A stretch of 64,000 bases of DNA. Source: Aureispira anguillae (GTDB lineage Bacteria > Bacteroidota > Bacteroidia > Chitinophagales > Saprospiraceae). The position numbers and the translations under genes are program-made. The notes below the pieces were generated by a model, which did not search any database, had not been told where the DNA came from, and saw only the letters and a program-made list of their open reading frames with translations. Positions 1 through 64,000 of the stretch are shown piece by piece. Each line of letters opens with the position of its first letter. Position 1 is the first letter of the stretch. The stretch covers positions 2,841,716 to 2,905,715 of the forward strand of contig NZ_AP026867.1 of the NCBI RefSeq assembly GCF_026000115.1, read 5' to 3'.

Positions 1-1
1 T

Positions 2-178
2 ATGAACTTATTAATAATACCTATCTTTTTAATTTTAGGTCTATTCTTTTTGGGAATGGCTATTCTTGTCATTATTAAATTCAAACGAAAAGGAGATTCT
101 GGAAACTTACGTCCTAATGAAGCGAGAGCAGATTCACCGTTCTCTCATTTTAGGCATTTAGACTCCAAGAATTTATAA
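2..178 (+). CDS. Small ORF (58 aa; one hydrophobic helix then a basic tail; sequence MNLLIIPIFLILGLFFLGMAILVIIKFKRKGDSGNLRPNEARADSPFSHFRHLDSKNL). It is either a small membrane protein or the C-terminal end of a gene that starts upstream of the window.
   Basis: I translated it by hand. ATG at 2-4 and TAA at 176-178. It is absent from the ORF track, probably because it is under the length threshold. Confidence 0.2.
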   Translation: MNLLIIPIFLILGLFFLGMAILVIIKFKRKGDSGNLRPNEARADSPFSHFRHLDSKNL

Positions 179-527
179 TTCTTCCCCATCTTTATTTAAA
201 ATCATTCTATATAATTGCGAGTATTCCACTTACAGTCAAAAAGATACGTCTTTTTTTTGCTATCTATCTCTATTTAGATTAAATTTGTGAAATCAATATT
301 ATATTAGAATAGAAATAAAAGTCCCGTTTATCTCATCCCCGAGAACTTTAGTTGATAGAGTTCTTTATCGCCCCGATTGTCTGGGCTGGGGGCTCCTTGG
401 GAAAGTTATTTCTCTATCCTTGTATTTTTTAGTTCAAGGAAATGTGCATCCTGGTTAGGCAATATTGATTACCCACTCACACTTTTTTTTAGGCTTTAAG
501 CCTAAAAGTTATAAGACTTTTATTACT

Positions 528-556
528 CAAAGCCAATCTGTTTTAGGTTGGCTTTT
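528..556. terminator. Stem-loop caaagccaa / ttggctttg (9-bp stem, 11-nt loop) that could act as a transcript-end hairpin downstream of the minus-strand gene ending at 575.
   Basis: Perfect 9-bp inverted repeat. A T-run follows on the + strand only, so this is not a canonical terminator for the minus-strand gene. Confidence 0.25.
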
Positions 557-574
557 TGCTTATTTCCCCTTTTC

Positions 575-943
575 CTAAATCATCGCCAAAAATAAGATTC
601 CCAATAGCATAACTATGATAAGCTGTGTGACAACTCCCAACCAAAAATATCGTTGTTGCCTAATACTTAGCTCCAAATCTACTAAATTAGAAGTTGCTAA
701 ATATTGTTTTAATGCTCGAGCTCCTTTGTATAACAAATAATTAAGGTACATCTCTCCTATTAAAAAAAGAACACAAACCCCCAATCCGACTTTGTCTATA
801 TACAGTTGTAAATTAAAATCATCCAATATAAAATATAGACCAAATCCTATCCATTGTGTTAGTATAAAAACGCTCAATACCAGTGCTGCCAAACGTTGCC
901 AAAAAAGCATTTTTTGAAGATAAAAGCGAGCCGTCTCATTCAT
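575..943 (-). CDS. Hypothetical small integral membrane protein (3 predicted TM helices).
   Basis: ORF track 122 aa with hydrophobic segments. No motif I recognise. Confidence 0.45.
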   Translation of the reverse strand: MNETARFYLQKMLFWQRLAALVLSVFILTQWIGFGLYFILDDFNLQLYIDKVGLGVCVLFLIGEMYLNYLLYKGARALKQYLATSNLVDLELSIRQQRYFWLGVVTQLIIVMLLGILFLAMI

Positions 944-956
944 AGTTTGCCCCTAA

Positions 957-1577
957 TTAATCCAAGTCACTTTTGGAAAACCCCAATTCCTTCAAATAAG
1001 CATTCATTTCTTTTTTTAAGGACAGCGTTGGATGCTTTCGAATCATATCAAAGGCAAAATCAAAATCTTTATAACTGTACTGAATTGGCTGAGACTCGCC
1101 CAATGCCTTCATAATAATCGTTGCATTAATAGCAGATAAGATTTTTCGGCTGGTATCTAAAAAGGGAAAGATATAGTTTCGTACAAATTCTTGATATTTT
1201 GGAGGATGCAATTCATAATATTGATCGGCCAAACGAGCATAACGATGCATGGTTTCTCGATACTCCATCACAAATACATTGCTCAACTCATTGCGACGAG
1301 ACTTGAGCATCTCCATGTCATTCGCCTTTAACTGCGCTTCCATGTCCTTTAGAATAAGGCGAACTCGTTCTTTTTTGAGTTTGTATTCATCTTCCAAAGA
1401 AAAAAGCTTATCGTTTTGTTGCAATTGGATTTGTTGAATTTGAGCCTGAAGTTTTGCAATAGCTTCCATTTGTTGTCCTCTAGCATACAACCATGTAACC
1501 ATTACTACGACTATAAACACTAAAATATTTACAGCATAAAAAATCCAATCTGCTTGAATTGCTTCTAAAAATGTCAT
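957..1577 (-). CDS. Hypothetical N-terminally membrane-anchored coiled-coil protein.
   Basis: ORF track 206 aa. An N-terminal TM helix (FYAVNILVFIVVVMVTWLY) is followed by a Q/E/K-rich heptad-like region. Confidence 0.45.
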   Translation of the reverse strand: MTFLEAIQADWIFYAVNILVFIVVVMVTWLYARGQQMEAIAKLQAQIQQIQLQQNDKLFSLEDEYKLKKERVRLILKDMEAQLKANDMEMLKSRRNELSNVFVMEYRETMHRYARLADQYYELHPPKYQEFVRNYIFPFLDTSRKILSAINATIIMKALGESQPIQYSYKDFDFAFDMIRKHPTLSLKKEMNAYLKELGFSKSDLD

Positions 1578-2041
1578 TGTTTGAAATTAGGGGTTATCAA
1601 TGTGATCTAGCTCAATACAAATTGTTGTGAAGTGAAGTGCAAGATTGCATTTTCAGCATCGCAACAAGCATCTACAAAAGATACAAAATCCTAGGTATTA
1701 CTACAAAATGAACGAACTTTATTTTAAAATAATTCCCATTTAAGTCTATTTTTATTACTCCGCTAGAAAATCGTATCAATCTGATAATCAGCAAAACAGG
1801 CTTTCATCAACCAAAGTATTAAAAGTATTAAAAAACTGATTATCAAATTAATACATGAACACAGTGAACTGGGCATGCTTATAGCCAAAGCTATAAAAGT
1901 GAAGGCACTGCTTTTTTATGTTTTTTACTTCGTGAGCGCTATGCTTTAGTTGTTAAAAAACTATCTCATGACCGTAGGGAATAACTAAGCGCAGCGCTCA
2001 TGACCACAGGGAACTAATCAGCGGAGTATTATATTTTATAA

Positions 2042-2530
2042 CTACTTGTTTTTTTGGCAGCACTTCTTAAATTTTTTGCCACTACCACAATGACAGGGGT
2101 CATTTCTGCCTATTTTTATACTAGTTGACTGGTTTGCAGCAGGTTCTTTTCCCTCTACAAAATACCATCTGCCATTTTCTTTCCTAAAAAAAGAATCCTC
2201 AAAATGTGTTTTAAGCTGATTACCATATTTGTAATGCGCTTTAAATAAAACGGTTCCTATCTCATCTTCTTCCTTTCCTTTTGTCGTTTGAACAATTTCC
2301 AACCGCATCCAATTGGCTTGTTCTGCCCAACTCTCGATTGTTTTTCGATTGCTCTTTTCTCGATTGATGGGATGGACAGTATCCATGATATAATCGATTG
2401 CCAATTTTACATGTGCTGTATATCTAGATCGCATCAAAGCCTCAGCGGTAGGAGCTTGAGCAAGACCTTCTATAAAAGCACCACAACAATCCATATAATT
2501 CTTTTTGCTACTACAAGGGCATTTTTCCAT
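2042..2530 (-). CDS. ychJ: YchJ-family (UPF0225) protein with SEC-C metal-binding motifs at both ends.
   Basis: The N-terminus [22 protein letters not shown] aligns with E. coli YchJ MSQLCPCGS.., and the C-terminus has [16 protein letters not shown] (SEC-C). I moved the start to the internal ATG (complement CAT at 2528-2530), which removes a 55-nt overlap with the next gene. Confidence 0.75.
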
Positions 2531-2535
2531 GATGT

Positions 2536-2760
2536 TTAGTTGTTCTGTATCGTTTTGAGATATAAATTTTCCACTTTTTTTCTTGCCCAAGGAGTTCTTC
2601 TTAAAAACTTTAAGCTAGATTTAATGCTTGGATCATTATTAAAGCAACGAATATCAATTTTATACCCTAGGTGCTCCCAGCCATAATGTTCTACCAAGTA
2701 CTCCAAAATCATCAATAAGGTTTTACCGTGAAGTGGATCATTAGATTGGTGTTTTGCCAT
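2536..2760 (-). CDS. Small conserved protein of the DUF2132 / VF530 family ([25 protein letters not shown]).
   Basis: The motif recalls a VF530-type putative DNA-binding protein. I trimmed the start to the ATG encoding MAKHQ (CAT at 2758-2760), because the N-terminal extension in the track is hydrophobic junk. Confidence 0.55.
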
Positions 2761-2934
2761 AATTAAATTGTAGATTAATATCTGAATTAAACAAGTCAAA
2801 GTAAACATACAGCTTTTCAGATTATGTTGCTATATTTAGGAAAAGAATAAACCTAGCCTAAAGAAAGAATTTTAGAATCCCCACAAACAAATATTGTATT
2901 CAAAACACAAAGCTGTCCCCCAATATACCTAATC

Positions 2935-5613
2935 ATGGAGATAAAAGAAGAAGCACAACAATTAGAAACAGTATTTTTTGCAACACTAGATTCCCTTCGA
3001 GGCATTTGGAATGCCAATAATGCTAGTAGTGTTCTACTTTCATTGGTTTTTTTTAAGCGAATATTAGCACTCAAAGATGAGCAGAAAATCGATGCTATCG
3101 AAACCAAAGCATCGGATTATCAGTGGGCTAGTAACTTTAGGAATACCGTTGTTGACGATCCAGAACAAGCCATGCGTCAATTGATTGGTACATTGGTATC
3201 TTTTTCCAAAAGAAACAAGATACTCAAAAACATTTTTGCGCCACTGGTCTTGGCCTTAGAAGAAGAACAAAACGTACAATTACTTATTCAGGCGATCTTA
3301 ATGCTCGAACGTTTAGATTTTTCAACCAAGGCGATTTCCGTTAATAGTTTTGGAGCCTTTTTTAACGATAGTCTATATAGAACGGCTTTAAGAGCTGGGA
3401 AAATTGGCGTTAAACGAACGACTCCCAAAACGATCAATAGTTTATTGATTGAACTCGCTGCACCAAAAGATGGTGACACAATCTATGACCCTACCGCTGG
3501 GCAAGGTTCTACGCTGATTGCCTTATTAAATAAGTTGCCAAATATTGATATTATTGCCCAAGAACAAAATATACATGTTTGGGCGTTGTGCAAAATGAAT
3601 CTACTGGCAAATGGAGCTTATCATGCACACATTACCAATGGGAATACCCTAACGGAAAATCCTTCTCAGCTTATAAAAGCTGATATTGCCATTGCGCATT
3701 TTCCTTTTGGACAATATATTTCTACCGAAATTGTAAAGCAAAAAGCCTATACTTCTATTCCCTTTGATGTAAAAACGCCACACATTCCTTCTAACAGTCT
3801 TTTTATTCAGTTGATGCTGTCTAAATTAAATCAAGAAGGGAAAATGATTACCATTATCCCCATCCAAACGCTGGTTAACGATAAAGAGGATAGAAAATTA
3901 AGAGAATTCTTGATCCGAAGAGATCTAATAGAAGCCGTAATTACCCTACCCTATGGTTTATTGCATACAACAGGCATTCCTATTTGTATTTTAGTCATCA
4001 ATAAGAAAAAACGTGCTTCTAGAAAAGAACATATTTTGTTTATTAATGGAGCTAATTTAGCCGTTAAAACGCAATCTAAGCTATATAGAGAACTAACTCC
4101 TAAACATATAGAATGCATCAGTGAAGCCTTTCATCATTTAACCACCAATTGTACTTCTGAGTTGGATTCCTGTGTTTCTCACGTTCCTTTGCACCATGTC
4201 ATTCTTAATAATTATAACCTAGATGCCAAGCGATACGCCTCTCCCTTTATTGCTCAACTCAAACAGTTAGATGATTATGGGCAGCTCATTCGGTTAAAAG
4301 AAATATTTAAATCAGAACGCCCTGCCCTTTGGTTTGACGAAACACCACATCAAGATATTCCTTATATCCGACCACAAAACCTCGGTACCTCCATCACGAA
4401 CTATTTAATCAATACTCAAAATATTACCACGACGAACAAGGTAAAACAAGTAGCAGGGCAGTTAATTAATGAATCTATTTTATTGGTTAATCGCTCAGGA
4501 AAAAAACTCAAGACTAGCTATTTTACGTTTGATAAAACGCCCATTTTAGTCAATGAGGATATTATGACATTCCGAATTGATGAAAATAAAGTCTTGATTG
4601 AATATCTTCTTTTGCAATTGCACGATAGCCTTTTTATACAGCAACTCAATATGTATAAAACAGATTATCAGCACAAAATGATTAGTGAAGAACAATTTGA
4701 AGAACTTCAGATTCGCTTGCCTGCTTTAGAAGAACAGGCTCAAATTATAAAAGAAACAAAAATTCGCTTACTGCAAGAGGAAGAACAGAAGGTAGAACAA
4801 CTGCGCAATGACCTTAATCTTGGTAAGCAAAGAGCCCAAAATGAACAATATAAAATAATTTCTTCGCTTCAACACGAATTGGGCAATCGACTACCAGCCG
4901 TTTTAACCGAAATAAAAAACTTAAAAGATTATTTAAAAGATAAAGAAGAAGAAGGCTCTCCCATTCTATTTTCTGAGCCTATTTTTCCACTTTTTGAAGA
5001 AGAAGATCTGGATAGCGTAGATAATTTAGGAACCGTTATCGAACGCATTGAATCTATTCTCGTCCATTCTATTAATAGTTTAGACTCGACAGGAGATATT
5101 ATCAAAGCTGATCGAAGCAAGCTCAACTTAGAATCTACCAAAATCAAGGATCTGTTAGAGGAAATTCAGCAGATTTATCGACAAGAAAATATCTTTACGA
5201 TTCAAATCGAAGTAGAAGAGGATGAAAAAGGAAAAGAAAGACCTATTTATACCAAATTAGACAAAACTCAGATTACGACTGTTATTACCAATCTAATTGA
5301 TAACGCTAAACGACATGGTTTTGTAGAAAAAAACAAGAAATATACCATTCAATTTCGTATCGGTTTATCTTCTGACCAGCAAGAAGTAATTCTCATCTAT
5401 AAAAATGACGGCAAGAGCTTTCCCAACAACTTCTCTTTTGAGGATTTTATTGGCTATGGTAACTATGCAGGGCAAACAGGGCATTCGGGAATTGGAGGTT
5501 ATTTAATTCACCAAATCATAGACAATCATAATGGAAACATTAATTATAGAAAAAAAATTGATCACCGAGACCCTTTTAAAGTTCAATTTGAAATTACACT
5601 CCCTGTTTTGTAA
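2935..5613 (+). CDS. Fusion protein: an HsdM-like gamma-class N6-adenine DNA methyltransferase, a single HsdS-like target-recognition domain, and a histidine-kinase core (DHp H-box plus HATPase_c).
   Basis: Methyltransferase part: FGAFFNDSLYRT resembles the HsdM_N G-x-YE-Y/F motif; DPTAGQGSTLIALL is motif I (FxGxG, AdoMet binding); IAHFPFGQ is motif IV (NPPF/Y-like). Recognition part: ..LPALEEQAQII.. matches the conserved HsdS junction LPxLxEQxxI after a ~170-aa variable region. Kinase part: the coiled coil continues into SLQHELGNRLPAV (HisKA-like H-box), then ITNLIDNAKRHGF (N-box), KNDGKSFP (G1) and GHSGIGGYLIHQIIDNHNGNI (G2). The whole is one uninterrupted 892-aa ORF. Confidence 0.65.
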   Translation: MEIKEEAQQLETVFFATLDSLRGIWNANNASSVLLSLVFFKRILALKDEQKIDAIETKASDYQWASNFRNTVVDDPEQAMRQLIGTLVSFSKRNKILKNIFAPLVLALEEEQNVQLLIQAILMLERLDFSTKAISVNSFGAFFNDSLYRTALRAGKIGVKRTTPKTINSLLIELAAPKDGDTIYDPTAGQGSTLIALLNKLPNIDIIAQEQNIHVWALCKMNLLANGAYHAHITNGNTLTENPSQLIKADIAIAHFPFGQYISTEIVKQKAYTSIPFDVKTPHIPSNSLFIQLMLSKLNQEGKMITIIPIQTLVNDKEDRKLREFLIRRDLIEAVITLPYGLLHTTGIPICILVINKKKRASRKEHILFINGANLAVKTQSKLYRELTPKHIECISEAFHHLTTNCTSELDSCVSHVPLHHVILNNYNLDAKRYASPFIAQLKQLDDYGQLIRLKEIFKSERPALWFDETPHQDIPYIRPQNLGTSITNYLINTQNITTTNKVKQVAGQLINESILLVNRSGKKLKTSYFTFDKTPILVNEDIMTFRIDENKVLIEYLLLQLHDSLFIQQLNMYKTDYQHKMISEEQFEELQIRLPALEEQAQIIKETKIRLLQEEEQKVEQLRNDLNLGKQRAQNEQYKIISSLQHELGNRLPAVLTEIKNLKDYLKDKEEEGSPILFSEPIFPLFEEEDLDSVDNLGTVIERIESILVHSINSLDSTGDIIKADRSKLNLESTKIKDLLEEIQQIYRQENIFTIQIEVEEDEKGKERPIYTKLDKTQITTVITNLIDNAKRHGFVEKNKKYTIQFRIGLSSDQQEVILIYKNDGKSFPNNFSFEDFIGYGNYAGQTGHSGIGGYLIHQIIDNHNGNINYRKKIDHRDPFKVQFEITLPVL

Positions 5614-5704
5614 CTTTGGGCGTTATGAATTAAATTCATAAAAGGGGCGTATGATATAAACGTTAATACAATTCATCATAAAATAAAGAAGTAATTTTTA
5701 ATTA

Positions 5705-6661
5705 ATGAAAGTATCTGTAGGAATTGACATAGGAGGCACCAATACGGTTTGGGGACTGATTGATGAGCATGGAACGGTCCATGTAGAAGGGCAAATTGGC
5801 ACAAAAGATTTTGACCATCCCACTGATTTTGTGCAAGCAATAGCCACTATTCTAAAAGGGGCTCTAAAAGAACATCAAGATTTTGAATTGATTGGAATCG
5901 GAATTGGGGCACCCAATGGTAATTATTTTAACGGCACTATTGAGCATGCTCCTAATCTCGTGTGGAAAGGAGTTGTTCCTCTCAAAAAATTATTTCAACA
6001 ACATTTTCAACTCCCCATTTGGGTGACCAATGATGCCAATGCAGCAGCGATTGGAGAAATGTTGTTTGGTGTAGCCAAAAAGATGGATAATTTTGTCGTC
6101 GTAACATTAGGCACAGGCTTAGGAAGTGGTTTTGTTGTTAATGGCGAATTGATGTATGGCCATGATGCTTTTGCTGGGGAGTTAGGACATACGATTATAG
6201 AACGCAATGGTCGAAGTTGCGGTTGTAGTCGCAAAGGTTGTTTAGAGACCTATGCTTCTGCTACAGGAATTGTTCGTACGGCGAAAGAACGACTGAATAA
6301 TTATACAGGAACAAGTTTATTAAGCCAACAAGCGCAACTTAGCTCCAAAAGCATTGCAGATTGTGCTGAACAAAACGATGCGTTAGCCTTAGAAATTTTT
6401 GATTATACAGGTCATCAATTGGGTTTTGCACTAGCCAATACCGTCGCTATTAGCAGTCCACAAGCAATTGTTTTGTTTGGAGGTTTAGCCAATGCGGGAG
6501 CACTCATTTTGAATCCTACCAAACATTATATGGAACAATATATGCTCAATCTTTTTAAAGGTAAAGTTGAGTTATTGATTTCTAGTGTTCCAGAACATCA
6601 CGCTGCTATATTAGGAGCAGGAGCTTTAGTTTGGAAAAATGTTTATGGAGCCTTAGGCTAG
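5705..6661 (+). CDS. glk: ROK-family sugar kinase (glucokinase-like).
   Basis: GIDIGGTN ATP-binding N-terminus, and the ROK zinc motif CGCSRKGCLETYAS. Confidence 0.8.
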   Translation: MKVSVGIDIGGTNTVWGLIDEHGTVHVEGQIGTKDFDHPTDFVQAIATILKGALKEHQDFELIGIGIGAPNGNYFNGTIEHAPNLVWKGVVPLKKLFQQHFQLPIWVTNDANAAAIGEMLFGVAKKMDNFVVVTLGTGLGSGFVVNGELMYGHDAFAGELGHTIIERNGRSCGCSRKGCLETYASATGIVRTAKERLNNYTGTSLLSQQAQLSSKSIADCAEQNDALALEIFDYTGHQLGFALANTVAISSPQAIVLFGGLANAGALILNPTKHYMEQYMLNLFKGKVELLISSVPEHHAAILGAGALVWKNVYGALG

Positions 6662-6725
6662 TAGAATTAGGGTTGATAAATATATTTATTTACATTTATC
6701 AACCCTACGTTTTAGGAATCAAAGC

Positions 6726-7484
6726 CTACCACTCTAATCCAGGATAAGCACGTTGCATCCATTGCATTTCAGTCAAAATGAACCCCATTTGCTCAGAATG
6801 TTTCCCTTGCTTTCCACCTTTCTGCATCCACCCATCTTCAGGTTTTGCTAGTGTTGCTTCGGTTAGGATGGCATCTACTCGTTCATTCCACAATTCCTTA
6901 ACCGCATTTAGATCAACCCCAATGCCCAATTGGATCATTTGTTGGTCAATTTCATCCATTGCAAATAACTCTCCCACATAATCCCAAGCCTCATTCAATG
7001 CCGTTTGCATTTTCTCATGGCTCTCCTCTGTTCCATCTCCCAAACGAATCACCCATTCCGCACTGTATCGATAATGATAGGTTAATTCTTTGAGCGATTT
7101 TTTGGCAATAGCCACCAGTTCTTCATCTTTGCTATCACAAAGTGCTGCAAAGAAATGATAGTTAAAGGTATCAAATAAAAATTGACGTGCCATTGTATCG
7201 GCAAAGTTACCATTGGCTTGTTCTACCAAAAGAACATTTTTAAATTCACGAGTATCTCGTGTAAATGCCAATGCATCATCTGTTCTGCCCTTTCCTTCTA
7301 CTTTAGCCGCATATTGCAATAAAACACGAGCATGCCCTACCAAATCCAATGCAATATTGGTTAAGCCAATGTCTGTTTCCAAGCTAGGCCCATGACCACA
7401 CCACTCTGAAACACGATGCCCCAAAATCAGCGCATTATCTGCAATACGCAATATATATTCAAATAAAGCTTTGTTATTTTCCAC
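6726..7484 (-). CDS. paaC: 1,2-phenylacetyl-CoA epoxidase subunit C.
   Basis: Position directly after paaB in the cluster. A ~250-aa ferritin-like helical protein typical of PaaC. Confidence 0.7.
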   Translation of the reverse strand: MENNKALFEYILRIADNALILGHRVSEWCGHGPSLETDIGLTNIALDLVGHARVLLQYAAKVEGKGRTDDALAFTRDTREFKNVLLVEQANGNFADTMARQFLFDTFNYHFFAALCDSKDEELVAIAKKSLKELTYHYRYSAEWVIRLGDGTEESHEKMQTALNEAWDYVGELFAMDEIDQQMIQLGIGVDLNAVKELWNERVDAILTEATLAKPEDGWMQKGGKQGKHSEQMGFILTEMQWMQRAYPGLEW

Positions 7485-7514
7485 AATTCAAATTATTATA
7501 ATCATTAAAAAAGC

Positions 7515-7802
7515 CTACATGTGCCCTACTTCATCTGGAATATCATAGAATGTAGGATGGCGATAAGGTTTTGTTTTAGCAGCTTCAAATAACATATCTC
7601 CATCATCAGGGATAGAAGCCGTAATGTGTTTTGATTCTACCACCCAAATACTAACCCCTTCTTGTCTGCGAGTATATACATCACGAGCATTTTCAATGGC
7701 CATATCTTCATCCGCAGCGTGTAAACTTCCTGCGTGTTTGTGGTGCAATCCTGCTTTACTTCTTATAAATACCTCCCAAAGAGGCCAGTCTTTTTTAGAC
7801 AT
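7515..7802 (-). CDS. paaB: 1,2-phenylacetyl-CoA epoxidase subunit B.
   Basis: MSKKDWPLWEVFIRSKAGLHHKHAGSLHAADEDMAIENARDVYTRR..RHPTFYDIPDEVGHM closely parallels E. coli PaaB (MSNVYWPLYEVFVRGKQGLSHRHVGSLHAPDERMALENARDAYTRR..RHPTFYTIPDGIEHM). I set the start at the ATG encoding MSKK (95 aa), because the track ORF starts at a GTG further upstream. Confidence 0.85.
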   Translation of the reverse strand: MSKKDWPLWEVFIRSKAGLHHKHAGSLHAADEDMAIENARDVYTRRQEGVSIWVVESKHITASIPDDGDMLFEAAKTKPYRHPTFYDIPDEVGHM

Positions 7803-7895
7803 AATTTTATACATTTTAATCGTTCGATAATTGTCGTCCAACGTCACGAACTACCCTATAGTTAATAATTAAGTTGTTTGGTCTTAAAAGGCTTT

Positions 7896-8861
7896 TTAAG
7901 CGTTGGATGAAACCATTTCAGCCTTTCTTTTCTCTGCTCTCTTTTTAGCGTGTGCCATAGCAGCCTCACGAACCCATGCTCCCTCTTTGTAAGCTTTGTT
8001 TCGATCTCTCAAACGCTGTTTGTTACAAGGACCACCACCTTTTACAACCTGCCAAAACTCCTCCCAGTCAATTTCTCCAAAGTCATAATGACCACGCTCT
8101 TCATTCCATTTTAAATCCTTATCGGGAATTGTTAAACCCAAAAACTCTGCTTGAGGTACAGTAGCATCCACAAAAGCTTGGCGCAATTCATCGTTTGATT
8201 TACGCTTAATTTTCCAAGCCATAGACTGAGCCGAATGCGTAGATGTTGCATCATTAGGACCAAACATCATTAAAGATGGCCACCACCAACGATTGAGCGC
8301 ATCTTGCGCCATTTCTTTTTGTTCGGGGCTACCTTGTGCCAAAGCCATTGTAATTTCATACCCTTGGCGCTGATGAAAGCTCTCTTCCTTACAGATACGA
8401 ACCATTGCACGAGCATAAGGACCATAAGAAGTACGGGTGAGCATCACTTGGTTCATAATGGCAGCACCATCCACCAACCATCCCACAGCACCAATATCAG
8501 CCCAAGTCAATGTAGGATAATTAAAAATGCTAGAATATTTAGCTTTTCCAGCGTTTAAGTCTTCAAACATTTGCTCTCTAGAAGTACCCAATGTCTCAGC
8601 AGCACTATACAAATACAAGCCGTGACCTCCTTCATCCTGTACCTTTGCTAACAAGGCCATTTTGCGACGCAAAGAAGGCGCTCTACTAATCCAATTGCCT
8701 TCTGGCAGCATCCCGATAATTTCAGAATGCGCATGTTGCGATATTTGTCGAACTAAGGTTTTGCGATACTTCTCAGGCATCCAATCCTTGGGTTCTATTT
8801 TTATTTCGGCATCAATTTTTGCCTGAAATTTCGCCTCTAAATTTTCAATCGTATTTTCCAT
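7896..8861 (-). CDS. paaA: 1,2-phenylacetyl-CoA epoxidase catalytic subunit A.
   Basis: ..[70 protein letters not shown] matches E. coli PaaA almost residue for residue. Confidence 0.9.
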
Positions 8862-8953
8862 AACGAACTTTTTTTGAAATCGCCAATTGTTGTTTAATCT
8901 CCATTGTTCTGTCCCCCTCTCTATTGATATATCTAACCAACTGTATTTATTTA

Positions 8954-10036
8954 TTATACCTCATCAAAATCTACCACTACCTTTTCTGTCGTAGGATAAG
9001 ATTGACAAGTTAAAATAAATCCAGCTTCTACTTCTTCTTTTTCTAAGGCATAATTTAACGCCATTTTTACTGCTCCTTCTTTTAATTTTGCCTTACAGGT
9101 ACAACAAACTCCCCCTTTGCAAGCAAAAGGCAAATCTGCCCCTTGTTTTAGAGCCGCATCCAACAAGTTCTCTGAACCAAAAGGTAAGTCAAATTGGAAT
9201 GCTTTTCCATCTAGATTAACGGTAACCTCTGTTATTTTGCCTTTGTCGGCTTCTTTTACCTCGATCTTTTTTTCTTGCCCTAGTTTTCCCAATGGAGACG
9301 TGAATAGTTCAAAGTGGATGTGTTTTTCATCGTAACCACGATCAATTAACGTATCTTTAACGGCAAAGATCATAGATTCTGGACCACAGGCAAAGCACTC
9401 ATCTACATCGGATACATCCAACAATTTGTCAAAAATATCGGTGCACTTTGACGCATCAATACGCCCATTCATCAAAGGAGCATCCAACATTTCTCTACTC
9501 AAAAAATAATGCACAATTAGACGCTCCATATAAATATTCTTAAGCGCTTCTATTTGTTCTCTAAAAATAATTGACCCTGTATTTTTGTTGCCATAAAACA
9601 AGGTAAAACGACTCTTAGGTTCTGTTTCTAAGACCGTTTTCATAATAGAAATAATTGGCGTAATTCCACTCCCCGCAGCAAAACCAACATAGTGTTTCTC
9701 ATTCGAGGCATCTAATACCGTATAAAAATTTCCTGTAGGTGTCATTACCTCTAAGGAATCTCCCGCTTGAAGTTGGTGGTTGGCAAAGGTCGAAAATTTA
9801 CCATTTTCTACTTGCTTTATAGCTACTCTTAACTCCTCATCCGCAGGGCTTGTACAAATAGAATAAGAACGACGAACATCTTCGTTGTTAATATCTGCTT
9901 TAAGGGTCAAATACTGTCCTTGTACAAAACTATAAGCTGTTTTTAGTGCTTCAGGTACTTCAAAAGCAATGGAACAACAATCTACAGTTTCTTTTCGTAC
10001 TTCCTTAATTTTAAGGGTATTAAATGTTGGTTTCAT
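8954..10036 (-). CDS. paaE: Phenylacetyl-CoA epoxidase reductase subunit (ferredoxin-NAD(P)H reductase with a plant-type 2Fe-2S domain).
   Basis: FNR-like FAD/NAD-binding region (RRSYSI, GSGITP), a C-terminal CxxxxCxxC..C motif ([12 protein letters not shown] .. CQSY), and position 5' of paaA. I moved the start to the ATG encoding MKPTF (CAT at 10034-10036). Confidence 0.75.
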
Positions 10037-10141
10037 TGATAATCTCATTAATAAGTTCTGAGTTTAGGAGGCAAGCCTCCTAAACTCAGGAAATGTTATA
10101 ATATAGTATGCTTTATACTTAACAAGCACTTTATAAATGTA

Positions 10142-10969
10142 TTATTTGTGGAATGCCAGCAAGGGTAAATTAGTTTGCATGGTCATTTTTTTGGTTACGC
10201 TACCACCAGTAAAAATTTTATCCCACAATGTTTTTTTATGCGTTAACATAGCCAGTATATCAATCTTATTGACTCTACAGAAAGTCTCCAAGCCGTCCTC
10301 TATGGTAGAGGCACTCCATACAGAGTAAGTGACTGGCAAGTCGGCAAAATTTTCCTCAAAAGATTTTCTAAAAGCCTCTTCTTCTTTTTGTTTATACGGA
10401 TAATCCGATGGATTGATGTGTATACAGTGAAGATTTGCTTTAATTGCGGTTGTAATCAAGGCTAATTGAAACAAAAGCTCATTGTCTTTGTCGTCAAAAT
10501 CTGTTGCATAAGCGATGTTTTTGACTCCTTCAAAAGTGGCTCCTGTAGGAATTGCTAAGACAGGGCAACTAGCGTGTTGAATAACATTTGCGGTATTGGT
10601 TCCCCAAACTTTATCCAATGCTTTTCCCGATCCATGCGTCCCCATAATAATCAAATCTGCTTCATTTTCTTCTGCAACAGAAACAATTGTATTTTCAGAA
10701 CCAGGTCGTACCACATAAGAAATTTCAACCTTTCCATCCTCATTCAACGGCGCTCTTGTAGCAGCCTTAAGATGCTTAAGAACTTCTTGCTCCTTTTCAT
10801 TGATAATAGATTGAATCATATCGATCGGATAAGTAGATTCAACATAAGGAGGCCAATACAAATGTACAACCACTAAATCAGCACCAATACTTTTGGCCAT
10901 ATCATAGGCATAATAAAATCCCCAACTAGAAGCCGATGAAAAATCGACTGGCACAATTATTTTATCCAT
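10142..10969 (-). CDS. Universal stress protein with tandem UspA domains.
   Basis: Two UspA-like halves carrying the ATP-binding motifs (GTHGSGK, LAIPTG). Confidence 0.75.
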   Translation of the reverse strand: MDKIIVPVDFSSASSWGFYYAYDMAKSIGADLVVVHLYWPPYVESTYPIDMIQSIINEKEQEVLKHLKAATRAPLNEDGKVEISYVVRPGSENTIVSVAEENEADLIIMGTHGSGKALDKVWGTNTANVIQHASCPVLAIPTGATFEGVKNIAYATDFDDKDNELLFQLALITTAIKANLHCIHINPSDYPYKQKEEEAFRKSFEENFADLPVTYSVWSASTIEDGLETFCRVNKIDILAMLTHKKTLWDKIFTGGSVTKKMTMQTNLPLLAFHK

Positions 10970-11015
10970 AATAGTTCAAATAGTTTAGTTCAAGAATAAA
11001 TTATATCTCACTCAA

Positions 11016-11846
11016 TTATTCGTGAAAAGCCAACAACGGTAATTTAGTTCTCAAAGCCATTGCTCTTGTGACACTTTTTTCTCCAAATAATTTATCCCAA
11101 GCAGAACGGTCATGTGTTAGCATCGCTAGTATGTCAATATTGTTTACTCGACAGAAAATTTCTAAACCATCCTCTACCGTATGTGCACTCCACACATTAA
11201 AAACTACTGGCAAATCGCCAAAATTAGCCTTTAATTGTTCTTCGAACTTGGCTCCTTCTGCCAATTGAGGTGTTTCACTAAACAAATTAACATGGATACA
11301 ATGAACCGTTGAATTGGTAGCAGCAGCTACTACAGCCAGTTGTGCAATAGAATCAATGTCTTTAGAATCAAAATTTGTAGCATAAGCTATATTTTGCGCT
11401 GCCTTGAAAGTACTCCCAACAGGAATCGCCAAAACAGGACAATGTGCTTCTTTGATAACCAAACTCGTGTTGCTTCCCCACAATTTACTCGTTGTCTTAT
11501 CTCCTCCGTGCGTTCCCATTACGATCAAATCAACTTTTTGTCGCTTAGCATAATTCGCAATATCATCTTTCAAACCGTAATCAATATCATAAGTTACGGT
11601 GACACTGGTATCATTTGCACTAGAAATAGGACGTTGAGTTGCGGCTTTCAAATGCGCTAAGATTTCTTGTTTTCTCTTTGGAGCATTGGCTTGCAATTTT
11701 TCTAAAGAATAAGTAGCTTCTGTAGCTGGCGAATACATGTTTACTACTAAAACCTGTGCGCCAATAGAGGCCGCTAATTCGTAAGCATAGTAAAATCCCC
11801 AACTAGAAGAAACCGAAAAATCAAATGGTACTAATATCTTTTCCAT
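11016..11846 (-). CDS. Universal stress protein with tandem UspA domains. It is a paralog of the gene immediately before it.
   Basis: Same architecture, about 45% identical to its neighbour (MEKILVPFDFSVSSSWGFYYAYELA.. against MDKIIVPVDFSSASSWGFYYAYDMA..). I trimmed the start to the ATG encoding MEKIL (CAT at 11844-11846). Confidence 0.75.
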   Translation of the reverse strand: MEKILVPFDFSVSSSWGFYYAYELAASIGAQVLVVNMYSPATEATYSLEKLQANAPKRKQEILAHLKAATQRPISSANDTSVTVTYDIDYGLKDDIANYAKRQKVDLIVMGTHGGDKTTSKLWGSNTSLVIKEAHCPVLAIPVGSTFKAAQNIAYATNFDSKDIDSIAQLAVVAAATNSTVHCIHVNLFSETPQLAEGAKFEEQLKANFGDLPVVFNVWSAHTVEDGLEIFCRVNNIDILAMLTHDRSAWDKLFGEKSVTRAMALRTKLPLLAFHE

Positions 11847-12022
11847 AATATGTATGATTAGAATAAAAATAAAAAAATAACTAAATGTTTTGTTATACAA
11901 TTTTACTGCATTCTATAATCAAATAAAAAGACATTCAACAAGTTGAAAGATGATTTTCATCATCTGATGGCATTCTATCAAATAGAGTTGATACAAACTA
12001 TAAATTCTTTTCAAACCTTACT

Positions 12023-12058
12023 TTGATTTGCCCCCCTTTTGAGGGCAAATTGTATTCT
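12023..12058. terminator. Hairpin (atttgccc / gggcaaat, 8-bp stem) just after the end of the E1 gene.
   Basis: Perfect 8-bp inverted repeat. The flanks are U-rich only on the + strand. Confidence 0.25.
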
Positions 12059-12098
12059 AATTTTATAACTAGTCGCTGAGTACAGCCCCAACTTCGAA

Positions 12099-14204
12099 CT
12101 AATATTCTAATAAGTTCAAAATCGCATCGTGCACCTTCTCAGTAGATGGCAACATTGTTTTTTCCAACACTTGATTTAAAGGAATCGCAGGAACATCTAC
12201 AGCACCTAGCGTACGCACAGGAGCATCCAAGTATTCAAAACAATTTTCTTGGATACGAGCAGCAATACTTTGTGCAAAAGTACAGTTGACGGCTTCTTCT
12301 GTGACCACCAAACACCTTCCGTGTTTTTTTACTGCATCAAAAATAGTAGCCGTATCCAATGGATATAACGTACGCAAATCAATGACTTCTACTCGTCCAT
12401 CCAATTTCTGGGCGGCATTCAAAGCCCAATGGACTCCCATACCATAAGTAATGACCGCAATTGATTTGCCTTGTTCTACTTGTTTTTCATCTGCTTTTAC
12501 TGTAATAGCGGCCTGCCCAAATGGAATCATATAATCCTCGTCAGGCAATACCGTGCGAGCAGTTTCTGTTCCTTTTACTTTTGACCAATACAATCCTTTA
12601 TGTTCAAATATTACAACGGGATTAGGATCATAATAAGCAGCCTTCATCAAGCCCTTTAAATCAGCCCCATTGCTAGGGTATGCAATTTTAACCCCTTTTA
12701 TATTAGCAACAACAGATTCTACACTTGAAGAATGATAAGGTCCTCCGCTTCCATAAGCCCCGATTGGTACTCTCAAAATCATACTCACGGGCCATTTTCC
12801 ATTGGACAAATAGCAAGAACGACTAACCTCTGTAAACAATTGATTCAAACCTGGCCAAATATAATCTGCAAATTGGACTTCAACGATAGGTTTTAAACCT
12901 ACCGCAGACATTCCTACCGTAGAACCAATGATAAAAGCTTCTTGAATTGGAGTATTAAAAACTCTTCCATCACCAAACTTTTGAGCCAAGGTTGCCGCCT
13001 CTCTAAAAACACCCCCTAAACGTCCTCCTACATCTTGCCCATACAACAAACATTCTGGATGTTTGCGCATCAACTCTTCAACCGCTGTCAAGGCACTATC
13101 AACCATAACGGTTGCTTCTGCTCCTTCTGGTTGGCGAGTTCCTGTTTCATTAATAACAGGTGTTGCCGCAAAATCGTGTGTATATAAATCATCTGGTCGA
13201 GGATCTTCTGCGGCCAAGGCACGCTCAAAATCAGCCAAAACCAATTCTTTTACTTCTGTCTCTATCTGCTGAATCGCTGATGATGTAAACCCAGCATCCA
13301 ATAACTGTTGCATCATAATTGGATAGGGATCTCTGCTTTTGTGTTCTTCTAGGTCATCTCTATACCATTCCATCCTAACCCCTGAAGTATGGTGATTAAG
13401 CAATGGTACTTTAGCGTGTACTAAGAATGGGCGGCGTTCTTTTCTTATGGTTTCCAAAACCTCTTTTAAGGCTAGGTAACATTCTGTAAAATCATTTCCA
13501 TTGATTTTTACGGCCTCAATTCCTTTAAACCCCTGAATAAATTCATAAGCATCTTGCGCCCGTATTTCGTCTGCACTAGCAGATATATCCCAATCATTAT
13601 CCTGTACCAAATACAAGATTGGCAATTGTTTTAATGCTGCCATTTGAAAAGCCTCGGACACTTCTCCCTCTGTAACAGAGGCATCGCCCAAAGAGCAAAC
13701 AACAACAGGTTGGTCTGCTACGGTCGCATAATCGACCATTTTTTGCTGTTCTTTATATTGAATTCCCATTGCAACCCCTGTTGTAGGAATGGCTTGCATT
13801 CCAGTAGCTGAAGATTGATGTGGAATTTTAGGCTTGTCATCATCTTTTAAACTAGGATGAGAATAATAGGTTCTTCCCCCAGAAAATGGATCATCCCGTT
13901 TAGCCAATACTTGAAGCATCAACTCATAAGGTTGCATACCTATACTTAATAAAATAGAATCATCTCTATAATAAGGAGCAACAAAATCTTGTGCTTCCAA
14001 CTGCATTCCCAAAGCCAACTGAACCGCTTCATGGCCTCTAGATGTTGCATGAACATATTTAGAAGCTACTTTTACATTTGCCTCATAGGTTTCCGCCATT
14101 GTCTTTGCGGTTGCCATCAAACGAAATGCTTCTTCTAATACCGTTTTGGGCATTGTTTGGGCAGTTGTTTTAGTTTTTTTTGTGCGTGTTTTAGTTTTCG
14201 ACAT
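12099..14204 (-). CDS. TPP-dependent 2-oxoacid dehydrogenase E1 component with fused alpha and beta subunits (probably branched-chain or pyruvate dehydrogenase E1).
   Basis: The N-terminal half has the TPP-binding GDASVTEGEVSEAFQMAA..LYLVQDNDW. The C-terminal half is a transketolase-like pyrimidine-binding beta domain. 701 aa fits the alpha/beta fusions common in Bacteroidota. Confidence 0.75.
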   Translation of the reverse strand: MSKTKTRTKKTKTTAQTMPKTVLEEAFRLMATAKTMAETYEANVKVASKYVHATSRGHEAVQLALGMQLEAQDFVAPYYRDDSILLSIGMQPYELMLQVLAKRDDPFSGGRTYYSHPSLKDDDKPKIPHQSSATGMQAIPTTGVAMGIQYKEQQKMVDYATVADQPVVVCSLGDASVTEGEVSEAFQMAALKQLPILYLVQDNDWDISASADEIRAQDAYEFIQGFKGIEAVKINGNDFTECYLALKEVLETIRKERRPFLVHAKVPLLNHHTSGVRMEWYRDDLEEHKSRDPYPIMMQQLLDAGFTSSAIQQIETEVKELVLADFERALAAEDPRPDDLYTHDFAATPVINETGTRQPEGAEATVMVDSALTAVEELMRKHPECLLYGQDVGGRLGGVFREAATLAQKFGDGRVFNTPIQEAFIIGSTVGMSAVGLKPIVEVQFADYIWPGLNQLFTEVSRSCYLSNGKWPVSMILRVPIGAYGSGGPYHSSSVESVVANIKGVKIAYPSNGADLKGLMKAAYYDPNPVVIFEHKGLYWSKVKGTETARTVLPDEDYMIPFGQAAITVKADEKQVEQGKSIAVITYGMGVHWALNAAQKLDGRVEVIDLRTLYPLDTATIFDAVKKHGRCLVVTEEAVNCTFAQSIAARIQENCFEYLDAPVRTLGAVDVPAIPLNQVLEKTMLPSTEKVHDAILNLLEY

Positions 14205-14534
14205 AGTGTTAGATGATTGATTGAATGCACCAAATATACGAACAAGTGTTCGCTTTTTTGTTTTTGCAAGTTAGTTTTTTTCAAAAATATCTCCTAATGT
14301 TAACAGGGCTATGTTTAAAATAGGAACCAAAATAATTTAAAAAAAAGGCTGTATAAGCTGGTATTTGCTAGAAACGTACAATATTTTATTGTAAAAAATA
14401 GTTATAAATAGATACTGTCTATACCAGCCTTCTTTTTCACCACTAATGCAGCTTTATGAAAATACATCCCCCCTAACTTAGCACTTTTTTAAGCCACTCT
14501 GTTCAATCCTTTCTCTTCATAAAAACACCACCTT

Positions 14535-14930
14535 ATGAACAGCTTAAAACATCTAAAAAACCTAAGCATAGGCTGCCTTATGCTGCTGCTATTTTGCGCT
14601 GCTTCTTATCGCATTATTCCTGTTGTATCTCTAAATGGCATGACCAATGGTCCTATAGAGGTCAATAATTTTATTCGCAATACCCATTTAGAAATCACCT
14701 GTCCTAGAAGTCGAGACTGTGCAATTCATACCTATACGATGTATCATATTTCTCTAACCAAAGAGCTGCAAATTATCAAAGGAAAACAATGCGCTTTCTC
14801 TCCTTCTATCCAAGCAGCTATAAAACAAGCTGAAAAAGGAGACAAGTATATATTTATTGGCGTAAAAGTACGCTGCGAAGGAGACGTAAAATCAATTAGC
14901 GTAAATCCTCTCAATTTTAATATCAAGTAA
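14535..14930 (+). CDS. Hypothetical secreted protein.
   Basis: N-terminal signal-like hydrophobic segment (LSIGCLMLLLFCAASY). Nothing else recognisable. Confidence 0.35.
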   Translation: MNSLKHLKNLSIGCLMLLLFCAASYRIIPVVSLNGMTNGPIEVNNFIRNTHLEITCPRSRDCAIHTYTMYHISLTKELQIIKGKQCAFSPSIQAAIKQAEKGDKYIFIGVKVRCEGDVKSISVNPLNFNIK

Positions 14931-15124
14931 TTTTTTCTAAAAAAAGGGCACGAACCAACTTATTTCACTAAGTCATTTAGTGCAGTTGCCTACAAAATAT
15001 TAGAACCATTTTGGGTTTACTTTTTAATGTAAACAAAGACCTATTTAATCTCATCAGAAATCTTGTTCTTGATGGGATTTTTTTACTTTTGCGCCATTAT
15101 TTTAAATTTTAAACTACTAAAAAC

Positions 15125-15649
15125 ATGAAAAATTTTATTCAAGCCACCCTTTTTGTTATTGTAGCATTAGTAGGTGGTCTAATGACATCCTCGTGTGATC
15201 CTTGCGAAGGTACTGTCTGTACGGACGGATACTGTAGCAATGGAACTTGTATCTGCTATGATGGTTATGAAAAAAGTAACAACCAATGCATTCCCTTTAA
15301 TAAGGAATATACTGGTGAAAACATGCAGGGAATAGAGGTTGAAGACAGCAAAATGCTTGTTCCTCCTAGCTCTAAACCCGTTACTTATACGATTGTAGCT
15401 TCAGAAACCGATCCACTCAAAATTATTTTGAAGGATTTTAACAACCTAGCTGGTAATGATGTCACTTTTACCATCAATTCTAGTAAAAGAAACAGGCTGA
15501 TTGAAGAGGGAGTTATCTCAAAAATTGGTCGTTTTTACAAAGTGAGTGGCTTTAAAGAAGAAAATGAAATAAAATTAACATTAATAGAAACTCAAGGTCC
15601 AACTTTTATGCAGACATTTGGTCAGTTTAACCTTACACTACAACAATAA
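15125..15649 (+). CDS. Hypothetical lipoprotein with a short Cys-rich (EGF-like) N-terminal module.
   Basis: Signal peptide plus lipobox (LVGGLMTSSC), then CDPCEGTVCTDGYCSNGTCICYDGY. Confidence 0.45.
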   Translation: MKNFIQATLFVIVALVGGLMTSSCDPCEGTVCTDGYCSNGTCICYDGYEKSNNQCIPFNKEYTGENMQGIEVEDSKMLVPPSSKPVTYTIVASETDPLKIILKDFNNLAGNDVTFTINSSKRNRLIEEGVISKIGRFYKVSGFKEENEIKLTLIETQGPTFMQTFGQFNLTLQQ

Positions 15650-15769
15650 TCTAGGAGATTTAATGCGCTCCAGTTTTGATAAAAGAAGCCCTTTGGAATT
15701 ACTCCAAGGGGCTTTTTCGTAAAACAATATTTTATTTCTAATGGATGTAATCTAAACATTAAAATATAC

Positions 15770-16369
15770 TCAACAAGCCAGCCCCTCCAATAACAAGGTT
15801 GCTATTTGAGTTTTGAGCAAGTCAGGACTTACCTTCCTGCTGGGTTTGTACCAATAATGTAGCCATCGAACAGAAGTTAGAATCGTGTACAAAGCAACAT
15901 TAGAATCAATGTCTTTGAGTTCCTTATTTTTAATTCCATGAATAATAATCTGCTGGAAACGGCTTTCATAATCCTTTCTAAGCTTCAAAAATTGATTTAA
16001 ATTAGATTCGTAATTATCATTCGTAAGATGTTTCCATTCGTCATTAAATACCGTCACAGAAGTAGGATTAGTGATTGCTATGTCCACGTGCAAAGCAATA
16101 ATCGCCTTAATTTTATCAATTGTGCTGCCCTCCATCCGCTCAATAACATCCATGCCATTAATAAACAAATGAGCATTGTCAAAACATATTTTCTGAAGTA
16201 ATTCTTCTTTAGATCCTATGTGACTATATAAGCTAGATACTTTTAAATCTACTCGTTCGGCAAGATCCCTCATAGAAGCAGCTTTATAGCCTTTTTCTCT
16301 AAATAGACGAGCAGCCGCCTCGTAAATTGCTTCCTTTTTACGTTTTTTGGGTTTGTTCTTTTTTATCAT
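15770..16369 (-). CDS. TetR/AcrR-family transcriptional regulator.
   Basis: N-terminal HTH AIYEAAARLFREKGYKAASMRDLAERVDLKVSSLYSHIGSKEELL. Confidence 0.8.
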   Translation of the reverse strand: MIKKNKPKKRKKEAIYEAAARLFREKGYKAASMRDLAERVDLKVSSLYSHIGSKEELLQKICFDNAHLFINGMDVIERMEGSTIDKIKAIIALHVDIAITNPTSVTVFNDEWKHLTNDNYESNLNQFLKLRKDYESRFQQIIIHGIKNKELKDIDSNVALYTILTSVRWLHYWYKPSRKVSPDLLKTQIATLLLEGLAC

Positions 16370-16565
16370 AAATATTAGGTCAGTAGCTTAGTTACGTCCA
16401 TTTTTTTGCATAAATTATTGGTAGCACTAATTATCGTGGCACAAATTTAAGTAAAATTAGGGTGAATAATAAAAAACCATTAGTTTTGCGCTAAACTTAG
16501 GATTTTAGCAATCCTTGCATTGAATATACAATACTTTTTCACACGACTTACAAAAATAAATCAAA

Positions 16566-17222
16566 ATGAAATTTTTTGTTGATACTGCCAACTTAGCGCA
16601 AATTCAAGAAGCCTACGATTTAGGTATTTTAGATGGAGTAACTACCAACCCATCATTAATGGCAAAAGAAGGTATTAGTGGTCAAGAAGCAGTACTAGAA
16701 CATTACAGAAAAATCTGTGCGATTGTTGATGGCGATGTTAGTGCAGAAGTGATTGCAACAGACTTTGAGGGTATTGTAAAAGAAGGAGAAGCTTTGGCTG
16801 CATTGCACCCTAATATCGTAGTTAAGGTTCCAATGATAAAAGATGGAATCAAAGCAATTAAGCATTTTTCAAGCAAAGGTATTCGCACAAATTGTACACT
16901 AGTTTTTTCTGCTGGTCAAGCTATTTTAGCTGCTAAAGCAGGTGCTACTTATTTATCTCCTTTTATTGGACGTGTTGATGATATTTCTTGGGATGGGATG
17001 GACTTGATTGATCAAATTGTTCACATTTATAACTTCTATGGCTACAAAACAGAGGTTTTGGCAGCGTCTATCCGCAACCCATTGCACATCATCAAGTGTG
17101 CAGAAATAGGTGCAGATGTTGTTACTTGTCCTTTAAATGCTATTTTAGCCTTGTTAAAACACCCACTTACAGATATTGGACTTGCTAAGTTTTTAGCAGA
17201 TCATAAAAAAGTGAATAGCTAA
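16566..17222 (+). CDS. Fructose-6-phosphate aldolase / transaldolase of the Fsa/TalC class.
   Basis: [31 protein letters not shown] plus the Schiff-base lysine context (IVVKVP). 218 aa. Confidence 0.85.
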
Positions 17223-17245
17223 ACGAACGAGTTATCAAAAAGCAT

Positions 17246-17284
17246 AAAAAAGGCGACCGTGTGTTTCACGGTCGCCTTTTTTTA
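17246..17284. terminator. Bidirectional rho-independent terminator between the convergent transaldolase and aldehyde dehydrogenase genes.
   Basis: aaaaaa GGCGACCGTG tgttt CACGGTCGCC tttttttt. A perfect 10-bp GC-rich stem has an A-run on one side and a T-run on the other. Confidence 0.75.
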
Positions 17285-17310
17285 TGCTTTCTATCGATCA
17301 AATCACCTTA

Positions 17311-18726
17311 TTATAAGGACCAATCCATAATTTTCTTTATCCACTTTAGACCCAACTTATAAGGAGCATAGCGAATAGGTTCCTCAACCAAAAAAGAACG
17401 GTGCAAAACAGCTTTTTTGTGTGAAAATAAATCAAAAGAATGTGGTCCATGATAAGCGCCTATACCACTATCTCCTACTCCCCCAAATGGCAAATGCCCA
17501 TTTGCCATATGCATTAGCGTATCATTGATGGTGACACCACCTGCCGAAGTTTCGGACAAAATTCGGTCAATTTTTTTATTGTTTTTAGAGAAGATGTACA
17601 AAGCCAATGGCTTGGGTTTTGATTTAATTAAATCAATGGCTTCTTTTAGGTTTCCATACGTTACAATTGGTAAAATTGGTCCAAAAATTTCCTCTTGCAT
17701 GGCAGCAGATTCTAGCCCTACATTTTCTAAAATAGTTGGTGCGATATACTTGTTAGCACGATCCATTTGCCCACCTTCTGTAATGTCGCCATCTTTTAGA
17801 TAAGCCGCCAAACGATCAAAATGAATTTCATTAATAATTCTGCCTAAATGTTCGCTTTCTTGAGGGTTTTCGCCAAAAAATTGATGGATATAAAACTTTA
17901 GTTTAGCAACCAAAGCATCTTTTATTTTTCGGTCTACCAATAGATAATCTGGTGCAATACAAGATTGCCCACTATTAATAAATTTCCCCCAAATAATTCG
18001 TTTAGCCGTATAATCCAATTGAATATCCGTATCTACAATACAAGGACTCTTTCCTCCTAACTCTAGCGCAACAGGCGTCAAATGTTTGGCAGCAGCCTGA
18101 TAAACAATATTGCCCACTTTAGTGCTTCCTGTAAAGAAAATAAAATCAAATTTCTCGTTCAACAACAGTTGGGTCTCAGGAACAGCCCCTTCTATCATTG
18201 TGATGTATTGAGCATCAAAAGTAGCATTGATCAATCGGGTTAATAAGGTTGAAGTATGTACAGCATATTCTGACGGTTTTAGAATTGCTGTATTTCCCGC
18301 AGCAATAGCACCAACTAATGGCGCTAACAATAACTGTACAGGATAGTTCCATGGAGCAATAATTAGTATATTCCCATAAGGATCTGGTTTGATATAACTG
18401 CTTGCAACATAATGAAAGGGAGGTGTCTTAACCTTTTTAGGTCTTGCCCAAGTCTTTAGTTTAGCAATCGATTTATCAATATCAACCAATACAAAACCTA
18501 TTTCGGTAGCGTAAGCCTCAAATTCATGTTTGTGCAAATCTTTATGAAGCGCATCTAATAAAGCACTTTCATTGTCCAAGATCATTTGCTTTAACTTTTG
18601 TAATTGCTGCTTCCTAAAATTTAAATCTTTGGTGGCATTGCTTGCAAAATAATCTCGTTGCGCTTGCAAAATTGTTTGAACCTGATTTGCCGTCAAGTTG
18701 GAATTGGTATCTGTAATTGTGCTCAT
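17311..18726 (-). CDS. NAD(P)-dependent aldehyde dehydrogenase (ALDH3 / coniferyl-aldehyde dehydrogenase-like class).
   Basis: Catalytic region ELGGKSPCIV .. INSGQSCIAPDY (Cys nucleophile) .. EEIFGPILP. I set the start at the ATG encoding MSTITD (CAT at 18724-18726). Confidence 0.8.
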   Translation of the reverse strand: MSTITDTNSNLTANQVQTILQAQRDYFASNATKDLNFRKQQLQKLKQMILDNESALLDALHKDLHKHEFEAYATEIGFVLVDIDKSIAKLKTWARPKKVKTPPFHYVASSYIKPDPYGNILIIAPWNYPVQLLLAPLVGAIAAGNTAILKPSEYAVHTSTLLTRLINATFDAQYITMIEGAVPETQLLLNEKFDFIFFTGSTKVGNIVYQAAAKHLTPVALELGGKSPCIVDTDIQLDYTAKRIIWGKFINSGQSCIAPDYLLVDRKIKDALVAKLKFYIHQFFGENPQESEHLGRIINEIHFDRLAAYLKDGDITEGGQMDRANKYIAPTILENVGLESAAMQEEIFGPILPIVTYGNLKEAIDLIKSKPKPLALYIFSKNNKKIDRILSETSAGGVTINDTLMHMANGHLPFGGVGDSGIGAYHGPHSFDLFSHKKAVLHRSFLVEEPIRYAPYKLGLKWIKKIMDWSL

Positions 18727-18900
18727 GATGATGAATAAGACTTGATAAATTGATTGATTGTTTGCTACAATAAGACTTTGGTGATTGTTCAATATTGTAT
18801 AATACTATAACCATTTTAAAAGAAAATGGTTTTAATGGAATACCATCCACTAAAACCATTAAGATAACTTATCTCGGTTAGAATTACAAATACTTTAGTA

Positions 18901-19746
18901 CTAAAACCCATAGCTTGCACAATCTGTTGTAAACTCATTGCTAGCAAATTTAGGATAAAGAGATATATTCTTGTATTCATACTTTTCAAAAAGCCCTTTT
19001 TCGTCATACAACATCTGTACAACGGGCATATACGTTTTTTTATCAATATACACAATTACCTTTTTTGCATAGGCATTGGGTACGGTTAAGGTGGTTCCCT
19101 TTTTGATTGTTCGAGTATAAGAAAGGCGATTTTTTTCTTTCATTAAAAAATCAGAAGCAACAATTCTACGAGAAAGTTGCATTAAGTTCTGATCTCGTTT
19201 GGTTGTATAAGAAATATACTTAAACTCCGTAGGTGGTACAATATAGATTTTATAACAAGAACGTCCTTCATAGGTTACATCTCCTTTATAGGTATACAAA
19301 GAGCTCTTTTCTTTGCCTGCTTTTTCTACAGTCGATTCAAAACCATTTAGCAAGGTATTAACAAAGCCCAAACCAGCATCATCTACCGTGTGATGGTTTT
19401 CGGCAACTACCTTTGAATCATAAACACTTAAACTTACGTTAATCCAAGGGAAACCATTGGGATTGATGTATCCTTTGTTGTTGTTCCAGCCAACAACATA
19501 AAGCAATTCTACTCCCTTCTCTAGATCTTTCATATAAACCTTTTTAGGGCTTTCTTGCATATGAAATTTCATTTTCTTATAAACGTACTTATCTCCAAAC
19601 CGCTCTTTTGAGTGTAGTTCAAAAGAAGATTTATTGATTTTACTAATTGCAGTGCGCATTTTCCCAATAATGGTCACAGCATCCTGCGCTGAAACAGAAA
19701 CAATAGAACAAAAGGAAAGTAAGAGAATGGAAGAGAATGATTTCAT
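18901..19746 (-). CDS. Hypothetical secreted protein.
   Basis: Signal peptide MKSFSSILLLSFCSIVSVSAQ. No known motif I can name. Confidence 0.45.
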   Translation of the reverse strand: MKSFSSILLLSFCSIVSVSAQDAVTIIGKMRTAISKINKSSFELHSKERFGDKYVYKKMKFHMQESPKKVYMKDLEKGVELLYVVGWNNNKGYINPNGFPWINVSLSVYDSKVVAENHHTVDDAGLGFVNTLLNGFESTVEKAGKEKSSLYTYKGDVTYEGRSCYKIYIVPPTEFKYISYTTKRDQNLMQLSRRIVASDFLMKEKNRLSYTRTIKKGTTLTVPNAYAKKVIVYIDKKTYMPVVQMLYDEKGLFEKYEYKNISLYPKFASNEFTTDCASYGF

Positions 19747-20086
19747 TATTTGATTAAGTATGTTAGACGTTAACAACCTGCTATTTTTGATTTTTACAAC
19801 AACTACTATTTAACTAAAAAAGCAATTGTCATACATTGACACAGGTCATTGATTTATTGAATTAATTAAAATTAAACCATTCTAAAAAACCGACAGAATG
19901 GTTGGTTTGTTCTTATAAAATACAAATACAATACCAACCCTTTTAAAACTTAAAAACAAGGTATTGTACTCCACTAATAATAAACCTATTACAGCCTATA
20001 TTCATTTAAATCAAACGAGTCTAGATAAAGCAAGTAAGTGCGCATTCATCAATTGGGTACACTTACTTGCTTCTAGTGGTTATAAA

Positions 20087-21550
20087 TTATTTTCGAAGAA
20101 CTATTTTTCGAGGTATTACCTGATCTCCAACTCTCAATTGCAGCAAATAAACGCCCTCAGATTGGTTGGTTAAATCAACTTGTCTATTATAATCGCCCTC
20201 AAAACCTTGTATCTGTTCTGTATAAACGGTTCTTCCCAAGACATCACTAAGTACAAGTTCAACATTTTCCTCCAAACCATTTAGTTGAAACTGAACATGG
20301 ACAAAATTTGAAGTTGGATTAGGGTAAACCAATAAAGAACGATCTACTTTATTAATATAACTAATTGGAACATTGCAATAACGAACCAATACACTATCTA
20401 CATAAGTAATGGTATCGATATAATGAGAGATGGTCACCTCTACTGTCATAGATCCGCTTGTCAACGTATGTACCCCTGCCCCCAATGAAGCACTCAAAGA
20501 CATAGGACCACTGCCACAAGGATCATCATTATCCAATGGACCTAAGGCACTGTCATCATCCCATATTTCCAAACTATAAGTTTGTCCTGCACTCAATTCA
20601 ATTGGACCAGGAAATACCATGGTGTCTCTTGGGTATTCGTTGTTTTGAGTATTCCCTATTAAGGCAAAATTAGGGTCTGTATTAATGGTATCTCCTCCTC
20701 CTATCAGAACAATATACATATCGGGAGCACCAGGAATTACAAGAGGAGCAATCCCTACATCGTCATTACAACTATTGCCAGGATCTGTAGCAACAACAAT
20801 TGATTCTAACAAATAAGGAAAAGTGTCAATCACAACCTGCTGCTCAATTGCTACTGTTGTATCTGAAGTCATATTGAAGTCATACCATACCGTGTCAGGG
20901 TTCTCTAAGGTTGATGTATCCCCATTGTTAAAATCCCAGAAGTAAGAAAACCCAGGATTCCCATTACTTGGAACAAGGTTGTTAATCACAACGCCAAATG
21001 GTGCACAGCCTGCTGAGGTATCCACGGTAAAAGAAGCATTTGTATCTGGAAAAACAGTAAATTCTAAAGGAATTGGAGGTGAAGGGAAAACAAAACCACT
21101 AATTTGAATTTCTAAATTAACATTCACAATAAAAACCCCTGAAGCACCAGGAGTTCCACAGAGTGTAATACAACCATCTCGAGTCTGTGGAGCCGCCTCA
21201 TTATAAGTCATAGGAGCAGGTCGATCACCTATCCAAGAAAGCCCAGGAGGCAAACCTGTAACGCTTAACACTTTAAAATGATCAATTGTTAATCCTGCTG
21301 GGACATTGGTACCTGGAGGCGCTACAGCCGCTAAAGGATCTGTTGTATAAGGCAGACGATAGCTCATTGATTCTTCATAGTAGGCATTCTTGTAGGCCGC
21401 AGGCAAAGAGTCAACAACAATTGTATCCGCAGGAATTCCAGCAGGCAAGTTGATCGTACAGTTAGGGCACTGTGCGCTAAGGCTGTTTAGCCCCATTATC
21501 CCCAAGCTTAATAGCAACAAACAAGTTAAAAACAAGTTATTGTTCTTCAT
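20087..21550 (-). CDS. Secreted protein with a T9SS (Por) C-terminal sorting domain.
   Basis: Signal peptide MKNNNLFLTCLLLLSLGIMGLNSLSAQ. C-terminal ~80 aa ..LLVYPNPTSNFVHVQF..GVYLLQLRVGDQVIPRKIVL is typical of a T9SS CTD. Confidence 0.6.
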   Translation of the reverse strand: MKNNNLFLTCLLLLSLGIMGLNSLSAQCPNCTINLPAGIPADTIVVDSLPAAYKNAYYEESMSYRLPYTTDPLAAVAPPGTNVPAGLTIDHFKVLSVTGLPPGLSWIGDRPAPMTYNEAAPQTRDGCITLCGTPGASGVFIVNVNLEIQISGFVFPSPPIPLEFTVFPDTNASFTVDTSAGCAPFGVVINNLVPSNGNPGFSYFWDFNNGDTSTLENPDTVWYDFNMTSDTTVAIEQQVVIDTFPYLLESIVVATDPGNSCNDDVGIAPLVIPGAPDMYIVLIGGGDTINTDPNFALIGNTQNNEYPRDTMVFPGPIELSAGQTYSLEIWDDDSALGPLDNDDPCGSGPMSLSASLGAGVHTLTSGSMTVEVTISHYIDTITYVDSVLVRYCNVPISYINKVDRSLLVYPNPTSNFVHVQFQLNGLEENVELVLSDVLGRTVYTEQIQGFEGDYNRQVDLTNQSEGVYLLQLRVGDQVIPRKIVLRK

Positions 21551-22087
21551 TCTTTCTTTTTTTAGGTAAGGAAGTTGTTTAATTTTTCTATTGCTTTCCT
21601 TAAAAATTTTAAACCACTTCAAAATGTATAATTAACCAACCTATTATCTATCCATTATAAACCTGCATCTTATATAAAGAGTCTTTTTAGAGGCTTTATC
21701 CCTATTCAGAACATCAAATAATAGCATAAATCTCCAAAAATTGTACAATAAAAGACATCAACTGCATTCGTCATTATCATAAACTGCGCAGCAATCCTAT
21801 CGTAAACCAAGTTCATACAATAATTGAGTTTGTGCTAATGACGATTAATAGATAGTAGGTTATCCATTGTGCAAAATAAGTTTTTTTTTATTCTTTTGCA
21901 ATCCTTTTTAACTATTTGGTCAACCCGCAAGCAAGATTGTAATTACCGTTAGCAATTTTTTTCTTGTTTTTCTTATAAAAACGGGGGGCTACAACCTAAG
22001 TAGCTATAAGCAACAGAGTATTACTTATAGTCTCTTAGGCTTAACCATTAATTTGTTTGTTTTTTTTACCTTTGGTAATCCGATTGA

Positions 22088-23806
22088 TTAATCAACCAAC
22101 AACCTCTGTGCTTGGCTATTGTGACCATCTGTCAATTCAATAAAGTACATTCCTGATGCAAAATCACGAATTGGGATTGTTGTCGTAAAATCCCCCAAAA
22201 CATTGCCTAATGTTTGGCTATGTACACATTCTCCTAAAGTATTAAATACCTTAATGCTCAAATCTATGGTCTTGCTGGTTGTAAAATAAACAGTTACAGC
22301 AGCAGCCTTGGCAGGATTAGGGTACAACATAAACAAAGACACATCACTTAAGGTTCTTACTACCAATGGATGATCTACAATATAACTATATCTTTTGGCT
22401 CTATTAATTCCATAAGGAAGAAAGTCAACGGTTCCCAATCCGCCACAATCAGAAGAGATTAAGTTGCCATTATCATTTAATAATTCTAGTGTTTCAACAA
22501 TTGTTTTTACAGAAGCTTGCCCATCTCCAAATGCTTCAAAAATTGGCAAGGCTTCTTCCAAATTATTAAAATCATTTGCCGTATAAATTCCTTTATTATT
22601 GAGGCTGTCACAAAGCCCAGCTAAAAAAGGAGCATTGGCTGCTGTAGCGATAAGCGAAAATACCCCACAACAAGGCTGCCCTCCATTATCACCATTCAAC
22701 AAAGAATCCATTAAAACTTCCAACGTTCCCAAATCATATCCTATGGCTACTAAATCAAAAGTATCGCCAACAGCAAGCTGTATTCCATAACGAGATTTAT
22801 CCATTGGCATAAAAATACCATCTACATCTGCTCCTATCACAACCTCTGCTCCTGTGGTGTCCATTTGGCCTTGATTATCCAATGCGACCGTCCCTCTTTT
22901 GGTAATAAGATACTCTACATTTGGCAAATCAGCCGAAGCATTTACCGTCAAAACAGGAGTGGGAGTATTTTGATTGCTTTCAATTGGTGTTCCGTGTACC
23001 CCAACAGCCAATTCGGGAGCAACCGTTGTTCCCAAACAGCATAAATCAACCATGTTTCCGATTTGGTAACCATATCGTTTATTCGGGTGAATGCCATACG
23101 GGATAAAATTATTAGCTCCTACTCCCCCACAATCTGCCGAAATAAAGGTTCCATTTGTATTTAACAATTGAAAAATAGAAATAATAGACTCAACTGACAA
23201 TTGCCCATCTACAAAAACGCCTAAAACCACAAGTACTTCTTCAAAAGAAGTAACGTCCGAACCTGTATAAATACCTGCATTATTAAGCGTGTCACAGAAG
23301 CCTGCTAGAGAAGGTTGTTGCAAGGCTATACTCAATAGTGTGAATAAATCGCAACAAGGAGAAGATCCACTATAACCATTCAACAAAGAATCCGTTAGTT
23401 GTTGCACAATTGCCAAATCATAACCAATAGCAATAAGATCAAGTGTATCTCCTACAGAAAAATCGATATTATATCGAGTGATATTGGTTGGAATAAAGGT
23501 ACCATCTGCATCTGTTCCCAACACCACATCACCACCTCCGCCAGTGGTATCTGGTTGCCCTTGATTGTTGAGTGCGGCTGTTCCTCTTTTGGTAATAAGA
23601 TACTCTACGTTGGGCAAATCAGACGAGGCACTGATGGCTAAAGTAGGAGGAATTGTATTTTGATTTAAGCCGACTACTCCTGTATTTAAATTAACCATTA
23701 CTTCTGGAGCGACTGTTGAATTTAAACAACATTTGTTTTGGGCAAATAAACCGTTTATTAACAATAGGATTAGGCTCAGACCTATTAATAGTGGTTTAGT
23801 TTTCAT
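22088..23806 (-). CDS. T9SS cargo protein with two tandem copies of a ~230-aa Cys-rich domain followed by a T9SS CTD.
   Basis: Signal peptide. Each copy runs CC..STVAPE ... NVEYLITKRGT ... PCC.(L/V)F ... (F/L)CD(T/S)LNN.GIY ... DCGG(V/L)G ... PYGI. The CTD is LFMLYPNPAKAAAVTVYFTTSK .. GMYFIELTDGHNSQAQRLLVD. Confidence 0.6.
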   Translation of the reverse strand: MKTKPLLIGLSLILLLINGLFAQNKCCLNSTVAPEVMVNLNTGVVGLNQNTIPPTLAISASSDLPNVEYLITKRGTAALNNQGQPDTTGGGGDVVLGTDADGTFIPTNITRYNIDFSVGDTLDLIAIGYDLAIVQQLTDSLLNGYSGSSPCCDLFTLLSIALQQPSLAGFCDTLNNAGIYTGSDVTSFEEVLVVLGVFVDGQLSVESIISIFQLLNTNGTFISADCGGVGANNFIPYGIHPNKRYGYQIGNMVDLCCLGTTVAPELAVGVHGTPIESNQNTPTPVLTVNASADLPNVEYLITKRGTVALDNQGQMDTTGAEVVIGADVDGIFMPMDKSRYGIQLAVGDTFDLVAIGYDLGTLEVLMDSLLNGDNGGQPCCGVFSLIATAANAPFLAGLCDSLNNKGIYTANDFNNLEEALPIFEAFGDGQASVKTIVETLELLNDNGNLISSDCGGLGTVDFLPYGINRAKRYSYIVDHPLVVRTLSDVSLFMLYPNPAKAAAVTVYFTTSKTIDLSIKVFNTLGECVHSQTLGNVLGDFTTTIPIRDFASGMYFIELTDGHNSQAQRLLVD

Positions 23807-23955
23807 GAATATTCGTGTTTTGTTGCGATATGTTCTACATCAAATTACTAGAGACTTACATATCTTTATAAAAAAATAATTTCATTACTCAGCTAAAGTA
23901 ATGAAATTATTTTTTTGTAATTGCTCAACAAAACAATTTAACAAAATATCGATTC

Positions 23956-24993
23956 TTAATCCACCAATAATTTGTGTGTTTGGCTGCTGTGACCATCTGT
24001 TAATTCAACAAAGTACATTCCTGATGAAAGATCACGAACAGGGATTGTAGTATTAAAGTCACCAGAAACATTACCCAATGTTTGGCTGTGTACACGCTGC
24101 CCTAAAGCATCAAATACGTTAATGTTTAAATCTACTGTTTTGCTGGTTGTAAAATAAACATTTACAATAGCAGTATTAGCAGGATTAGGATACAACATAA
24201 ACAAAGATACATCGCTCAATTTTTTAACAGCAATGGTTCCTTCTCTATCATAACCATATTGAGCAGTTCTATTAATACCATAAGGAACAAAATTAACTTG
24301 TCCTGTACCAATTCCTCCACAATCTCCAGAGATGAAATTACCATTTTCATTAATAATAGCCAAAGTTGAAATTACGGTTCCCAAAGAAGTTTGCCCTTTT
24401 GAAAATACATCAAAAATCGCCAAAACCTCGTTCATACCGTGAATATCTGAAGAATTATAAATCCCTGCATTATTAACACTATCGCAGAATCCTGCAATAG
24501 CAGGCTCTTGCAAAGCAATAGACATCAACCCAAAAAGTTCACAACAAGGTTTACTTCCAGAGTACCCATTCAATAAAGAATCGGCAAGTGTTCTAATGAT
24601 AGCAATATCATAACCTACGGCTGTTAAATCAAACGTATCGCCAGCATTAAGTGTTACCCCATAACGATTCATATCATCTGGCATAAAAATACCATCTATA
24701 TCCGCACCAATAATGACATCACCACCACCACCAGTAGTATCTGGCGTTCCAAGGTTGTTTAAAGCGGGTGTGTTTCTTTTTGTTACTATATATTCTACCG
24801 TTGGTAAGTCCACAGAAGCATTGGTAGCTAATACAGGTGCAGGAGTGTTAGCATTTCCCGCAATTTGGTTGGCAGAATGAAAACCTGTTGTAATTTCAGG
24901 AGCAACCGTTGACGCTCCACAACAAGTTTGACCATAACTTGTTGATGCCATCAATCCCAAACATGCAGCAAACAAAGTAGCTAGTTTTTTCAT
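23956..24993 (-). CDS. T9SS cargo protein with one copy of the same Cys-rich domain plus a T9SS CTD. Paralog of the previous gene.
   Basis: CCGASTVAPE .. VEYIVTKRNT .. PCCELF .. FCDSVNNAGIY .. DCGGIG .. LFMLYPNPANTAIVNVYFTTSK .. LLVD. Confidence 0.6.
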   Translation of the reverse strand: MKKLATLFAACLGLMASTSYGQTCCGASTVAPEITTGFHSANQIAGNANTPAPVLATNASVDLPTVEYIVTKRNTPALNNLGTPDTTGGGGDVIIGADIDGIFMPDDMNRYGVTLNAGDTFDLTAVGYDIAIIRTLADSLLNGYSGSKPCCELFGLMSIALQEPAIAGFCDSVNNAGIYNSSDIHGMNEVLAIFDVFSKGQTSLGTVISTLAIINENGNFISGDCGGIGTGQVNFVPYGINRTAQYGYDREGTIAVKKLSDVSLFMLYPNPANTAIVNVYFTTSKTVDLNINVFDALGQRVHSQTLGNVSGDFNTTIPVRDLSSGMYFVELTDGHSSQTHKLLVD

Positions 24994-25641
24994 AAGAAAA
25001 ATTCTTTTTTTTAATTGATATAATAGGTTATTTTTTAGAGATTTTAGGTTCAGAGCCTAGCAAAAATAGTAGTTTTTATTTGATAAAACAACAATCCTTT
25101 AACAATTATTTCACAGTTCGGCGGTTAGGTAGAATAAAATATTGAGCTTTTCAAAAAATATACTTTACCTCCAAAATGCTGTCTGATTGAATCATTTTTT
25201 TATTGGTTTATAACTCAGGGAGTAAAATCAAAAAGAAATAAATTTATCTTTAAAGATATCCTGCCCTTCTAATAAAAGGTTTTGTGAAAATTATATTTTT
25301 TATAAAATTTTCTCTTTCTTAAAAAAAGCAATAAATTCTCACAATAACTAATTTATGGTTTAACTTAAAAGTTAAATCATAGGCAAGCAGCACTTCACCT
25401 TAATTATTTAATAGCTCTATTCGATCTATTTTTATTCTCCTAATTCAAGCAAAAAAGGACTTATCTATCTATACTTTTGAAACACCTTGACAGAGTATAT
25501 TTAAATATTCGCTTGCAAAACACAAATATTGTACTATTTTTACTTGATTTTAGCATCAAAAATTTTATTCAGAAGAAGAAAGAGTCCCATTTTAGAAACA
25601 TACTATTAATTTATATTCAATTCAATTAATAACAAAGACTT

Positions 25642-28230
25642 ATGAAAAGACAATCCCTATTATATTGGTTATTTAGTTTAACCTTAATTTTGATGAGTTC
25701 AATTGCTTGGGGGCAGGGAACAATCAAAGGAATTTTAATGGATTCTATAGAAAATGAGCCAATGCTAGGTGCAGAAATCCGTATCAACGATACGGAGGGA
25801 AATTTTGTAACGGGTGGTGCTTCGGATTTTGTAGAGGGAGCCTATGAAATAGCGGTAGCTGCTGGCACCTATGATCTATCCTGTAGTTATATGGGCTATT
25901 CAACAGTTACCAAAAGAATTACTATAAAAAATGGCGAAACCTTAAGCCTAAACATCAATATGGCTGAAGAGGTCAATGTATTAAAAGTAGTCACCAAAAC
26001 GGCATCAAGATTTGAAACCTCCGTTGGTAAATCTTCGATTTCTATTGATGTAGTAAAACCAGATTTGGTAGACAACACCAATGCAACAAAAGTGGATGAA
26101 GTCGTAGATAAAATACCAGGTGTTGCCGTTGTTGATGGGCAAGCCAATATTCGTGGAGGTTCTGGCTTTTCTTATGGCGCAGGTAGTCGAGTATTGCTAT
26201 TGGTAGATGACTTGCCTCTATTGACGGGGGATGCTGGACAGCCCAACTGGCGTGATATTCCTGTTGAAAACATCTCTCAAATTGAGGTGGTCAAGGGAGC
26301 AGCTTCAGCGCTTTATGGTTCATCTGCTCTAAATGGAATTATCAACATCCGTACTGCTTATGCCAAAAACAAGCCTGTCACTAAGGTATCTGTTTTTCAA
26401 ACTTCTTTTTTAGATCCAAAACGTGTTGAGACAGCTTGGTGGAAAAGAGACTCACTAGAAGTTTGGGATGCAGCAGATAACGACCCGAATGATGCTGATA
26501 CCATAACCCCTGCCCTTTTGTCTGGGCGCAATGGTTATCGAAAGCCTATAGAGATGGGAGTACAATTTGCTCATAGACATAAAATCGGCAAATTTGACTT
26601 AACATTGGGTGGTAATTATTTTTATCAAGATTCTTATAGAGCGGGTTCCTATGAGCGTAAATTCCGTTTTAACGCCAATACACGTTATCGCTTTAATACA
26701 AAAGTCAACGCAGGGATAAATTTAAACTTTAATCATGGTTTATCTTCTAGCTTTTTCTTGTGGAATAATACAGGAATCTGGTTTGGTGGTTTCAGAGGCG
26801 AAAACAATGCTAACCATATCTATGAACCATTGGCGGGAAGTATTACAGAATCAACCATTACTCGTTTTAATGTAGATCCTTTCTTAACTGCTTATGACAA
26901 AAAGGAAGGTCGCCATAGATTACAAACACGTTATTATTATGTAAATAATCAAAATGGTCAAAATCAGTCTAACTTATCCCACTTGGCTTATGGAGAATAT
27001 CAATACCAAAGAAAATTCTCTATTAATTCTGCTTTCTTTGGCGATTTCAAACTTGTAGCAGGAGCTGTTGGAACCTATACTTTTTCTCGCTCTCAATTAT
27101 TTGGAAACGCAGATTACAACATTACAAATGGAGGGCTTTATGTACAGGGTGAGCAAGGTTTCTTCAAAGAAAAAAACTCCGAGAACACAAAGCTTAATGT
27201 TACATTTGGCATTCGTTGGGAAGTATTTAATATCCAAAGCCCTGATTCTATCCAGGTAGATGCAAGAGATGGGGTTTTGGTTAAGAATCCTGAAGTAAAT
27301 TCTATCGACAGTACAGGAATACCAAGACCTCGATTCCGTATTGGTCTTAACTATGAACTTACGCCTTTTACCTTTGTGCGAGCATCTTGGGGAGAAGGTT
27401 ATCGCTACCCTACTATTGCAGAGCGTTATATTACAACTCAAATTGGTAGCGGAAGTCAGAAGTTAGCTATTCTCGCCAATCCTCGATTAAAACCTGAATC
27501 GGGCTGGTCGGCAGAAATTGGCATCAAGCAGGGTTTTAAAATTGGGAATTGGAAAGGTTTTGCCGATTTATCTGGTTTCTGGACAGAATACCAAGATATG
27601 ATGGAATTTACCTTTGGAGGCGGAGATCCAGCGGCAACAGATGCTCAGAATATTTTCTTTCAATCCATCAATGTAGATGATACCCGAATTAGAGGCTTTG
27701 AATTTAGTTTAATGGGTTCTGGCAATATTGGCCCTGTTAGCATGAATGTTTTGGCAGGTTATACCTTCATTGCTCCAGAATTTCAAAACTGGGATCAAGA
27801 CACAGTTATTCAAACCTTGTCCACTTCCAATTACAATATTCTAAAATATCGTAATGTCCACAACTTTAAATTTGATGTTGAAGCTTTCTTCTTAAAAAAC
27901 AAAGCCTTGTCTGTTGGTTTTTCTTTAAACTACAACAGCAGGATGGAAAATATCGACAAAGCATTCGAAGATATTGTTTATATACTTCCTGGAGATGATG
28001 ATTTATTTGGTATTGGCTACTATAGAGACAATTACAATAATGGCGAATTTCTTAATCTAGGTGCTCGGATTGGTTATCGCCATGCTTTCAAAAATAGCGA
28101 TGACAAGGAAATTGCAGCCGTTAAGTTATCCCTTGTTGGCAAAAATTTATTAAATCAAGAATATATGATTCGCCCAGCATTGGTCGATGCGCCTGCTAAT
28201 ATTACGGTTCGATTAGATGTTGAATTTTAA
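25642..28230 (+). CDS. TonB-dependent outer-membrane receptor with an N-terminal carboxypeptidase-regulatory-like (CarbopepD_reg) domain.
   Basis: Signal peptide, then a CarbopepD_reg-like beta-sandwich (GTIKGILMD..GAEIRINDTEGNFVTG..YDLSCSYMGYS). A plug follows (IEVVKGAASALYGSSALNGIINI), and the barrel ends in an aromatic residue (..RLDVEF). Confidence 0.8.
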   Translation: MKRQSLLYWLFSLTLILMSSIAWGQGTIKGILMDSIENEPMLGAEIRINDTEGNFVTGGASDFVEGAYEIAVAAGTYDLSCSYMGYSTVTKRITIKNGETLSLNINMAEEVNVLKVVTKTASRFETSVGKSSISIDVVKPDLVDNTNATKVDEVVDKIPGVAVVDGQANIRGGSGFSYGAGSRVLLLVDDLPLLTGDAGQPNWRDIPVENISQIEVVKGAASALYGSSALNGIINIRTAYAKNKPVTKVSVFQTSFLDPKRVETAWWKRDSLEVWDAADNDPNDADTITPALLSGRNGYRKPIEMGVQFAHRHKIGKFDLTLGGNYFYQDSYRAGSYERKFRFNANTRYRFNTKVNAGINLNFNHGLSSSFFLWNNTGIWFGGFRGENNANHIYEPLAGSITESTITRFNVDPFLTAYDKKEGRHRLQTRYYYVNNQNGQNQSNLSHLAYGEYQYQRKFSINSAFFGDFKLVAGAVGTYTFSRSQLFGNADYNITNGGLYVQGEQGFFKEKNSENTKLNVTFGIRWEVFNIQSPDSIQVDARDGVLVKNPEVNSIDSTGIPRPRFRIGLNYELTPFTFVRASWGEGYRYPTIAERYITTQIGSGSQKLAILANPRLKPESGWSAEIGIKQGFKIGNWKGFADLSGFWTEYQDMMEFTFGGGDPAATDAQNIFFQSINVDDTRIRGFEFSLMGSGNIGPVSMNVLAGYTFIAPEFQNWDQDTVIQTLSTSNYNILKYRNVHNFKFDVEAFFLKNKALSVGFSLNYNSRMENIDKAFEDIVYILPGDDDLFGIGYYRDNYNNGEFLNLGARIGYRHAFKNSDDKEIAAVKLSLVGKNLLNQEYMIRPALVDAPANITVRLDVEF

Positions 28231-28268
28231 CTCCGTTTAAAACCAAATCTAAATTAGAGCTTTTCTCA

Positions 28269-28308
28269 GAAGCCTTTTGTTGTTGCAACAAAAGGCTTCT
28301 TTTTTTTC
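28269..28308 (+). terminator. Rho-independent terminator of the TonB-dependent receptor gene.
   Basis: GAAGCCTTTTGTTG ttg CAACAAAAGGCTTC followed by TTTTTTTT. Perfect 14-bp stem. Confidence 0.75.
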
Positions 28309-28729
28309 ATCCCCTACCCCCAAAAAACAATGGAATACAACAAGTTGTATTTTAAAAAATAAGGTTTTCTTGCTTAAATCATTTTAGTTCTTTATTTTTG
28401 ACACACAATTACTATTTCCCCTTTTTAATACGTTTTTTTGAAATTTAAAAGTGTTTTCTGTTTTTCGAACACCACTAATAATATCTAATTGTTTAACTAT
28501 GCAAAGTCCCAAAATTATTGGTAAATAACCAACCACTCTTCTATTTATTTTTTGACCATTCAAATACTAACAACCCGTTGGAGGAACCATTTACGCCCTT
28601 ATTGGTTTCTTATGCAATTCATAAATTTTTCCAGCAAGTTTTTAGGATCAAATAAAAATACTTATTCCCCCGTTGTAGATTTTGGTGCCAATATCAATTG
28701 GATTAAGTCTATCGAAATTGAAAAGCTAC

Positions 28730-29719
28730 ATGAGACTAAAGTTTTTAACTTGGCTATTACTTTTACTATCCTCAACTATTAGTTATTCCCAAGATTATGT
28801 CTACGAAGAAAGACAAAAAAAGCGAATGCAATATATTCCTCGCTATCCAATTGAAGTTGGGCTTCATTTGGGTACAACACAATTTTTGGGCGACTTAGGA
28901 GGTACCAGTAGTGCGGGGCAAGGTTTTATTGCGGATACTGATTTTTTAAGTATTCGATCCTCTTTTGGTCTTTTTAGTCGTTACAATATGGGTGGACACT
29001 TTTCATTTCGATTAGAAATGTCTTATATTAATCTCGCAGGAAACGACAAATTTGCAGGCAAAGATTTTTCTTCGACTAAATTCGGTTCTGAAGATGGATG
29101 GTTTAGGTATTATCGCAACTTGCACGTTCATACCCATGTATTTGAACTCAGTAATAGTTGTCAGTTTATTCCGTATAATTTTAAACTAACAGGTAGTCGC
29201 TATACCAATTCAAAGCAAAATGTCCTTTCTCCCTATTTCGTTTTGGGAGCTGGTTTTATTGTTTTTAGCCCACAAGCAAAATACGATGGAAAATGGGTAG
29301 ATCTTAAACCCTTAAGCACGGAGGGACAAGGAATCATAGCGGGCAAAGATCCCTATAGTTCTGTTCAATTTATCATCCCTACTGGTTTTGGCATTCAATG
29401 GGAACACAATCACGATTGGTTGTTATCCATAGAAATTAGCCACCGTTTTACGTTTACCGATTACTTGGATGATGTCTCAACAGATTATGTCCACCCTTCT
29501 ATTTTTGCGGATCACTTTAGCCCCGAAAAAGCAGCCCTTGCTACAGCCCTCGCTCGCCGATCGCAAGAACAAGATCCCCAAGATATTTATGGTTATATCA
29601 CTGCACCAGGAGCACAGCGTGGAGATCCTAAAAACAATGATGCTTATTATACCATCGCTGTTCGCTTTGCAATTTATTTAAAAAAGTCTAGACCTTTGGC
29701 CTTAGTTAAAGATTATTGA
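28730..29719 (+). CDS. Hypothetical outer-membrane beta-barrel-like protein.
   Basis: Signal peptide MRLKFLTWLLLLLSSTISYSQ. Alternating amphipathic strands. The C-terminus is ..FAIYLKK. I trimmed the TTG-started track ORF to the first ATG. Confidence 0.45.
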   Translation: MRLKFLTWLLLLLSSTISYSQDYVYEERQKKRMQYIPRYPIEVGLHLGTTQFLGDLGGTSSAGQGFIADTDFLSIRSSFGLFSRYNMGGHFSFRLEMSYINLAGNDKFAGKDFSSTKFGSEDGWFRYYRNLHVHTHVFELSNSCQFIPYNFKLTGSRYTNSKQNVLSPYFVLGAGFIVFSPQAKYDGKWVDLKPLSTEGQGIIAGKDPYSSVQFIIPTGFGIQWEHNHDWLLSIEISHRFTFTDYLDDVSTDYVHPSIFADHFSPEKAALATALARRSQEQDPQDIYGYITAPGAQRGDPKNNDAYYTIAVRFAIYLKKSRPLALVKDY

Positions 29720-29929
29720 GTTGTTCTTAAATGTTATTACTCTGCTAAGCTGCCGTGTAATCTTGAGTTGAATTTATGCCAATGGTAATAACTACACAAG
29801 GACAGCTATCTAGCAATAATTTCTATTACCCCAATAACTTACTCTCCTCCAAAGTGCTATCAAAAATAGGGAAATTAAATAATAGCCTCCTCTACAATCC
29901 GAGAAAAAACTAAGCACTTTTTAGTATTT

Positions 29930-31078
29930 TTGCCTTCCAACAACATTGTTACATCTGCCAAACTTAAATACATTCTTGTGAATTTTCAATACAACAATCA
30001 ATCTTATACCATAAAACGGTATCCGCTCAGCAATAATTCTTCTTTACAAGCTTGGAGTGCAGCAGATGAACACCTACTAAAATACATAGAGCACTTACCA
30101 CAAGCTAATACAAATGTTACCATTATCAATGATCGATTTGGCTTTTTGAGTTGTTTGTTGCATCCCTACCAACCGAATACAATTTGGACGAATAAATCGC
30201 ACCAAAAAGCAACCGAATACAATTTAAGGAACAATAATATTGCGCCCTCCAACATTACATTTCAAACCATTCTATCTCCTGATTTGGGCATAACGGATGT
30301 TGGTTTCTTAAAAATTCCCAAATCCCTAGCCCTTTTTCGACTATTTCTTTATCAATTGTCTCAAAGTGCCAACAAAAACACGATCGTATATTGTAGCTTT
30401 ATGACTCGGCATTTTAGCCCTAAAATATTACGTATTGCAGAAGATTTTTTTGAGCATATCGAACAAAGCAAGGCTTGGAAAAAGTCAAGAGTTCTTTTGT
30501 TAAAGCAACCCAAAGCACATCAAATAGAAACGCTAACGCACAAAATTAATTGGGAACAAGAGGTCTTTCATCAATATTTTGGCGTGTTTTCGGCTGGGCA
30601 CATAGATTATGCTAGCCAATTTTTGATTCACAACCTACCACCTGTTTCTTCTTATAAACGAGTGTTAGATTTAGCCTCTGGCAACGGAATACTTGCCGCA
30701 AGTATTCGCAAAAGAAACCCTACCTGCGAATTGCACTTATTAGATGATTTTTTCTTAGCGGTAGAATCCTCCAAATTAAATCTAGAACAGAATAATACAT
30801 TTTTTCATAATAATGACAACCTAGAACACTTCCCAGCCAACCATTTTGACTGCATTATATCGAACCCTCCTTTTCATTTTGAACACGAAGTTAATATTGA
30901 CATTTCGCTGTCTTTATTTAAAGAAGTAAGACGATCTTTAGCGCCCAATGGGCACTTTATTTTAGTTGCAAACAAGCATCTTAACTACAAAACACATCTA
31001 GATTTGCTATTTCCTAAGGTATTTATCATCAAAGAGAATAAAAAATTTGTTGTTTACCAATGTAATATTTCAGTATAA
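29930..31078 (+). CDS. RsmC/RlmG-family rRNA (guanine-N2)-methyltransferase.
   Basis: Two-domain, ~380 aa. VLDLASGNGILAAS is the AdoMet motif I, and CIISNPPFH is the m2G NPPF catalytic motif. Confidence 0.6.
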   Translation: MPSNNIVTSAKLKYILVNFQYNNQSYTIKRYPLSNNSSLQAWSAADEHLLKYIEHLPQANTNVTIINDRFGFLSCLLHPYQPNTIWTNKSHQKATEYNLRNNNIAPSNITFQTILSPDLGITDVGFLKIPKSLALFRLFLYQLSQSANKNTIVYCSFMTRHFSPKILRIAEDFFEHIEQSKAWKKSRVLLLKQPKAHQIETLTHKINWEQEVFHQYFGVFSAGHIDYASQFLIHNLPPVSSYKRVLDLASGNGILAASIRKRNPTCELHLLDDFFLAVESSKLNLEQNNTFFHNNDNLEHFPANHFDCIISNPPFHFEHEVNIDISLSLFKEVRRSLAPNGHFILVANKHLNYKTHLDLLFPKVFIIKENKKFVVYQCNISV

Positions 31079-31333
31079 CATATATGTAAATCAACAACTA
31101 CATTAAAGGTATGGCTTGTAATTAAGTGTACTATTTTACGCCATTCAAAAAACAGCCTGACGACTTAACAACATTACGTTTTTTTATAAAAAAATAAGTA
31201 TAACAAACAAATTTTTAAATAAAAAAATCAGAAGTTTTATTTCTATACTTTTTATTTTTTTTATCTTTAAGCGTCCCATTCATTAATACAATAATAACAA
31301 TTTAAGATTTTCCATCTCCCCCTAACACTTAAA

Positions 31334-32983
31334 TTGTTTCCCAAATTACAAATACATGTGATCAATATTGATCCAATAAAACAGCCCACAATGAATGATG
31401 ATTTCAATGAGGAGTCTCTCTTTGATAATTTAAAAATCAAGCACCTTGCTAATCTATTTCCAGATGCAATTTTATTGATGAACCTTAATGATGGCTTAAT
31501 TTATTATGCCAATAAAGCTGCTGCAAGCTTAACGGGGTTTGATGTCACCGAATTAAAAGGTAGCTTTATTGCCAAATTATATCCAGAAATTATTTCTTCG
31601 GAAAAATTTTATAAAATAGCTGATAAATCCATTAAAGACCCACTCGTTCTTCTAGAAATTGACCTAGAAAGAAAGGATGGAACCTCTATTCCTACAGAAA
31701 CTAATTTAAGTTATTCCTACGATCAAAAATATATTCTTTTTGTTATTCGGGACAAATCTTTACACAAGCAAAAAACGACTATTTTACAACAAATTCAAAA
31801 TGAGTTAAAACAAAAAAACAAAGCACTAGAAGAGAGCAATTTGGAACACCAACGATTGAATGCAATTATCAATGCTATTGACGAAGGTGCTCAAAAGAAA
31901 ATAGGAGAATCCTATTTTAAAACAATTGTTAAGCTCCTTAATAAAAGTTTGGATGCTGATAGTACTTTTATTGCCGAAGTGAATAAAGATCGGCAGCAGG
32001 CTAAAACCTTATACTGGTTTAACAAAATTGAACAGTTAGAAAATATAGTTTATGATTTGAAGTATACTCCCTGCAATGATTTGTCAAATTATAAGACCTG
32101 CATATACCCTGACAATATACAAGAAGCCTTTCCTCTAGATCTTTTTCTAAAAGAAGAAAACATCGTTGGTTATTTAGGAGTTCCCATTTATCAAGAAGGG
32201 GAGCAGGAGAAATCTCTTATTTTGGTTTCTTTATTCAAAACACCAATACAAAGACCCAGCGAAAAAATAAAGATTCTCAATATTTTTAGCCAAAGAATTA
32301 AAAATGAACTAGTTAGAACTCAGCTAACATTGGATTTAGAAAAGCAAAATGAAAATGTTTCTGAGAAAAAAATGCTCCTAAAAGAAATTCATCACCGAGT
32401 AAAAAACAACTTGCAGGTCATTACTAGCTTATTGAGTTTGCAATCTAGTTTCTTGAAAGATGAGCAGACCAAAGAAATATTTAAGTCTAGCCAATATAGA
32501 ATTAATGCGATGGCAATGGTACATGAAATGCTTTATCAATCCAATGAAATTTCTAAAATAAACTACAAGGATTATTTAGAGAAATTGGTCAATAATCTTG
32601 TTCGAGTAATGCAAAAAGACCACTGCCCTATAGAAGTTATTGTTGATTCGCCTGGTGTGCAACTCAATATAGATACTGCTATTCCTTTAGGCTTATTAAT
32701 TAATGAAGTAGTTACCAACTCTCTAAAATATGGTTTTCAAGGACGTACTTCAGGAAAAATAACACTTACCTTAACCGCCTTAGAAGCTACTAACTTTTGT
32801 TTAACGATAGGTGATAATGGTGTTGGTTTCCCAAGCAATTTTGATTTTGACAATATAAAATCTCTTGGACTAAAATTAATCAAAAGATTGTCTGTACAAT
32901 TAAGAGGAAAGTTAGAACGTGCTTCTAATAAAGTTGGCACGCACTATATTTTACATTTCAAAGAGATTGAGCAAAAATCTTAA
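31334..32983 (+). CDS. PAS-domain sensor histidine kinase of the HisKA_2 type.
   Basis: PAS-like N-terminus; HHRVKNNLQVITSLLSLQS (HisKA_2 H-box); HATPase_c (LGLLINEVVTNSLKYGF .. TIGDNGVGFP .. LGLKLIKRL). The start may instead be the ATG at 31391 (MNDDF..). Confidence 0.75.
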   Translation: MFPKLQIHVINIDPIKQPTMNDDFNEESLFDNLKIKHLANLFPDAILLMNLNDGLIYYANKAAASLTGFDVTELKGSFIAKLYPEIISSEKFYKIADKSIKDPLVLLEIDLERKDGTSIPTETNLSYSYDQKYILFVIRDKSLHKQKTTILQQIQNELKQKNKALEESNLEHQRLNAIINAIDEGAQKKIGESYFKTIVKLLNKSLDADSTFIAEVNKDRQQAKTLYWFNKIEQLENIVYDLKYTPCNDLSNYKTCIYPDNIQEAFPLDLFLKEENIVGYLGVPIYQEGEQEKSLILVSLFKTPIQRPSEKIKILNIFSQRIKNELVRTQLTLDLEKQNENVSEKKMLLKEIHHRVKNNLQVITSLLSLQSSFLKDEQTKEIFKSSQYRINAMAMVHEMLYQSNEISKINYKDYLEKLVNNLVRVMQKDHCPIEVIVDSPGVQLNIDTAIPLGLLINEVVTNSLKYGFQGRTSGKITLTLTALEATNFCLTIGDNGVGFPSNFDFDNIKSLGLKLIKRLSVQLRGKLERASNKVGTHYILHFKEIEQKS

Positions 32984-33259
32984 CCTTGCTTTAAATAATC
33001 AACCTTTGCAAGATCGACAAACAAACACTATTCATTACGAACAACATACACTATTTATTAATTATAATACATAATTGTCATTTTTGCGACCAGAAAAACA
33101 ATTCACCCCCACCCTACTGGCAATCAAACCAATACGATTTTATATAGATCAATACGACAAAAAAGCAATCTATTAATTACGTATACTGATTAATATTAAT
33201 TAAATTGGAGGTAGACGAATCATCTCCCCTATAAAAATGAACACTAACCTAAAGTAAGA

Positions 33260-33628
33260 ATGGAAGGAAAAAAAATTTTTATCGTTGAAGACGATATGAT
33301 CATTCAGATGTTTATTGAACGAATCCTAGGCAACTTAGGATTGGACATCATTGGTGAGGCTCGAACTGGAGATGAGACACTTGCCTTTCTAGAAACCAAT
33401 CGCCCTGATTTTATTTTGATGGATATTGGTCTTGCAGGAAACAAAGATGGCATCGAAACTGCTGAAATTATTAATCAAAAATATCAAATTCCCATTATTT
33501 TTTTAACGGGGAATTCTGATAAACCCACTTTGGCTAGAGCACAAAAAACCCGCCCAATTGGATTTATCAACAAACCCATTGATGAAGCAAGCCTAAAAAG
33601 TGTGATGAAAAAATATTTTAAGGACTAA
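33260..33628 (+). CDS. Stand-alone response-regulator receiver (CheY-like) protein.
   Basis: IFIVEDD .. ILMDIGL (phospho-acceptor Asp) .. IIFLTG .. K. 122 aa with no output domain. Confidence 0.8.
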   Translation: MEGKKIFIVEDDMIIQMFIERILGNLGLDIIGEARTGDETLAFLETNRPDFILMDIGLAGNKDGIETAEIINQKYQIPIIFLTGNSDKPTLARAQKTRPIGFINKPIDEASLKSVMKKYFKD

Positions 33629-33652
33629 ATCGCTCTAAAACAGTGTAAGGAA

Positions 33653-34390
33653 TCAAAAATAAGGGGTTATTGGCTTATTTTTTTTCATTCTTGGTACAAT
33701 AGCTAATCCTACACTTGGAACAAAACGTTGTGTTGAGAAATCATAGTCAACTTTGGGTTCTATTTTCATACTCAAATCATCGTCTATATCAAAACGCATA
33801 AGGTGAGCATCAACAAAAGCATCTATAATTGTTAATCCATAAAAGACCGTCAATCCCAACACAAAAAGCTCTGCTGTTTCCTGAGCATTATCTCTATAAA
33901 TCTTTAATTCATTTGCCGTTGCGGTAGGTGTAGAAGGACATACATAGGTAGTGTTAGGATTGTCATCTACTGCATGTAAATAAGCCCTTTTAAAACAACC
34001 ATAGTCGATATAATTACTCACTGTAAAATACCCTAAAGCCCCCAAGCCGCCATATACAATAGGCAATTTCCAGAAACGACGGTTATAAATTTGACCTAGT
34101 CCTGGAACTAAAGCTAAAAGAGTCGCTGCTTTGGCATTGTGTTTTTTAGGGAGCGTACTAAGGAATTTTTCTCTGCGAGCTGCTTTTTTAGCCCTTCTTT
34201 TTCTTGCCAAATTTTCTCGTAAAAACTCGGCATCTTCAATGGTGCCTCCCAAGCTTTCTTTGACGGTTGAATCTTTTTGTGCATAAGCTGAATTGTTTTT
34301 GATAACAAATAATAAAAACACCAATCCAAATATTCTTGTAAACACAAGGACTTTTGAATCGACAAATTTTGATTGGTTGAGGCTAAGCAT
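33653..34390 (-). CDS. Hypothetical membrane protein (signal peptide plus a C-terminal TM region).
   Basis: MLSLNQSKFVDSKVLVFTRIFGLVFLLFVIKNNSAYAQ. The overlapping 101-aa ORF in another frame was rejected. Confidence 0.4.
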   Translation of the reverse strand: MLSLNQSKFVDSKVLVFTRIFGLVFLLFVIKNNSAYAQKDSTVKESLGGTIEDAEFLRENLARKRRAKKAARREKFLSTLPKKHNAKAATLLALVPGLGQIYNRRFWKLPIVYGGLGALGYFTVSNYIDYGCFKRAYLHAVDDNPNTTYVCPSTPTATANELKIYRDNAQETAELFVLGLTVFYGLTIIDAFVDAHLMRFDIDDDLSMKIEPKVDYDFSTQRFVPSVGLAIVPRMKKNKPITPYF

Positions 34391-34542
34391 TTATTCTCTC
34401 TTTTTTTTAAAATTAGCACTCAACAAAGAAACGGAAAAGTATTCAATTGCTGTTAAAGATTAACATTCTTTAATACAAAAAGCATCGTTCTACTTTTCCT
34501 GTGTTTTTACAACACAACTCCACAAAAAAAAGTTCGCCTTAT

Positions 34543-34992
34543 CTAGATTAGTGTCTTAACAACATCTAAGGCCTTGACAATATGTTCTTTTGCTTTAAAA
34601 TCTGCTTGATAATGTTTTATTAGTTTTCCCTTGGCATCAAAGATGTAAGTAACTCGCCCTGATAGCAGCCCAAAAACGCCTTTAGGAACGGCAAATAATT
34701 GGCGCACCTCATCTTTTTCATCGCTCAAAATATCAAACGGAAGTTGGTATTCTGTGGCAAACTTGCGATGTGAAGCGACACTATTGTGACTAATTCCTAT
34801 AATCCGAACATCTAAGCTTTCAAAATCATTAAATCGATTTCTAAAAGAACAAGCTTGTGCTGTACAAATGCGTGTATAATCACTAGGGTAAAAATAAATT
34901 ACGACTGGACTACCAATCCAATCTTGACTAGTTATCAATTCATTATTTTGGTTTCTTAACGAAAACGCTGGTAATTGGTCTCCTATTTCCAT
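34543..34992 (-). CDS. bcp: Bcp-type peroxiredoxin (thiol peroxidase, AhpC/TSA family).
   Basis: VVIYFYPSDYTRICTAQACSFRN carries the peroxidatic Cys in the PxxxTxxC context. 149 aa. Confidence 0.8.
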   Translation of the reverse strand: MEIGDQLPAFSLRNQNNELITSQDWIGSPVVIYFYPSDYTRICTAQACSFRNRFNDFESLDVRIIGISHNSVASHRKFATEYQLPFDILSDEKDEVRQLFAVPKGVFGLLSGRVTYIFDAKGKLIKHYQADFKAKEHIVKALDVVKTLI

Positions 34993-35324
34993 CCCTTTTA
35001 TTTTTTTGACTTAACATTAGCAGTCCGAAAGTTACTTTTTGTTGCTCCTAAAAGCTAACAAATGGGTTGGTTTTTAGTTTATCTTATCCAAGTTATTGAG
35101 CAAAAGATTTCATTGCTTATCTTATACTATCCTCAAACCATCTTTGTTTCGTCAATTTGCTAATGAATCCAATGATTTTTTTTATCATCTTCCAATAAAT
35201 ATCATTATATTGAGGGCATTATTATGAAGTTGTTTGCTAAAAATTAGCAAATGGCTGTATTATATAAAATGCTTTGTATGATCGTCTATTATTCGACAAA
35301 GCTAAAATAAATTAAGAAAGAGAT

Positions 35325-36032
35325 ATGGGAAGAGCGTTTGAATATCGCAAAGCACGCAAAATGAAGCGTTGGGGACAAATGGCAAAAGTATTCACCAAAA
35401 TTGGTCGTGAGATTGCCTTAGCTATCAAACAAGGTGGTCCTGATCCTGATGGAAACCCCAAATTGCGCTTGGCGATCCAAAATGCAAAAGTGGCCAACAT
35501 GCCTAAAAAAAATGTTGAAGCAGCGATCCAAAGAGCGTCATCCAAAGATGCAGAAAACTTAGAGGAAATTGTATACGAAGGCTATGGTCCTCATGGCGTT
35601 CCCTTCATCGTTGAATGCCTAACCAATAATACGACTCGTACTGTTGCCAATGTCCGTTTTTATTTCTCCAAAGAAAAGGGCTCTCTAGGGACAACGGGTT
35701 CGGTTAACTTTATGTTTGATCGCAAGGGAGAATTTATTTTTGAGCTGGGCGAACTAGACATGGACGAATTGGAATTAGAATTAATTGATGGTGGTGCTGA
35801 TGAAATTGAAATTTCAGAAGGTAAAGTATATGTTTATACTGCTTATGAAGATTTTGGTGCCATGCAAGCTGCTTTAGAAAACCTCAAAATTGAAGTGGAA
35901 GAAGCTTCTTTACAACGTTTCCCACAAGTAACCAAGGAGTTATCAGAAGCTGAACGAGAAGACATTGAACGCTTGATTGAGCGTTTTGAAGATGATGAAG
36001 ATGTACAAAAAGTCTTCCATGGAATGGCTTAG
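35325..36032 (+). CDS. yebC: YebC/PmpR-family transcriptional regulator / translation-associated protein.
   Basis: MGRAFEYRKARKMKRWGQMAKVFTKIGREI .. VYEGYGPHGV. Canonical YebC sequence, 235 aa. Confidence 0.9.
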   Translation: MGRAFEYRKARKMKRWGQMAKVFTKIGREIALAIKQGGPDPDGNPKLRLAIQNAKVANMPKKNVEAAIQRASSKDAENLEEIVYEGYGPHGVPFIVECLTNNTTRTVANVRFYFSKEKGSLGTTGSVNFMFDRKGEFIFELGELDMDELELELIDGGADEIEISEGKVYVYTAYEDFGAMQAALENLKIEVEEASLQRFPQVTKELSEAEREDIERLIERFEDDEDVQKVFHGMA

Positions 36033-36132
36033 AATGCTGCTCTTTTCAGCATTAACGATATACGATATAACCTGAACAACTAGTAATTCTTGCTAGTTGT
36101 TCAGATTTACAGATAAGCGCATCATTATTAAT

Positions 36133-36903
36133 ATGCTCAAAGAATTACTAGAAGAAAAGGTTCAAGAATTTAATCAGACATCATTTATCTCAAATGATCC
36201 CATTAGTTTGCCGCATCAATTTACTCAACTTCAAGACATAGAAATCATTGGCTTTTGGGTCGCTATGTTGGCTTGGGGCAGACGAACTATGATTATTAAT
36301 AGTGGTAAAAAATTGATTGAGTTAATGGATGGGGCTCCTCATGATTTTATTGTCAATCATCAAGAAAAAGATAGAGCACGTTTTCTATCCTTCAAGCACC
36401 GAACATTTCAGCCGCTAGATACGCTTTATTTTTTAGAATTTTTGCAAGCTTATTACCAAAAAAACACTTCTTTAGAACTAGCTTTTAGCCAACATATTAA
36501 TGCTGAAGATGAGACCATAGAAAAGGCATTAATTGGCTTCCATGATTTGTTTTTTTCCTTGCCTGATGCCCCTCATCGTACTCGTAAACATATTGCTACA
36601 CCCAAACGAAAGTCAACTTGTAAACGGCTTTGTATGTTTTTAAGATGGATGGTCAGAAAGGACAACAAGGGGGTAGATTTTGGACTTTGGAACCATATTT
36701 CGCCTAGCCAACTACTCATGCCACTCGATGTTCATGTAGATAGAATTGGTCGTCGTTATGGTTTAATTCAACGCAAACAGACGGATTGGAAAACAGTGTT
36801 AGAACTAACCAATAATCTGCGTCAATTTGATCCCTTAGACCCTGTTAAATTTGATTTTGCCTTATTTGGAATTGGTGTCTTAGAAAAAGACAGTTGGGCT
36901 TAA
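36133..36903 (+). CDS. Conserved hypothetical protein (TIGR02757 / DUF2400-like).
   Basis: I attribute the FWVAMLAWGRR .. HDLFF .. motif to this family from memory only. I trimmed the TTG-started track ORF to the ATG at 36133. Confidence 0.45.
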   Translation: MLKELLEEKVQEFNQTSFISNDPISLPHQFTQLQDIEIIGFWVAMLAWGRRTMIINSGKKLIELMDGAPHDFIVNHQEKDRARFLSFKHRTFQPLDTLYFLEFLQAYYQKNTSLELAFSQHINAEDETIEKALIGFHDLFFSLPDAPHRTRKHIATPKRKSTCKRLCMFLRWMVRKDNKGVDFGLWNHISPSQLLMPLDVHVDRIGRRYGLIQRKQTDWKTVLELTNNLRQFDPLDPVKFDFALFGIGVLEKDSWA

Positions 36904-37274
36904 AATTGCCTGTCTATTGCTAAGGTATCTTCTTGCCCATCATAAATAGAATCGGTAACACAAACGATCTCTATATCCCAATCTTTTTCCTTCCAATCAA
37001 TAGTAGAATAATCTACCTGAAAAGGAATACTTAATTGTTGAAAAAAATAGGTTGCTTTTGGAATTCTAACATTCCCCAACATTGGCAGTGCTAAGGCAAT
37101 ATCTTTGGGGCTATTTTTTAAGGCAAGCGAATCTGATTCTGCCGAATAAGCCATTTGTGCATGGATTGCAGAAGTAGAAAACAAGAGGACGATTAAAAAG
37201 GCTAAATGTTTCATTAAGATAGGATATTTGATGCTCAAATAATTTTTAGTACGAACAACCGTAGCCAATAGCAA
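36900..37274 (-). CDS. Hypothetical small secreted protein.
   Basis: Signal peptide MKHLAFLIVLLFSTSAIHAQ. Confidence 0.4.
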   Translation of the reverse strand: MLLATVVRTKNYLSIKYPILMKHLAFLIVLLFSTSAIHAQMAYSAESDSLALKNSPKDIALALPMLGNVRIPKATYFFQQLSIPFQVDYSTIDWKEKDWDIEIVCVTDSIYDGQEDTLAIDRQF

Positions 37275-37385
37275 TATTAATCTACGGAGTATTAGTTACT
37301 AATACCTCTTAATAATAATTTCGTGCCAAAAGACCTCAATAAATGGTGTAAAAGGCAAAATTGCTTTTTACACCACCTGTCGATA

Positions 37386-37964
37386 TTAGCGTTGAAGCAA
37401 AAAATCTCTTAACTTAGTAGTTGCTCGCCCCCTATGACTAATTTTATCTTTCTCGGCAGCGGTCATCTCTGCAAAGCTTTGATCAGACTCTATAGGTAAA
37501 AAAACAGGATCATAACCAAAACCTCCCTCGCCTCTTCTTTCTTTCAGGATATTTCCTTCAACAATTCCCTCAAAAGTATATTCTTTGCCGTCAATGATAA
37601 GTGCAATAACGGTTTTAAATTGAGCGGTTCTATCTTCTTTGCCCGTTAATTCTTTTAATAGCTTATTAATGTTGTCATCTGGATTCTTGGCAGGACCACC
37701 ATAACGAGCGGTATAAACTCCAGGAGCTCCATTTAAAGCCGATACTTGTAGACCTGTATCTTCCGAAAAACAGTTCATTCCATATTTTTGATAAACATAC
37801 CGTGCTTTTTGCAATGCATTTCCCTCTATAGTAGGCTGTGTTTCTGGAATATCCTCTGTACAACCAATATCATCCAAGGACAAGAAGTCATACTGCGCAC
37901 CCATTATTTGTTGAATTTCTCTTACTTTGTTCTGATTTCCAGTTGCAAACACCAACTTGCTCAT
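37386..37964 (-). CDS. rdgB: RdgB/HAM1-family non-canonical purine NTP pyrophosphatase (dITP/XTP).
   Basis: MSKLVFATGNQNKVREI .. FSEDTGL .. GAPGVYTARY .. RGEGGFGYDPVF. Confidence 0.85.
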   Translation of the reverse strand: MSKLVFATGNQNKVREIQQIMGAQYDFLSLDDIGCTEDIPETQPTIEGNALQKARYVYQKYGMNCFSEDTGLQVSALNGAPGVYTARYGGPAKNPDDNINKLLKELTGKEDRTAQFKTVIALIIDGKEYTFEGIVEGNILKERRGEGGFGYDPVFLPIESDQSFAEMTAAEKDKISHRGRATTKLRDFLLQR

Positions 37965-38059
37965 TATATTATAGTCTAATTAATTAAATTGAAAATGATT
38001 TCATTATAGCTCTAGCACTAGCATTACTTTTGCAAATTCTCCTTCCACTAGCGAGCTGC

Positions 38060-38899
38060 TTAATTTTTATTTAAGGCTAATTCTTTTAACTCATTAGAAA
38101 CATCTTCTCCTAGATAACGATCAATTAAGTTGTGAATAAAATATAAAATAGGGATAAATAAAATGGCAACTAATACCTTATAGATGTAATTGGCTGTACC
38201 TATTGAGAAAAGCATTTCCATTGACCAATCTGCTCCCAAAACAAAAGCGATATAAAGCACTAAGTAGCTATCAATTAACTGCGAAACCATTGTTGAGACG
38301 GTAGCTCTTATCCAAATTCTATTATTTCCTGTTTGCTTTTTTACTCCCCTAAACACAATAGCATCTACAATTTGCCCAACCAAAAAAGCTACTAAGGAGC
38401 CAACAATAATCCACATTCCTTGCCCAAATACTCCCCTAAAAGCAGCTTGCATATCAGGAATTCCTTTGTTCGTGTAACCTTCCACCCACCAATCAGCTGG
38501 CGCCAAACCAATGGCTGCAAAAATCATAACAAAAGCATAAGCGATCAAACTTGCGGCCAAAACCGATAAGAAACGAACGCCACTTACTCCAAAATATTCA
38601 TTAATAACATCTGTCATAATAAATACCACTGGCCAAAGTAAAACCCCTGCTGTAAAATTGAGCGGGCCATCTCCTCCCATTGGATCCAAGCCTAAAGGCG
38701 CTATTCCTAAAGAGCCCTCCAAGGAAAAAATCTTTACGCCTATGAATTCTGCAATAAAAGCATTTGCCAAAAAGAAACCACCTAGGATAAAGAACAAGCG
38801 ATTACTCTTGAACTCCGTCACTCGCTTGGTAGAATCATCTAGTGATTCTTCCTTGGGCGCTGTCTGATCTAGTATTTGTTTGTCTTCTTCTATTTTCAT
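38060..38899 (-). CDS. YhhQ/VUT-family (DUF165) putative queuosine-precursor transporter.
   Basis: Polytopic membrane protein with FRGVKKQTGNNRIWIRATVSTMVSQLIDS, a conserved block I associate with the YhhQ family. Confidence 0.6.
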   Translation of the reverse strand: MKIEEDKQILDQTAPKEESLDDSTKRVTEFKSNRLFFILGGFFLANAFIAEFIGVKIFSLEGSLGIAPLGLDPMGGDGPLNFTAGVLLWPVVFIMTDVINEYFGVSGVRFLSVLAASLIAYAFVMIFAAIGLAPADWWVEGYTNKGIPDMQAAFRGVFGQGMWIIVGSLVAFLVGQIVDAIVFRGVKKQTGNNRIWIRATVSTMVSQLIDSYLVLYIAFVLGADWSMEMLFSIGTANYIYKVLVAILFIPILYFIHNLIDRYLGEDVSNELKELALNKN

Positions 38900-39431
38900 T
38901 TACATTCTGTCTTTAGCACTTCTCTTTTAAGGCAACATAATATTAGAGGGTTCAAAAATTTGAGGAGAAATAATAGTTATTATAAGGACAAACTACTTTT
39001 AGTATTGGTTCATTGACAAATTGTGTGCTACTAATATAGGCTAAGGTGAAATTATTCGATTCGGGGATATTAATACCTAGACCACGTTGTTGTTAGATCC
39101 AATCCCCAAACGGCATAATTAAGACCGTTAATTAAAATTTCCACACGATTTGTCAAAGAACGTTATTTTTTAATTAAAACATTAAATACACTTTGTAAAA
39201 ACTGTTGGAGTGTATTATCTAGCTCCTATAAAAAAGGAGTTTAGGTATAATTTGAGGGAATATTTATTCACAGCAATTGTTTGATTTCTTATCACTTTAA
39301 TATTAAAAAAATACAGATAAAACCAACCTTTTCATGCGAACTAATGTCAATTTAACCAAAAAAAATATCATTTTAGCATTAAAGTATAAACTTTGTTTGA
39401 TTCATTAAAAAAAAAATCAAAATAACAACCT

Positions 39432-40199
39432 ATGATTAAGCTAGGAATTACGGGAGGATTATGTTCTCCTGACCCTAATCGAAATGTTTTTTCAACAAAA
39501 CAGTTGTGTTATATAGAATCTGATTTTGCCAATTATTGGGCTTCTTTTGGGGTGATGCCAATACTTATTCCCAACCTTTCAATAGAAACGTTGCCTTCTT
39601 TTTTAGCTCAACTCGACGGACTTGTCTTGATGGGAGGAACCGATATTGCGCCGTCTCAATACAATGAGGCTCCAATTGGGAAATGGCAAGGTGACGCACT
39701 ACGGGACAACTATGAGTTAACGATTCTTGATTGGTGTTTCAAACAGGATTATCCTATTCTTGGGATTTGTAGAGGTTTTCAACTTTTAAATGTTTATTTT
39801 GGAGGAACATTATATCAAGACCTTGAAACTCAACAACCAAGCAAGGTTAAACATAGAGATCCCTTAACTTATGATCTAAACCTCCATCCGATCAACTTAA
39901 TTCAAGGAGAACTCTTAGATCAACTAAAAATGAACCGTTTATCAACAACCGTAAATTCCATTCACCACCAAGGAATCAAAAAATTAGCTCCTAATCTGAC
40001 AGCTATTGCTGCTGCCGAAGATGGTTTAATAGAAGCATTTTATCACCATCAGAAACCCAAAGGCAAAATTATCGGTTTTCAATGGCATCCTGAGTTTTTT
40101 GTCCACGCTCAAGAAACACTGCTAAATGATCGCCCAGTTATAGAGCATTTTTTATCCTTCTGTTCTTCTAAATACCTAAACCCTAGTTTTGTCAAATAA
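39432..40199 (+). CDS. Class-I glutamine amidotransferase-like hydrolase (peptidase C26; gamma-glutamyl-GABA hydrolase family).
   Basis: Catalytic triad context ILGICRGFQLLNV (Cys) .. HHQGI (His). Confidence 0.7.
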   Translation: MIKLGITGGLCSPDPNRNVFSTKQLCYIESDFANYWASFGVMPILIPNLSIETLPSFLAQLDGLVLMGGTDIAPSQYNEAPIGKWQGDALRDNYELTILDWCFKQDYPILGICRGFQLLNVYFGGTLYQDLETQQPSKVKHRDPLTYDLNLHPINLIQGELLDQLKMNRLSTTVNSIHHQGIKKLAPNLTAIAAAEDGLIEAFYHHQKPKGKIIGFQWHPEFFVHAQETLLNDRPVIEHFLSFCSSKYLNPSFVK

Positions 40200-40528
40200 T
40201 CGACATTGCTCTAATATGGGGCGTTTTTTATCTAAAAAAAACCTATCCCATAGCTACTATCGTTAATATCTATTTAATTTTAGATTCACTTTTCCTAATA
40301 CTCAAAATTCTTTATTATTTTTGATCTTTTAAAATAATCATTACTCTGTGGGGTTACGTAGTAAACACGGACGATTCTTATCTCCTAAAGGAGTAAGTAG
40401 CAAGGTAGCTAAATTTATTGCCAACTTGAGCCCCCATCCTACTAACTTCAATCGTGTAAGTTATATAGATGGTGTACCGTATAGCCTTATAATAAAACGA
40501 TATAATTTTATCTTATAAACATCAAAGT

Positions 40529-41206
40529 TTGAAAAAATCACATTATACCTTAATTCTTGCGCTTTCTGTTTTAATCTTAGATCAAGCCCTCAAAATCTGG
40601 GTTAAACTCAACATGCCCTTGGGCGATTACTTTGAAGTTTTGGGGTTAAGTTGGTTCCACATCCACTTTATAGAAAATCCAGGTATGGCATTTGGCATTG
40701 AATGGGGAGGCGAATATGGGAAATTAGCACTAAGCCTATTTCGTATTGTTGCCATTTCCTTTATTGCATATATGCTTTATAAATTAGTCAAACAAAATGC
40801 CTCTTTTGTTGTTCTCACTAGTATTACCCTGATTTTTGCAGGAGCAGTGGGCAATATCTTAGATTCTGTTTTTTATGGGATTTGTTTCTCTCAAAGCACT
40901 GCTATCGAAGTGGCTACCTTTATGCCCGAAGCAGGCGGTTATACTAGTTTTTTGCACGGCAAAGTAGTCGATATGTTCTATTTTCCTTTAATTGATTCCA
41001 CTTTTCCTAGTTGGTTCCCTATTTGGGGAGGCAGACCACTGCGTTTCTTTGAATTTATTTTTAATATTGCAGATGCTTCTGTATTTATTGGTACAGCAAT
41101 TATTTTTGTATTCTACAAAGATTTCTTTAAAAAAGAAGAAGAACTCATCAACTCAGAGGCATCTAACGACCCCTTAGCAAAAGAAAACTATTCGGTCAGC
41201 GACTAA
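40529..41206 (+). CDS. lspA: Lipoprotein signal peptidase (signal peptidase II).
   Basis: DQ.LKIWV ... NPGMAFGI ... VVDMFYFPL .. NIAD motifs of peptidase A8. Four TM segments. Confidence 0.75.
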   Translation: MKKSHYTLILALSVLILDQALKIWVKLNMPLGDYFEVLGLSWFHIHFIENPGMAFGIEWGGEYGKLALSLFRIVAISFIAYMLYKLVKQNASFVVLTSITLIFAGAVGNILDSVFYGICFSQSTAIEVATFMPEAGGYTSFLHGKVVDMFYFPLIDSTFPSWFPIWGGRPLRFFEFIFNIADASVFIGTAIIFVFYKDFFKKEEELINSEASNDPLAKENYSVSD

Positions 41207-41273
41207 TTTTTTAGTTTTTATTTCTATCCAATATATTTTGTTCTTTTTTTAAACTCATAAAGCACAGCAGCAA

Positions 41274-41984
41274 TTGAAACGGTCTCATTTTGTTATCGGT
41301 CTTATTTTTTTAGTCTTACTAATTGATCAAGTACTCAAAATTTGGGTAAAACTAAATATGCCATTGGGGGAATCCTTTAAGGTCTTGGGCTTAGATTGGT
41401 TCCACATCCATTTTACAGAGAATAAAGGAATGGCTTTTGGGATTGAGTTTGGCGGGAATTATGGCAAGTTAATTTTAAGTTTATTCCGTATTGGTGTTGT
41501 CTCCTTTATCGCCTATTTCCTAGTCAAATTAATCCGAAAGAAGGCAAGTTTTTTATTATTAGCTTGCATTGCGTTAATTTTTTCAGGAGCAGTTGGCAAT
41601 ATTCTAGACTCTATTTTTTATGGCGTTTGTTTCTCTGATAGTGGCACCTTTCACAATCCCCGTCTAGCTACCTTTATGCCAGCAGAAGGAGGTTATGCAG
41701 GCGTGTTGTATGGCAAAGTAGTTGATATGCTTTATTTCCCATTAATTGAAGGGTTTTGGCCCGAATGGGTTCCTTGGGTGGGTGGAAAATATTTTATGTT
41801 CTTCCAGCCTATTTTTAATATTGCAGATAGTGCCATTAGTCTTGGTGTTTTTATGGCGATTATATTCTATCGTCGTTTCCAAAAAGAATTAGAACCTGCT
41901 ACCACTACTACTAATGGATTGGCAACAACAATGGCTAGTTCACCTGCTTCAGAACCCATAGAAAAAGACGAAGAGAAGGCTTAA
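41274..41984 (+). CDS. lspA: Second lipoprotein signal peptidase paralog (peptidase A8) with a Thr/Ser-rich C-terminal tail.
   Basis: Same motif set (NKGMAFGI .. VVDMLYFPL .. NIADS). About 55% identical to the upstream copy. Confidence 0.75.
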   Translation: MKRSHFVIGLIFLVLLIDQVLKIWVKLNMPLGESFKVLGLDWFHIHFTENKGMAFGIEFGGNYGKLILSLFRIGVVSFIAYFLVKLIRKKASFLLLACIALIFSGAVGNILDSIFYGVCFSDSGTFHNPRLATFMPAEGGYAGVLYGKVVDMLYFPLIEGFWPEWVPWVGGKYFMFFQPIFNIADSAISLGVFMAIIFYRRFQKELEPATTTTNGLATTMASSPASEPIEKDEEKA

Positions 41985-42590
41985 ATAGGGTGATTCAGTA
42001 GTAAAACAAAAACACATTTTAATAATTTCATTAAATTATAAAGTGTTATTTATTAAACCATAGAAGTAAAACTAATTGTTTCTTTTTAATGAAGTGAATA
42101 TTGAAAGTTTTAATCTAGCCCCCATTTTAGAGGCAAAATCGCAAAAGTGGGGTAATCAATACCTGTTGTTCTTTTTGCATTGCCCAAAAAGAACCAAAAA
42201 CGCTAGGACTGGATGACTTCTTGGACAAAGTATCTTCTTAAAAGCTTAGGCTTTCAGAAACTCGCTTCGCTCAGACACCTGAAAACCTTATTTTTCCACA
42301 GGAAAAATAACAGCTTTCTGCGGCGTACTTTGTTCCCAATCAGTCATATGCCCCCAAAAAAACTCTAAAAATGGGTTATGTGATGCTTAGAAAATGATTC
42401 AAAGAAAACTCATTGCCAAACGTCTCGTTGCAAAAATAGTGGCAAATATACTAGGACAAATACATTTCTTTTACTCCTGAAAGTCCCTAAATAAGTAGCA
42501 AAATTAATGCGATATACGCCAAGCAAAATAAACGTTTGTAAACATTAATTTTGCTTGGTTAAGTTAATCCCCATAAATTACACAATTCAT

Positions 42591-44852
42591 CTATTCTTCA
42601 AAAAGCAATTTAAGCATTGGTAAGATGGTTTGAACCCTATTTTTATCCAAATCAACCTGAAAAGTTGAGGGCTGTTTAATATGACCATTCTTAACTAATT
42701 CCAACATTTTTTGGCGTTCTGCTGGAGCAAAAGTAGCAAAGGTACGGCGCAAGGCGGGCAACATCTGTTGAAACTCCTCATCCTTTAAATTATTGACCCA
42801 ATCATCAACAATTTCCCAAAGTGTAGGATTGTGAATTAGCAAGAGCCCACTACCATGCAAAAAGCCCTCTAACCAACTGCTAGACACCAAAATGGCCACA
42901 CTTCTAGATAAGGCATAGCCCATTATATCAACGACCTGCTCCATCTTTAGAATTTCGTGGTCCAATAGCATACGAGCAGCAGCTCCTCTTATTTTTCCAT
43001 CAATGCGTTCTTGCTCAACAATTCGAGCCAACATTTCTTGCCAATTAGAAAGGTGTTTCTCATCATCGAGTAACAACAACGATTTATTAACCGATAATAA
43101 CTGATCAAACATTTCCTGACTAGCATTCTCATCCAAAGAAGAACAAGCGTTTGGCAGAGAAATGCAAATTCTAGGAATCATCTTTTGCAACAAAGCATCT
43201 ACCATCCCAATCTCTGTATTTCGAACATCGCCATAACGATAAATCCGAACCAAAGGGGGCAATGCCCTCATCAAATGATTAATGTCCTTGGTAATTGCAG
43301 CTAAGTTTCTTAGTTCTTGCACCAAATCATTCATGGCCGTTGGCAAATTTGCATGAATGACTTTTTCTAGCAATTGAGTTAATTCTGTCAATGTTTCAGC
43401 GGATGCAGATTGATTGATTACCCAATTAACAGCAGCTTGTTCAATGGTGTTTCCCCACATCCCTGCCTCAATAATTTGCAAGGCAAACTCAGGTCGCCAT
43501 TCCATCTTCCAATATTCATTTTTGGTGCTTAGCTCCCTTCCTGTTGCCGCATCTGGAATGCCCCATCGGATCGACAAAAGATTGAGTCGATGCAAAAATT
43601 GGCTCTGTCTTAAATCGTGTTCTTGCCTTAGATCCAAGCCTCCTTTGGGCTTATTGGCAGTGGCTTTTAGCCAAGTTGCTTCTGTTTTTTTATACTTTTT
43701 TAGTTTTAAAGCTTTGATTTTTAGCTCTAGATCTTGTTGCAATGGAATAATAGGAATCGTATCGGGAACTTCTCCCATTTTATCACCAACAACTAATTTT
43801 TGCCGAATTAAATCCAATTGGCTACGATAGCCCCCTGAAAAAATAGTTAAAACAGCCTCTGACAACTCATCAATTCCTGGCATTTCAAGCCCACGTAAAG
43901 CAGCCAATGTTTCTGCCAAACGGACAGCTTCTATAGCATGAGCAGAACTTGTTTCTAAATCCTCTTGCTTAAACAACTGTGACACATTTGCCATCCATTG
44001 AATCGTTGCATTTTCTCGATTATAAAACAATAGTTCGTACCAAGCTGGCGATAATACTCCTGCTCCATAACCACTTGAAGTAGCAATTCTATCATAAGTC
44101 CATGGAATCCATGTAGCTTTGGTTTTAATTTTTGGAATTCCCTTAAGTAAGGCGTTATCGTCCTTTGTTTTATAAGCCTTCAAATCGTCTAAGGCAGGAG
44201 TATGCCAAGCGCCACAAACCACAGCAATTCGCTCATAGCCCCCTTTAATTGTTTTGCGTAATATTTTGCGCATATAAGCCTCCCGAATCAAGTTGTACGC
44301 CTGTCCTATATTTCCTACTTCCGCTCTTAGTGTTTTCATCAGGTTCAATATCGTTTCAAAAACATCTTCATCCCCTTCTCCTTGTTCGAACATCGCTTCC
44401 CACCAACGTTCACTATCTCGATACCCTGCCAAGTTAGCCATATAACCTAAAGGGTCTTTAACGATTTCATCCACTTCATTATCCCCCTCTGTTTCCAACG
44501 TTTTTAATGCTGTCAATCGATCGGGAACCTCCTCTAGCCCCAAACGCATAGACTGTGGCAGATCCATTTGCACCACAGGAATATTGTGCTGTCCTGCAAA
44601 CAAAAAAGTTTGCCACTCTGGCGAGAAGTCGGTATAAGGATAATAAACGGCCTGTTGTAAATTCTTAGGATTATAAATTAAAGCTGCAACGGGAGCCTTT
44701 AGCCCTTCATCCATTACATAAGGCAATAATGTTGTTAATTCCTCTGCCCCTTCAATCAAAATCACATCAGGTTGATATGATGTTAATGTCTTAATTAAAC
44801 TTTTGGACGATCCTGGCCCATGATGCCTTATTCCTAATAATTTTATTTCCAT
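42591..44852 (-). CDS. Large conserved hypothetical protein, DUF5682-like (TraB/GumN-like N-terminus).
   Basis: N-terminus MEIKLLGIRHHGPGSSKSL..PDVILIEGAEE resembles the RHHGPGSA start of DUF5682 proteins and the TraB/ChaN fold. 753 aa, cytoplasmic. Family assignment is from memory. Confidence 0.45.
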   Translation of the reverse strand: MEIKLLGIRHHGPGSSKSLIKTLTSYQPDVILIEGAEELTTLLPYVMDEGLKAPVAALIYNPKNLQQAVYYPYTDFSPEWQTFLFAGQHNIPVVQMDLPQSMRLGLEEVPDRLTALKTLETEGDNEVDEIVKDPLGYMANLAGYRDSERWWEAMFEQGEGDEDVFETILNLMKTLRAEVGNIGQAYNLIREAYMRKILRKTIKGGYERIAVVCGAWHTPALDDLKAYKTKDDNALLKGIPKIKTKATWIPWTYDRIATSSGYGAGVLSPAWYELLFYNRENATIQWMANVSQLFKQEDLETSSAHAIEAVRLAETLAALRGLEMPGIDELSEAVLTIFSGGYRSQLDLIRQKLVVGDKMGEVPDTIPIIPLQQDLELKIKALKLKKYKKTEATWLKATANKPKGGLDLRQEHDLRQSQFLHRLNLLSIRWGIPDAATGRELSTKNEYWKMEWRPEFALQIIEAGMWGNTIEQAAVNWVINQSASAETLTELTQLLEKVIHANLPTAMNDLVQELRNLAAITKDINHLMRALPPLVRIYRYGDVRNTEIGMVDALLQKMIPRICISLPNACSSLDENASQEMFDQLLSVNKSLLLLDDEKHLSNWQEMLARIVEQERIDGKIRGAAARMLLDHEILKMEQVVDIMGYALSRSVAILVSSSWLEGFLHGSGLLLIHNPTLWEIVDDWVNNLKDEEFQQMLPALRRTFATFAPAERQKMLELVKNGHIKQPSTFQVDLDKNRVQTILPMLKLLFEE

Positions 44853-45019
44853 TCTTAAAATACATTACGCTACTACAAAATCGTATACTATTGATATTCA
44901 AAAATACGACTCCACTAATCAAAACGCTAAAACATTAATTATCAGTAAGATTAATACAATATATTTATCCAAAAAATAAGCGGAGTATTTCAAATACTCA
45001 CTGTGAAATTATAAAAAAA

Positions 45020-46195
45020 TCAACCCATCTTAATGGTGACTTTTCCATCCGCCAAATGCAATATATACTCCTCCCCAGCCTTTAGATCCTCAACCGAACC
45101 AATTAATTTACCTTCTGCATTACTAACAGCCGAAAAGCCCCTAGCTAAAATGGTTCTAGGGTCCAATAAATGCAATTTTTCCGCTATCGCCTCCAAATCT
45201 TGATTGGCTCTTTTTAAACGTTGTTGGGCAGAATGTTTCAAGTGTTCTTCTAGCAAATCTATCTTAGTGGATTCCTGGCGTATTCTCTCTAGTGCTATTC
45301 TTTTTATATCTGATGCATATTGTACAATAGTAGATTCGAATGTCAACATTTTATGAATCAAATAATCTGCTACAGCAGTAGGTGTTTTTAGTTTTTGATA
45401 CGCTACTAAATCGGCTAAAGTCTCATCAATGTCATGACCAATTCCCGTTAGAACAGGCAATTCACAAGTAGCTAGTGCCACACATAAGTCATAATCATCA
45501 AAGCCCATCAGATCTAATCTTGCACCGCCACCTCGAACAAGTACAATGCAATCAAAATCTGCTTTCCTTGCTTCAATTTTTTCAATTTGTTGCATCACTT
45601 CCAAAGGAACATTTACGCCTTGCACCACCGCTTCAAATAATTCATATTGAAATTTATACTGGTGAGGATTGGTATTGATTTGTTGCAAGAAATCTTGTAA
45701 ACCAGCAGCAGTACTTGAAGAAATCACAGCAATTCTCTGCCAGACTAAAGCCGTTGGCAATTGCGCATTTAATGCTGTAAAATGTTCCGCTTCTAGTTTT
45801 TTTTGCGTCTGTAAACGCTTCAATTCTAACTGTCCTATTGTAACAGTAGGATCAATGTCTTGAATTGATAATTTCATTCCAAAATATTCGTGAAACTCAA
45901 CTTGAACACGGAGCAATACTTGGCGTCCAACTTGAAGAATAGACCATAAAGAGTCTCCTATTTTTCGAATAATTTTGTCTAAAGAACGCCCCCAAATCAT
46001 AGCTTCTGCACGAGCCGTAATTTTAAAATCACTTCGCTCTACCAATGACAAATAAACATTTCCTTTGCTGTTTCCCACATCTGCAATTTCACAATTAATC
46101 CAAATGGTCTCCCGCATATTAAATGCTACCACACGTTTTAGATGTTCGTTCAATTCAAAAAGAGAAAAAGAGGTAATTTTATCTTGCCCAGCCAT
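45020..46195 (-). CDS. xseA: Exodeoxyribonuclease VII large subunit.
   Basis: N-terminal OB fold (LSLFELNEHLKRVV..IWINCEIADV) and a C-terminal catalytic region (VLVRGGGARLDLMGFDDYDLC). 391 aa. Confidence 0.85.
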   Translation of the reverse strand: MAGQDKITSFSLFELNEHLKRVVAFNMRETIWINCEIADVGNSKGNVYLSLVERSDFKITARAEAMIWGRSLDKIIRKIGDSLWSILQVGRQVLLRVQVEFHEYFGMKLSIQDIDPTVTIGQLELKRLQTQKKLEAEHFTALNAQLPTALVWQRIAVISSSTAAGLQDFLQQINTNPHQYKFQYELFEAVVQGVNVPLEVMQQIEKIEARKADFDCIVLVRGGGARLDLMGFDDYDLCVALATCELPVLTGIGHDIDETLADLVAYQKLKTPTAVADYLIHKMLTFESTIVQYASDIKRIALERIRQESTKIDLLEEHLKHSAQQRLKRANQDLEAIAEKLHLLDPRTILARGFSAVSNAEGKLIGSVEDLKAGEEYILHLADGKVTIKMG

Positions 46196-46259
46196 TTTTG
46201 AGTATTTATATAAATTGATTCAGAATAGAATAAACAGGATCATTGTTCACTCAAAATAA

Positions 46260-46934
46260 TTAACTTTCGTCAAATTCAAAGATGAACTTAGAATTATTGA
46301 TGGCTCTTTTGAATAGGTGTGGATAATGGCTCTGCATACCTGATTTGATGGTTTCAAATGGAAGATCAGCAAAGGTACCGTGATCTGTAATGTATTCCAT
46401 AAAAGGCTTGCCCTCCTTGTCCGACTTTTGGAAGATGGCATCTTTTTCCCCATCAAAATCTAGTGGTTCTACTCCTAATTTATGGCACAATTCGGTATTA
46501 AATACAGGAGTCGTTTTTATCCAGTTGCCCTCTAAATAGACCTCAGCATACCCATGATAAACTAATACATCTGTTTTTAATGTTTCTTCTAATATTTTTG
46601 TCCCCAAATGGTTTCGGACATTTCCATAGCCCAACCGACAAGGCACGCCCAAAGAACGCACACAAGCCGCAAACAAGTTAGATTTTTCAATACAATGCCC
46701 ATAATCCTTCGTCAACAAATAACTAGCTTTTAAAGCATAGGGTTTTAATATAATATGATAAGGAGAATACCTAAAACCATCTCTAATGGCATAATACAAG
46801 GCAATGACTTGTTCTTTTTTATCCTCAATTCCAATAACTTGCTGTTGGGCATACGCAACCACATCGGGATGATCGCTATTGGTATAAATTCCTGGTCTTA
46901 GATACTCTTCAAATAAATTTTCCATTCTTAACAA
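46260..46934 (-). CDS. Transglutaminase-like cysteine-protease superfamily protein.
   Basis: DYGHCIEKSNLFAACVRSLGVPCRLGYG (Cys), then a downstream His..Asp. 224 aa. Confidence 0.65.
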   Translation of the reverse strand: MLRMENLFEEYLRPGIYTNSDHPDVVAYAQQQVIGIEDKKEQVIALYYAIRDGFRYSPYHIILKPYALKASYLLTKDYGHCIEKSNLFAACVRSLGVPCRLGYGNVRNHLGTKILEETLKTDVLVYHGYAEVYLEGNWIKTTPVFNTELCHKLGVEPLDFDGEKDAIFQKSDKEGKPFMEYITDHGTFADLPFETIKSGMQSHYPHLFKRAINNSKFIFEFDES

Positions 46935-47120
46935 CTAAAATTTAAGTAGAGGACAAACTTAAAATATAAACATAAGCAATAACAAATCGCTTAATCTAGC
47001 ATATAAAATGCTTTTATTCCCCTATAAAAGCAAACGGTACTATAAACGTTTAAAAGTAAACATAAAAAAACCATCTTGAACTATTTCAAGATGGTTTTTT
47101 TAGAAATTATTGTTTGGCAA

Positions 47121-47432
47121 TTATTTAACAACGTTTGCCTCAATATCATAAATAATCATATCATCAGGAACATTTCCGTAGATATTTAAGCTAGAAGCAT
47201 AAGCAGGATCAACTTTTGCTTGAGAAGAATCAAATCTAAACTTGATAAATCCCTTTTGTCCTGGTTTGATGGCACCTCTAGACCAATCCAATGGTTCTGT
47301 ACAAATACATCCCCCTTCTAAATGGAAAATTTTAAAATCATTTTTGCCTGTATTGGTAAATTCAAGCGTATATTCTTCTATTTCTCCAAATTTTACTGGT
47401 CCAATTTTCATAATTGGTGCATCAAAGCCCAA
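47121..47432 (-). CDS. DUF1573 domain segment. It has no ATG start or signal peptide of its own and is probably expressed as a C-terminal extension of the upstream PorE-like protein by a -1 slip at an A10 tract.
   Basis: ..FKIFHLEGGCICTEP .. FIKFRFDSS is typical of DUF1573. The in-frame upstream sequence back to a TGA stop at 47514-47516 contains no ATG, and the track ORF starts at TTG. Inserting one A into the A10 tract puts it in frame with the 764-aa upstream gene. Confidence 0.5.
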   Translation of the reverse strand: MGFDAPIMKIGPVKFGEIEEYTLEFTNTGKNDFKIFHLEGGCICTEPLDWSRGAIKPGQKGFIKFRFDSSQAKVDPAYASSLNIYGNVPDDMIIYDIEANVVK

Positions 47433-47500
47433 AGTTGTTCTAGGTTTATCACCAGGTTTATTTGAGCTAGAACTAGTTGATGCTGCAACCGTGTTAACCT

Positions 47501-49795
47501 CTAGTTTTTTTTTTCAGGCTCTGTTGTTGTTGCTCCCAACGTACCATTGACAATTTTGAATTCTACACGACGGTTAAGTGCACGTCCTTCTGGATTATCT
47601 GAACCATCTGTTTTTTCGTTTTCTGCTGCTGGTTCTGCTTCACCCAAAGCTTTAGGCTGAAGACGATCTTTAGCAACACCTTTACCTACCAAGTAAGCAA
47701 TGGCAGCAGTAGAACGTTTGTTAGAAAGATTCATATTGTATTGATCAGAACCTTTAGCATCGGTATGACCTCTTACCTCTACTACCATTTCAGGATTTTC
47801 ATTCAATGTTTTTAACACCATATCTAAGGTATCAGCTGCTCCTTGTCTAATATCTGATTTATTAAACGAGAAATAAACATTGTAGAATACTGGAGGAGGA
47901 GTCAAGTACATTTTTTGCAACATTCCCAAATCCTTCTTAGCGATAACTCTGCTATCAGCAATATAACCTTCACGGTTAGCAAAAACTTTATAATCTTTAT
48001 CACGTGGTATTACAAAAGAAAACTCATTGCTACTTCCACCACTCAATTGCTTAATCTCTTTTCCTGTAGCAGCATCATAAAGAATTACTGTTACGCCTTC
48101 TAATGCTTCATTGGTTCTTTTGTTAAATGTTTGAACCATCAAACCAAGTTCCTTGATTTTAACTTCCTTAGACAACTCCATAGGTTTTGTCAAGTCTAAA
48201 CCAGCTTCTGTTAAAGCTTCTTTAGTTGCATCAGCAGTTTCAGTACTTCCGCCATGACCATCTTTTTTAGCAACAATGTCATACTTTTTACCCATATCTA
48301 GCATAAAAGTATAATCATTACCTTCTGTATTGGTTTGCTCGTCAACTACTTTTCCTGTTGCTTTATCAATCAATTGAACAGTAGCGCCAATCATAGGCTC
48401 TCCAGTTACCTCATCCATTACGTTAACATTCATCGCAATGTCACAACGCTCAGGCATAATAATAGAGAAGATGTCATCACAACAAGTTTCGCTTTTCAAC
48501 GAAATCGTACCAGGACGGTTAGACAATACATAAGCGTAACAATCATCGTTACCTACTTTGTTAACAATAAAGCTAAAGTCATCTACATAAGTATTGAACC
48601 CAGCACCCATGTTAACGATTTCGCCCATTGTTCCATTGTCAGAACGGTTAGAACGGAAAATATCCCATCCACCATATCCAGGATGTCCATCAGAACTAAA
48701 GTATAAGTTTCCATTTCTTTCATCAAAAAATGGTGTTACATCATCTCCTATTGTATTAACAGCTTCTAGGTTTAACGGCTCTTTAGTAGTACCATCTGCA
48801 TTGATTTCAGCATACCAAATATCCATTCCACCTTTACCGCCTTCCATATTAGAAGTAAACAATAAGTAGTTTTTGTTGTCCCAAGTAGCAAAAGCAGGAT
48901 CTTGACAAGAATAAGAACTAGAGTTAAAATCCAATAATTTAGGATTGCTAACTTGGCTACCATCGTAATCAGCTACATAAATGCGGCTATTTTCCAACTG
49001 GTTACCAATCAATTCTGCACGTACAAAGTAAAATTTAGTTTGATCTTCGTTAAAAGTAGGCTCAACAACGTGCATTCCTTCTTTTTGAAGGGCATCTGCA
49101 TTAAATTCTGTTGCTGCTTCCCACTCTCCTTTATCATTTGCTTTAGCAGTGTAGATTTTAGCATGCTCATAATCTTCTCCTTCCTCTTTAACAATAATAG
49201 TATCTACTCTCAAAGAAGCATAAATAATTTCATTACGACCAATTGGGAAAGCACCTCCCTCAGTAGATGGAGAGTTTACGTTAGGACCAACATTCTCTAT
49301 AATTAATTCTTCTGTTGGTTCAGCGTTATTTTTAGCCCATTTAGCACCATCAATATGGATTTGAGCCATTTTTTTGTAATAATCTGCCTTTGGCGCATCA
49401 TTAGGATATTCTTTGATAAAAGCCTCAAATTCAGGAATACAATTATCATAGTCACCTGTCATCTTCATGGTTCTAGCATGTTGATAACGGCTTAAAGGAT
49501 AATTGGCTTTTTCGTTTAGATCAACTAATTTTTGATACCACTCAGCAGCACTTTTATAATCTCTTAACATTTCATGTGTAGAGGCGATTTTATAAATAGC
49601 TGCACCATCTTTGTTGTTATGAGAATAGGCATTCATGTACCATTCTAAAGCGGTGTAGGTATTTTTTTTATTGAACTCTTCATCACCTATTTTTTCCTTG
49701 GTATCCTTAGATAGGTTATTACTTACGGGTTGTGCATAAGCCGAATGCCCAATAAATAAGAATGTAATAAGGATTAATATATTATTCAGTTTCAT
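47501..49795 (-). CDS. porE: PorE-like T9SS-associated outer-membrane protein: TPR, TolB-like beta-propeller, two carboxypeptidase-regulatory-like domains and an OmpA_C peptidoglycan-binding domain.
   Basis: Signal peptide. TPR repeats in the N-terminal third, TolB/WD40-like blades (..LLFTSNMEGGKGGMDIWYAE.., ..LYFSSDGHPGYGGWDIFRS..), and two CarbopepD_reg-like modules. The C-terminus is the OmpA/MotB motif FNKSDIRQGAADTLDMV..VEVRGHTDAKGSDQYNMNLSNKRSTA. This four-domain order matches P. gingivalis PorE (PG1058). It lies next to a porP/sprF-like gene. Confidence 0.7.
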   Translation of the reverse strand: MKLNNILILITFLFIGHSAYAQPVSNNLSKDTKEKIGDEEFNKKNTYTALEWYMNAYSHNNKDGAAIYKIASTHEMLRDYKSAAEWYQKLVDLNEKANYPLSRYQHARTMKMTGDYDNCIPEFEAFIKEYPNDAPKADYYKKMAQIHIDGAKWAKNNAEPTEELIIENVGPNVNSPSTEGGAFPIGRNEIIYASLRVDTIIVKEEGEDYEHAKIYTAKANDKGEWEAATEFNADALQKEGMHVVEPTFNEDQTKFYFVRAELIGNQLENSRIYVADYDGSQVSNPKLLDFNSSSYSCQDPAFATWDNKNYLLFTSNMEGGKGGMDIWYAEINADGTTKEPLNLEAVNTIGDDVTPFFDERNGNLYFSSDGHPGYGGWDIFRSNRSDNGTMGEIVNMGAGFNTYVDDFSFIVNKVGNDDCYAYVLSNRPGTISLKSETCCDDIFSIIMPERCDIAMNVNVMDEVTGEPMIGATVQLIDKATGKVVDEQTNTEGNDYTFMLDMGKKYDIVAKKDGHGGSTETADATKEALTEAGLDLTKPMELSKEVKIKELGLMVQTFNKRTNEALEGVTVILYDAATGKEIKQLSGGSSNEFSFVIPRDKDYKVFANREGYIADSRVIAKKDLGMLQKMYLTPPPVFYNVYFSFNKSDIRQGAADTLDMVLKTLNENPEMVVEVRGHTDAKGSDQYNMNLSNKRSTAAIAYLVGKGVAKDRLQPKALGEAEPAAENEKTDGSDNPEGRALNRRVEFKIVNGTLGATTTEPEKKN

Positions 49796-49925
49796 TATCC
49801 GAAATAAGTTTAGATTAAGTTGTGGATTACTATACTATATTTAGAAGCTGCTTCTTTAGCTTCTTATAATAAAACAAGATTAGAAATTCACAGTAGCAAA
49901 TTTCTAATCTCAAATTGGAGTTATA

Positions 49926-51053
49926 TTAAAAACGAGGACAAATCAAGACATCGTCAATAACAGGAACTTTATAAATTTTAGCAACATACGAAAGTGCTAC
50001 TTCAAAGGCCATTCCTCTGTTGTTATTGTTGAATAATTTATAATTTAATCCTTGAGCGTGTGTATTTATATCATAAGCAAATCCAAATTTTAATCCTTTA
50101 ATGTCTAGTCCTATACGAGCAATAGCGTCACCACTTACACGATAACCACCACCCAAGTACAAGGTAATATCTTGCATGTCATTGAAATGAATTCCCAACA
50201 ACAATTGACCATTCAAGTCAAATGCACTTAAACCTTCTCCTTGTCCAGTTGTATTTAATGTATTTTGGAAGAAGAACAACGGTCTTAAGAACAAGTTACC
50301 TTTTTGAGTCAATGCAATTTTCATCGCCAAGTTGGCAATAATTGTCATTGGCAATTTAGCCTCATCAGCCTCGTTTTGGTCTGGAGTTTTAAAGCTATAG
50401 TTCGGGTTGGTGAAATGGTTTAAGGAAGCAGCTGCTTCCAATCCAAATCTTCTACCTCTATGGCTTACCATCAAACCTCCTGAGAAATCAGGCAACGTTT
50501 TAGATACATTTCCACCAACATACAACGGATCTGTTGTTGGTGCATTATTATTAAGCAACTGATCTTCGAAGGTGTAATCACCAGAGATTCTGCGCTGTAA
50601 AATACCACCTTGCACGCCTAAAGAGACAATTGTATTGCCTTTTTGCCCAAGTCCTAAATGATAAGCCAAGGACAAGCTAGCTGCTAAGTTTGATACATTA
50701 CCAACTGCATCATAATAAAATGAGACCCCAACGCCAGCCCAACTTTTCATATTTTTGCTCTTGTCTTTGGGAGGAATACCAAAAGGGACATCAATATAAG
50801 CAGATGGTGTTTGAAAACCAGAAAAGCTTTGAGAACTATTATTAAGAGAAGGAGGAGTAGAAACTGACAAACCAGCCCACTGTGTCCTGTAGATACCTCC
50901 AACTCTAAAAGTACCTGCATAATACCCTGTATAAACAGGATTTAACTCAAGTGGAGCCATGTCAAACATTGTATAATGTATGTCTTGGGCCTGACTACTG
51001 GATGTACAAAAACCTACTATAAAAAGCAGGCATACACTCTTTAAAATTTTCAT
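49926..51053 (-). CDS. PorP/SprF-family T9SS outer-membrane protein.
   Basis: Signal peptide, then DIHYTMFDMAPLELNPVYTG, the family signature (Q)D.H(F/Y)(S/T)..(L)NPA.TG. 375-aa predicted beta-barrel. Confidence 0.7.
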   Translation of the reverse strand: MKILKSVCLLFIVGFCTSSSQAQDIHYTMFDMAPLELNPVYTGYYAGTFRVGGIYRTQWAGLSVSTPPSLNNSSQSFSGFQTPSAYIDVPFGIPPKDKSKNMKSWAGVGVSFYYDAVGNVSNLAASLSLAYHLGLGQKGNTIVSLGVQGGILQRRISGDYTFEDQLLNNNAPTTDPLYVGGNVSKTLPDFSGGLMVSHRGRRFGLEAAASLNHFTNPNYSFKTPDQNEADEAKLPMTIIANLAMKIALTQKGNLFLRPLFFFQNTLNTTGQGEGLSAFDLNGQLLLGIHFNDMQDITLYLGGGYRVSGDAIARIGLDIKGLKFGFAYDINTHAQGLNYKLFNNNNRGMAFEVALSYVAKIYKVPVIDDVLICPRF

Positions 51054-51541
51054 CGTCTAAGAGGAGTTTTTAAGTACGAATACCGTAATTTAATTCAATA
51101 ATAAGATTTATACCGCTATAAATAACTTTGGGTAAATATACAGTTTTTATTTACAGAAAGTAAGCAAACGTCTGTTTTAGTTGTTAACTTTTAACAAAAA
51201 ATCATTAAATAGCTACTTTATTGGCTTTTCAAAACTACATTTCGTCAAATCCCCAAAGAGTTATTGTTGATTTCCTCTGTTAAAACAACCTTAACATTTT
51301 ATTAAACGCTAATGTATGCTTTTTCAAAATATTTTCCCCATTTCATCGCAATTAATTCTCTTTAAACCAATATATAGCTCTATCTTATTGAAATAAGGAG
51401 CAAAGTTGCTTTTTTTTACTCCTCCTACAAAATGTTTTCTAAATGTTAAAGTTTGTCCTTTGCCCTTTAAAATAAAAAAATATCTTTGCTTAAAAAATTA
51501 AACAATTTGAAGATCTACCGACCTTAACACATACACATAAA

Positions 51542-52306
51542 ATGTCTGCATATACTACTTTATTGTATTTACTTTTATTTGCTCTAATGTCCGCTTGTTC
51601 AAGCAATAACGAATCCAGCATTAACCACAAAAAGATTACCCTCTCTCCTTGCCCTCCATTAGACTCCAACATCCTCTATTCTGATGTCCGTTTACAAAAC
51701 TATACTTATACAAGAAGTAAGATGATGTTTATGCCCCAAAACCTACGTTTGGGGGGAATGACTCCATTTTCCCAAAACAGAACCACTTCCACCACTAAAA
51801 AAGGAAACCATCTGCACCTATGTATAGATGGTATTCAGCACCATATTAGCAATGAAAATATATTTGATTATCCTCTCGAAAATGGAAGATACAAATTAGT
51901 CGCCTTTATTGCTCGCTCTTTTTATGAATCCATCAAAGAACCTGCTGCTATTTTAGCAAAAGAAATCACCGTTCAAAATGGAGAATTAATTGCTAGCAAA
52001 AACCTGCAAAATGTAGACCTTGTCTATAACGCCCCCCTCGGAACTTACCAAGAAGAAGAGGCTCAACAATTGCTGCTCGATTTTGTGCTTGTTGGCACCA
52101 CTATCAACGAAGGAGGAAATACTGTAAAAATTACAATTGATCAAGAAACGACCTTTACAGTTGATCGCTGGCAGGCTTATTTTATAGAAGGATTGACCGT
52201 AGGAAAACACCACATCCAATTAGAGTTATTGGACGCAACAGGAAAACAAATTGCAGCCCCAACCCATCAAGACTTTGTCATTGTTGCAGCAGCTCCTGCT
52301 AATTAA
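51542..52306 (+). CDS. Hypothetical lipoprotein.
   Basis: Signal peptide plus lipobox LLFALMSACSS. Confidence 0.4.
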   Translation: MSAYTTLLYLLLFALMSACSSNNESSINHKKITLSPCPPLDSNILYSDVRLQNYTYTRSKMMFMPQNLRLGGMTPFSQNRTTSTTKKGNHLHLCIDGIQHHISNENIFDYPLENGRYKLVAFIARSFYESIKEPAAILAKEITVQNGELIASKNLQNVDLVYNAPLGTYQEEEAQQLLLDFVLVGTTINEGGNTVKITIDQETTFTVDRWQAYFIEGLTVGKHHIQLELLDATGKQIAAPTHQDFVIVAAAPAN

Positions 52307-52656
52307 ATACTAAATACACTATTTTTTACTCTACACGATGGTTTTTAAAATTTAACAAAATGGGCTTTTTCTAGCCCTATCTTAGACCTTAGATCCCAAT
52401 TAAGTTGTAATTGGGATCTAATAAGGGCAAAGCGATCTAAAAATAGATAAAAGCTAACCCAATTCTAATTTTCACAAAAATCATCTAGTAGAGAAACTAT
52501 TTTTATTCCTTTTATAAACAAAGAATTGTAAAAAAACAGCAACATATAAAAGAATTTCCAATTCTAAGCAACTTCTAAATAGGTTCTGCGTTCTTGTAAG
52601 AAAGATTTATCATTTTGGTTCAAATCCCCCATTTACTTATAACTCAAACTTGTATT

Positions 52657-53388
52657 ATGAGGACACTTACATCTATCTTATTTTTCTCCTGTTTATTTCT
52701 GTCCCTAACTTCAAAAGCCGCTCCCATAAAAGATGCCGCTGAATTTTTTAACCATGCAGATGATTTTTTTAAAAACTATGCCATCAATGGAAATATAAAG
52801 TATGCCAACCTTAAGCAAGACCCTTCTAATTTGCAGCCACTCATTGATTTCATTGGGCTAACCCCTGTCAAATCAATTGATGTTTATCGACGAAAGGCTT
52901 ATTTAATCAATTGTTACAATCTTGTTGTTATCAAGGCTGTTCTAGACAATTACCCCATCAAAAAAGTAAAGGATACCAATAAATTTTTCAAAAAAGATAA
53001 GCATAAAATTGGCAACGAGATGATTACCCTAGATCACTTAGAGTACAAAATCATCTTTAAAGAATATAAAGATCCTCGCTTGCACTTTGTTTTAGTTTGC
53101 GCCGCAAAGGGTTGTCCTCCAATTCCTTCTTTTGCCTATACTCCAGGTGATTTAAATTATCAGATTAATAAACAGTGCCAACTGGCATTGGACAATCCTA
53201 ATTTTTTATATTTGGAAGATAAAGATGGTATTGTTAAGCTTTCTCCTATCTTTAAATGGTATAAGAATGATTTTTTTCCTTCTATCATTGATTTTATTAA
53301 TGCACATCGCAGCCAAAAACTACCTTCCAGCTATACGTTAGATTATTATGAATACGACTGGAATTTAAATGCTTGGGAAGAGCTTTAG
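52657..53388 (+). CDS. DUF547-domain protein.
   Basis: Signal peptide, then YLINCYNLVVIKAVL and HFVLVCAAKGCPP, the Cys-containing core motifs I associate with DUF547. I trimmed the start to the ATG at 52657. Confidence 0.55.
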   Translation: MRTLTSILFFSCLFLSLTSKAAPIKDAAEFFNHADDFFKNYAINGNIKYANLKQDPSNLQPLIDFIGLTPVKSIDVYRRKAYLINCYNLVVIKAVLDNYPIKKVKDTNKFFKKDKHKIGNEMITLDHLEYKIIFKEYKDPRLHFVLVCAAKGCPPIPSFAYTPGDLNYQINKQCQLALDNPNFLYLEDKDGIVKLSPIFKWYKNDFFPSIIDFINAHRSQKLPSSYTLDYYEYDWNLNAWEEL

Positions 53389-53411
53389 TCCTCCCACAAA
53401 ACAATAAGCCC

Positions 53412-54413
53412 ATGAAATTTTTTCTTTTTATTGCGCTATTCAGCCTATTGTTGCACCTATATGGTTGTCAGAATGCAACTGATAACCAAACAACCGTCAG
53501 TACCCCAACTCCCCCTGCCCCTATGCCTGTCGCTCACCAAGTAAATGGTATTGCCAAACCAGATAGTGTCATTCCCCCTCTAAAAGAAAAAAACACTTCG
53601 ACTCCTACGAATCCCTCGACCACTATCCCTGCTGCTTCATCCCACTTTTACCAGTGGTTAGATGAATATCCTAAAGAACTAGCGCTAAGTCGTCAAATTT
53701 CAACACCTTCAGGATACCAACGAATTTCCTTAGACCAAAATTCATTTGGAACTTGGTTAAGAGGACTCCCTTTATTACCAAAAAGTAGTAAAGTAATGCT
53801 CTACAATGGTAATACAAAAGCTTACCAAGCAGGAGCTCATCGAGTACTTAATATAGATATTGGAAAACGTGACTTACAACAATGTGCAGATGCTGTTATG
53901 CGATTAAAGGCAGAATACCACTATAGTCAACAAGATTATGAAGCTATCCATTTTAATTATACCAGTGGTCACACCATTCGTTTTTCGGATTGGAGCAAAG
54001 GAAAAAAGCCTAAAATAAAAGGCAATAAAGTAAGTTTTAGTAGCCCTTCTGGAAGTGTCAATTCTTCTTATGCTAACTTTAAGAAATATCTAACCAATGT
54101 TTATTCTTATGCTGGTACAGCCTCCTTGTCCAAAGAGTTGCGATCTAAACCCGTCAAAGACATTATGCCAGGGGATGTTTTTATTTGGGGTGGTTTCCCT
54201 GGACATGCTATCTTAGTTATGGATGTTGCCAAGCACCCAAAAACAGGCAAAAAAATATTTTTAGTTGCTCAAAGTTATATGCCTGCTCAAAGTATTCACA
54301 TTCTCAAAAACTTAAACGATCAAAGTCTATCCCCTTGGTATTCGGAAGATTTTGGAGAACAACTAAATACGCCTGAATGGACTTTTGATCGAAATAGCTT
54401 AAAACAATTCTAG
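53412..54413 (+). CDS. Hypothetical lipoprotein.
   Basis: MKFFLFIALFSLLLHLYGC lipobox, then a Pro/Thr-rich linker and a ~250-aa domain of unknown function. I moved the start to the ATG at 53412, which removes the overlap with the previous gene. Confidence 0.45.
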   Translation: MKFFLFIALFSLLLHLYGCQNATDNQTTVSTPTPPAPMPVAHQVNGIAKPDSVIPPLKEKNTSTPTNPSTTIPAASSHFYQWLDEYPKELALSRQISTPSGYQRISLDQNSFGTWLRGLPLLPKSSKVMLYNGNTKAYQAGAHRVLNIDIGKRDLQQCADAVMRLKAEYHYSQQDYEAIHFNYTSGHTIRFSDWSKGKKPKIKGNKVSFSSPSGSVNSSYANFKKYLTNVYSYAGTASLSKELRSKPVKDIMPGDVFIWGGFPGHAILVMDVAKHPKTGKKIFLVAQSYMPAQSIHILKNLNDQSLSPWYSEDFGEQLNTPEWTFDRNSLKQF

Positions 54414-55409
54414 TTATTCTATGTGTACCTTTTTGCTAATTACTCCTTCTTGGTTGACTAGGCGAAGTAAATAAATCCCTTTCGGTAAGTGCTTTAAATT
54501 AACCGTCATTTCCTTAAGAAAGCTATGCGTTTCTATTAATTGACCAGAAATCGTGTACAACAACATACGGGTCTCTTCACTACTTTCCAACCGAATATTG
54601 AGCCAGCTTTTTGTCGGATTAGGAAATAATTGCACGCCTTTTAACACCTTGGTTGGTAGCGTAACAAGGCTATTTACCGTCCAATTATTGGTACTAGGCG
54701 TCGTTGCCTCTGATTGGGTTACCGATTGATTAGCGCTATTTTGCAACATAGCAAAGGCAAATATTCGACTAAAATCCCAAGCTGCATTTGCATAGGCGTT
54801 GTATTCATACACTAGAGAATCTCCAAGGGTGGTTGGTAAGGTCACTGCTCCCAAATCTAACTGCGCTCTAAACACATCATAATGCGTTCCTTCTCCATTA
54901 GGGGCATTGTAAAATACAGTATCTTCTGCCAAGCCAACCCACAATTGCTGTGCTCCCAAATTATGATTTGCCACTGTTTTTACAATTACTCGCAGCTTCA
55001 AGGAGTCATTTCCATATTTTTGTTGTTGTAACTGAATGCTAATGGGACTAGTCTGCCCCTGAAAAGGGGTAAAAATAGAGGCTTGGCTATAATCATTAGA
55101 TGAAGGAATACTAAATCCGTTCATCACTAATGTTGGCGTACTATTTACAGTATAATACGATCTTCTAGCATCACTTGGACCAGAATTTTGTTGATACAAC
55201 AGACATTGTGTATAGGGAGCGCTAGAATGAATGGACAAATGCAAGACATTTGTTTGGTTGCTCAAATTAGTGTAAAAACCTGGATTTCGACTAGCACAAG
55301 GTGGACAAAGGGTATTGGTAAAATGTTCTACCAAAATTTTTCTAGGCACCTGTGCTTCCAAGCTAAAATAAGCCAAAAAGAGCATAGAGCAAGCGAGTAT
55401 TTTTTTCAT
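54414..55409 (-). CDS. Secreted protein with a T9SS C-terminal sorting domain.
   Basis: Signal peptide MKKILACSMLFLAYFSLEAQ. CTD ..LFPNPTKSWLNIRLE..GIYLLRLVNQEGVISKKVHIE. Confidence 0.55.
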   Translation of the reverse strand: MKKILACSMLFLAYFSLEAQVPRKILVEHFTNTLCPPCASRNPGFYTNLSNQTNVLHLSIHSSAPYTQCLLYQQNSGPSDARRSYYTVNSTPTLVMNGFSIPSSNDYSQASIFTPFQGQTSPISIQLQQQKYGNDSLKLRVIVKTVANHNLGAQQLWVGLAEDTVFYNAPNGEGTHYDVFRAQLDLGAVTLPTTLGDSLVYEYNAYANAAWDFSRIFAFAMLQNSANQSVTQSEATTPSTNNWTVNSLVTLPTKVLKGVQLFPNPTKSWLNIRLESSEETRMLLYTISGQLIETHSFLKEMTVNLKHLPKGIYLLRLVNQEGVISKKVHIE

Positions 55410-55583
55410 ATCTTTTTATTTATTGTCAAAATAGCATTTCTCATTATGCTACAACCCCACTCTAGTAAAAAGGTTGCTGAAAGTTGGTTAAGATTCATTT
55501 TTTTTAGCCTACAATTCCTTAACTTGACGCAATATTGACATTCCAATTCATCTCATTTCGAAAGACACTAAATTTAGAACAAT

Positions 55584-57077
55584 ATGAACCAAAAACTGTC
55601 ATTAATCCAACGGGCACAACAATGGAAGACTCGAACGGCAATTGTTTCCAACCAACAGGCTTATAACTATCAACAACTATTGGATAGCTCGGCACTTGTA
55701 GCAAGCCATCTACTAGGAGATCAAACCGATTTGGCAGAAGCAAGAGTTGCCTTTTTAGTTGCTCCTAGTTTTGAATATACTGCCATTCAATGGGGAATTT
55801 GGAGAGCAGGCGGAATTGCGGTTCCACTGTGTGTATTGCATCCGCTTCCTTCTTTACAATATGTTATCGAAAATACTCGATCCAGTATTCTTATTGTCGA
55901 TGAATCACAGTATCAACTGCTTGCTCCATTAGCAAAACAGTTAGGTATCCAGTTGTTTAAAACAAACGATTTATTGGATTCCATTAAGCTTCGCCCTTTA
56001 CCCTCTATAGCGGAAAATCGCCGAGCAATGATCCTTTATACCAGTGGAACAACTAGCCTTCCTAAAGGAGTTGTTACCACTCATGCCAATATTAATTTTC
56101 AAATCCAAACACTCGTCACAGCTTGGGAGTGGCAAAAAGAAGACCACATTCTTAATATACTTCCGCTCCATCATGTTCATGGCATTATTAATATCATGAG
56201 TTGTGCGCTTTGGGTAGGCGCTTGTTGTGAATTCTTACCAAAGTTTGATGCAGCCAAGGTTTGGGGCTTGTTTACAGAAGGCAAGATCAACCTATTTATG
56301 GCCGTACCGACCATTTATTTTAAATTGATTGCGCATTGGGAAAAAGCCACTCTTACCCAACAACAACAATACAGTCAAGCCCTTCAACAATTCAGATTGA
56401 TGGTATCGGGCTCTGCTGCACTTCCTGTCCCCATTTTAGAAAAATGGCGTAACATCAGCAGCCATACTTTGTTAGAACGTTATGGAATGACAGAAATAGG
56501 AATGGGCATTTCTAATTCTTATCGAGGAGAACGACGTGCAGGACACATTGGGCAAGCCCTGCCAGGCATACAAATTCGCCTAGTTAATGAGCAAGGGCTT
56601 GTTCATGCTGAAAATATTGCAGGAGAAATTCAAATCAAAGGCCCCAATGTTTTTAAAGAGTATTGGGAAAAACCAACCGCTACTCAAAAAGCATTTACCC
56701 CTGATGGTTGGTTTTTAAGTGGTGATATTGCGATGCTAAACAATGGTTATTATAAAATTTTGGGGCGAGACTCTGTTGATATTATCAAATCTGGTGGTTA
56801 TAAAATTTCAGCCTTAGAAATTGAAGATGTACTTCGTCTGCATCCTGCCATTAGCGATTGTGCCATCGTAGGCATTCCCAACGAAGAATGGGGCGAAGTT
56901 GTTGCTGCCTGCCTTATTCCTATTGGTAAGACCAATATTAAACTTCCCGCCCTTCAAACATGGCTCAAAGAACGATTGCCTGCCTACAAAATACCTCGTC
57001 AGTTTATCCTCCAAAATGAGTTGCCTAGAAATGTACTGGGAAAAGTAACTAAAAATGAATTAAAGAAGTTGTTTTAG
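55584..57077 (+). CDS. AMP-dependent synthetase/ligase (acyl-CoA synthetase family).
   Basis: AMP-binding signature ILYTSGTTSLPKGV, then YGMTE and GWFLSGDIA. 497 aa. Confidence 0.8.
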   Translation: MNQKLSLIQRAQQWKTRTAIVSNQQAYNYQQLLDSSALVASHLLGDQTDLAEARVAFLVAPSFEYTAIQWGIWRAGGIAVPLCVLHPLPSLQYVIENTRSSILIVDESQYQLLAPLAKQLGIQLFKTNDLLDSIKLRPLPSIAENRRAMILYTSGTTSLPKGVVTTHANINFQIQTLVTAWEWQKEDHILNILPLHHVHGIINIMSCALWVGACCEFLPKFDAAKVWGLFTEGKINLFMAVPTIYFKLIAHWEKATLTQQQQYSQALQQFRLMVSGSAALPVPILEKWRNISSHTLLERYGMTEIGMGISNSYRGERRAGHIGQALPGIQIRLVNEQGLVHAENIAGEIQIKGPNVFKEYWEKPTATQKAFTPDGWFLSGDIAMLNNGYYKILGRDSVDIIKSGGYKISALEIEDVLRLHPAISDCAIVGIPNEEWGEVVAACLIPIGKTNIKLPALQTWLKERLPAYKIPRQFILQNELPRNVLGKVTKNELKKLF

Positions 57078-57412
57078 TAAACTAACTACATTATCATTTT
57101 ATTGAAATACTTTTATAAGTAGTGATTATGACCATAAAAAATCTTGGGCTATTTAGCTAAAATTTCAACTACCCTGTTACTTTTTGAGAACTTAATTTTA
57201 AATATGCCTTTCATATCATTGAAGTGATTAATTTTTGATCTAAAAAAATAATTTGTTTCCTACATTCTCTATTCTAATTTATCGGTTTAAAATAATGCTC
57301 CACTCATAAATTATATTGTTCCGTTCAATGAACAACACAATCTATACATTCTTCTCCTTTTTTCTTATTAAAAGAAAACTTATGTTTGCAAAAACATACA
57401 AAACTCAATATC

Positions 57413-60400
57413 ATGTTAAAAATATTTTTTTTAGGTTTATTATTATTTAGTTGTCGTTCTATTTCTTGGGCTCAATCTGCGAGTCACTTCGACGGTATAG
57501 ATGACAAAGCTACTGTTTACCATCACAGTGATTTCGATTTAAACAAGCATAATTTTACTATAGAAGTAACAATTCGAAATGTTCCTATAGATAAAACTAT
57601 ACGAACTATAATTTCAAAAAGAAATAGTAGCACTAACGGTTTCGCTCTCATTATTAATACCAAAGAGAATATCGAATTAATTGCAGAAATTGGAACAAAA
57701 AGCTATAAAATTGATGCTACCGTTCTTAAAGAACCTGGTTGTCACTCTATTGCACTTAGACGAATGGAAGAAGAAGTCACTTTATTCATAGATGACAAAG
57801 CATATTCTAGAGGCCCTAATCTTACAAATATTAATACTAAAGAAAATCTAATTATTGGAGCTGATGGCGCAAATATCCATACTCCTTTTAAAGGTTATAT
57901 AGAAGAAATTCGTTTTTGGGAGGTTGCTAGAACCAATCAAAATATTTTTGATTGGAATCAAAAGTGCCTCCCCAAAAATTCCTATGGCTTATTAGCACAT
58001 TGGGATATCAATGAAACTAGTGGTCAATTTTTTCATGACATTGCTCTAGTTCAACACCATGCTTATTTAGGAAATAGTTTAAACAATGACCATCAAGATC
58101 CAAAATGGACTAGCAATAAATGTATTATAGAATGTTGTGGTTCTAATGCTAATTTCTTGACAACAACATCTACCCCCTTAGCCTCTCAATGGGTTAAATT
58201 TACCAATACCTCAATAAATGCTGTTAGTTATGAGTGGAGTTTAGATAATCAAATTCTTAGCACTAACCAACATTGGCAACATTCATTTGGAAAAGGCGTA
58301 TTTATCATTCGACTTAAAGCAACCAATGAAAACGGCTGTTCAGCTTATCATAGTGAAGTAATTGAGGTAAACAACTCTAATTTTTCTTATTGTGGGGAAG
58401 AAAAAATCGCCTCTGATGCAGTACAAGCACTAGAAGATTTTGAAAATACAATTCCACTCCCTAATCCCCTACCTACCTTAAAAATGTATGATAGGTTTGG
58501 TAATCGTTACCTCCCTAAGGAAGTAACTATCCCTGAGCCCCTAGAGTCTATCGGTAGCACCCCAAATTCCTGTAGTTGTGGAATTTTTGAACTTCATTTT
58601 GAGGATATGATTCACAATAGGGATTATGGTTTTGATGATCCAACTTTAGGAGCTGACAGACGTGCGGTTACATGTAGAGTTTTTGAAGACTTAAGCCTAT
58701 TGGTTAATCCAACAGGTACACTTTCCTCTAATTTAGTTCAAATCCAAGTAAAAAAATCTGATGGAAGAGCTCCCTTAGAAAACACTTCTGTCAATAAGAT
58801 AGATCAAGGTGTTCTGGCTGTGGCTAGTCCTTATATAATTACTAGTTATAACAATGGTACTATAGATGGGTTAGTTCACAAAACCATTAGATCTGGCACC
58901 AATGCTATTGCTAATACTCCAGGATGGAACCCTAATTCTTATCATGGGTCTTTTCGTGTAGATTTCGAGCTACCTAATTTTTTCTTAAATAATACCAATT
59001 GGACTAACACAACACCAATTAACCAAACAGACTTATATTCAACAATATTACATGAGTCCTTGCACCTTCTAGGTTTTTATTCATTGATTGATGTTAATAC
59101 TAATTCAAGCAAATTAAATGGATCTCAGTTATATAATAGATTTGATACTTATTTACAAAATGCTGCAGGAACTCCTTATATCAACTCAACAACAGGCATA
59201 TTAAATCCCGCTAGTGCCTTCCTTGGTACAGCGAATTGTACTGCTGATGTAAAGTTTAATAGTACTACTAACCCAAATCAAGATATATATCTACCTTCTT
59301 CTTGGAACTTTTCAATTTTAAGTCATTTTAATTGTTCGGTAACCAATGGTCAAGGGTGTGCTTCTAATAATGGTTATATAATGAACGCTTGTCTCCCCCC
59401 AGGAGAAATGCAACGTGCACCTAATCAACAAGAATTTAATACTTTATGTGATATTGGTTATCAATTAGGGACGAGTTATGGTAATTCAGCTGTGGGAACT
59501 CCAGCCAATAATGTTCCTTACCAAACTTACGCAAGTTGTAGTTCTCCATGCCCTGTTTCAGGAATTGATGATGACCTAAGAACTACTATTGTTGTACCAA
59601 ATGGAGGAACCGTTACAATCAATGCTAGTGACTTTTTGACAAATGATGGTAATCCAGGAGGCTCTTATAATCTCACTACTCTTCTAACGAGTTTTGGAAC
59701 AATTAGTAATGCAACTACAACAGAGTTTAGCTTTACAGCAGATCCCACTTTCTGGGGTACAGCAATCATCCAATACACACCAATCTGCCTCAATGGAAAC
59801 AGCGGATCTAATGCTTTAATATTCATAACAGTATCCCCTCCTCCTTTTCCTGCCTGTAATTTATCTACCAGTAGTTGCAATTTACTTTGTTTTGGTGATT
59901 TCGAAACTATAACAGGAGATGCGACAGGTCATACAGTTGGCATTTTTGATGACTTTAAGACAACCTATGAAAATTCAGGAATTCCTACTTTTGGTAGTGC
60001 GACAGTTGTTGCGACAACTGAATTAGTGCGTTTTAATACAACGACTCAATCACCTAATTGGTCTATGCTTAATCAAAATTTATACGGATGTACAGGCAAC
60101 TTTGTTGCTAATCCTCCACTTCCGTTCCCCATTGGCTTTCCTAATAAAAATAGCTATATAGGAATGATTAGTCTCAGCTCTACAATTCAAAACTACGACC
60201 ACATATATCTCCCTCTAGCAGCACCTCTAGACATTTCAACAACAGGAACGGATAATTATAGACTTACCTTTTGGGCCTTCACACCCTGTATTGATGTGGA
60301 TTTTCGAATGGCATTAAGTGATGCCCCACCATGTATTAATGGAGTAAATAACCTCTACGATCCTATTAATGCCCCCTATTTGCCTACATCTCTAAGCAAT

Positions 60401-63316
60401 TGTCCATTATACTTTGACGGAAGAAATACAACCTGTTCAAGCTACACTCCTGCTTTAAACAAAGGTATTACCATTAATAATCCTCCCGACACTACAGGAG
60501 CATACTCTTGGAAACAATACACCTTAGACTTCCATGTAAACACTCCTAATATTCAACATGTTATCTTTCACCCTGCTTTTGGATCCGGATTTCGTCCTCC
60601 AGGAACGCCAACCTCCTGTTATTCTAAATATATATTATTAGATGAGATGACCATAGAAAAAATTACCCAACCGCAACTAACCGTTACTTCTACAGTTGTT
60701 GGCACACCTTGCCCAGGCAACAAAGTAGTTATAGAATATGATATTTGTTCTGATGTTCCTGTATCAGGGCTTGATTTAGAGGTTCAATTACCTCTAGGAA
60801 GTGGTTTATTATACGCCAATACTCAAGATTTTGTAAATGGTCAAATTACAGGTTTGAATTTGGGAACTGGTGGGAATCCGCTTTGTACTTTATTACAAAT
60901 AGAAATAGAAATTCCTATTGGAGCAAGTACCCCCAGTACTCAAGCTGTTTTTATGGATATTTCAGGCAGTTCTGCTTGTACCAATACAGCTTCTAACCTA
61001 ACTACAGACATTGATATTGTTGCAGGAAGTACAATGTCTATTGCTATTATTCCGTCAACAGCGGCACCGCTTACTATCGGAAATAGTTTCTTTGTAGATA
61101 TTACCATCCAAAACAATGGCTCTTATGATGTTCAAAATGTAATAGTTGATCTACTCTCTGGTCCTCTTTCCGCAGGACTCTCGCATACTTTTACCCCTAC
61201 GAATGTTGGAACAATTCTAGCTGGCGACCAATACACCATTAGCAATGTTCAAATTGATGTCCTAGGTCCTTGTGGAGATGCTCAGGTCTGTGCTGAAGTT
61301 TCTTCTGCCGATGGAGCTACCTGTAACCTTCCTGATGGATGTAGTCCTTTGTTAAGTATACTAGGTGTTGGCACTATTGGATTTCCTATTGAAACTGAAA
61401 ATCCCACTCATACGAACCCTGCTCTTTTCACAGCAACTGCAATTAGCAATAATGATGAAATTTATAGTGTTGGGCTTTTTAGTAATGATATCCATTTCAT
61501 AGAAGGGGCAAATGTAGATACTTTAATAAAAAGCCATACCTGCACTAGTCTTCTTAGTCCTTTCTTAGTCAAATATAGTGCTTGTGGTTTTGAATGGGCT
61601 ATAGAAATCCCAAGTTGTAACTTAATAGATCTCAAAACAGGTCCGGACGTAGAAGTTGGATTCAATGGAGATATTTATGTTTCATTTTCTTTTATAGGCT
61701 CTTTTATAATCAATGGAATAACATACATTAGCCAAGGTGGTGCAGATATAGCCATCATTAAATATGATGCTACAGGAACCCCTATCTGGGTTAAAGTAGA
61801 AGGAGGAATAGGCGAAGACTGGGTTACTGATATTGAAACCTATTACAATGGTACTAATGAAGAGGTTTTTATCATTGGGTCACTATTTGGTTCCTCATCA
61901 AATGCAGTTACATTTACAACTATCCCCAATACCGTTATTAATTACAACAATCTAGGAAATTTTTGTTTTTCTTGCAATGCTCCTGGGGGAATAACCTATA
62001 TTGCAGCGTATATTGATAATGGAGCATCTATTTCTACAAATTGGGTCAATTCTCTGAATAATATAGCAACATTCTCTGGAAAATTAGCTATTGATATCAC
62101 AGGAAATGTATACGCTATAGGAAGCACCAATACTAGCTTTAATTTTAATGGCACTGTAGTTGGTTCCACCTCTACCTCTTTAAATGATGGAATGCCTTCT
62201 TTTTCTAATAATGACATAGACATTTTTGTTTTAAAATATAGTAATAATGGGAATGAAATATGGGCAGAAGTATATGGTAGTCGCAGTATAGATATTGGAT
62301 ATTTAGAAGCTTCTAGTTTTGAGTTTGACATCGAATGTGAAGGTAACACCCATTTAGGTATCCTATTACCTAGTACAGCACAACCACTGTTTTCAACAAC
62401 TCAGCCATATATGCATAACTTTGGCACACATCTACTAAGAATCAATGCTCTAGATGGTAGTTTGAGTTGGGTTCAACCTATAGCAACACCAACATCATCT
62501 CCTAACCCCAATATAATAGGTAACTATACATACCGTTGCAACTTAAGCATTAGTAATTCTTCCTATTTAGTCAATGGTAGTTTTTTATTAGGAAACCCAT
62601 CTGCAGTATCTCCTCTTTATTTTCCTAGCATTACCTTTCATGGTACAACTATTAATTATACAGCAATGAGTGCCTATCCAACTTTTGATAGATATCAAGG
62701 AGCTTTTACTCTCAATTTTGATAATACAGGAAATCTACAATGGCTTAATACAAATACTTCTATTATTCCTCTTTCACCTCCATCAGATATACATTCTATT
62801 TTTAGCAATTTAGATATAGAAACAGATAACTCTGGTAATATATATGCTCCTTTCTACCTTAGAGGCACAACATCTCTAGGCAGTAATAATTTAACAGGAG
62901 GTATTAATGGAAATCAAGATGTTGTAGATGGTTTTATATCTAAAATCAACCCAGTAACAGGAGCTTATTTACGTCCTATGACTGTTAACAATTCTCTAGA
63001 TTCTGATATTACATTAGAACCTAATAGTTACAATTTATTAGCAACAAATCCAATTCCTAACAATACAATTTCTACCAAACTCACCCCTAATCCAACAACA
63101 GGAAAAGTAATTTTAGAAATCACAAGCAGTTCACAAAAAAATGAAATAGATCAGATTGAAATTTACGATATAACAGGACGCAAAGTTCAAGCAATAAATA
63201 ACAACAATCAAAACACCTTTGAATTAAATTTAAATCAACAACAATCTGGAATTTATATCCTCAAAATGATGATTAATCAAGAATACATTACCAAACGAGT
63301 TATTTTAATGAAATAA
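57413..63316 (+). CDS. Giant (about 1970 aa) T9SS cargo protein: an N-terminal LamG/ConA-like lectin domain, a PKD-like domain, an HEXXH zinc-metallopeptidase-like motif, long beta-rich repeats, and a T9SS CTD.
   Basis: Signal peptide MLKIFFLGLLLFSCRSISWAQ. LamG-like region (DGIDDKATV..FTIEVTIRNVP). PKD-like region (FIIRLKATNENGCSAYHSEVIEV). HESLHLLGF at nt 59051-59077. CTD ..KLTPNPTTGKVILEI..GIYILKMMINQEYITKRVILMK. I set the start at the ATG at 57413. Confidence 0.65.
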   Translation: MLKIFFLGLLLFSCRSISWAQSASHFDGIDDKATVYHHSDFDLNKHNFTIEVTIRNVPIDKTIRTIISKRNSSTNGFALIINTKENIELIAEIGTKSYKIDATVLKEPGCHSIALRRMEEEVTLFIDDKAYSRGPNLTNINTKENLIIGADGANIHTPFKGYIEEIRFWEVARTNQNIFDWNQKCLPKNSYGLLAHWDINETSGQFFHDIALVQHHAYLGNSLNNDHQDPKWTSNKCIIECCGSNANFLTTTSTPLASQWVKFTNTSINAVSYEWSLDNQILSTNQHWQHSFGKGVFIIRLKATNENGCSAYHSEVIEVNNSNFSYCGEEKIASDAVQALEDFENTIPLPNPLPTLKMYDRFGNRYLPKEVTIPEPLESIGSTPNSCSCGIFELHFEDMIHNRDYGFDDPTLGADRRAVTCRVFEDLSLLVNPTGTLSSNLVQIQVKKSDGRAPLENTSVNKIDQGVLAVASPYIITSYNNGTIDGLVHKTIRSGTNAIANTPGWNPNSYHGSFRVDFELPNFFLNNTNWTNTTPINQTDLYSTILHESLHLLGFYSLIDVNTNSSKLNGSQLYNRFDTYLQNAAGTPYINSTTGILNPASAFLGTANCTADVKFNSTTNPNQDIYLPSSWNFSILSHFNCSVTNGQGCASNNGYIMNACLPPGEMQRAPNQQEFNTLCDIGYQLGTSYGNSAVGTPANNVPYQTYASCSSPCPVSGIDDDLRTTIVVPNGGTVTINASDFLTNDGNPGGSYNLTTLLTSFGTISNATTTEFSFTADPTFWGTAIIQYTPICLNGNSGSNALIFITVSPPPFPACNLSTSSCNLLCFGDFETITGDATGHTVGIFDDFKTTYENSGIPTFGSATVVATTELVRFNTTTQSPNWSMLNQNLYGCTGNFVANPPLPFPIGFPNKNSYIGMISLSSTIQNYDHIYLPLAAPLDISTTGTDNYRLTFWAFTPCIDVDFRMALSDAPPCINGVNNLYDPINAPYLPTSLSNCPLYFDGRNTTCSSYTPALNKGITINNPPDTTGAYSWKQYTLDFHVNTPNIQHVIFHPAFGSGFRPPGTPTSCYSKYILLDEMTIEKITQPQLTVTSTVVGTPCPGNKVVIEYDICSDVPVSGLDLEVQLPLGSGLLYANTQDFVNGQITGLNLGTGGNPLCTLLQIEIEIPIGASTPSTQAVFMDISGSSACTNTASNLTTDIDIVAGSTMSIAIIPSTAAPLTIGNSFFVDITIQNNGSYDVQNVIVDLLSGPLSAGLSHTFTPTNVGTILAGDQYTISNVQIDVLGPCGDAQVCAEVSSADGATCNLPDGCSPLLSILGVGTIGFPIETENPTHTNPALFTATAISNNDEIYSVGLFSNDIHFIEGANVDTLIKSHTCTSLLSPFLVKYSACGFEWAIEIPSCNLIDLKTGPDVEVGFNGDIYVSFSFIGSFIINGITYISQGGADIAIIKYDATGTPIWVKVEGGIGEDWVTDIETYYNGTNEEVFIIGSLFGSSSNAVTFTTIPNTVINYNNLGNFCFSCNAPGGITYIAAYIDNGASISTNWVNSLNNIATFSGKLAIDITGNVYAIGSTNTSFNFNGTVVGSTSTSLNDGMPSFSNNDIDIFVLKYSNNGNEIWAEVYGSRSIDIGYLEASSFEFDIECEGNTHLGILLPSTAQPLFSTTQPYMHNFGTHLLRINALDGSLSWVQPIATPTSSPNPNIIGNYTYRCNLSISNSSYLVNGSFLLGNPSAVSPLYFPSITFHGTTINYTAMSAYPTFDRYQGAFTLNFDNTGNLQWLNTNTSIIPLSPPSDIHSIFSNLDIETDNSGNIYAPFYLRGTTSLGSNNLTGGINGNQDVVDGFISKINPVTGAYLRPMTVNNSLDSDITLEPNSYNLLATNPIPNNTISTKLTPNPTTGKVILEITSSSQKNEIDQIEIYDITGRKVQAINNNNQNTFELNLNQQQSGIYILKMMINQEYITKRVILMK

Positions 63317-63600
63317 CAACAATTCTTTTTTTTAATCGAAAAATAGTAGCCTTTAAGCGATTTTTGCTTAAAGGTTTTTTTTGTCCTTTGCCAAAAGAAA
63401 ACCAAATACTTATCTTTTAATAAGCGCAAAATTAACCAAGGGTTAAACAAAAGAATTATTATTAAATACTTTCAAAATGTTAAAATTTTCCTAATTTTAA
63501 AGGCTAAAATAAAATCCCCTGCTCTTCAAAAATCCATACAAAATATTTTCAATCCTAAAAAAACAAAATAACCTTTCTTAATACAAACTTGTACTAGAAT

Positions 63601-64000
63601 ATGATAAAAACTACTTACGAAAAACTGCAACTCTTACTTTGTTGCTTATTTCTCTGCTCGATTAGTTATACGAGCTGGGGGCAGGGAAGAGTAAGAATTA
63701 CAGTTACACAATTAGAAGCTGTTAATAATAGCTATTGCACAACATATATCCCACTTCTTAATATACCTCTAGAAGGTGGCCAAAGTGATTTTGTTTGGGA
63801 AATCAAAGTTGATGATGGTCAAGGAAATAGTAACACATCTCCTTCTGTTCCTAACTTAAGTCCTCTTCCCTCTGGGCAATTAGGAGGAGGCTCTAATCAT
63901 TTTTATAAAGACAATGACAATGGTCCTTATTTAGGAACTGTAGCAGCTCCTAACGGAGTTAATTTTAATCCTAATAATGGAGTTATATTTGACTTAGAAT
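63601..64000 (+). CDS. 5' part of a further secreted protein, truncated by the window end.
   Basis: I translated it by hand. ATG at 63601 gives MIKTTYEKLQLLLCCLFLCSISYTSWGQGRVRITVT.. (signal peptide), open to the end of the window. Confidence 0.35.
   Translation, partial: MIKTTYEKLQLLLCCLFLCSISYTSWGQGRVRITVTQLEAVNNSYCTTYIPLLNIPLEGGQSDFVWEIKVDDGQGNSNTSPSVPNLSPLPSGQLGGGSNHFYKDNDNGPYLGTVAAPNGVNFNPNNGVIFDLE

Follow-up and report, generated by a model that had tools for sequence, protein, structure and literature searches.

A putative sensor histidine kinase with a DNA methyltransferase-like input in Aureispira anguillae

The signals known for two-component kinases include small molecules, light, redox state and envelope stress. 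Then, could DNA itself be the signal of such a kinase? Detocs, a defensive two-component system, is reportedly encoded by three genes (Millman et al., 2022; Rousset et al., 2023); besides the kinase, these specify a buffer receiver and usually a PNP effector, and a methyltransferase is absent. In Pgl/BREX type 2 and MADS, an m6A methyltransferase and a specificity module are coupled with a protein kinase of the Ser/Thr type, which is a protein distinct from the methyltransferase. The HEF_HK / Response_reg_2 pairs, composed of a divergent kinase and a receiver-only partner, are tightly linked and enriched next to restriction-modification (R-M) systems (Bellieny-Rabelo et al., 2021; PMC8011034). 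Proteins of the HEF_HK family show the architecture HATPase_c_3(paraMORC)+HEF_HK+HATPase_c; they occur mostly in Proteobacteria, with linkage to type II/C5 methylases (PMC8011034). In CapK/CapS, a GHKL-type kinase and its substrate form a pair upstream of immune operons, and CapK is activated directly by ssDNA; CapK is an anti-sigma-type Ser kinase and CapS a STAS repressor, with neither a His-Asp relay nor a methyltransferase (PMC13373217).

Here, we explore MHK, a methyltransferase-TRD-histidine kinase fusion of Aureispira anguillae encoded in a window of 64 kb (that is, the whole stretch of DNA that was analysed), and compare it with these systems. As in the type I R-M core (HsdM2-HsdS1; EcoKI, EcoR124I, PacII M1M2S), an HsdM-type N6_Mtase fold is present in MHK, together with an HsdS-type target-recognition domain (TRD), the LPxLxEQ junction and a conserved-region helix after it. 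Unlike that core, MHK is a single polypeptide with one TRD instead of two, has HFPF and not NPPF at motif IV, lacks HsdR, and its conserved-region helix continues into a kinase. Like EnvZ, VanS, WalK and SrrB, it contains a HATPase_c domain with N and G2 boxes and a His on a hairpin just upstream, and its relatives have a receiver-domain partner gene, here called REC-X, as classical two-component kinases do. However, the DHp of MHK matches no Pfam family and its input is a DNA methyltransferase/TRD unit, while the receiver of REC-X has diverged beyond recognition by Pfam Response_reg, and no family matches the REC-X output domain.

The defence-linked systems are similar to MHK in other respects. 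MHK/REC-X shares with the HEF_HK / Response_reg_2 pairs the combination of a divergent kinase and a divergent receiver partner near R-M genes; PF19191 and PF19192 have no match in MHK, REC-X or 20 sampled relatives. As for Detocs, whose models PADLOC-DB v2.0.0 may not include, the relatives of MHK likewise have a histidine kinase and a receiver in a defence-island setting, some of them with TPR repeats, but no three-gene layout was seen for MHK, and MHK has a methyltransferase. MHK/REC-X is a pair of a GHKL-type kinase and a partner like CapK/CapS, but would work as a His-Asp relay with a methyltransferase-like input. MHK couples methyltransferase, specificity module and kinase as Pgl/BREX type 2 and MADS do, but on one polypeptide and with a putative histidine kinase. 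Its scores against the MADS equivalogs are both under the cut-off (MAD2, 34.1 bits vs 720; MAD5, 21.1 bits vs 400).

With moderate confidence, we suggest that MHK is a sensor histidine kinase, the input of which is an HsdM-like methyltransferase with one HsdS-like TRD, and that it derives from an R-M-associated kinase/REC-X module and has been domesticated. The features on which this reading is based are listed in Table 1.

Table 1. Location of MHK and its features in the window.
Feature	Residues (aa)	Position	Strand	Remark
MHK gene		2935..5613	+	892-aa methyltransferase-TRD-histidine kinase fusion; ATG start; stop codon within coordinates
N-terminal helical domain	1-138	2935..3348	+	weakly HsdM_N-like
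N6_Mtase domain	139-437	3349..4245	+	class I SAM-dependent fold, HsdM type
Motif I DPTAGQG	185-191	3487..3507	+	SAM-binding loop
Motif IV HFPF	255-258	3697..3708	+	degenerate form of catalytic (N/D/S)PP(F/Y/W)
HsdS-type TRD, single	452-606	4288..4752	+	ends at LPxLxEQ junction
Continuous predicted helix	598-673	4726..4953	+	from HsdS conserved-region helix to helix 1 of kinase hairpin
DHp-like helical hairpin	640-724	4852..5106	+	long conserved loop EPIFPxFEGED
His647 codon	647	4873..4875	+	predicted phospho-acceptor in SSLQHELGNRLP
CA domain	733-892	5131..5610	+	N-box TNLIDNAKRHGF, G1 KNDG, G2 GHSGIGG

The reading frame is exactly as the initial annotation gave it, and every motif quoted there was found in its place; the product is 100% identical to a database protein, 'N-6 DNA methylase [Aureispira anguillae]'. 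That the fusion is real is confirmed by 42 full-length Saprospiraceae orthologs, in which it is unbroken and the architecture is the same and intact (identity 46-82%). Their alignment contains 130 invariant columns, with conservation highest in the kinase half. The proposed three-part anatomy also holds, with N6_Mtase, Methylase_S and HATPase_c all above their Pfam cut-offs. In the AF2 model (mean pLDDT 81.6), the helix of aa 598-673 is followed by a helical hairpin and then by an ATP-binding fold of the alpha/beta type, in which the segment directly before the G2 box (836-853) is of low confidence.

For the methyltransferase half, PF02384 N6_Mtase matches with E 7.9e-48 (163.8 bits), and the best PDB sequence match of the domain is the PacII methyltransferase 7vru_A (E 3.9e-27). 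With Foldseek, the N-terminal half of the model aligns with whole HsdM chains (e.g., PacII, E 1.7e-25), and the full model retrieves methyltransferases only. The HsdM equivalog TIGR00497 scores 90.9 vs a cut-off of 242.75, and Pfam HsdM_N over aa 15-102 is likewise under its cut-off (E 0.026), in a region (aa 1-138) that is all-helical with high pLDDT in the AF2 model. The SAM pocket is conserved in the orthologs, as seen in motif I (D185 in 41/42, G189 in 42/42, G191 in 41/42) and in the acidic residue of motif II (E210 in 42/42).

The catalytic motif is different. MHK does not have the canonical motif IV, (N/D/S)PP(F/Y/W), but HFPF in place of NPPF. In the 42 orthologs, position 255 is occupied by H (33), N (4), S (3) or C (2) and position 257 by P (38), S (3) or Q (1), while F is found at positions 256 and 258 throughout; among 117 long superfamily members, the first position of the motif is N in 25, D in 15, V in 11, E in 11, H in 10, T in 6 and other residues in the remainder. 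Because this first residue varies while the flanking residues and His647 are fixed, a sensor rather than an enzyme is suggested. The gamma-class methyltransferase of the initial annotation is supported as an N6_Mtase fold but not as a normal enzyme, the catalytic motif being degenerate here and family-wide. Among the orthologs, however, four with NFPF and three with SFPF may still be active methyltransferases, a point against the sensor reading.

The TRD is matched by PF01420 Methylase_S at aa 452-606 (E 1.4e-9; 38.8 bits vs a cut-off of 22) and by PADLOC Specificity_I models down to E 2.6e-13. Where HsdS has two TRDs and two conserved-region helices, MHK has one Methylase_S stretch and one helix after it. 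The TRD aligns without large indels across the orthologs, with a mean pairwise identity of 0.52 vs 0.55 for the methyltransferase domain; that is, it is not hypervariable, and its conservation is like that of the remainder of the protein. DSSP on the AF2 model assigns the helix of aa 598-673 without interruption, and the best-conserved regions of MHK are the conserved-region helix (identity 0.67) and the DHp (0.64). The helices of the HsdS conserved regions pair in an antiparallel manner and those of DHp in a parallel one, which counts against the model and makes the placement of two TRDs in a dimer puzzling.

The DHp-like hairpin of the AF2 model comprises a helix up to 673, a loop (674-697) and a second helix (698-724). 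His647, on the first helix, is kept in 42/42 orthologs and in every superfamily representative that is not gapped there (147/147). Nevertheless, HisKA, HisKA_2, HisKA_3, HWE, His_kinase and HEF_HK gave zero Pfam matches at the His region at E<=1, and a PDB sequence search with the DHp-like region gave zero matches; the H-box called 'HisKA-type' in the initial annotation therefore has resemblance to, and not membership of, that family. In the CA domain, PF02518 HATPase_c is found at aa 776-890 (E 2.2e-8; 35 bits vs a cut-off of 26.4), whereas HATPase_c_3 has no Pfam match in MHK. The orthologs all share N786, N790, H794, G826, G852, G854 and G855, and the N-box Asn and the G2 glycines (G852, G854, G855) are nearly invariant across the superfamily. 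In the G1 box, Asn replaces the adenine-binding Asp of most kinases, a 'KN[TD]G' variant shared by VanS. A PDB profile search with the CA domain retrieved only VanS, SrrB, EnvZ, WalK and one more histidine kinase, then RsbW, and NCBIfam, as regards the kinase identity, gave weak matches to sensor kinases only (ChvG, AdeS, EnvZ, RstB). The invariant His and these solved relatives support the kinase reading of the C-terminal domain.

The fusion is not as unusual as had been supposed. At least 240 protein clusters (50% identity) are retrieved by the TRD+kinase profile at E<=1e-30, and 1,231 clusters at E<=1e-10, so that the architecture is not rare in databases; N6_Mtase and HATPase_c are both present in 17/18 sampled longer members, and N-terminal TPR repeats occur on some relatives. 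The homolog search with a diverse profile returned mostly fragments with little taxonomy. Public databases label the family only as 'N-6 DNA methylase' or 'HsdM', and a full-text literature search found no description of a methyltransferase-TRD-histidine kinase architecture. On the sequence evidence, MHK/REC-X is best read as an undescribed R-M-associated two-component family.

REC-X, the receiver partner in the relatives, is a gene of ~316 aa that overlaps the kinase gene or follows it by 3-40 bp. Its product has a receiver fold, for which Pfam Response_reg gives a best E of about 0.1, with the invariant residues DDD15-17, D60, T103 and K122, and a helical C-terminal domain of ~190 aa without match in Pfam, NCBIfam or PADLOC. 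It lies directly downstream of the kinase at the loci numbered L005, L008, L012-L017, L019 (Saprospira grandis DSM 2844) and L024, and adjacent to the kinase in 8/24 genome loci fetched with a REC-X query. In the metagenome loci where sequence 3' of a related kinase is available, a REC-X homolog comes next in 9/9 cases (E 1e-15 to 3e-49), and homologs also stand next to the kinase on a Myroides plasmid (hhalign 96.8%, E 3e-10) and at L052 (E 1.7e-12). Short kinases with the same H-box and without methyltransferase are likewise paired with REC-X, and the lineage of L024 has lost motif I while retaining kinase and REC-X. The PNP_UDP_1 gene after REC-X in L005 is not conserved at other loci and was rejected as part of the module.

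The phosphotransfer signalling proposed for MHK thus gains support at the family level from a dedicated receiver gene directly downstream of the kinase in relatives, but not at the locus itself, where tblastn found no REC-X homolog within the 64-kb window. None of 70 REC-X homologs was detected on the A. anguillae chromosome, so that the partner may be missing from this species or be replaced by a different protein. Phosphotransfer profiling had been proposed against the stand-alone receiver at 33260-33628; this receiver directly follows a PAS/GAF HisKA_2-type kinase of its own (31334-32983) and was rejected as an unlikely partner.

The neighbours of MHK are those named before: a YchJ/SEC-C gene and a PF09905 VF530 gene (the former 'DUF2132') on the opposite strand at the 5' side, and a ROK kinase gene at the 3' side. 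This order, ychJ-VF530 / MHK / ROK-paa, is a housekeeping context kept in Aureispira, the neighbourhoods there being without HsdS, HsdR or defence genes. As had been stated, hsdR, a second hsdS and an adjacent response regulator are missing, and this extends to the whole window, where tblastn with HsdR and HsdS queries gave zero matches. The G+C content of the gene (0.32-0.39) equals that of its flanks, so that the composition matches the host. The conserved synteny, the absence of hypervariability in the TRD, the lack of a compositional anomaly and the absence of hsdR and hsdS from the 64 kb are the grounds for suggesting domestication. The ROK kinase was rejected as a conserved functional partner, since its linkage is confined to Aureispira and the 316-aa downstream gene of distant relatives is unrelated to it. 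No terminator between MHK and ROK was found in a scan, and the promoter scan of the region, which used the sigma-70 consensus and not the Bacteroidota type, was uninformative.

Outside Saprospiraceae, elsewhere in Bacteroidota, the kinase/REC-X pair lies next to complete type I R-M systems within defence islands, with GmrSD, TOTE, RmuC, Schlafen/Fic-like and PLD genes as further neighbours. The defence or epigenetic module offered earlier as an alternative is thus a real part of the history of the family. The TRDs of the plasmid kinases have no similarity to the adjacent HsdS beyond the junction motif, for which reason the idea that both read the same site was rejected. Could the MHK of A. anguillae still be an anti-phage defence sensor, which marks self DNA and signals on unmethylated foreign DNA, like perhaps its relatives on plasmids and in defence islands? 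Besides the outgroup neighbours, the weak mad2 and mad5 matches and the pairing of methyltransferase and kinase, a defence theme known from Pgl/BREX type 2 and MADS, speak for it. However, it appears unlikely in view of the housekeeping synteny without defence genes, the TRD as conserved as the rest of the protein, the host-like composition and the absence of hsdR or an effector nearby. Moreover, in PADLOC-DB v2.0.0 no defence-system model fits REC-X or the kinase half, the latter showing only two chance-level oligonucleotide-cyclase matches (E 0.013-0.018).

Still less probable is an active orphan m6A methyltransferase, in which the GHKL domain serves site recognition, driving or gating it as an ATPase or clamp in the manner of the MORC/paraMORC ATPases of R-M systems, with no phosphotransfer. 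In its favour are the known role of GHKL ATPases as R-M partners (Iyer et al., 2008, as cited in PMC8011034), the conservation of the SAM-binding residues and the absence of a match to any DHp Pfam family. Nevertheless, a kinase-domain ATPase coupled to site recognition, as the initial annotation had also considered, is disfavoured because the His is invariant and a receiver gene is tightly linked family-wide; in addition, the nearest solved relatives are histidine kinases and not MutL, MORC or GyrB, HATPase_c_3 is missing, and the poorly conserved residue is just the catalytic one of the methyltransferase. We give equally little credit to a reversed control, in which the methyltransferase is the output and kinase/REC-X controls the timing or placement of an epigenetic mark. 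The conserved SAM pocket and TRD, and the catalysis-compatible N or S at motif IV in some orthologs, would fit it, whereas the N-terminal module of histidine kinases is normally the input, the catalytic residue varies widely, and some members with a decayed or absent methyltransferase retain kinase and REC-X. The degenerate catalytic motif and the loss of partner and R-M genes from the neighbourhood might indicate that MHK is what is left of a type I R-M-linked module, in decay and now without function; this is hardly credible for a frame intact in orthologs down to 46% identity, with its many invariant columns and its kinase half conserved best.

Therefore, we return to a sensor histidine kinase with a methyltransferase-like input, a two-component system that probably senses DNA. 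For MHK/REC-X, we infer DNA as the signal, transmission through the helix, autophosphorylation, phosphotransfer and output. That is, the methyltransferase/TRD unit, with its conserved SAM pocket and relaxed catalytic motif, would engage DNA; the change would be relayed along the long helix, which serves at once as conserved-region helix of the HsdS type and as first helix of the kinase hairpin; His647 would be phosphorylated by the C-terminal ATP-binding domain; and the phosphoryl group would pass to the conserved Asp of the dedicated receiver protein REC-X. Historically, a two-gene kinase/REC-X module in type I R-M defence loci may have become a vertically inherited chromosomal gene in Saprospiraceae, and in Aureispira this gene is linked neither to REC-X nor to an R-M system.

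A wider reading can be put forward only tentatively: MHK/REC-X may represent a new class of His-Asp signalling, whose sensor is a methyltransferase-like, base-flipping, sequence-specific reader of DNA, the R-M-linked form reporting unmethylated or foreign DNA and triggering or regulating immunity, and the Saprospiraceae form being a domesticated chromosomal regulator responding to DNA or its methylation state. This prediction is directly testable in a cultured organism, since Saprospira grandis DSM 2844 has an adjacent kinase/REC-X pair. If true, it would be the first two-component system with a DNA sequence or an epigenetic mark as ligand, and a kinase with a DNA methyltransferase input would extend the sensed signals to DNA sequence or methylation state. 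The MHK family could add a layer of regulation or sensing to restriction-modification and defence islands, and the Saprospiraceae copies would be an example of such a module turned to a housekeeping role.

The initial annotation had claimed an 892-residue reading frame joining a methyltransferase, an HsdS-type target-recognition domain (TRD) and a histidine kinase core, here termed MHK. This ATG-initiated frame is confirmed on the forward strand, with the quoted motifs at the positions reported for them; its three parts are all recognized by Pfam (see the table), and the product is 100% identical to the database protein "N-6 DNA methylase [Aureispira anguillae]". The fusion is no artefact of sequencing or assembly, since 42 full-length orthologs of Aureispira and other Saprospiraceae (46-82% identity) all keep the architecture uninterrupted.

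Features of the MHK gene, its neighborhood and related loci (L numbers are handles for fetched loci of MHK or REC-X relatives)
Feature	Location	Strand	Remarks
MHK ORF	window 2935..5613	+	ATG start, 892 aa
N6_Mtase	MHK residues 139-437		Pfam, E 7.9e-48, above curated cut-off
Methylase_S	MHK residues 452-606		Pfam, E 1.4e-9, above curated cut-off
HATPase_c	MHK residues 776-890		Pfam, E 2.2e-8, above curated cut-off
YchJ/SEC-C gene	upstream of MHK	opposite
VF530 (PF09905) gene	upstream of MHK	opposite
ROK kinase gene, then paa genes	downstream of MHK
Phenylacetate-CoA oxygenase cluster (PaaA/PaaC, PaaB, ferredoxin-reductase type PaaE)	window 6726-10048	-	downstream of ROK gene
PAS/GAF-type histidine kinase, then single-domain receiver	window 31334-33628 (31334-32983; 33260-33628)	+	kinase H-box HisKA_2-like, HHRVKNNLQ
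PNP_UDP_1 family gene	L005 11772-12716		66 bp downstream of REC-X
AAA_11/AAA_12 (Upf1-like SF1) helicase gene	L009 10704-13067		4 bp downstream of MHK
MHK variant, 868 aa	L024 6458-10023		Saprospiraceae
REC-X variant	L037 10097-11263
Short kinase	L044 6114-8425
Split methyltransferase, TRD-kinase	L052 8905-11251		two short ORFs upstream of 416-aa TRD-kinase
REC-X variant	L052 11241-12377
Gene order	Myroides odoratimimus plasmid pFM-G13		WYL, MHK (818 aa), REC-X-like (388 aa), hsdM, hsdS, hypothetical, PLD-like, hsdR
Gene order	Fulvitalea axinellae plasmid		MHK (905 aa), 326-aa protein with weak REC-X match; hsdR, hsdS, hsdM alongside
Gene order	metagenome loci L039-L041		RmuC, MHK, REC-X, hsdM, Schlafen/Fic-like
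Gene order	metagenome locus L044		TOTE system, short kinase, REC-X, hsdR, two GmrSD genes, HsdS- and HsdM-like ORFs (these two assigned from weak HMM matches only)
Gene order	Bacteroidetes MAG L052		split MTase, TRD-kinase, REC-X-like, hsdM, hsdS, hsdR

Sequence and predicted structure both identify the N-terminal half as an HsdM-type enzyme. Its nearest PDB sequence is the PacII methyltransferase (E 3.9e-27), and the AF2 model (pLDDT 81.6) superposes on the HsdM chains of PacII, EcoR124I, EcoKI and others. The orthologs retain the SAM-binding residues (D185 and G191 in 41/42, G189 and E210 in 42/42). The fold and the SAM positions of the HsdM-type methyltransferase hold, while the catalytic motif IV, H-F-P-F, is non-canonical. 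Its first column varies among the 42 orthologs (H33/N4/S3/C2) and its neighbors are fixed (F42; P38/S3/Q1; F42), so the residue that normally touches the target adenine varies. Against the hsdM equivalog model MHK scores 90.9 bits, with a cut-off of 242.75. The single TRD can be aligned over all 42 orthologs with no large indels, at a mean pairwise identity of 0.52 versus 0.55 for the methyltransferase domain. The TRDs of working restriction-modification (R-M) systems are hypervariable, whereas this one is conserved about as well as the methyltransferase domain.

The best-conserved part of the protein is the kinase half (identity 0.64-0.67 among the orthologs). In the AF2 model, an unbroken helix (598-673) begins just past the LPxLxEQ junction of the TRD and is followed by a 24-residue loop bearing the conserved EPIFPxFEGED, the second hairpin helix (698-724) and a C-terminal alpha/beta ATP-binding domain, in which residues 836-853, just ahead of the G2 box, are of low confidence. 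His647 lies on the first helix; like N786, N790, H794, G826, G852, G854 and G855, it does not vary among the 42 orthologs. Searched against PDB sequences, the TRD+kinase profile matches only histidine kinases (VanS, SrrB, EnvZ, another kinase and WalK/YycG) and then RsbW, which places the C-terminal region among kinases rather than in a non-kinase family; MHK and VanS have in common an Asn-for-Asp variant of G1, and the weak NCBIfam matches are to sensor kinases only. The H-box of the initial annotation is borne out in its conserved His (42/42) but not in its assignment to the HisKA type. Since none of the Pfam families of the His-bearing helical hairpin (DHp), including HisKA, HisKA_2, HisKA_3 and HEF_HK, matches at E<=1, and the hairpin region matches no PDB sequence, MHK is a kinase whose DHp is unclassified, and it does not belong to HisKA.

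The fusion is far from unique: the same architecture recurs in hundreds of database proteins labelled "N-6 DNA methylase". An HMM of the TRD+kinase half, run against 1.84 billion cluster representatives, recovered 2,587 (E<=1e-3), 1,231 (E<=1e-10) or 240 (E<=1e-30) family proteins. The best 150 are mostly 800-1,150 aa long and match the HMM in their C-terminal half. Both N6_Mtase and HATPase_c occur in 17/18 sampled members longer than 550 aa, and the long ones frequently have Methylase_S as well, together with a HARE-HTH or TPR array at the N-terminus; some members of about 450 aa consist of TRD and kinase only, and others have the same H-box behind an N-terminus of unknown type. In an alignment of the family to the ortholog HMM, His occupies its position in 147/147 sequences having a residue there, N790 is found in 149/149, and G852, G854 and G855 each in 147-148/149, and the first residue of motif IV in 117 long members is scattered (N25, D15, V11, E11, H10, T6, others). 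Selection has therefore maintained the predicted phospho-acceptor and the ATP site rather than methyl transfer. The variant at L024, 29% identical to the window protein, has lost motif I, reaches only 26 bits for N6_Mtase and reads NTG at G1; the kinase is retained, and so is REC-X, the putative partner described below, 3 bp downstream. Short kinases (458-477 aa; L044-L047) with the H-box S-I-Q-H-E-L-G-N have an unknown N-terminus of about 200 aa and no methyltransferase, and REC-X is next in each.

The homolog and neighbor search proposed in the initial annotation thus found the fusion widespread and a REC-X gene beside the kinase genes of relatives. In distant Saprospiraceae, this gene of about 316 codons overlaps the kinase gene or starts within a few bases downstream. 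REC-X has no Pfam or NCBIfam match; among its 70 homologs (56-86% identity), to some of which NCBI gives the name "response regulator receiver protein", the five residues characteristic of a receiver domain are invariant (DDD15-17, D60, T103 and K122). The other 190 or so residues are helical with conserved Arg, His and Trp, and searches with them gave no informative match. One genome per species was scanned, yielding 24 REC-X loci; the MHK gene is directly upstream in 8, Saprospira grandis DSM 2844 among them, and not in about 13 others with sufficient upstream sequence. The unlinked genomes are mostly Aureispira-labelled MAGs, where REC-X stands alone amid housekeeping genes. By tblastn REC-X is absent from the 64-kb window, and none of the 70 homologs is on a chromosome-size contig; A. 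anguillae may lack this partner or use another. The longer REC-X variants (378-388 aa; L037, L052) end in some 80 additional residues, lacking in the 300-320-aa forms and possibly beta-rich, judging from the sequence. The other loci compared do not share the PNP_UDP_1 gene of L005; this family includes nucleoside phosphorylases as well as SAH/MTA nucleosidases.

Outside Saprospiraceae, in what is probably the ancestral setting, kinase and REC-X form a tight operon within defence islands. Wherever a metagenome locus extends downstream past the kinase gene (9/9), a REC-X homolog comes next (E 1e-15 to 3e-49), and the 388-aa protein of pFM-G13 matches REC-X in hhalign at 96.8% (E 3e-10). The divided gene at L052 may reflect a frameshift in the fusion or a natural split version of it. 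In the plasmid loci, the TRD of the kinase bears no relation to those of the HsdS beside it, so the kinase would not read the same site as the neighboring R-M enzyme. None of the PADLOC models matches the kinase half or REC-X.

The setting in Aureispira is housekeeping. The neighbors named in the initial annotation (ychJ, a "DUF2132" gene, ROK kinase) were all recovered, the second being VF530; the absence of an adjacent hsdR or second hsdS also stands, as tblastn with HsdR, HsdS and HsdM queries found no further type I R-M component in the 64-kb window. G+C along the gene (0.32-0.39) equals that of the flanks, and other Aureispira MHK loci share the synteny, including the phenylacetate-CoA oxygenase cluster, with no receiver gene nearby. 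The kinase and receiver at 31334-33628 look like a separate, self-contained two-component pair. In one Saprospiraceae lineage (L009) the helicase gene follows MHK in place of REC-X or ROK.

In the most economical reading, the methyltransferase/TRD unit would be the input of the histidine kinase. The helix of the HsdS conserved region would also serve as the signalling helix into the DHp, the C-terminal domain would phosphorylate His647, and the phosphoryl group would pass to Asp60 of REC-X. The analysis demonstrates the domain anatomy, the pattern of conservation, the receiver fold of REC-X and the linkage of the genes, whereas DNA as the ligand, any role of SAM or SAH, transmission along the helix, phosphotransfer and the output are inferred. 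In HsdS the TRDs pair antiparallel, whereas the DHp dimer of MHK would be parallel, a difficulty for this reading.

Detocs, Pgl/BREX type 2 and MADS have common ground with MHK in themes only; the model scores were weak, and no PADLOC defence-system model matched the kinase half or REC-X. A full-text literature search found no description of the MHK architecture. The nearest published idea is HEF_HK/Response_reg_2, a two-component-like pair near R-M systems built on the paraMORC HATPase_c_3 domain (PMC8011034), whose Pfam models do not match MHK or REC-X. CapK/CapS, encoded upstream of immune operons, pairs a GHKL kinase that nucleic acid activates with its substrate but, unlike the proposal for MHK/REC-X, involves Ser phosphorylation of a STAS protein (PMC13373217). 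We rate MHK/REC-X as a probable two-component system whose input module is without precedent and whose response regulator is uncatalogued. For A. anguillae, the housekeeping synteny, conserved TRD, host-like composition and lack of an R-M or defence neighbor favor a domesticated regulator over an active defence system.

What the first reader, a model, noticed from the sequence alone, without database searches (positions are those of the whole stretch)
47433..47521. A10 slippery tract at the 3' end of the PorE-like gene allows a -1 readthrough fusion to the DUF1573 domain
On the minus strand the PorE-like ORF ends ..GAG CCT GAA AAA AAA AAC TAG (E P E K K N stop). The A10 run (plus-strand T10, 47505-47514) sits three codons before the stop. 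One extra A, or a -1 ribosomal or transcriptional slip on the A AAA AAA heptamer, gives ..E P E K K K L E V N T V A A S T S S S N K P G D K P R T T L G F D A P I M K.. . That reading crosses an S/T/P-rich interdomain linker straight into the DUF1573 domain (47121-47432). The domain has no ATG start (the track begins it at TTG), no signal peptide, and no ATG between it and the upstream in-frame TGA at 47514-47516. Taken together, the reading-frame geometry, the classic slippery heptamer and the linker-like bridge make me think the fusion is genuine and conditional, whether by programmed -1 frameshift, transcriptional slippage or phase-variable tract length, and not two independent genes. It would attach a DUF1573 domain to a core T9SS outer-membrane component.
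Basis: seen in the sequence. Interest (0 to 1): 0.7.

Follow-up and report, generated by a model that had tools for sequence, protein, structure and literature searches.

The report
Conserved poly-A recoding site joining two ORFs
A run of ten A's at the end of a peptidoglycan-anchoring outer-membrane gene next to a type IX secretion gene has been kept across Aureispira, Saprospira and relatives, so the cell most likely makes both a short protein and a longer one carrying an extra Ig-like domain from one gene.

Summary
On the minus strand the 764-aa ORF ends GAA AAA AAA AAC TAG (A10 = 47505-47514). One extra A, or a -1 shift, opens an 891-aa frame through a complete DUF1573 domain.

It is neither a sequencing error nor two independent genes.
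- Twelve distinct lineages with DNA in hand, down to about 50% protein identity, keep a tract of at least 10 A (A10 in 11, A11 in 1), a stop just after it, and DUF1573 open in the -1 frame. None needs +1.
- 50 of the 65 closest full-length protein clusters are short forms carrying a lysine run at or near the C-terminus (mostly ..EKKN*/..EKKK*), including Saprospira grandis isolate genomes.
- Flanking sequence is unconserved.
- DUF1573 is under strong purifying selection in split lineages (dN/dS about 0.04-0.14; dS 0.8-2.6).
- DUF1573 has no conserved start codon and no signal peptide.
- More distant relatives encode OmpA-DUF1573 as one ORF.
- Three lineages carry A11 in frame, with a stop poised for A10 transcripts.
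- No conserved RNA stimulator exists.

Best reading: programmed RNA-level recoding, chiefly RNA-polymerase slippage, giving two nested isoforms. Ribosomal -1 frameshifting cannot be excluded. "PorE" is overstated, because the protein falls below the curated PorE and CHU_0125 cutoffs.

The parts
49926..51053 (-). PorP/SprF-family T9SS outer-membrane protein gene (375 aa), first gene of the unit
   Evidence: Pfam PF11751 at 118.7 bits. NCBIfam TIGR03519 at 133.8 bits, above the 90.55 cutoff. Found upstream of the PorE-like gene in every related locus.
47501..49795 (-). Zero-frame ORF, 764 aa: signal peptide (..HSAYA|QP, no Cys), TPR, CarboxypepD_reg and OmpA_C domains. This is the short isoform, a PorE/CHU_0125-like peptidoglycan tether.
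   Evidence: OmpA_C domain matches 6TOP, E=1.5e-15; CHU_0125_OmpA 289 bits and T9SS_PorE 231 bits, both below cutoff. 100% identical to 'OmpA family protein [Aureispira anguillae]' (P0002).
47505..47514 (-). A10 slippery tract (GAA AAA AAA AAC), the recoding site
   Evidence: A tract of at least 10 A at the homologous place in 12 split lineages, and A11 in 3 fused lineages.
47501..47503 (-). Zero-frame stop TAG, one base after the tract; terminates the short isoform
   Evidence: In the 15 tract-bearing junctions with DNA, positions +2 and +3 after the tract (TA) are 80% and 90% conserved while the flanks sit at background.
47514..47516 (-). TGA that closes the -1 frame immediately 5' of the tract, so the shift must happen within the tract
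   Evidence: A -1-frame stop lies at or within two codons of the tract in 10 of the 12 split lineages with DNA (reading).
47433..47504 (-). Linker read only in the -1 frame (LEVNTVAASTSSSSNKPGDKPRTT)
   Evidence: This frame is open from the tract to the domain in all 12 split lineages, with linker length varying (about 11-29 codons before the domain) and variable sequence except the ..PGDKPRTT.. segment in Aureispira.
47121..47432 (-). DUF1573 (PapD-like/ASH Ig-fold) domain with an invariant C-x-C motif, plus stop TAA; the C-terminal module of the long isoform
   Evidence: Pfam PF07610 at 53.5 bits. AlphaFold model with pLDDT 95.8, a 7-strand beta-sandwich. Foldseek hits to HYDIN PapD-like domains and P. 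gingivalis 2QSV. dN/dS 0.04-0.14 in split lineages.
47063..47102 (-). Intrinsic-terminator-like hairpin (18-bp stem plus T run) ending the transcription unit after DUF1573
   Evidence: No terminator-like or promoter-like site lies on this strand between the 764-aa stop and the DUF1573 domain.

Best explanation
This is a conserved, selected recoding site. Faithful transcription and translation give the 764-aa short isoform (TPR, CRD and OmpA_C domains, a peptidoglycan tether). A fraction of transcripts gains one extra A because RNA polymerase slips on the A10/T10 tract, which fills the whole 9-10 bp RNA-DNA hybrid. Normal translation of those mRNAs reads EKKK-LEVN.. through a Ser/Thr/Pro-rich linker into the C-terminal DUF1573 Ig-like domain, giving an 891-aa long isoform. 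That isoform is exported with the N-terminal signal peptide of the same polypeptide. Ribosomal -1 slippage on A_AAA_AAA or A_AAA_AAC may add to the same product. Shown here: the tract, the frame geometry, conservation, purifying selection, absence of an own start or signal peptide, the fused architecture in relatives, and absence of a conserved RNA stimulator. Inferred: that RNA polymerase rather than the ribosome is the main slipping machine, the isoform ratio (a minority long form, by analogy with other cases), and the function of the extra domain (a periplasmic protein-interaction and possibly redox C-x-C module acting with the PorP/SprF partner).
For: 1) Twelve distinct split lineages with DNA keep a tract of at least 10 A plus a nearby stop and need exactly -1 (or +1 A) to reach DUF1573. 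Ten have GAA AAA AAA AA[C/G] (nine of them with the stop in the next codon, L090 one codon later), one has A10 in another codon phase (TCA AAA AAA AAA CAG TAG), and one has A11 in that phase (GTA AAA AAA AAA ATA TAG). None needs +1.
2) Of the 65 closest full-length protein clusters, 50 are short forms with a Lys run at or near the C-terminus (48 of them within the last few residues), although the preceding residues vary. These include four Saprospira isolate genomes, three of them S. grandis.
3) Conservation is confined to G-A10/11-[C/G]-TA-[A/G]; the flanks are at background. Given the measured codon usage (AAA 85%, GAA 72%), the chance of unbroken GAA AAA AAA in 12 lineages is about 4e-4, even if the amino acids are taken as given.
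4) The DUF1573 domain in split lineages has median dN/dS 0.14 (0.04-0.12 within Aureispira) with dS 0.8-2.6.
5) There is no conserved start codon. L096 and L097 have no ATG, GTG or TTG before the FTNTG motif. There is no signal peptide, whereas stand-alone DUF1573 genes have one. No terminator or promoter motif lies between the ORFs.
6) Relatives at 31-37% identity, including Portibacter marinus, and several nested clades encode OmpA followed by DUF1573 in a single ORF.
7) Three fused lineages keep A11 in frame with a stop placed exactly where an A10 transcript would read it (AAT TAG, AAG TAA, AAG TAG). Two of them are diverged sister lineages. This is the T. thermophilus dnaX logic in mirror image.
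8) No conserved downstream or upstream RNA structure or SD-like motif was found. Mean z is -0.75 and 0.03, two lineages are unstructured, and the consensus fold is -1.75 kcal/mol with 0 compensatory pairs.
9) All tracts are at least 10 nt in three different codon phases, although 7 would suffice for the ribosome. Bacterial RNA polymerase slips efficiently in vivo on runs of 9 A or T, with a 9-10 bp hybrid (PMC5009743). Two-ORF dnaX genes with A10 were assigned to transcriptional realignment (PMC3711429).
10) Within one species-level cluster every contig over 30 kb has A10, while A9, A11 and A12 versions occur only on contigs of 3.9-4.3 kb. Two such contigs from another species share their 5' end within 2 nt and look like transcript assemblies.
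Against: There are no RNA or protein data, so slippage was not observed directly. Every tract also contains an in-phase X_XXY_YYZ heptamer (A_AAA_AAA, A_AAA_AAC or A_AAA_AAG), so unstimulated -1 ribosomal frameshifting gives the same product and cannot be excluded. A whole Aureispira clade (P0014-P0026, L134, L001) has a broken tract and a plain fused gene, so two isoforms are not universally required. Tract length does change at the DNA level over evolution (the A11 lineages). The length variants on short contigs could be reverse-transcriptase, PCR, Illumina or assembly artefacts, and I could not confirm that those contigs come from RNA. The codon-usage argument alone is modest (about 4e-4).
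Confidence: 0.55

Rival explanations
1. Programmed -1 ribosomal frameshifting is the main route. Ribosomes slip on A_AAA_AAA or A_AAA_AA[C/G] just before the zero-frame stop and continue into the DUF1573 frame; the mRNA is faithful.
For: In-phase slippery heptamers are present in all 12 split lineages, including both alternative codon phases. A_AAA_AAG, A_AAA_AAC and A_AAA_AAA are among the recurrent conserved frameshift heptamers in prokaryotes (PMC3711429). The zero-frame stop lies immediately 3' of the site, and the overlap window is bounded by stops in both frames.
Against: There is no conserved downstream hairpin or pseudoknot at 5-9 nt and no upstream SD-like element; several lineages are unstructured. 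A heptamer would suffice, yet no DNA-verified lineage has fewer than 10 A, and the preceding Glu codon is GAA in all 10 such cases. The A11 in-frame lineages with a poised stop are explained by transcript-length heterogeneity, not by -1 frameshifting, which would lead out of the DUF frame.
Confidence: 0.22
2. Classic phase variation. Slipped-strand mispairing during replication switches the DNA tract between A10 (OFF, short protein only) and A11 (ON, fused protein), creating mixed populations; the RNA-level contribution is negligible.
For: Homopolymers of this length are mutable. A11 in-frame lineages exist (L085, L135-138). One species-level cluster contains A9, A10, A11 and A12 versions, and another has A10 and A13. 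The product is a cell-envelope protein, a typical class for contingency loci (PMC3711429).
Against: The state distribution is far from a switching equilibrium: 12 lineages need -1, 3 are in frame and 0 need +1, and 50 short against 3 tract-bearing fused protein clusters. All isolate genomes are in the same OFF state (A. anguillae, at least one Aureispira sp. isolate assembly (GCA_000724545.1) plus a 7.3-Mb contig and a WP_ 'MULTISPECIES' record for the same protein, and four Saprospira). In the polymorphic cluster every contig over 30 kb is A10, and the variants are singletons on contigs of about 4 kb. If OFF meant no DUF1573 expression, the domain could not stay at dN/dS about 0.1 in lineages that are OFF everywhere sampled.
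Confidence: 0.1
3. An ancient frameshift split one gene into two, and DUF1573 is now made on its own by internal initiation or termination-reinitiation, or is a decaying remnant. The tract is incidental.
For: Gene callers annotate a separate 91-121-aa DUF1573 ORF in every split locus. An ATG lies 9 codons into the domain in several lineages.
Against: Start codons are not conserved and are absent in L096 and L097. Any such product would lack the first strand and a signal peptide, whereas independent DUF1573 genes carry one. The linker frame is open back to the tract in all lineages. Strong purifying selection excludes decay. An incidental A10 would not survive dS of 1 or more in 12 lineages.
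Confidence: 0.05
4. A homopolymer sequencing or assembly error in this genome; the real gene is simply fused.
For: Homopolymer indels are a common error in long-read assemblies. One 85%-identical relative is fused with A11.
Against: The same out-of-frame state occurs in 11 other lineages from independent projects and assemblers (NCBI isolates, ENA, JGI, Logan), and in four independent assemblies of one Aureispira lineage.
Confidence: 0.01

Closest known systems
dnaX tau/gamma by transcriptional slippage (Thermus thermophilus A9; two-ORF dnaX genes with A10 in other bacteria)
   Same: A homopolymer of 9-10 A inside a cellular gene. The result is two N-terminally identical products differing by a C-terminal part. 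Stops lie right after the tract in the alternative frames, and both arrangements exist: long form in frame, or long form needing the slip (PMC5009743, PMC3711429). The A10 split and A11 fused lineages found here mirror these two arrangements.
   Different: A different gene family and cell compartment (an exported envelope protein, not a replicase subunit). No experimental demonstration exists here, and the ratio and function of the two forms are unknown.
Shigella flexneri type III secretion genes spa13 and mxiE (transcriptional slippage)
   Same: Slippage on an A/T run in a secretion-system-associated gene gives a fraction of product (25-30% for Spa13) with a functional C-terminal extension (PMC5009743).
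   Different: That is T3SS in Proteobacteria and plasmid-borne. Here the gene is a peptidoglycan tether next to a T9SS PorP/SprF gene in Bacteroidota, and conservation spans genera.
Ancient poly(A) frameshifts rescued by polymerase infidelity in insect endosymbionts (Buchnera, Blochmannia)
   Same: An out-of-frame gene whose poly(A) tract length is kept by selection because slippage restores the reading frame (cited in PMC5009743; Wernegreen 2010 as listed in PMC3711429).
   Different: Those occur in degenerate, drift-dominated genomes and are seen as rescue of damage. Here the hosts are free-living with 4-7.6 Mb genomes, reversion to A11 is one easy mutation away yet rare, and a poised stop is kept in the A11 lineages. 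This argues for use, not mere rescue.
-1 programmed ribosomal frameshifting on A_AAA_AAG / A_AAA_AAC (E. coli dnaX, IS1 and IS3-family transposases)
   Same: The same heptamers in the same phase, the same -1 frame relation, and a zero-frame stop close to the site (PMC3711429, PMC5009743; IS1 from my own knowledge).
   Different: Those sites have stimulators (an internal SD and a stem-loop or pseudoknot) and need only 7 nt. Here no conserved stimulator was found and the run is always at least 10.
PorE (PG1058/PGN_1296) of P. gingivalis and CHU_0125 of Cytophaga hutchinsonii
   Same: TPR, CRD and OmpA_C peptidoglycan-binding architecture. The OmpA_C domain matches 6TOP, which I recall as the PorE C-terminal domain (the PDB entry is titled only 'OmpA family protein'). 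PorE binds peptidoglycan and PorP (PMC11611037), and here the gene always follows a PorP/SprF gene. CHU_0125 maintains outer-membrane integrity (PMC5891637).
   Different: The protein scores below both curated family cutoffs and has no lipoprotein Cys. The family carries an additional C-terminal DUF1573 domain, in frame or via recoding, which neither reference protein is described as having.

Membership tests
Programmed transcriptional slippage (realignment) sites | Homopolymeric A or T run long enough to fill the RNA-DNA hybrid (about 9 or more) | tested here: met
   A10 at 47505-47514. At least 10 A in all 15 tract-bearing lineages with DNA. Threshold taken from PMC5009743.
Programmed transcriptional slippage (realignment) sites | Tract conserved among orthologs beyond what the protein sequence and codon usage require, with a functional downstream frame | tested here: met
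   for the tract and for dN/dS of the downstream frame.
Programmed transcriptional slippage (realignment) sites | mRNA population heterogeneous in tract length while the DNA is uniform | tested here: inconclusive
   A9, A11, A12 and A13 versions occur only on contigs of 3.9-4.3 kb with shared ends, which are probably transcript assemblies; all contigs over 30 kb have A10. The RNA origin of those contigs could not be verified, and artefacts are possible.
-1 programmed ribosomal frameshift sites | X_XXY_YYZ slippery heptamer in the zero-frame phase | tested here: met
   A_AAA_AAA and A_AAA_AAC, read directly. Present in all codon phases seen.
-1 programmed ribosomal frameshift sites | Conserved stimulator (downstream stem-loop or pseudoknot at 5-9 nt, or upstream SD-like sequence) | tested here: not met
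   Mean z is -0.75 downstream and 0.03 upstream; L096 and L097 have MFE 0 to -1.3 kcal/mol. The consensus fold is -1.75 kcal/mol, has no covariation, and its only stem lies about 70 nt away. No conserved upstream motif.
Phase-variable contingency locus (slipped-strand mispairing) | Tract length differs among closely related genomes, with ON and OFF states both common | tested here: not met
   All isolate genomes and all long contigs are in the same state. 12:3:0 state distribution. Variants are singletons on short contigs.
T9SS PorE family (NCBIfam NF052230) | Score above the curated cutoff | tested here: not met
   231.5 bits against a cutoff of 600.
T9SS PorE family (NCBIfam NF052230) | TPR / beta-propeller / CRD / OmpA_C architecture and genomic or physical association with PorP | tested here: met
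   TPR, CarboxypepD_reg and OmpA in Pfam. PD40 repeats are detected only in relatives. A PorP/SprF gene is directly upstream in all loci. Physical association is not testable here.
T9SS PorE family (NCBIfam NF052230) | Outer-membrane lipoprotein (lipobox Cys after the signal peptide), as I recall for P. gingivalis PorE | tested here: not met
   The N-terminus MKLNNILILITFLFIGHSAYAQP has no Cys. The defining feature itself rests on my own knowledge.
CHU_0125 OmpA-like outer membrane integrity family (NF053607) | Score above the curated cutoff | tested here: not met
   289.4 bits against a cutoff of 620; this is the best-scoring family.
DUF1573 (Pfam PF07610), PapD-like/ASH Ig fold | Profile match above the gathering score, and a beta-sandwich fold | tested here: met
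   53.5 bits against 26.1, profile positions 3-98 of 98. pLDDT 95.8, 7 strands. Foldseek hits to HYDIN PapD-like domains and 2QSV.
PorP/SprF family (TIGR03519), the upstream gene | Score above the curated cutoff | tested here: met
   133.8 bits against 90.55.

The most novel reading that the evidence does not exclude
A dedicated two-isoform system in the T9SS-associated envelope machinery of Saprospiraceae. RNA-polymerase slippage on a poly-A tract of at least 10 A sets the ratio of a short peptidoglycan tether to a long tether bearing a PapD-like C-x-C domain. Lineages tune that ratio by toggling the genomic tract between A10 (short form major, long form by +1 A) and A11 (long form major, short form by -1 A, with a stop kept in place for it). 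The 3.9-4.3 kb contigs with A9, A11, A12 and A13 would then be direct environmental snapshots of the slipped transcripts. This would be the first conserved recoding event described for a T9SS-linked component, and a rare one in a free-living bacterium's cellular gene.
Probability: 0.45. Interest if true: 0.7.

Novelty: new member of a known kind. Interest (0 to 1): 0.6.

Why it matters
Three reasons.
1. Annotation. In Aureispira, Saprospira and relatives, pipelines call a 764-aa 'OmpA family protein' plus an orphan DUF1573 ORF with no signal peptide and an arbitrary start. The evidence says these are one gene with two products.
2. Recoding biology. Conserved, utilised slippage sites in cellular genes of free-living bacteria are few (dnaX, some T3SS genes). 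This one spans at least two genera and shows both the out-of-frame (A10) and in-frame (A11 plus poised stop) arrangements in one family, which makes it a natural system for studying how such sites evolve.
3. T9SS and gliding biology. It predicts a sub-stoichiometric long isoform of a PorE/CHU_0125-like peptidoglycan tether, paired with a PorP/SprF protein and carrying an extra Ig-like domain with an invariant C-x-C motif. That prediction is directly testable in predatory, gliding Aureispira. No paper in the searchable library links T9SS components or DUF1573 with slippage or frameshifting.

Tried and rejected
- The metagenome scan with a DUF1573 alignment gave only 5 close loci. The other 33 were unrelated stand-alone DUF1573 genes, useful only as a control showing that those have signal peptides.
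It was redone with database fragments.
- The search for a frameshift stimulator was negative: per-lineage folding with shuffles and RNAalifold on the Aureispira-type junctions (my L085 coordinates missed the tract, which does not affect the result).
- The Bacteroidota -7 promoter motif TAnnTTTG is absent between the ORFs.
- Looking for the same motif just upstream of the shared 5' end of the operon-sized contigs was inconclusive: the only match is 184 nt upstream of the PorP/SprF ATG in the window, and there is none in most lineages. The transcript origin of those contigs therefore remains an inference.
- Sequence search of the DUF1573 domain against PDB gave nothing meaningful.
- Literature searches for prior description were negative.
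- Sequencing error and independent genes were considered and rejected; see the rival explanations.
Their tract lengths are inferred from protein tails only.
Full report
**1. The observation.**
The window comes from Aureispira anguillae: the 764-aa product is 100% identical to its 'OmpA family protein' on a 7.58-Mb contig. On the minus strand the ORF 49795..47501 ends GAG CCT GAA AAA AAA AAC TAG. The A10 occupies 47514..47505 and the stop 47503..47501. A TGA at 47516..47514 closes the -1 frame just 5' of the tract. Adding one A opens an 891-aa frame..EPEKKK-LEVNTVAASTSSSSNKPGDKPRTT-LGFDAPIMK.., that ends at the TAA at 47123..47121.

The -1-frame product matches Pfam DUF1573 over essentially the whole profile. 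The 764-aa protein has a cleavable signal peptide without Cys, plus TPR, CarboxypepD_reg and OmpA_C domains. The upstream gene is a bona fide PorP/SprF member.

An A10 run is not unusual for this composition: 2 observed against 7.1 +/- 3.8 in shuffles. It is, however, the only run longer than 8 inside a long ORF in the window, and runs of 8 or more are concentrated in the 21% of sequence that is intergenic.

**2. What relatives show.**
A search with the hypothetical fusion protein returned both fused (883-935 aa, OmpA plus DUF1573) and short (about 760-818 aa) relatives. Of the 65 closest full-length clusters, 50 are short and carry a lysine run at or near the C-terminus, mostly ..EKKN* or ..EKKK*, although the residues just before it vary freely.

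I obtained DNA for 12 distinct short lineages spanning 88% to about 50% protein identity:
- Ten read GAA AAA AAA AA[C/G]: the window, L081-84, L093, L094, L086, L087, L088/89, L090-92, L096 and L097. The stop follows directly in nine of them and one codon later in L090.
- L139 has A10 in another codon phase (TCA AAA AAA AAA CAG TAG).
- L132/133 have A11 in that phase (GTA AAA AAA AAA ATA TAG).

In all 12 lineages DUF1573 is open in the -1 frame back to the tract, and in none is it in the +1 frame. One Aureispira lineage gives the identical A10 in four independent assemblies, including an NCBI isolate genome. Four Saprospira isolate genomes, three of them S. grandis, encode the same 761-aa ..EKKN* form. 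The site is therefore shared by at least two genera.

Anchored on the tract, only the preceding G, the tract itself and the TA at +2/+3 are conserved; the 30 nt on either side are at background. A sequencing error in this genome is excluded.

**3. The downstream frame is functional and not independent.**
Among split lineages the DUF1573 domain has median dN/dS 0.14 (0.04-0.12 within Aureispira). Synonymous sites are near saturation (dS 0.8-2.6), and selection is tighter than on the adjacent OmpA region.

There is no conserved start codon. L096 and L097 have no ATG, GTG or TTG before the FTNTG motif, and others have only an ATG nine codons into the domain. None of these ORFs has a signal peptide, whereas unrelated stand-alone DUF1573 genes found in the same scan all do. 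On this strand no terminator-like or sigma-70-like site, and no Bacteroidota TAnnTTTG motif, lies between the 764-aa stop and the domain. A strong terminator-like hairpin follows the DUF1573 stop at 47102..47063.

More distant relatives (31-37% identity, for example Portibacter marinus) have TPR, OmpA and a C-terminal DUF1573 in one ORF. The fusion protein is therefore the family's normal architecture.

**4. State changes in evolution.**
A neighbour-joining tree of the shared part places short forms on the deepest branches and in the Aureispira crown, with fused clades nested among them. The fused forms are of two kinds:
- (a) Tract eroded and plainly in frame: L134 (GAA AAG AAA AAA GCA) and L001.
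- (b) Tract kept as A11 in frame: L085 (GAA AAA AAA AAA TTA GAG), L135-137 (..AAA AAA AAA GTA AGT) and L138 (..AAA AAA AAA GTA GAT).

In all three A11 lineages the base triplet that an A10 transcript would read next is a stop (AAT TAG, AAG TAA, AAG TAG). L135 and L138 are diverged sister lineages that both keep this arrangement.

Among tract-bearing lineages the count is 12 needing -1, 3 in frame and 0 needing +1. Because A10 to A11 is an easy mutation, long persistence of A10 argues that it is favoured and not merely tolerated.

**5. Mechanism.**
Both RNA-level routes give the same frame. I favour RNA-polymerase slippage for these reasons:
- The run is never shorter than 10 in any DNA-verified lineage and in three codon phases, although the ribosome needs only 7.
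- The Glu codon before the lysines is GAA in all 10 such cases, which extends the run.
- A run of 10 fills the 9-10-bp RNA-DNA hybrid, and bacterial RNA polymerase slips efficiently in vivo on runs of 9 (PMC5009743).
- Two-ORF dnaX genes with A10 have already been assigned to this mechanism (PMC3711429).
- No conserved stimulatory structure or SD-like element exists.
- The A11-plus-poised-stop lineages make sense only if transcripts vary in tract length.

Ribosomal -1 frameshifting on A_AAA_AAA or A_AAA_AA[C/G] remains possible, because those heptamers are always in phase.

Classic phase variation is the weakest option. All isolate genomes and all long contigs are in one state, and DUF1573 could not remain under selection if that state were truly OFF.

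**6. A suggestive extra.**
Within the 90%-identity cluster of the L096 species, the tails EEKKK*, EEKKKVETT.. (890 aa), EEKKSRNNQ* and EEKKKSRNNQ* correspond exactly to A10, A11, A9 and A12 on L096's DNA. A10 accounts for 7 sequences on up to 29 contigs (summing the per-sequence counts), including all contigs over 30 kb, whereas the three variants are singletons on contigs of 3.9-4.3 kb. In another species L131 (A13) and L094 (A10) are 99.4% identical.

Many member contigs cluster at 3.85-4.2 kb, which is the length of the PorP/SprF-to-terminator unit (3.99 kb in the window). L131 and the L094 contig start within 2 nt of each other, 65 nt upstream of the PorP/SprF ATG, and the L094 contig ends 14 nt after the DUF1573 stop. 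These look like transcript assemblies. If so, they show a tricistronic-looking unit and tract-length heterogeneity at the RNA level. I could not verify the library type, and reverse-transcriptase, PCR or sequencing stutter is a caveat.

**7. What the products are.**
The short isoform has the PorE/CHU_0125-type architecture. Its OmpA_C domain matches 6TOP, which I recall as the PorE C-terminal domain. PorE binds peptidoglycan and PorP (PMC11611037), and CHU_0125 maintains outer-membrane integrity (PMC5891637). The protein is nevertheless below both curated NCBIfam cutoffs and is not a lipoprotein, so 'PorE-like' is the defensible name.

The extra domain is a confidently modelled seven-strand PapD-like/ASH beta-sandwich (pLDDT 95.8) resembling HYDIN domains and P. 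gingivalis 2QSV. Its C-x-C motif is invariant. Some DUF1573 proteins carry selenocysteine in the equivalent U-G-C motif (PMC9312934), which hints at redox or metal chemistry. The function of the long isoform is therefore inferred only in outline: a periplasmic interaction, and possibly redox, module appended to a fraction of the tethers.

**8. Novelty and verdict.**
The mechanism class is known, but this instance appears undescribed: no paper in the library links T9SS, PorE or DUF1573 with slippage or frameshifting.

I rate it a new member of a known kind, with interest 0.6. The refinements are that conservation of the tract, not its variability, is the key evidence, and that the PorE label should be softened.

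Noticed in passing
L094 / L131 and cluster members of P0032, P0013, P0066; window equivalent 51118..47063: Many contigs carrying this gene are 3.85-4.2 kb, the size of the PorP/SprF + PorE-like + DUF1573 unit. Two independent ones start within 2 nt of each other, 65 nt upstream of the PorP/SprF ATG. L135-137 likewise share an end about 320 nt upstream. They look like metatranscriptome assemblies of one abundant transcript.
   Followed up: partly
window 51054-51118 (minus strand); L081 1201-1265: The 65-nt leader upstream of the PorP/SprF start is unusually conserved. It is 98.5% identical between L131 and L081 and 95% identical to the window over about 140 nt, although synonymous sites elsewhere in these genes are near saturation. 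It may be a regulatory 5' UTR.
   Followed up: no
window 47595-47600 (minus-strand GAAAAAAC within ..GAA AAC GAA AAA ACA GAT..); P0141: One cluster member (P0141, contig 4185 nt) ends ..ENEKNGWF*. That is what a +1 A slip in this upstream A6 run of the same gene would give, so it is a second homopolymer-length variant on an operon-sized contig.
   Followed up: no
window 39407-39416: The only other A10 in the window is intergenic, 16 nt upstream of the ATG of the ORF at 39432..40199. It may lie in the promoter or leader region.
   Followed up: partly
window 49875-49912 (minus strand): A terminator-like hairpin (17 pairs, only 3 G-C) followed by T's lies in the 130-nt gap between PorP/SprF and the PorE-like gene. 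It may be an attenuator or processing site that sets the relative dosage of the two genes.
   Followed up: no
window 47121-47432; alignment A3: The DUF1573 C-x-C motif (GGCICT) is invariant across 19 diverse members. NCBIfam gives a weak hit to the OS_HP2 (seleno)protein family, and DUF1573 selenoproteins with U-G-C are listed in PMC9312934. This hints that the appended domain is redox-active or metal-binding.
   Followed up: partly
P0053, P0055, P0190, P0196: A few short forms continue 4-6 codons past the lysine run (EKKNNGTRN*, EKKKSVKPLN*), some on contigs of 8-15 kb. They may have a displaced stop or a different tract length (possibly the '+1 needed' state). No DNA was available to decide.
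   Followed up: no
window 46260-46934 and 45020-46195 (minus strand): Synteny downstream of the unit is conserved in Aureispira-type loci: a transglutaminase-like protein, then exonuclease VII large subunit (XseA), then a DUF5682 protein. In deeper lineages the downstream neighbours differ (FAD-binding oxidase, LysE), while PorP/SprF, the PorE-like gene and DUF1573 stay together.
   Followed up: partly
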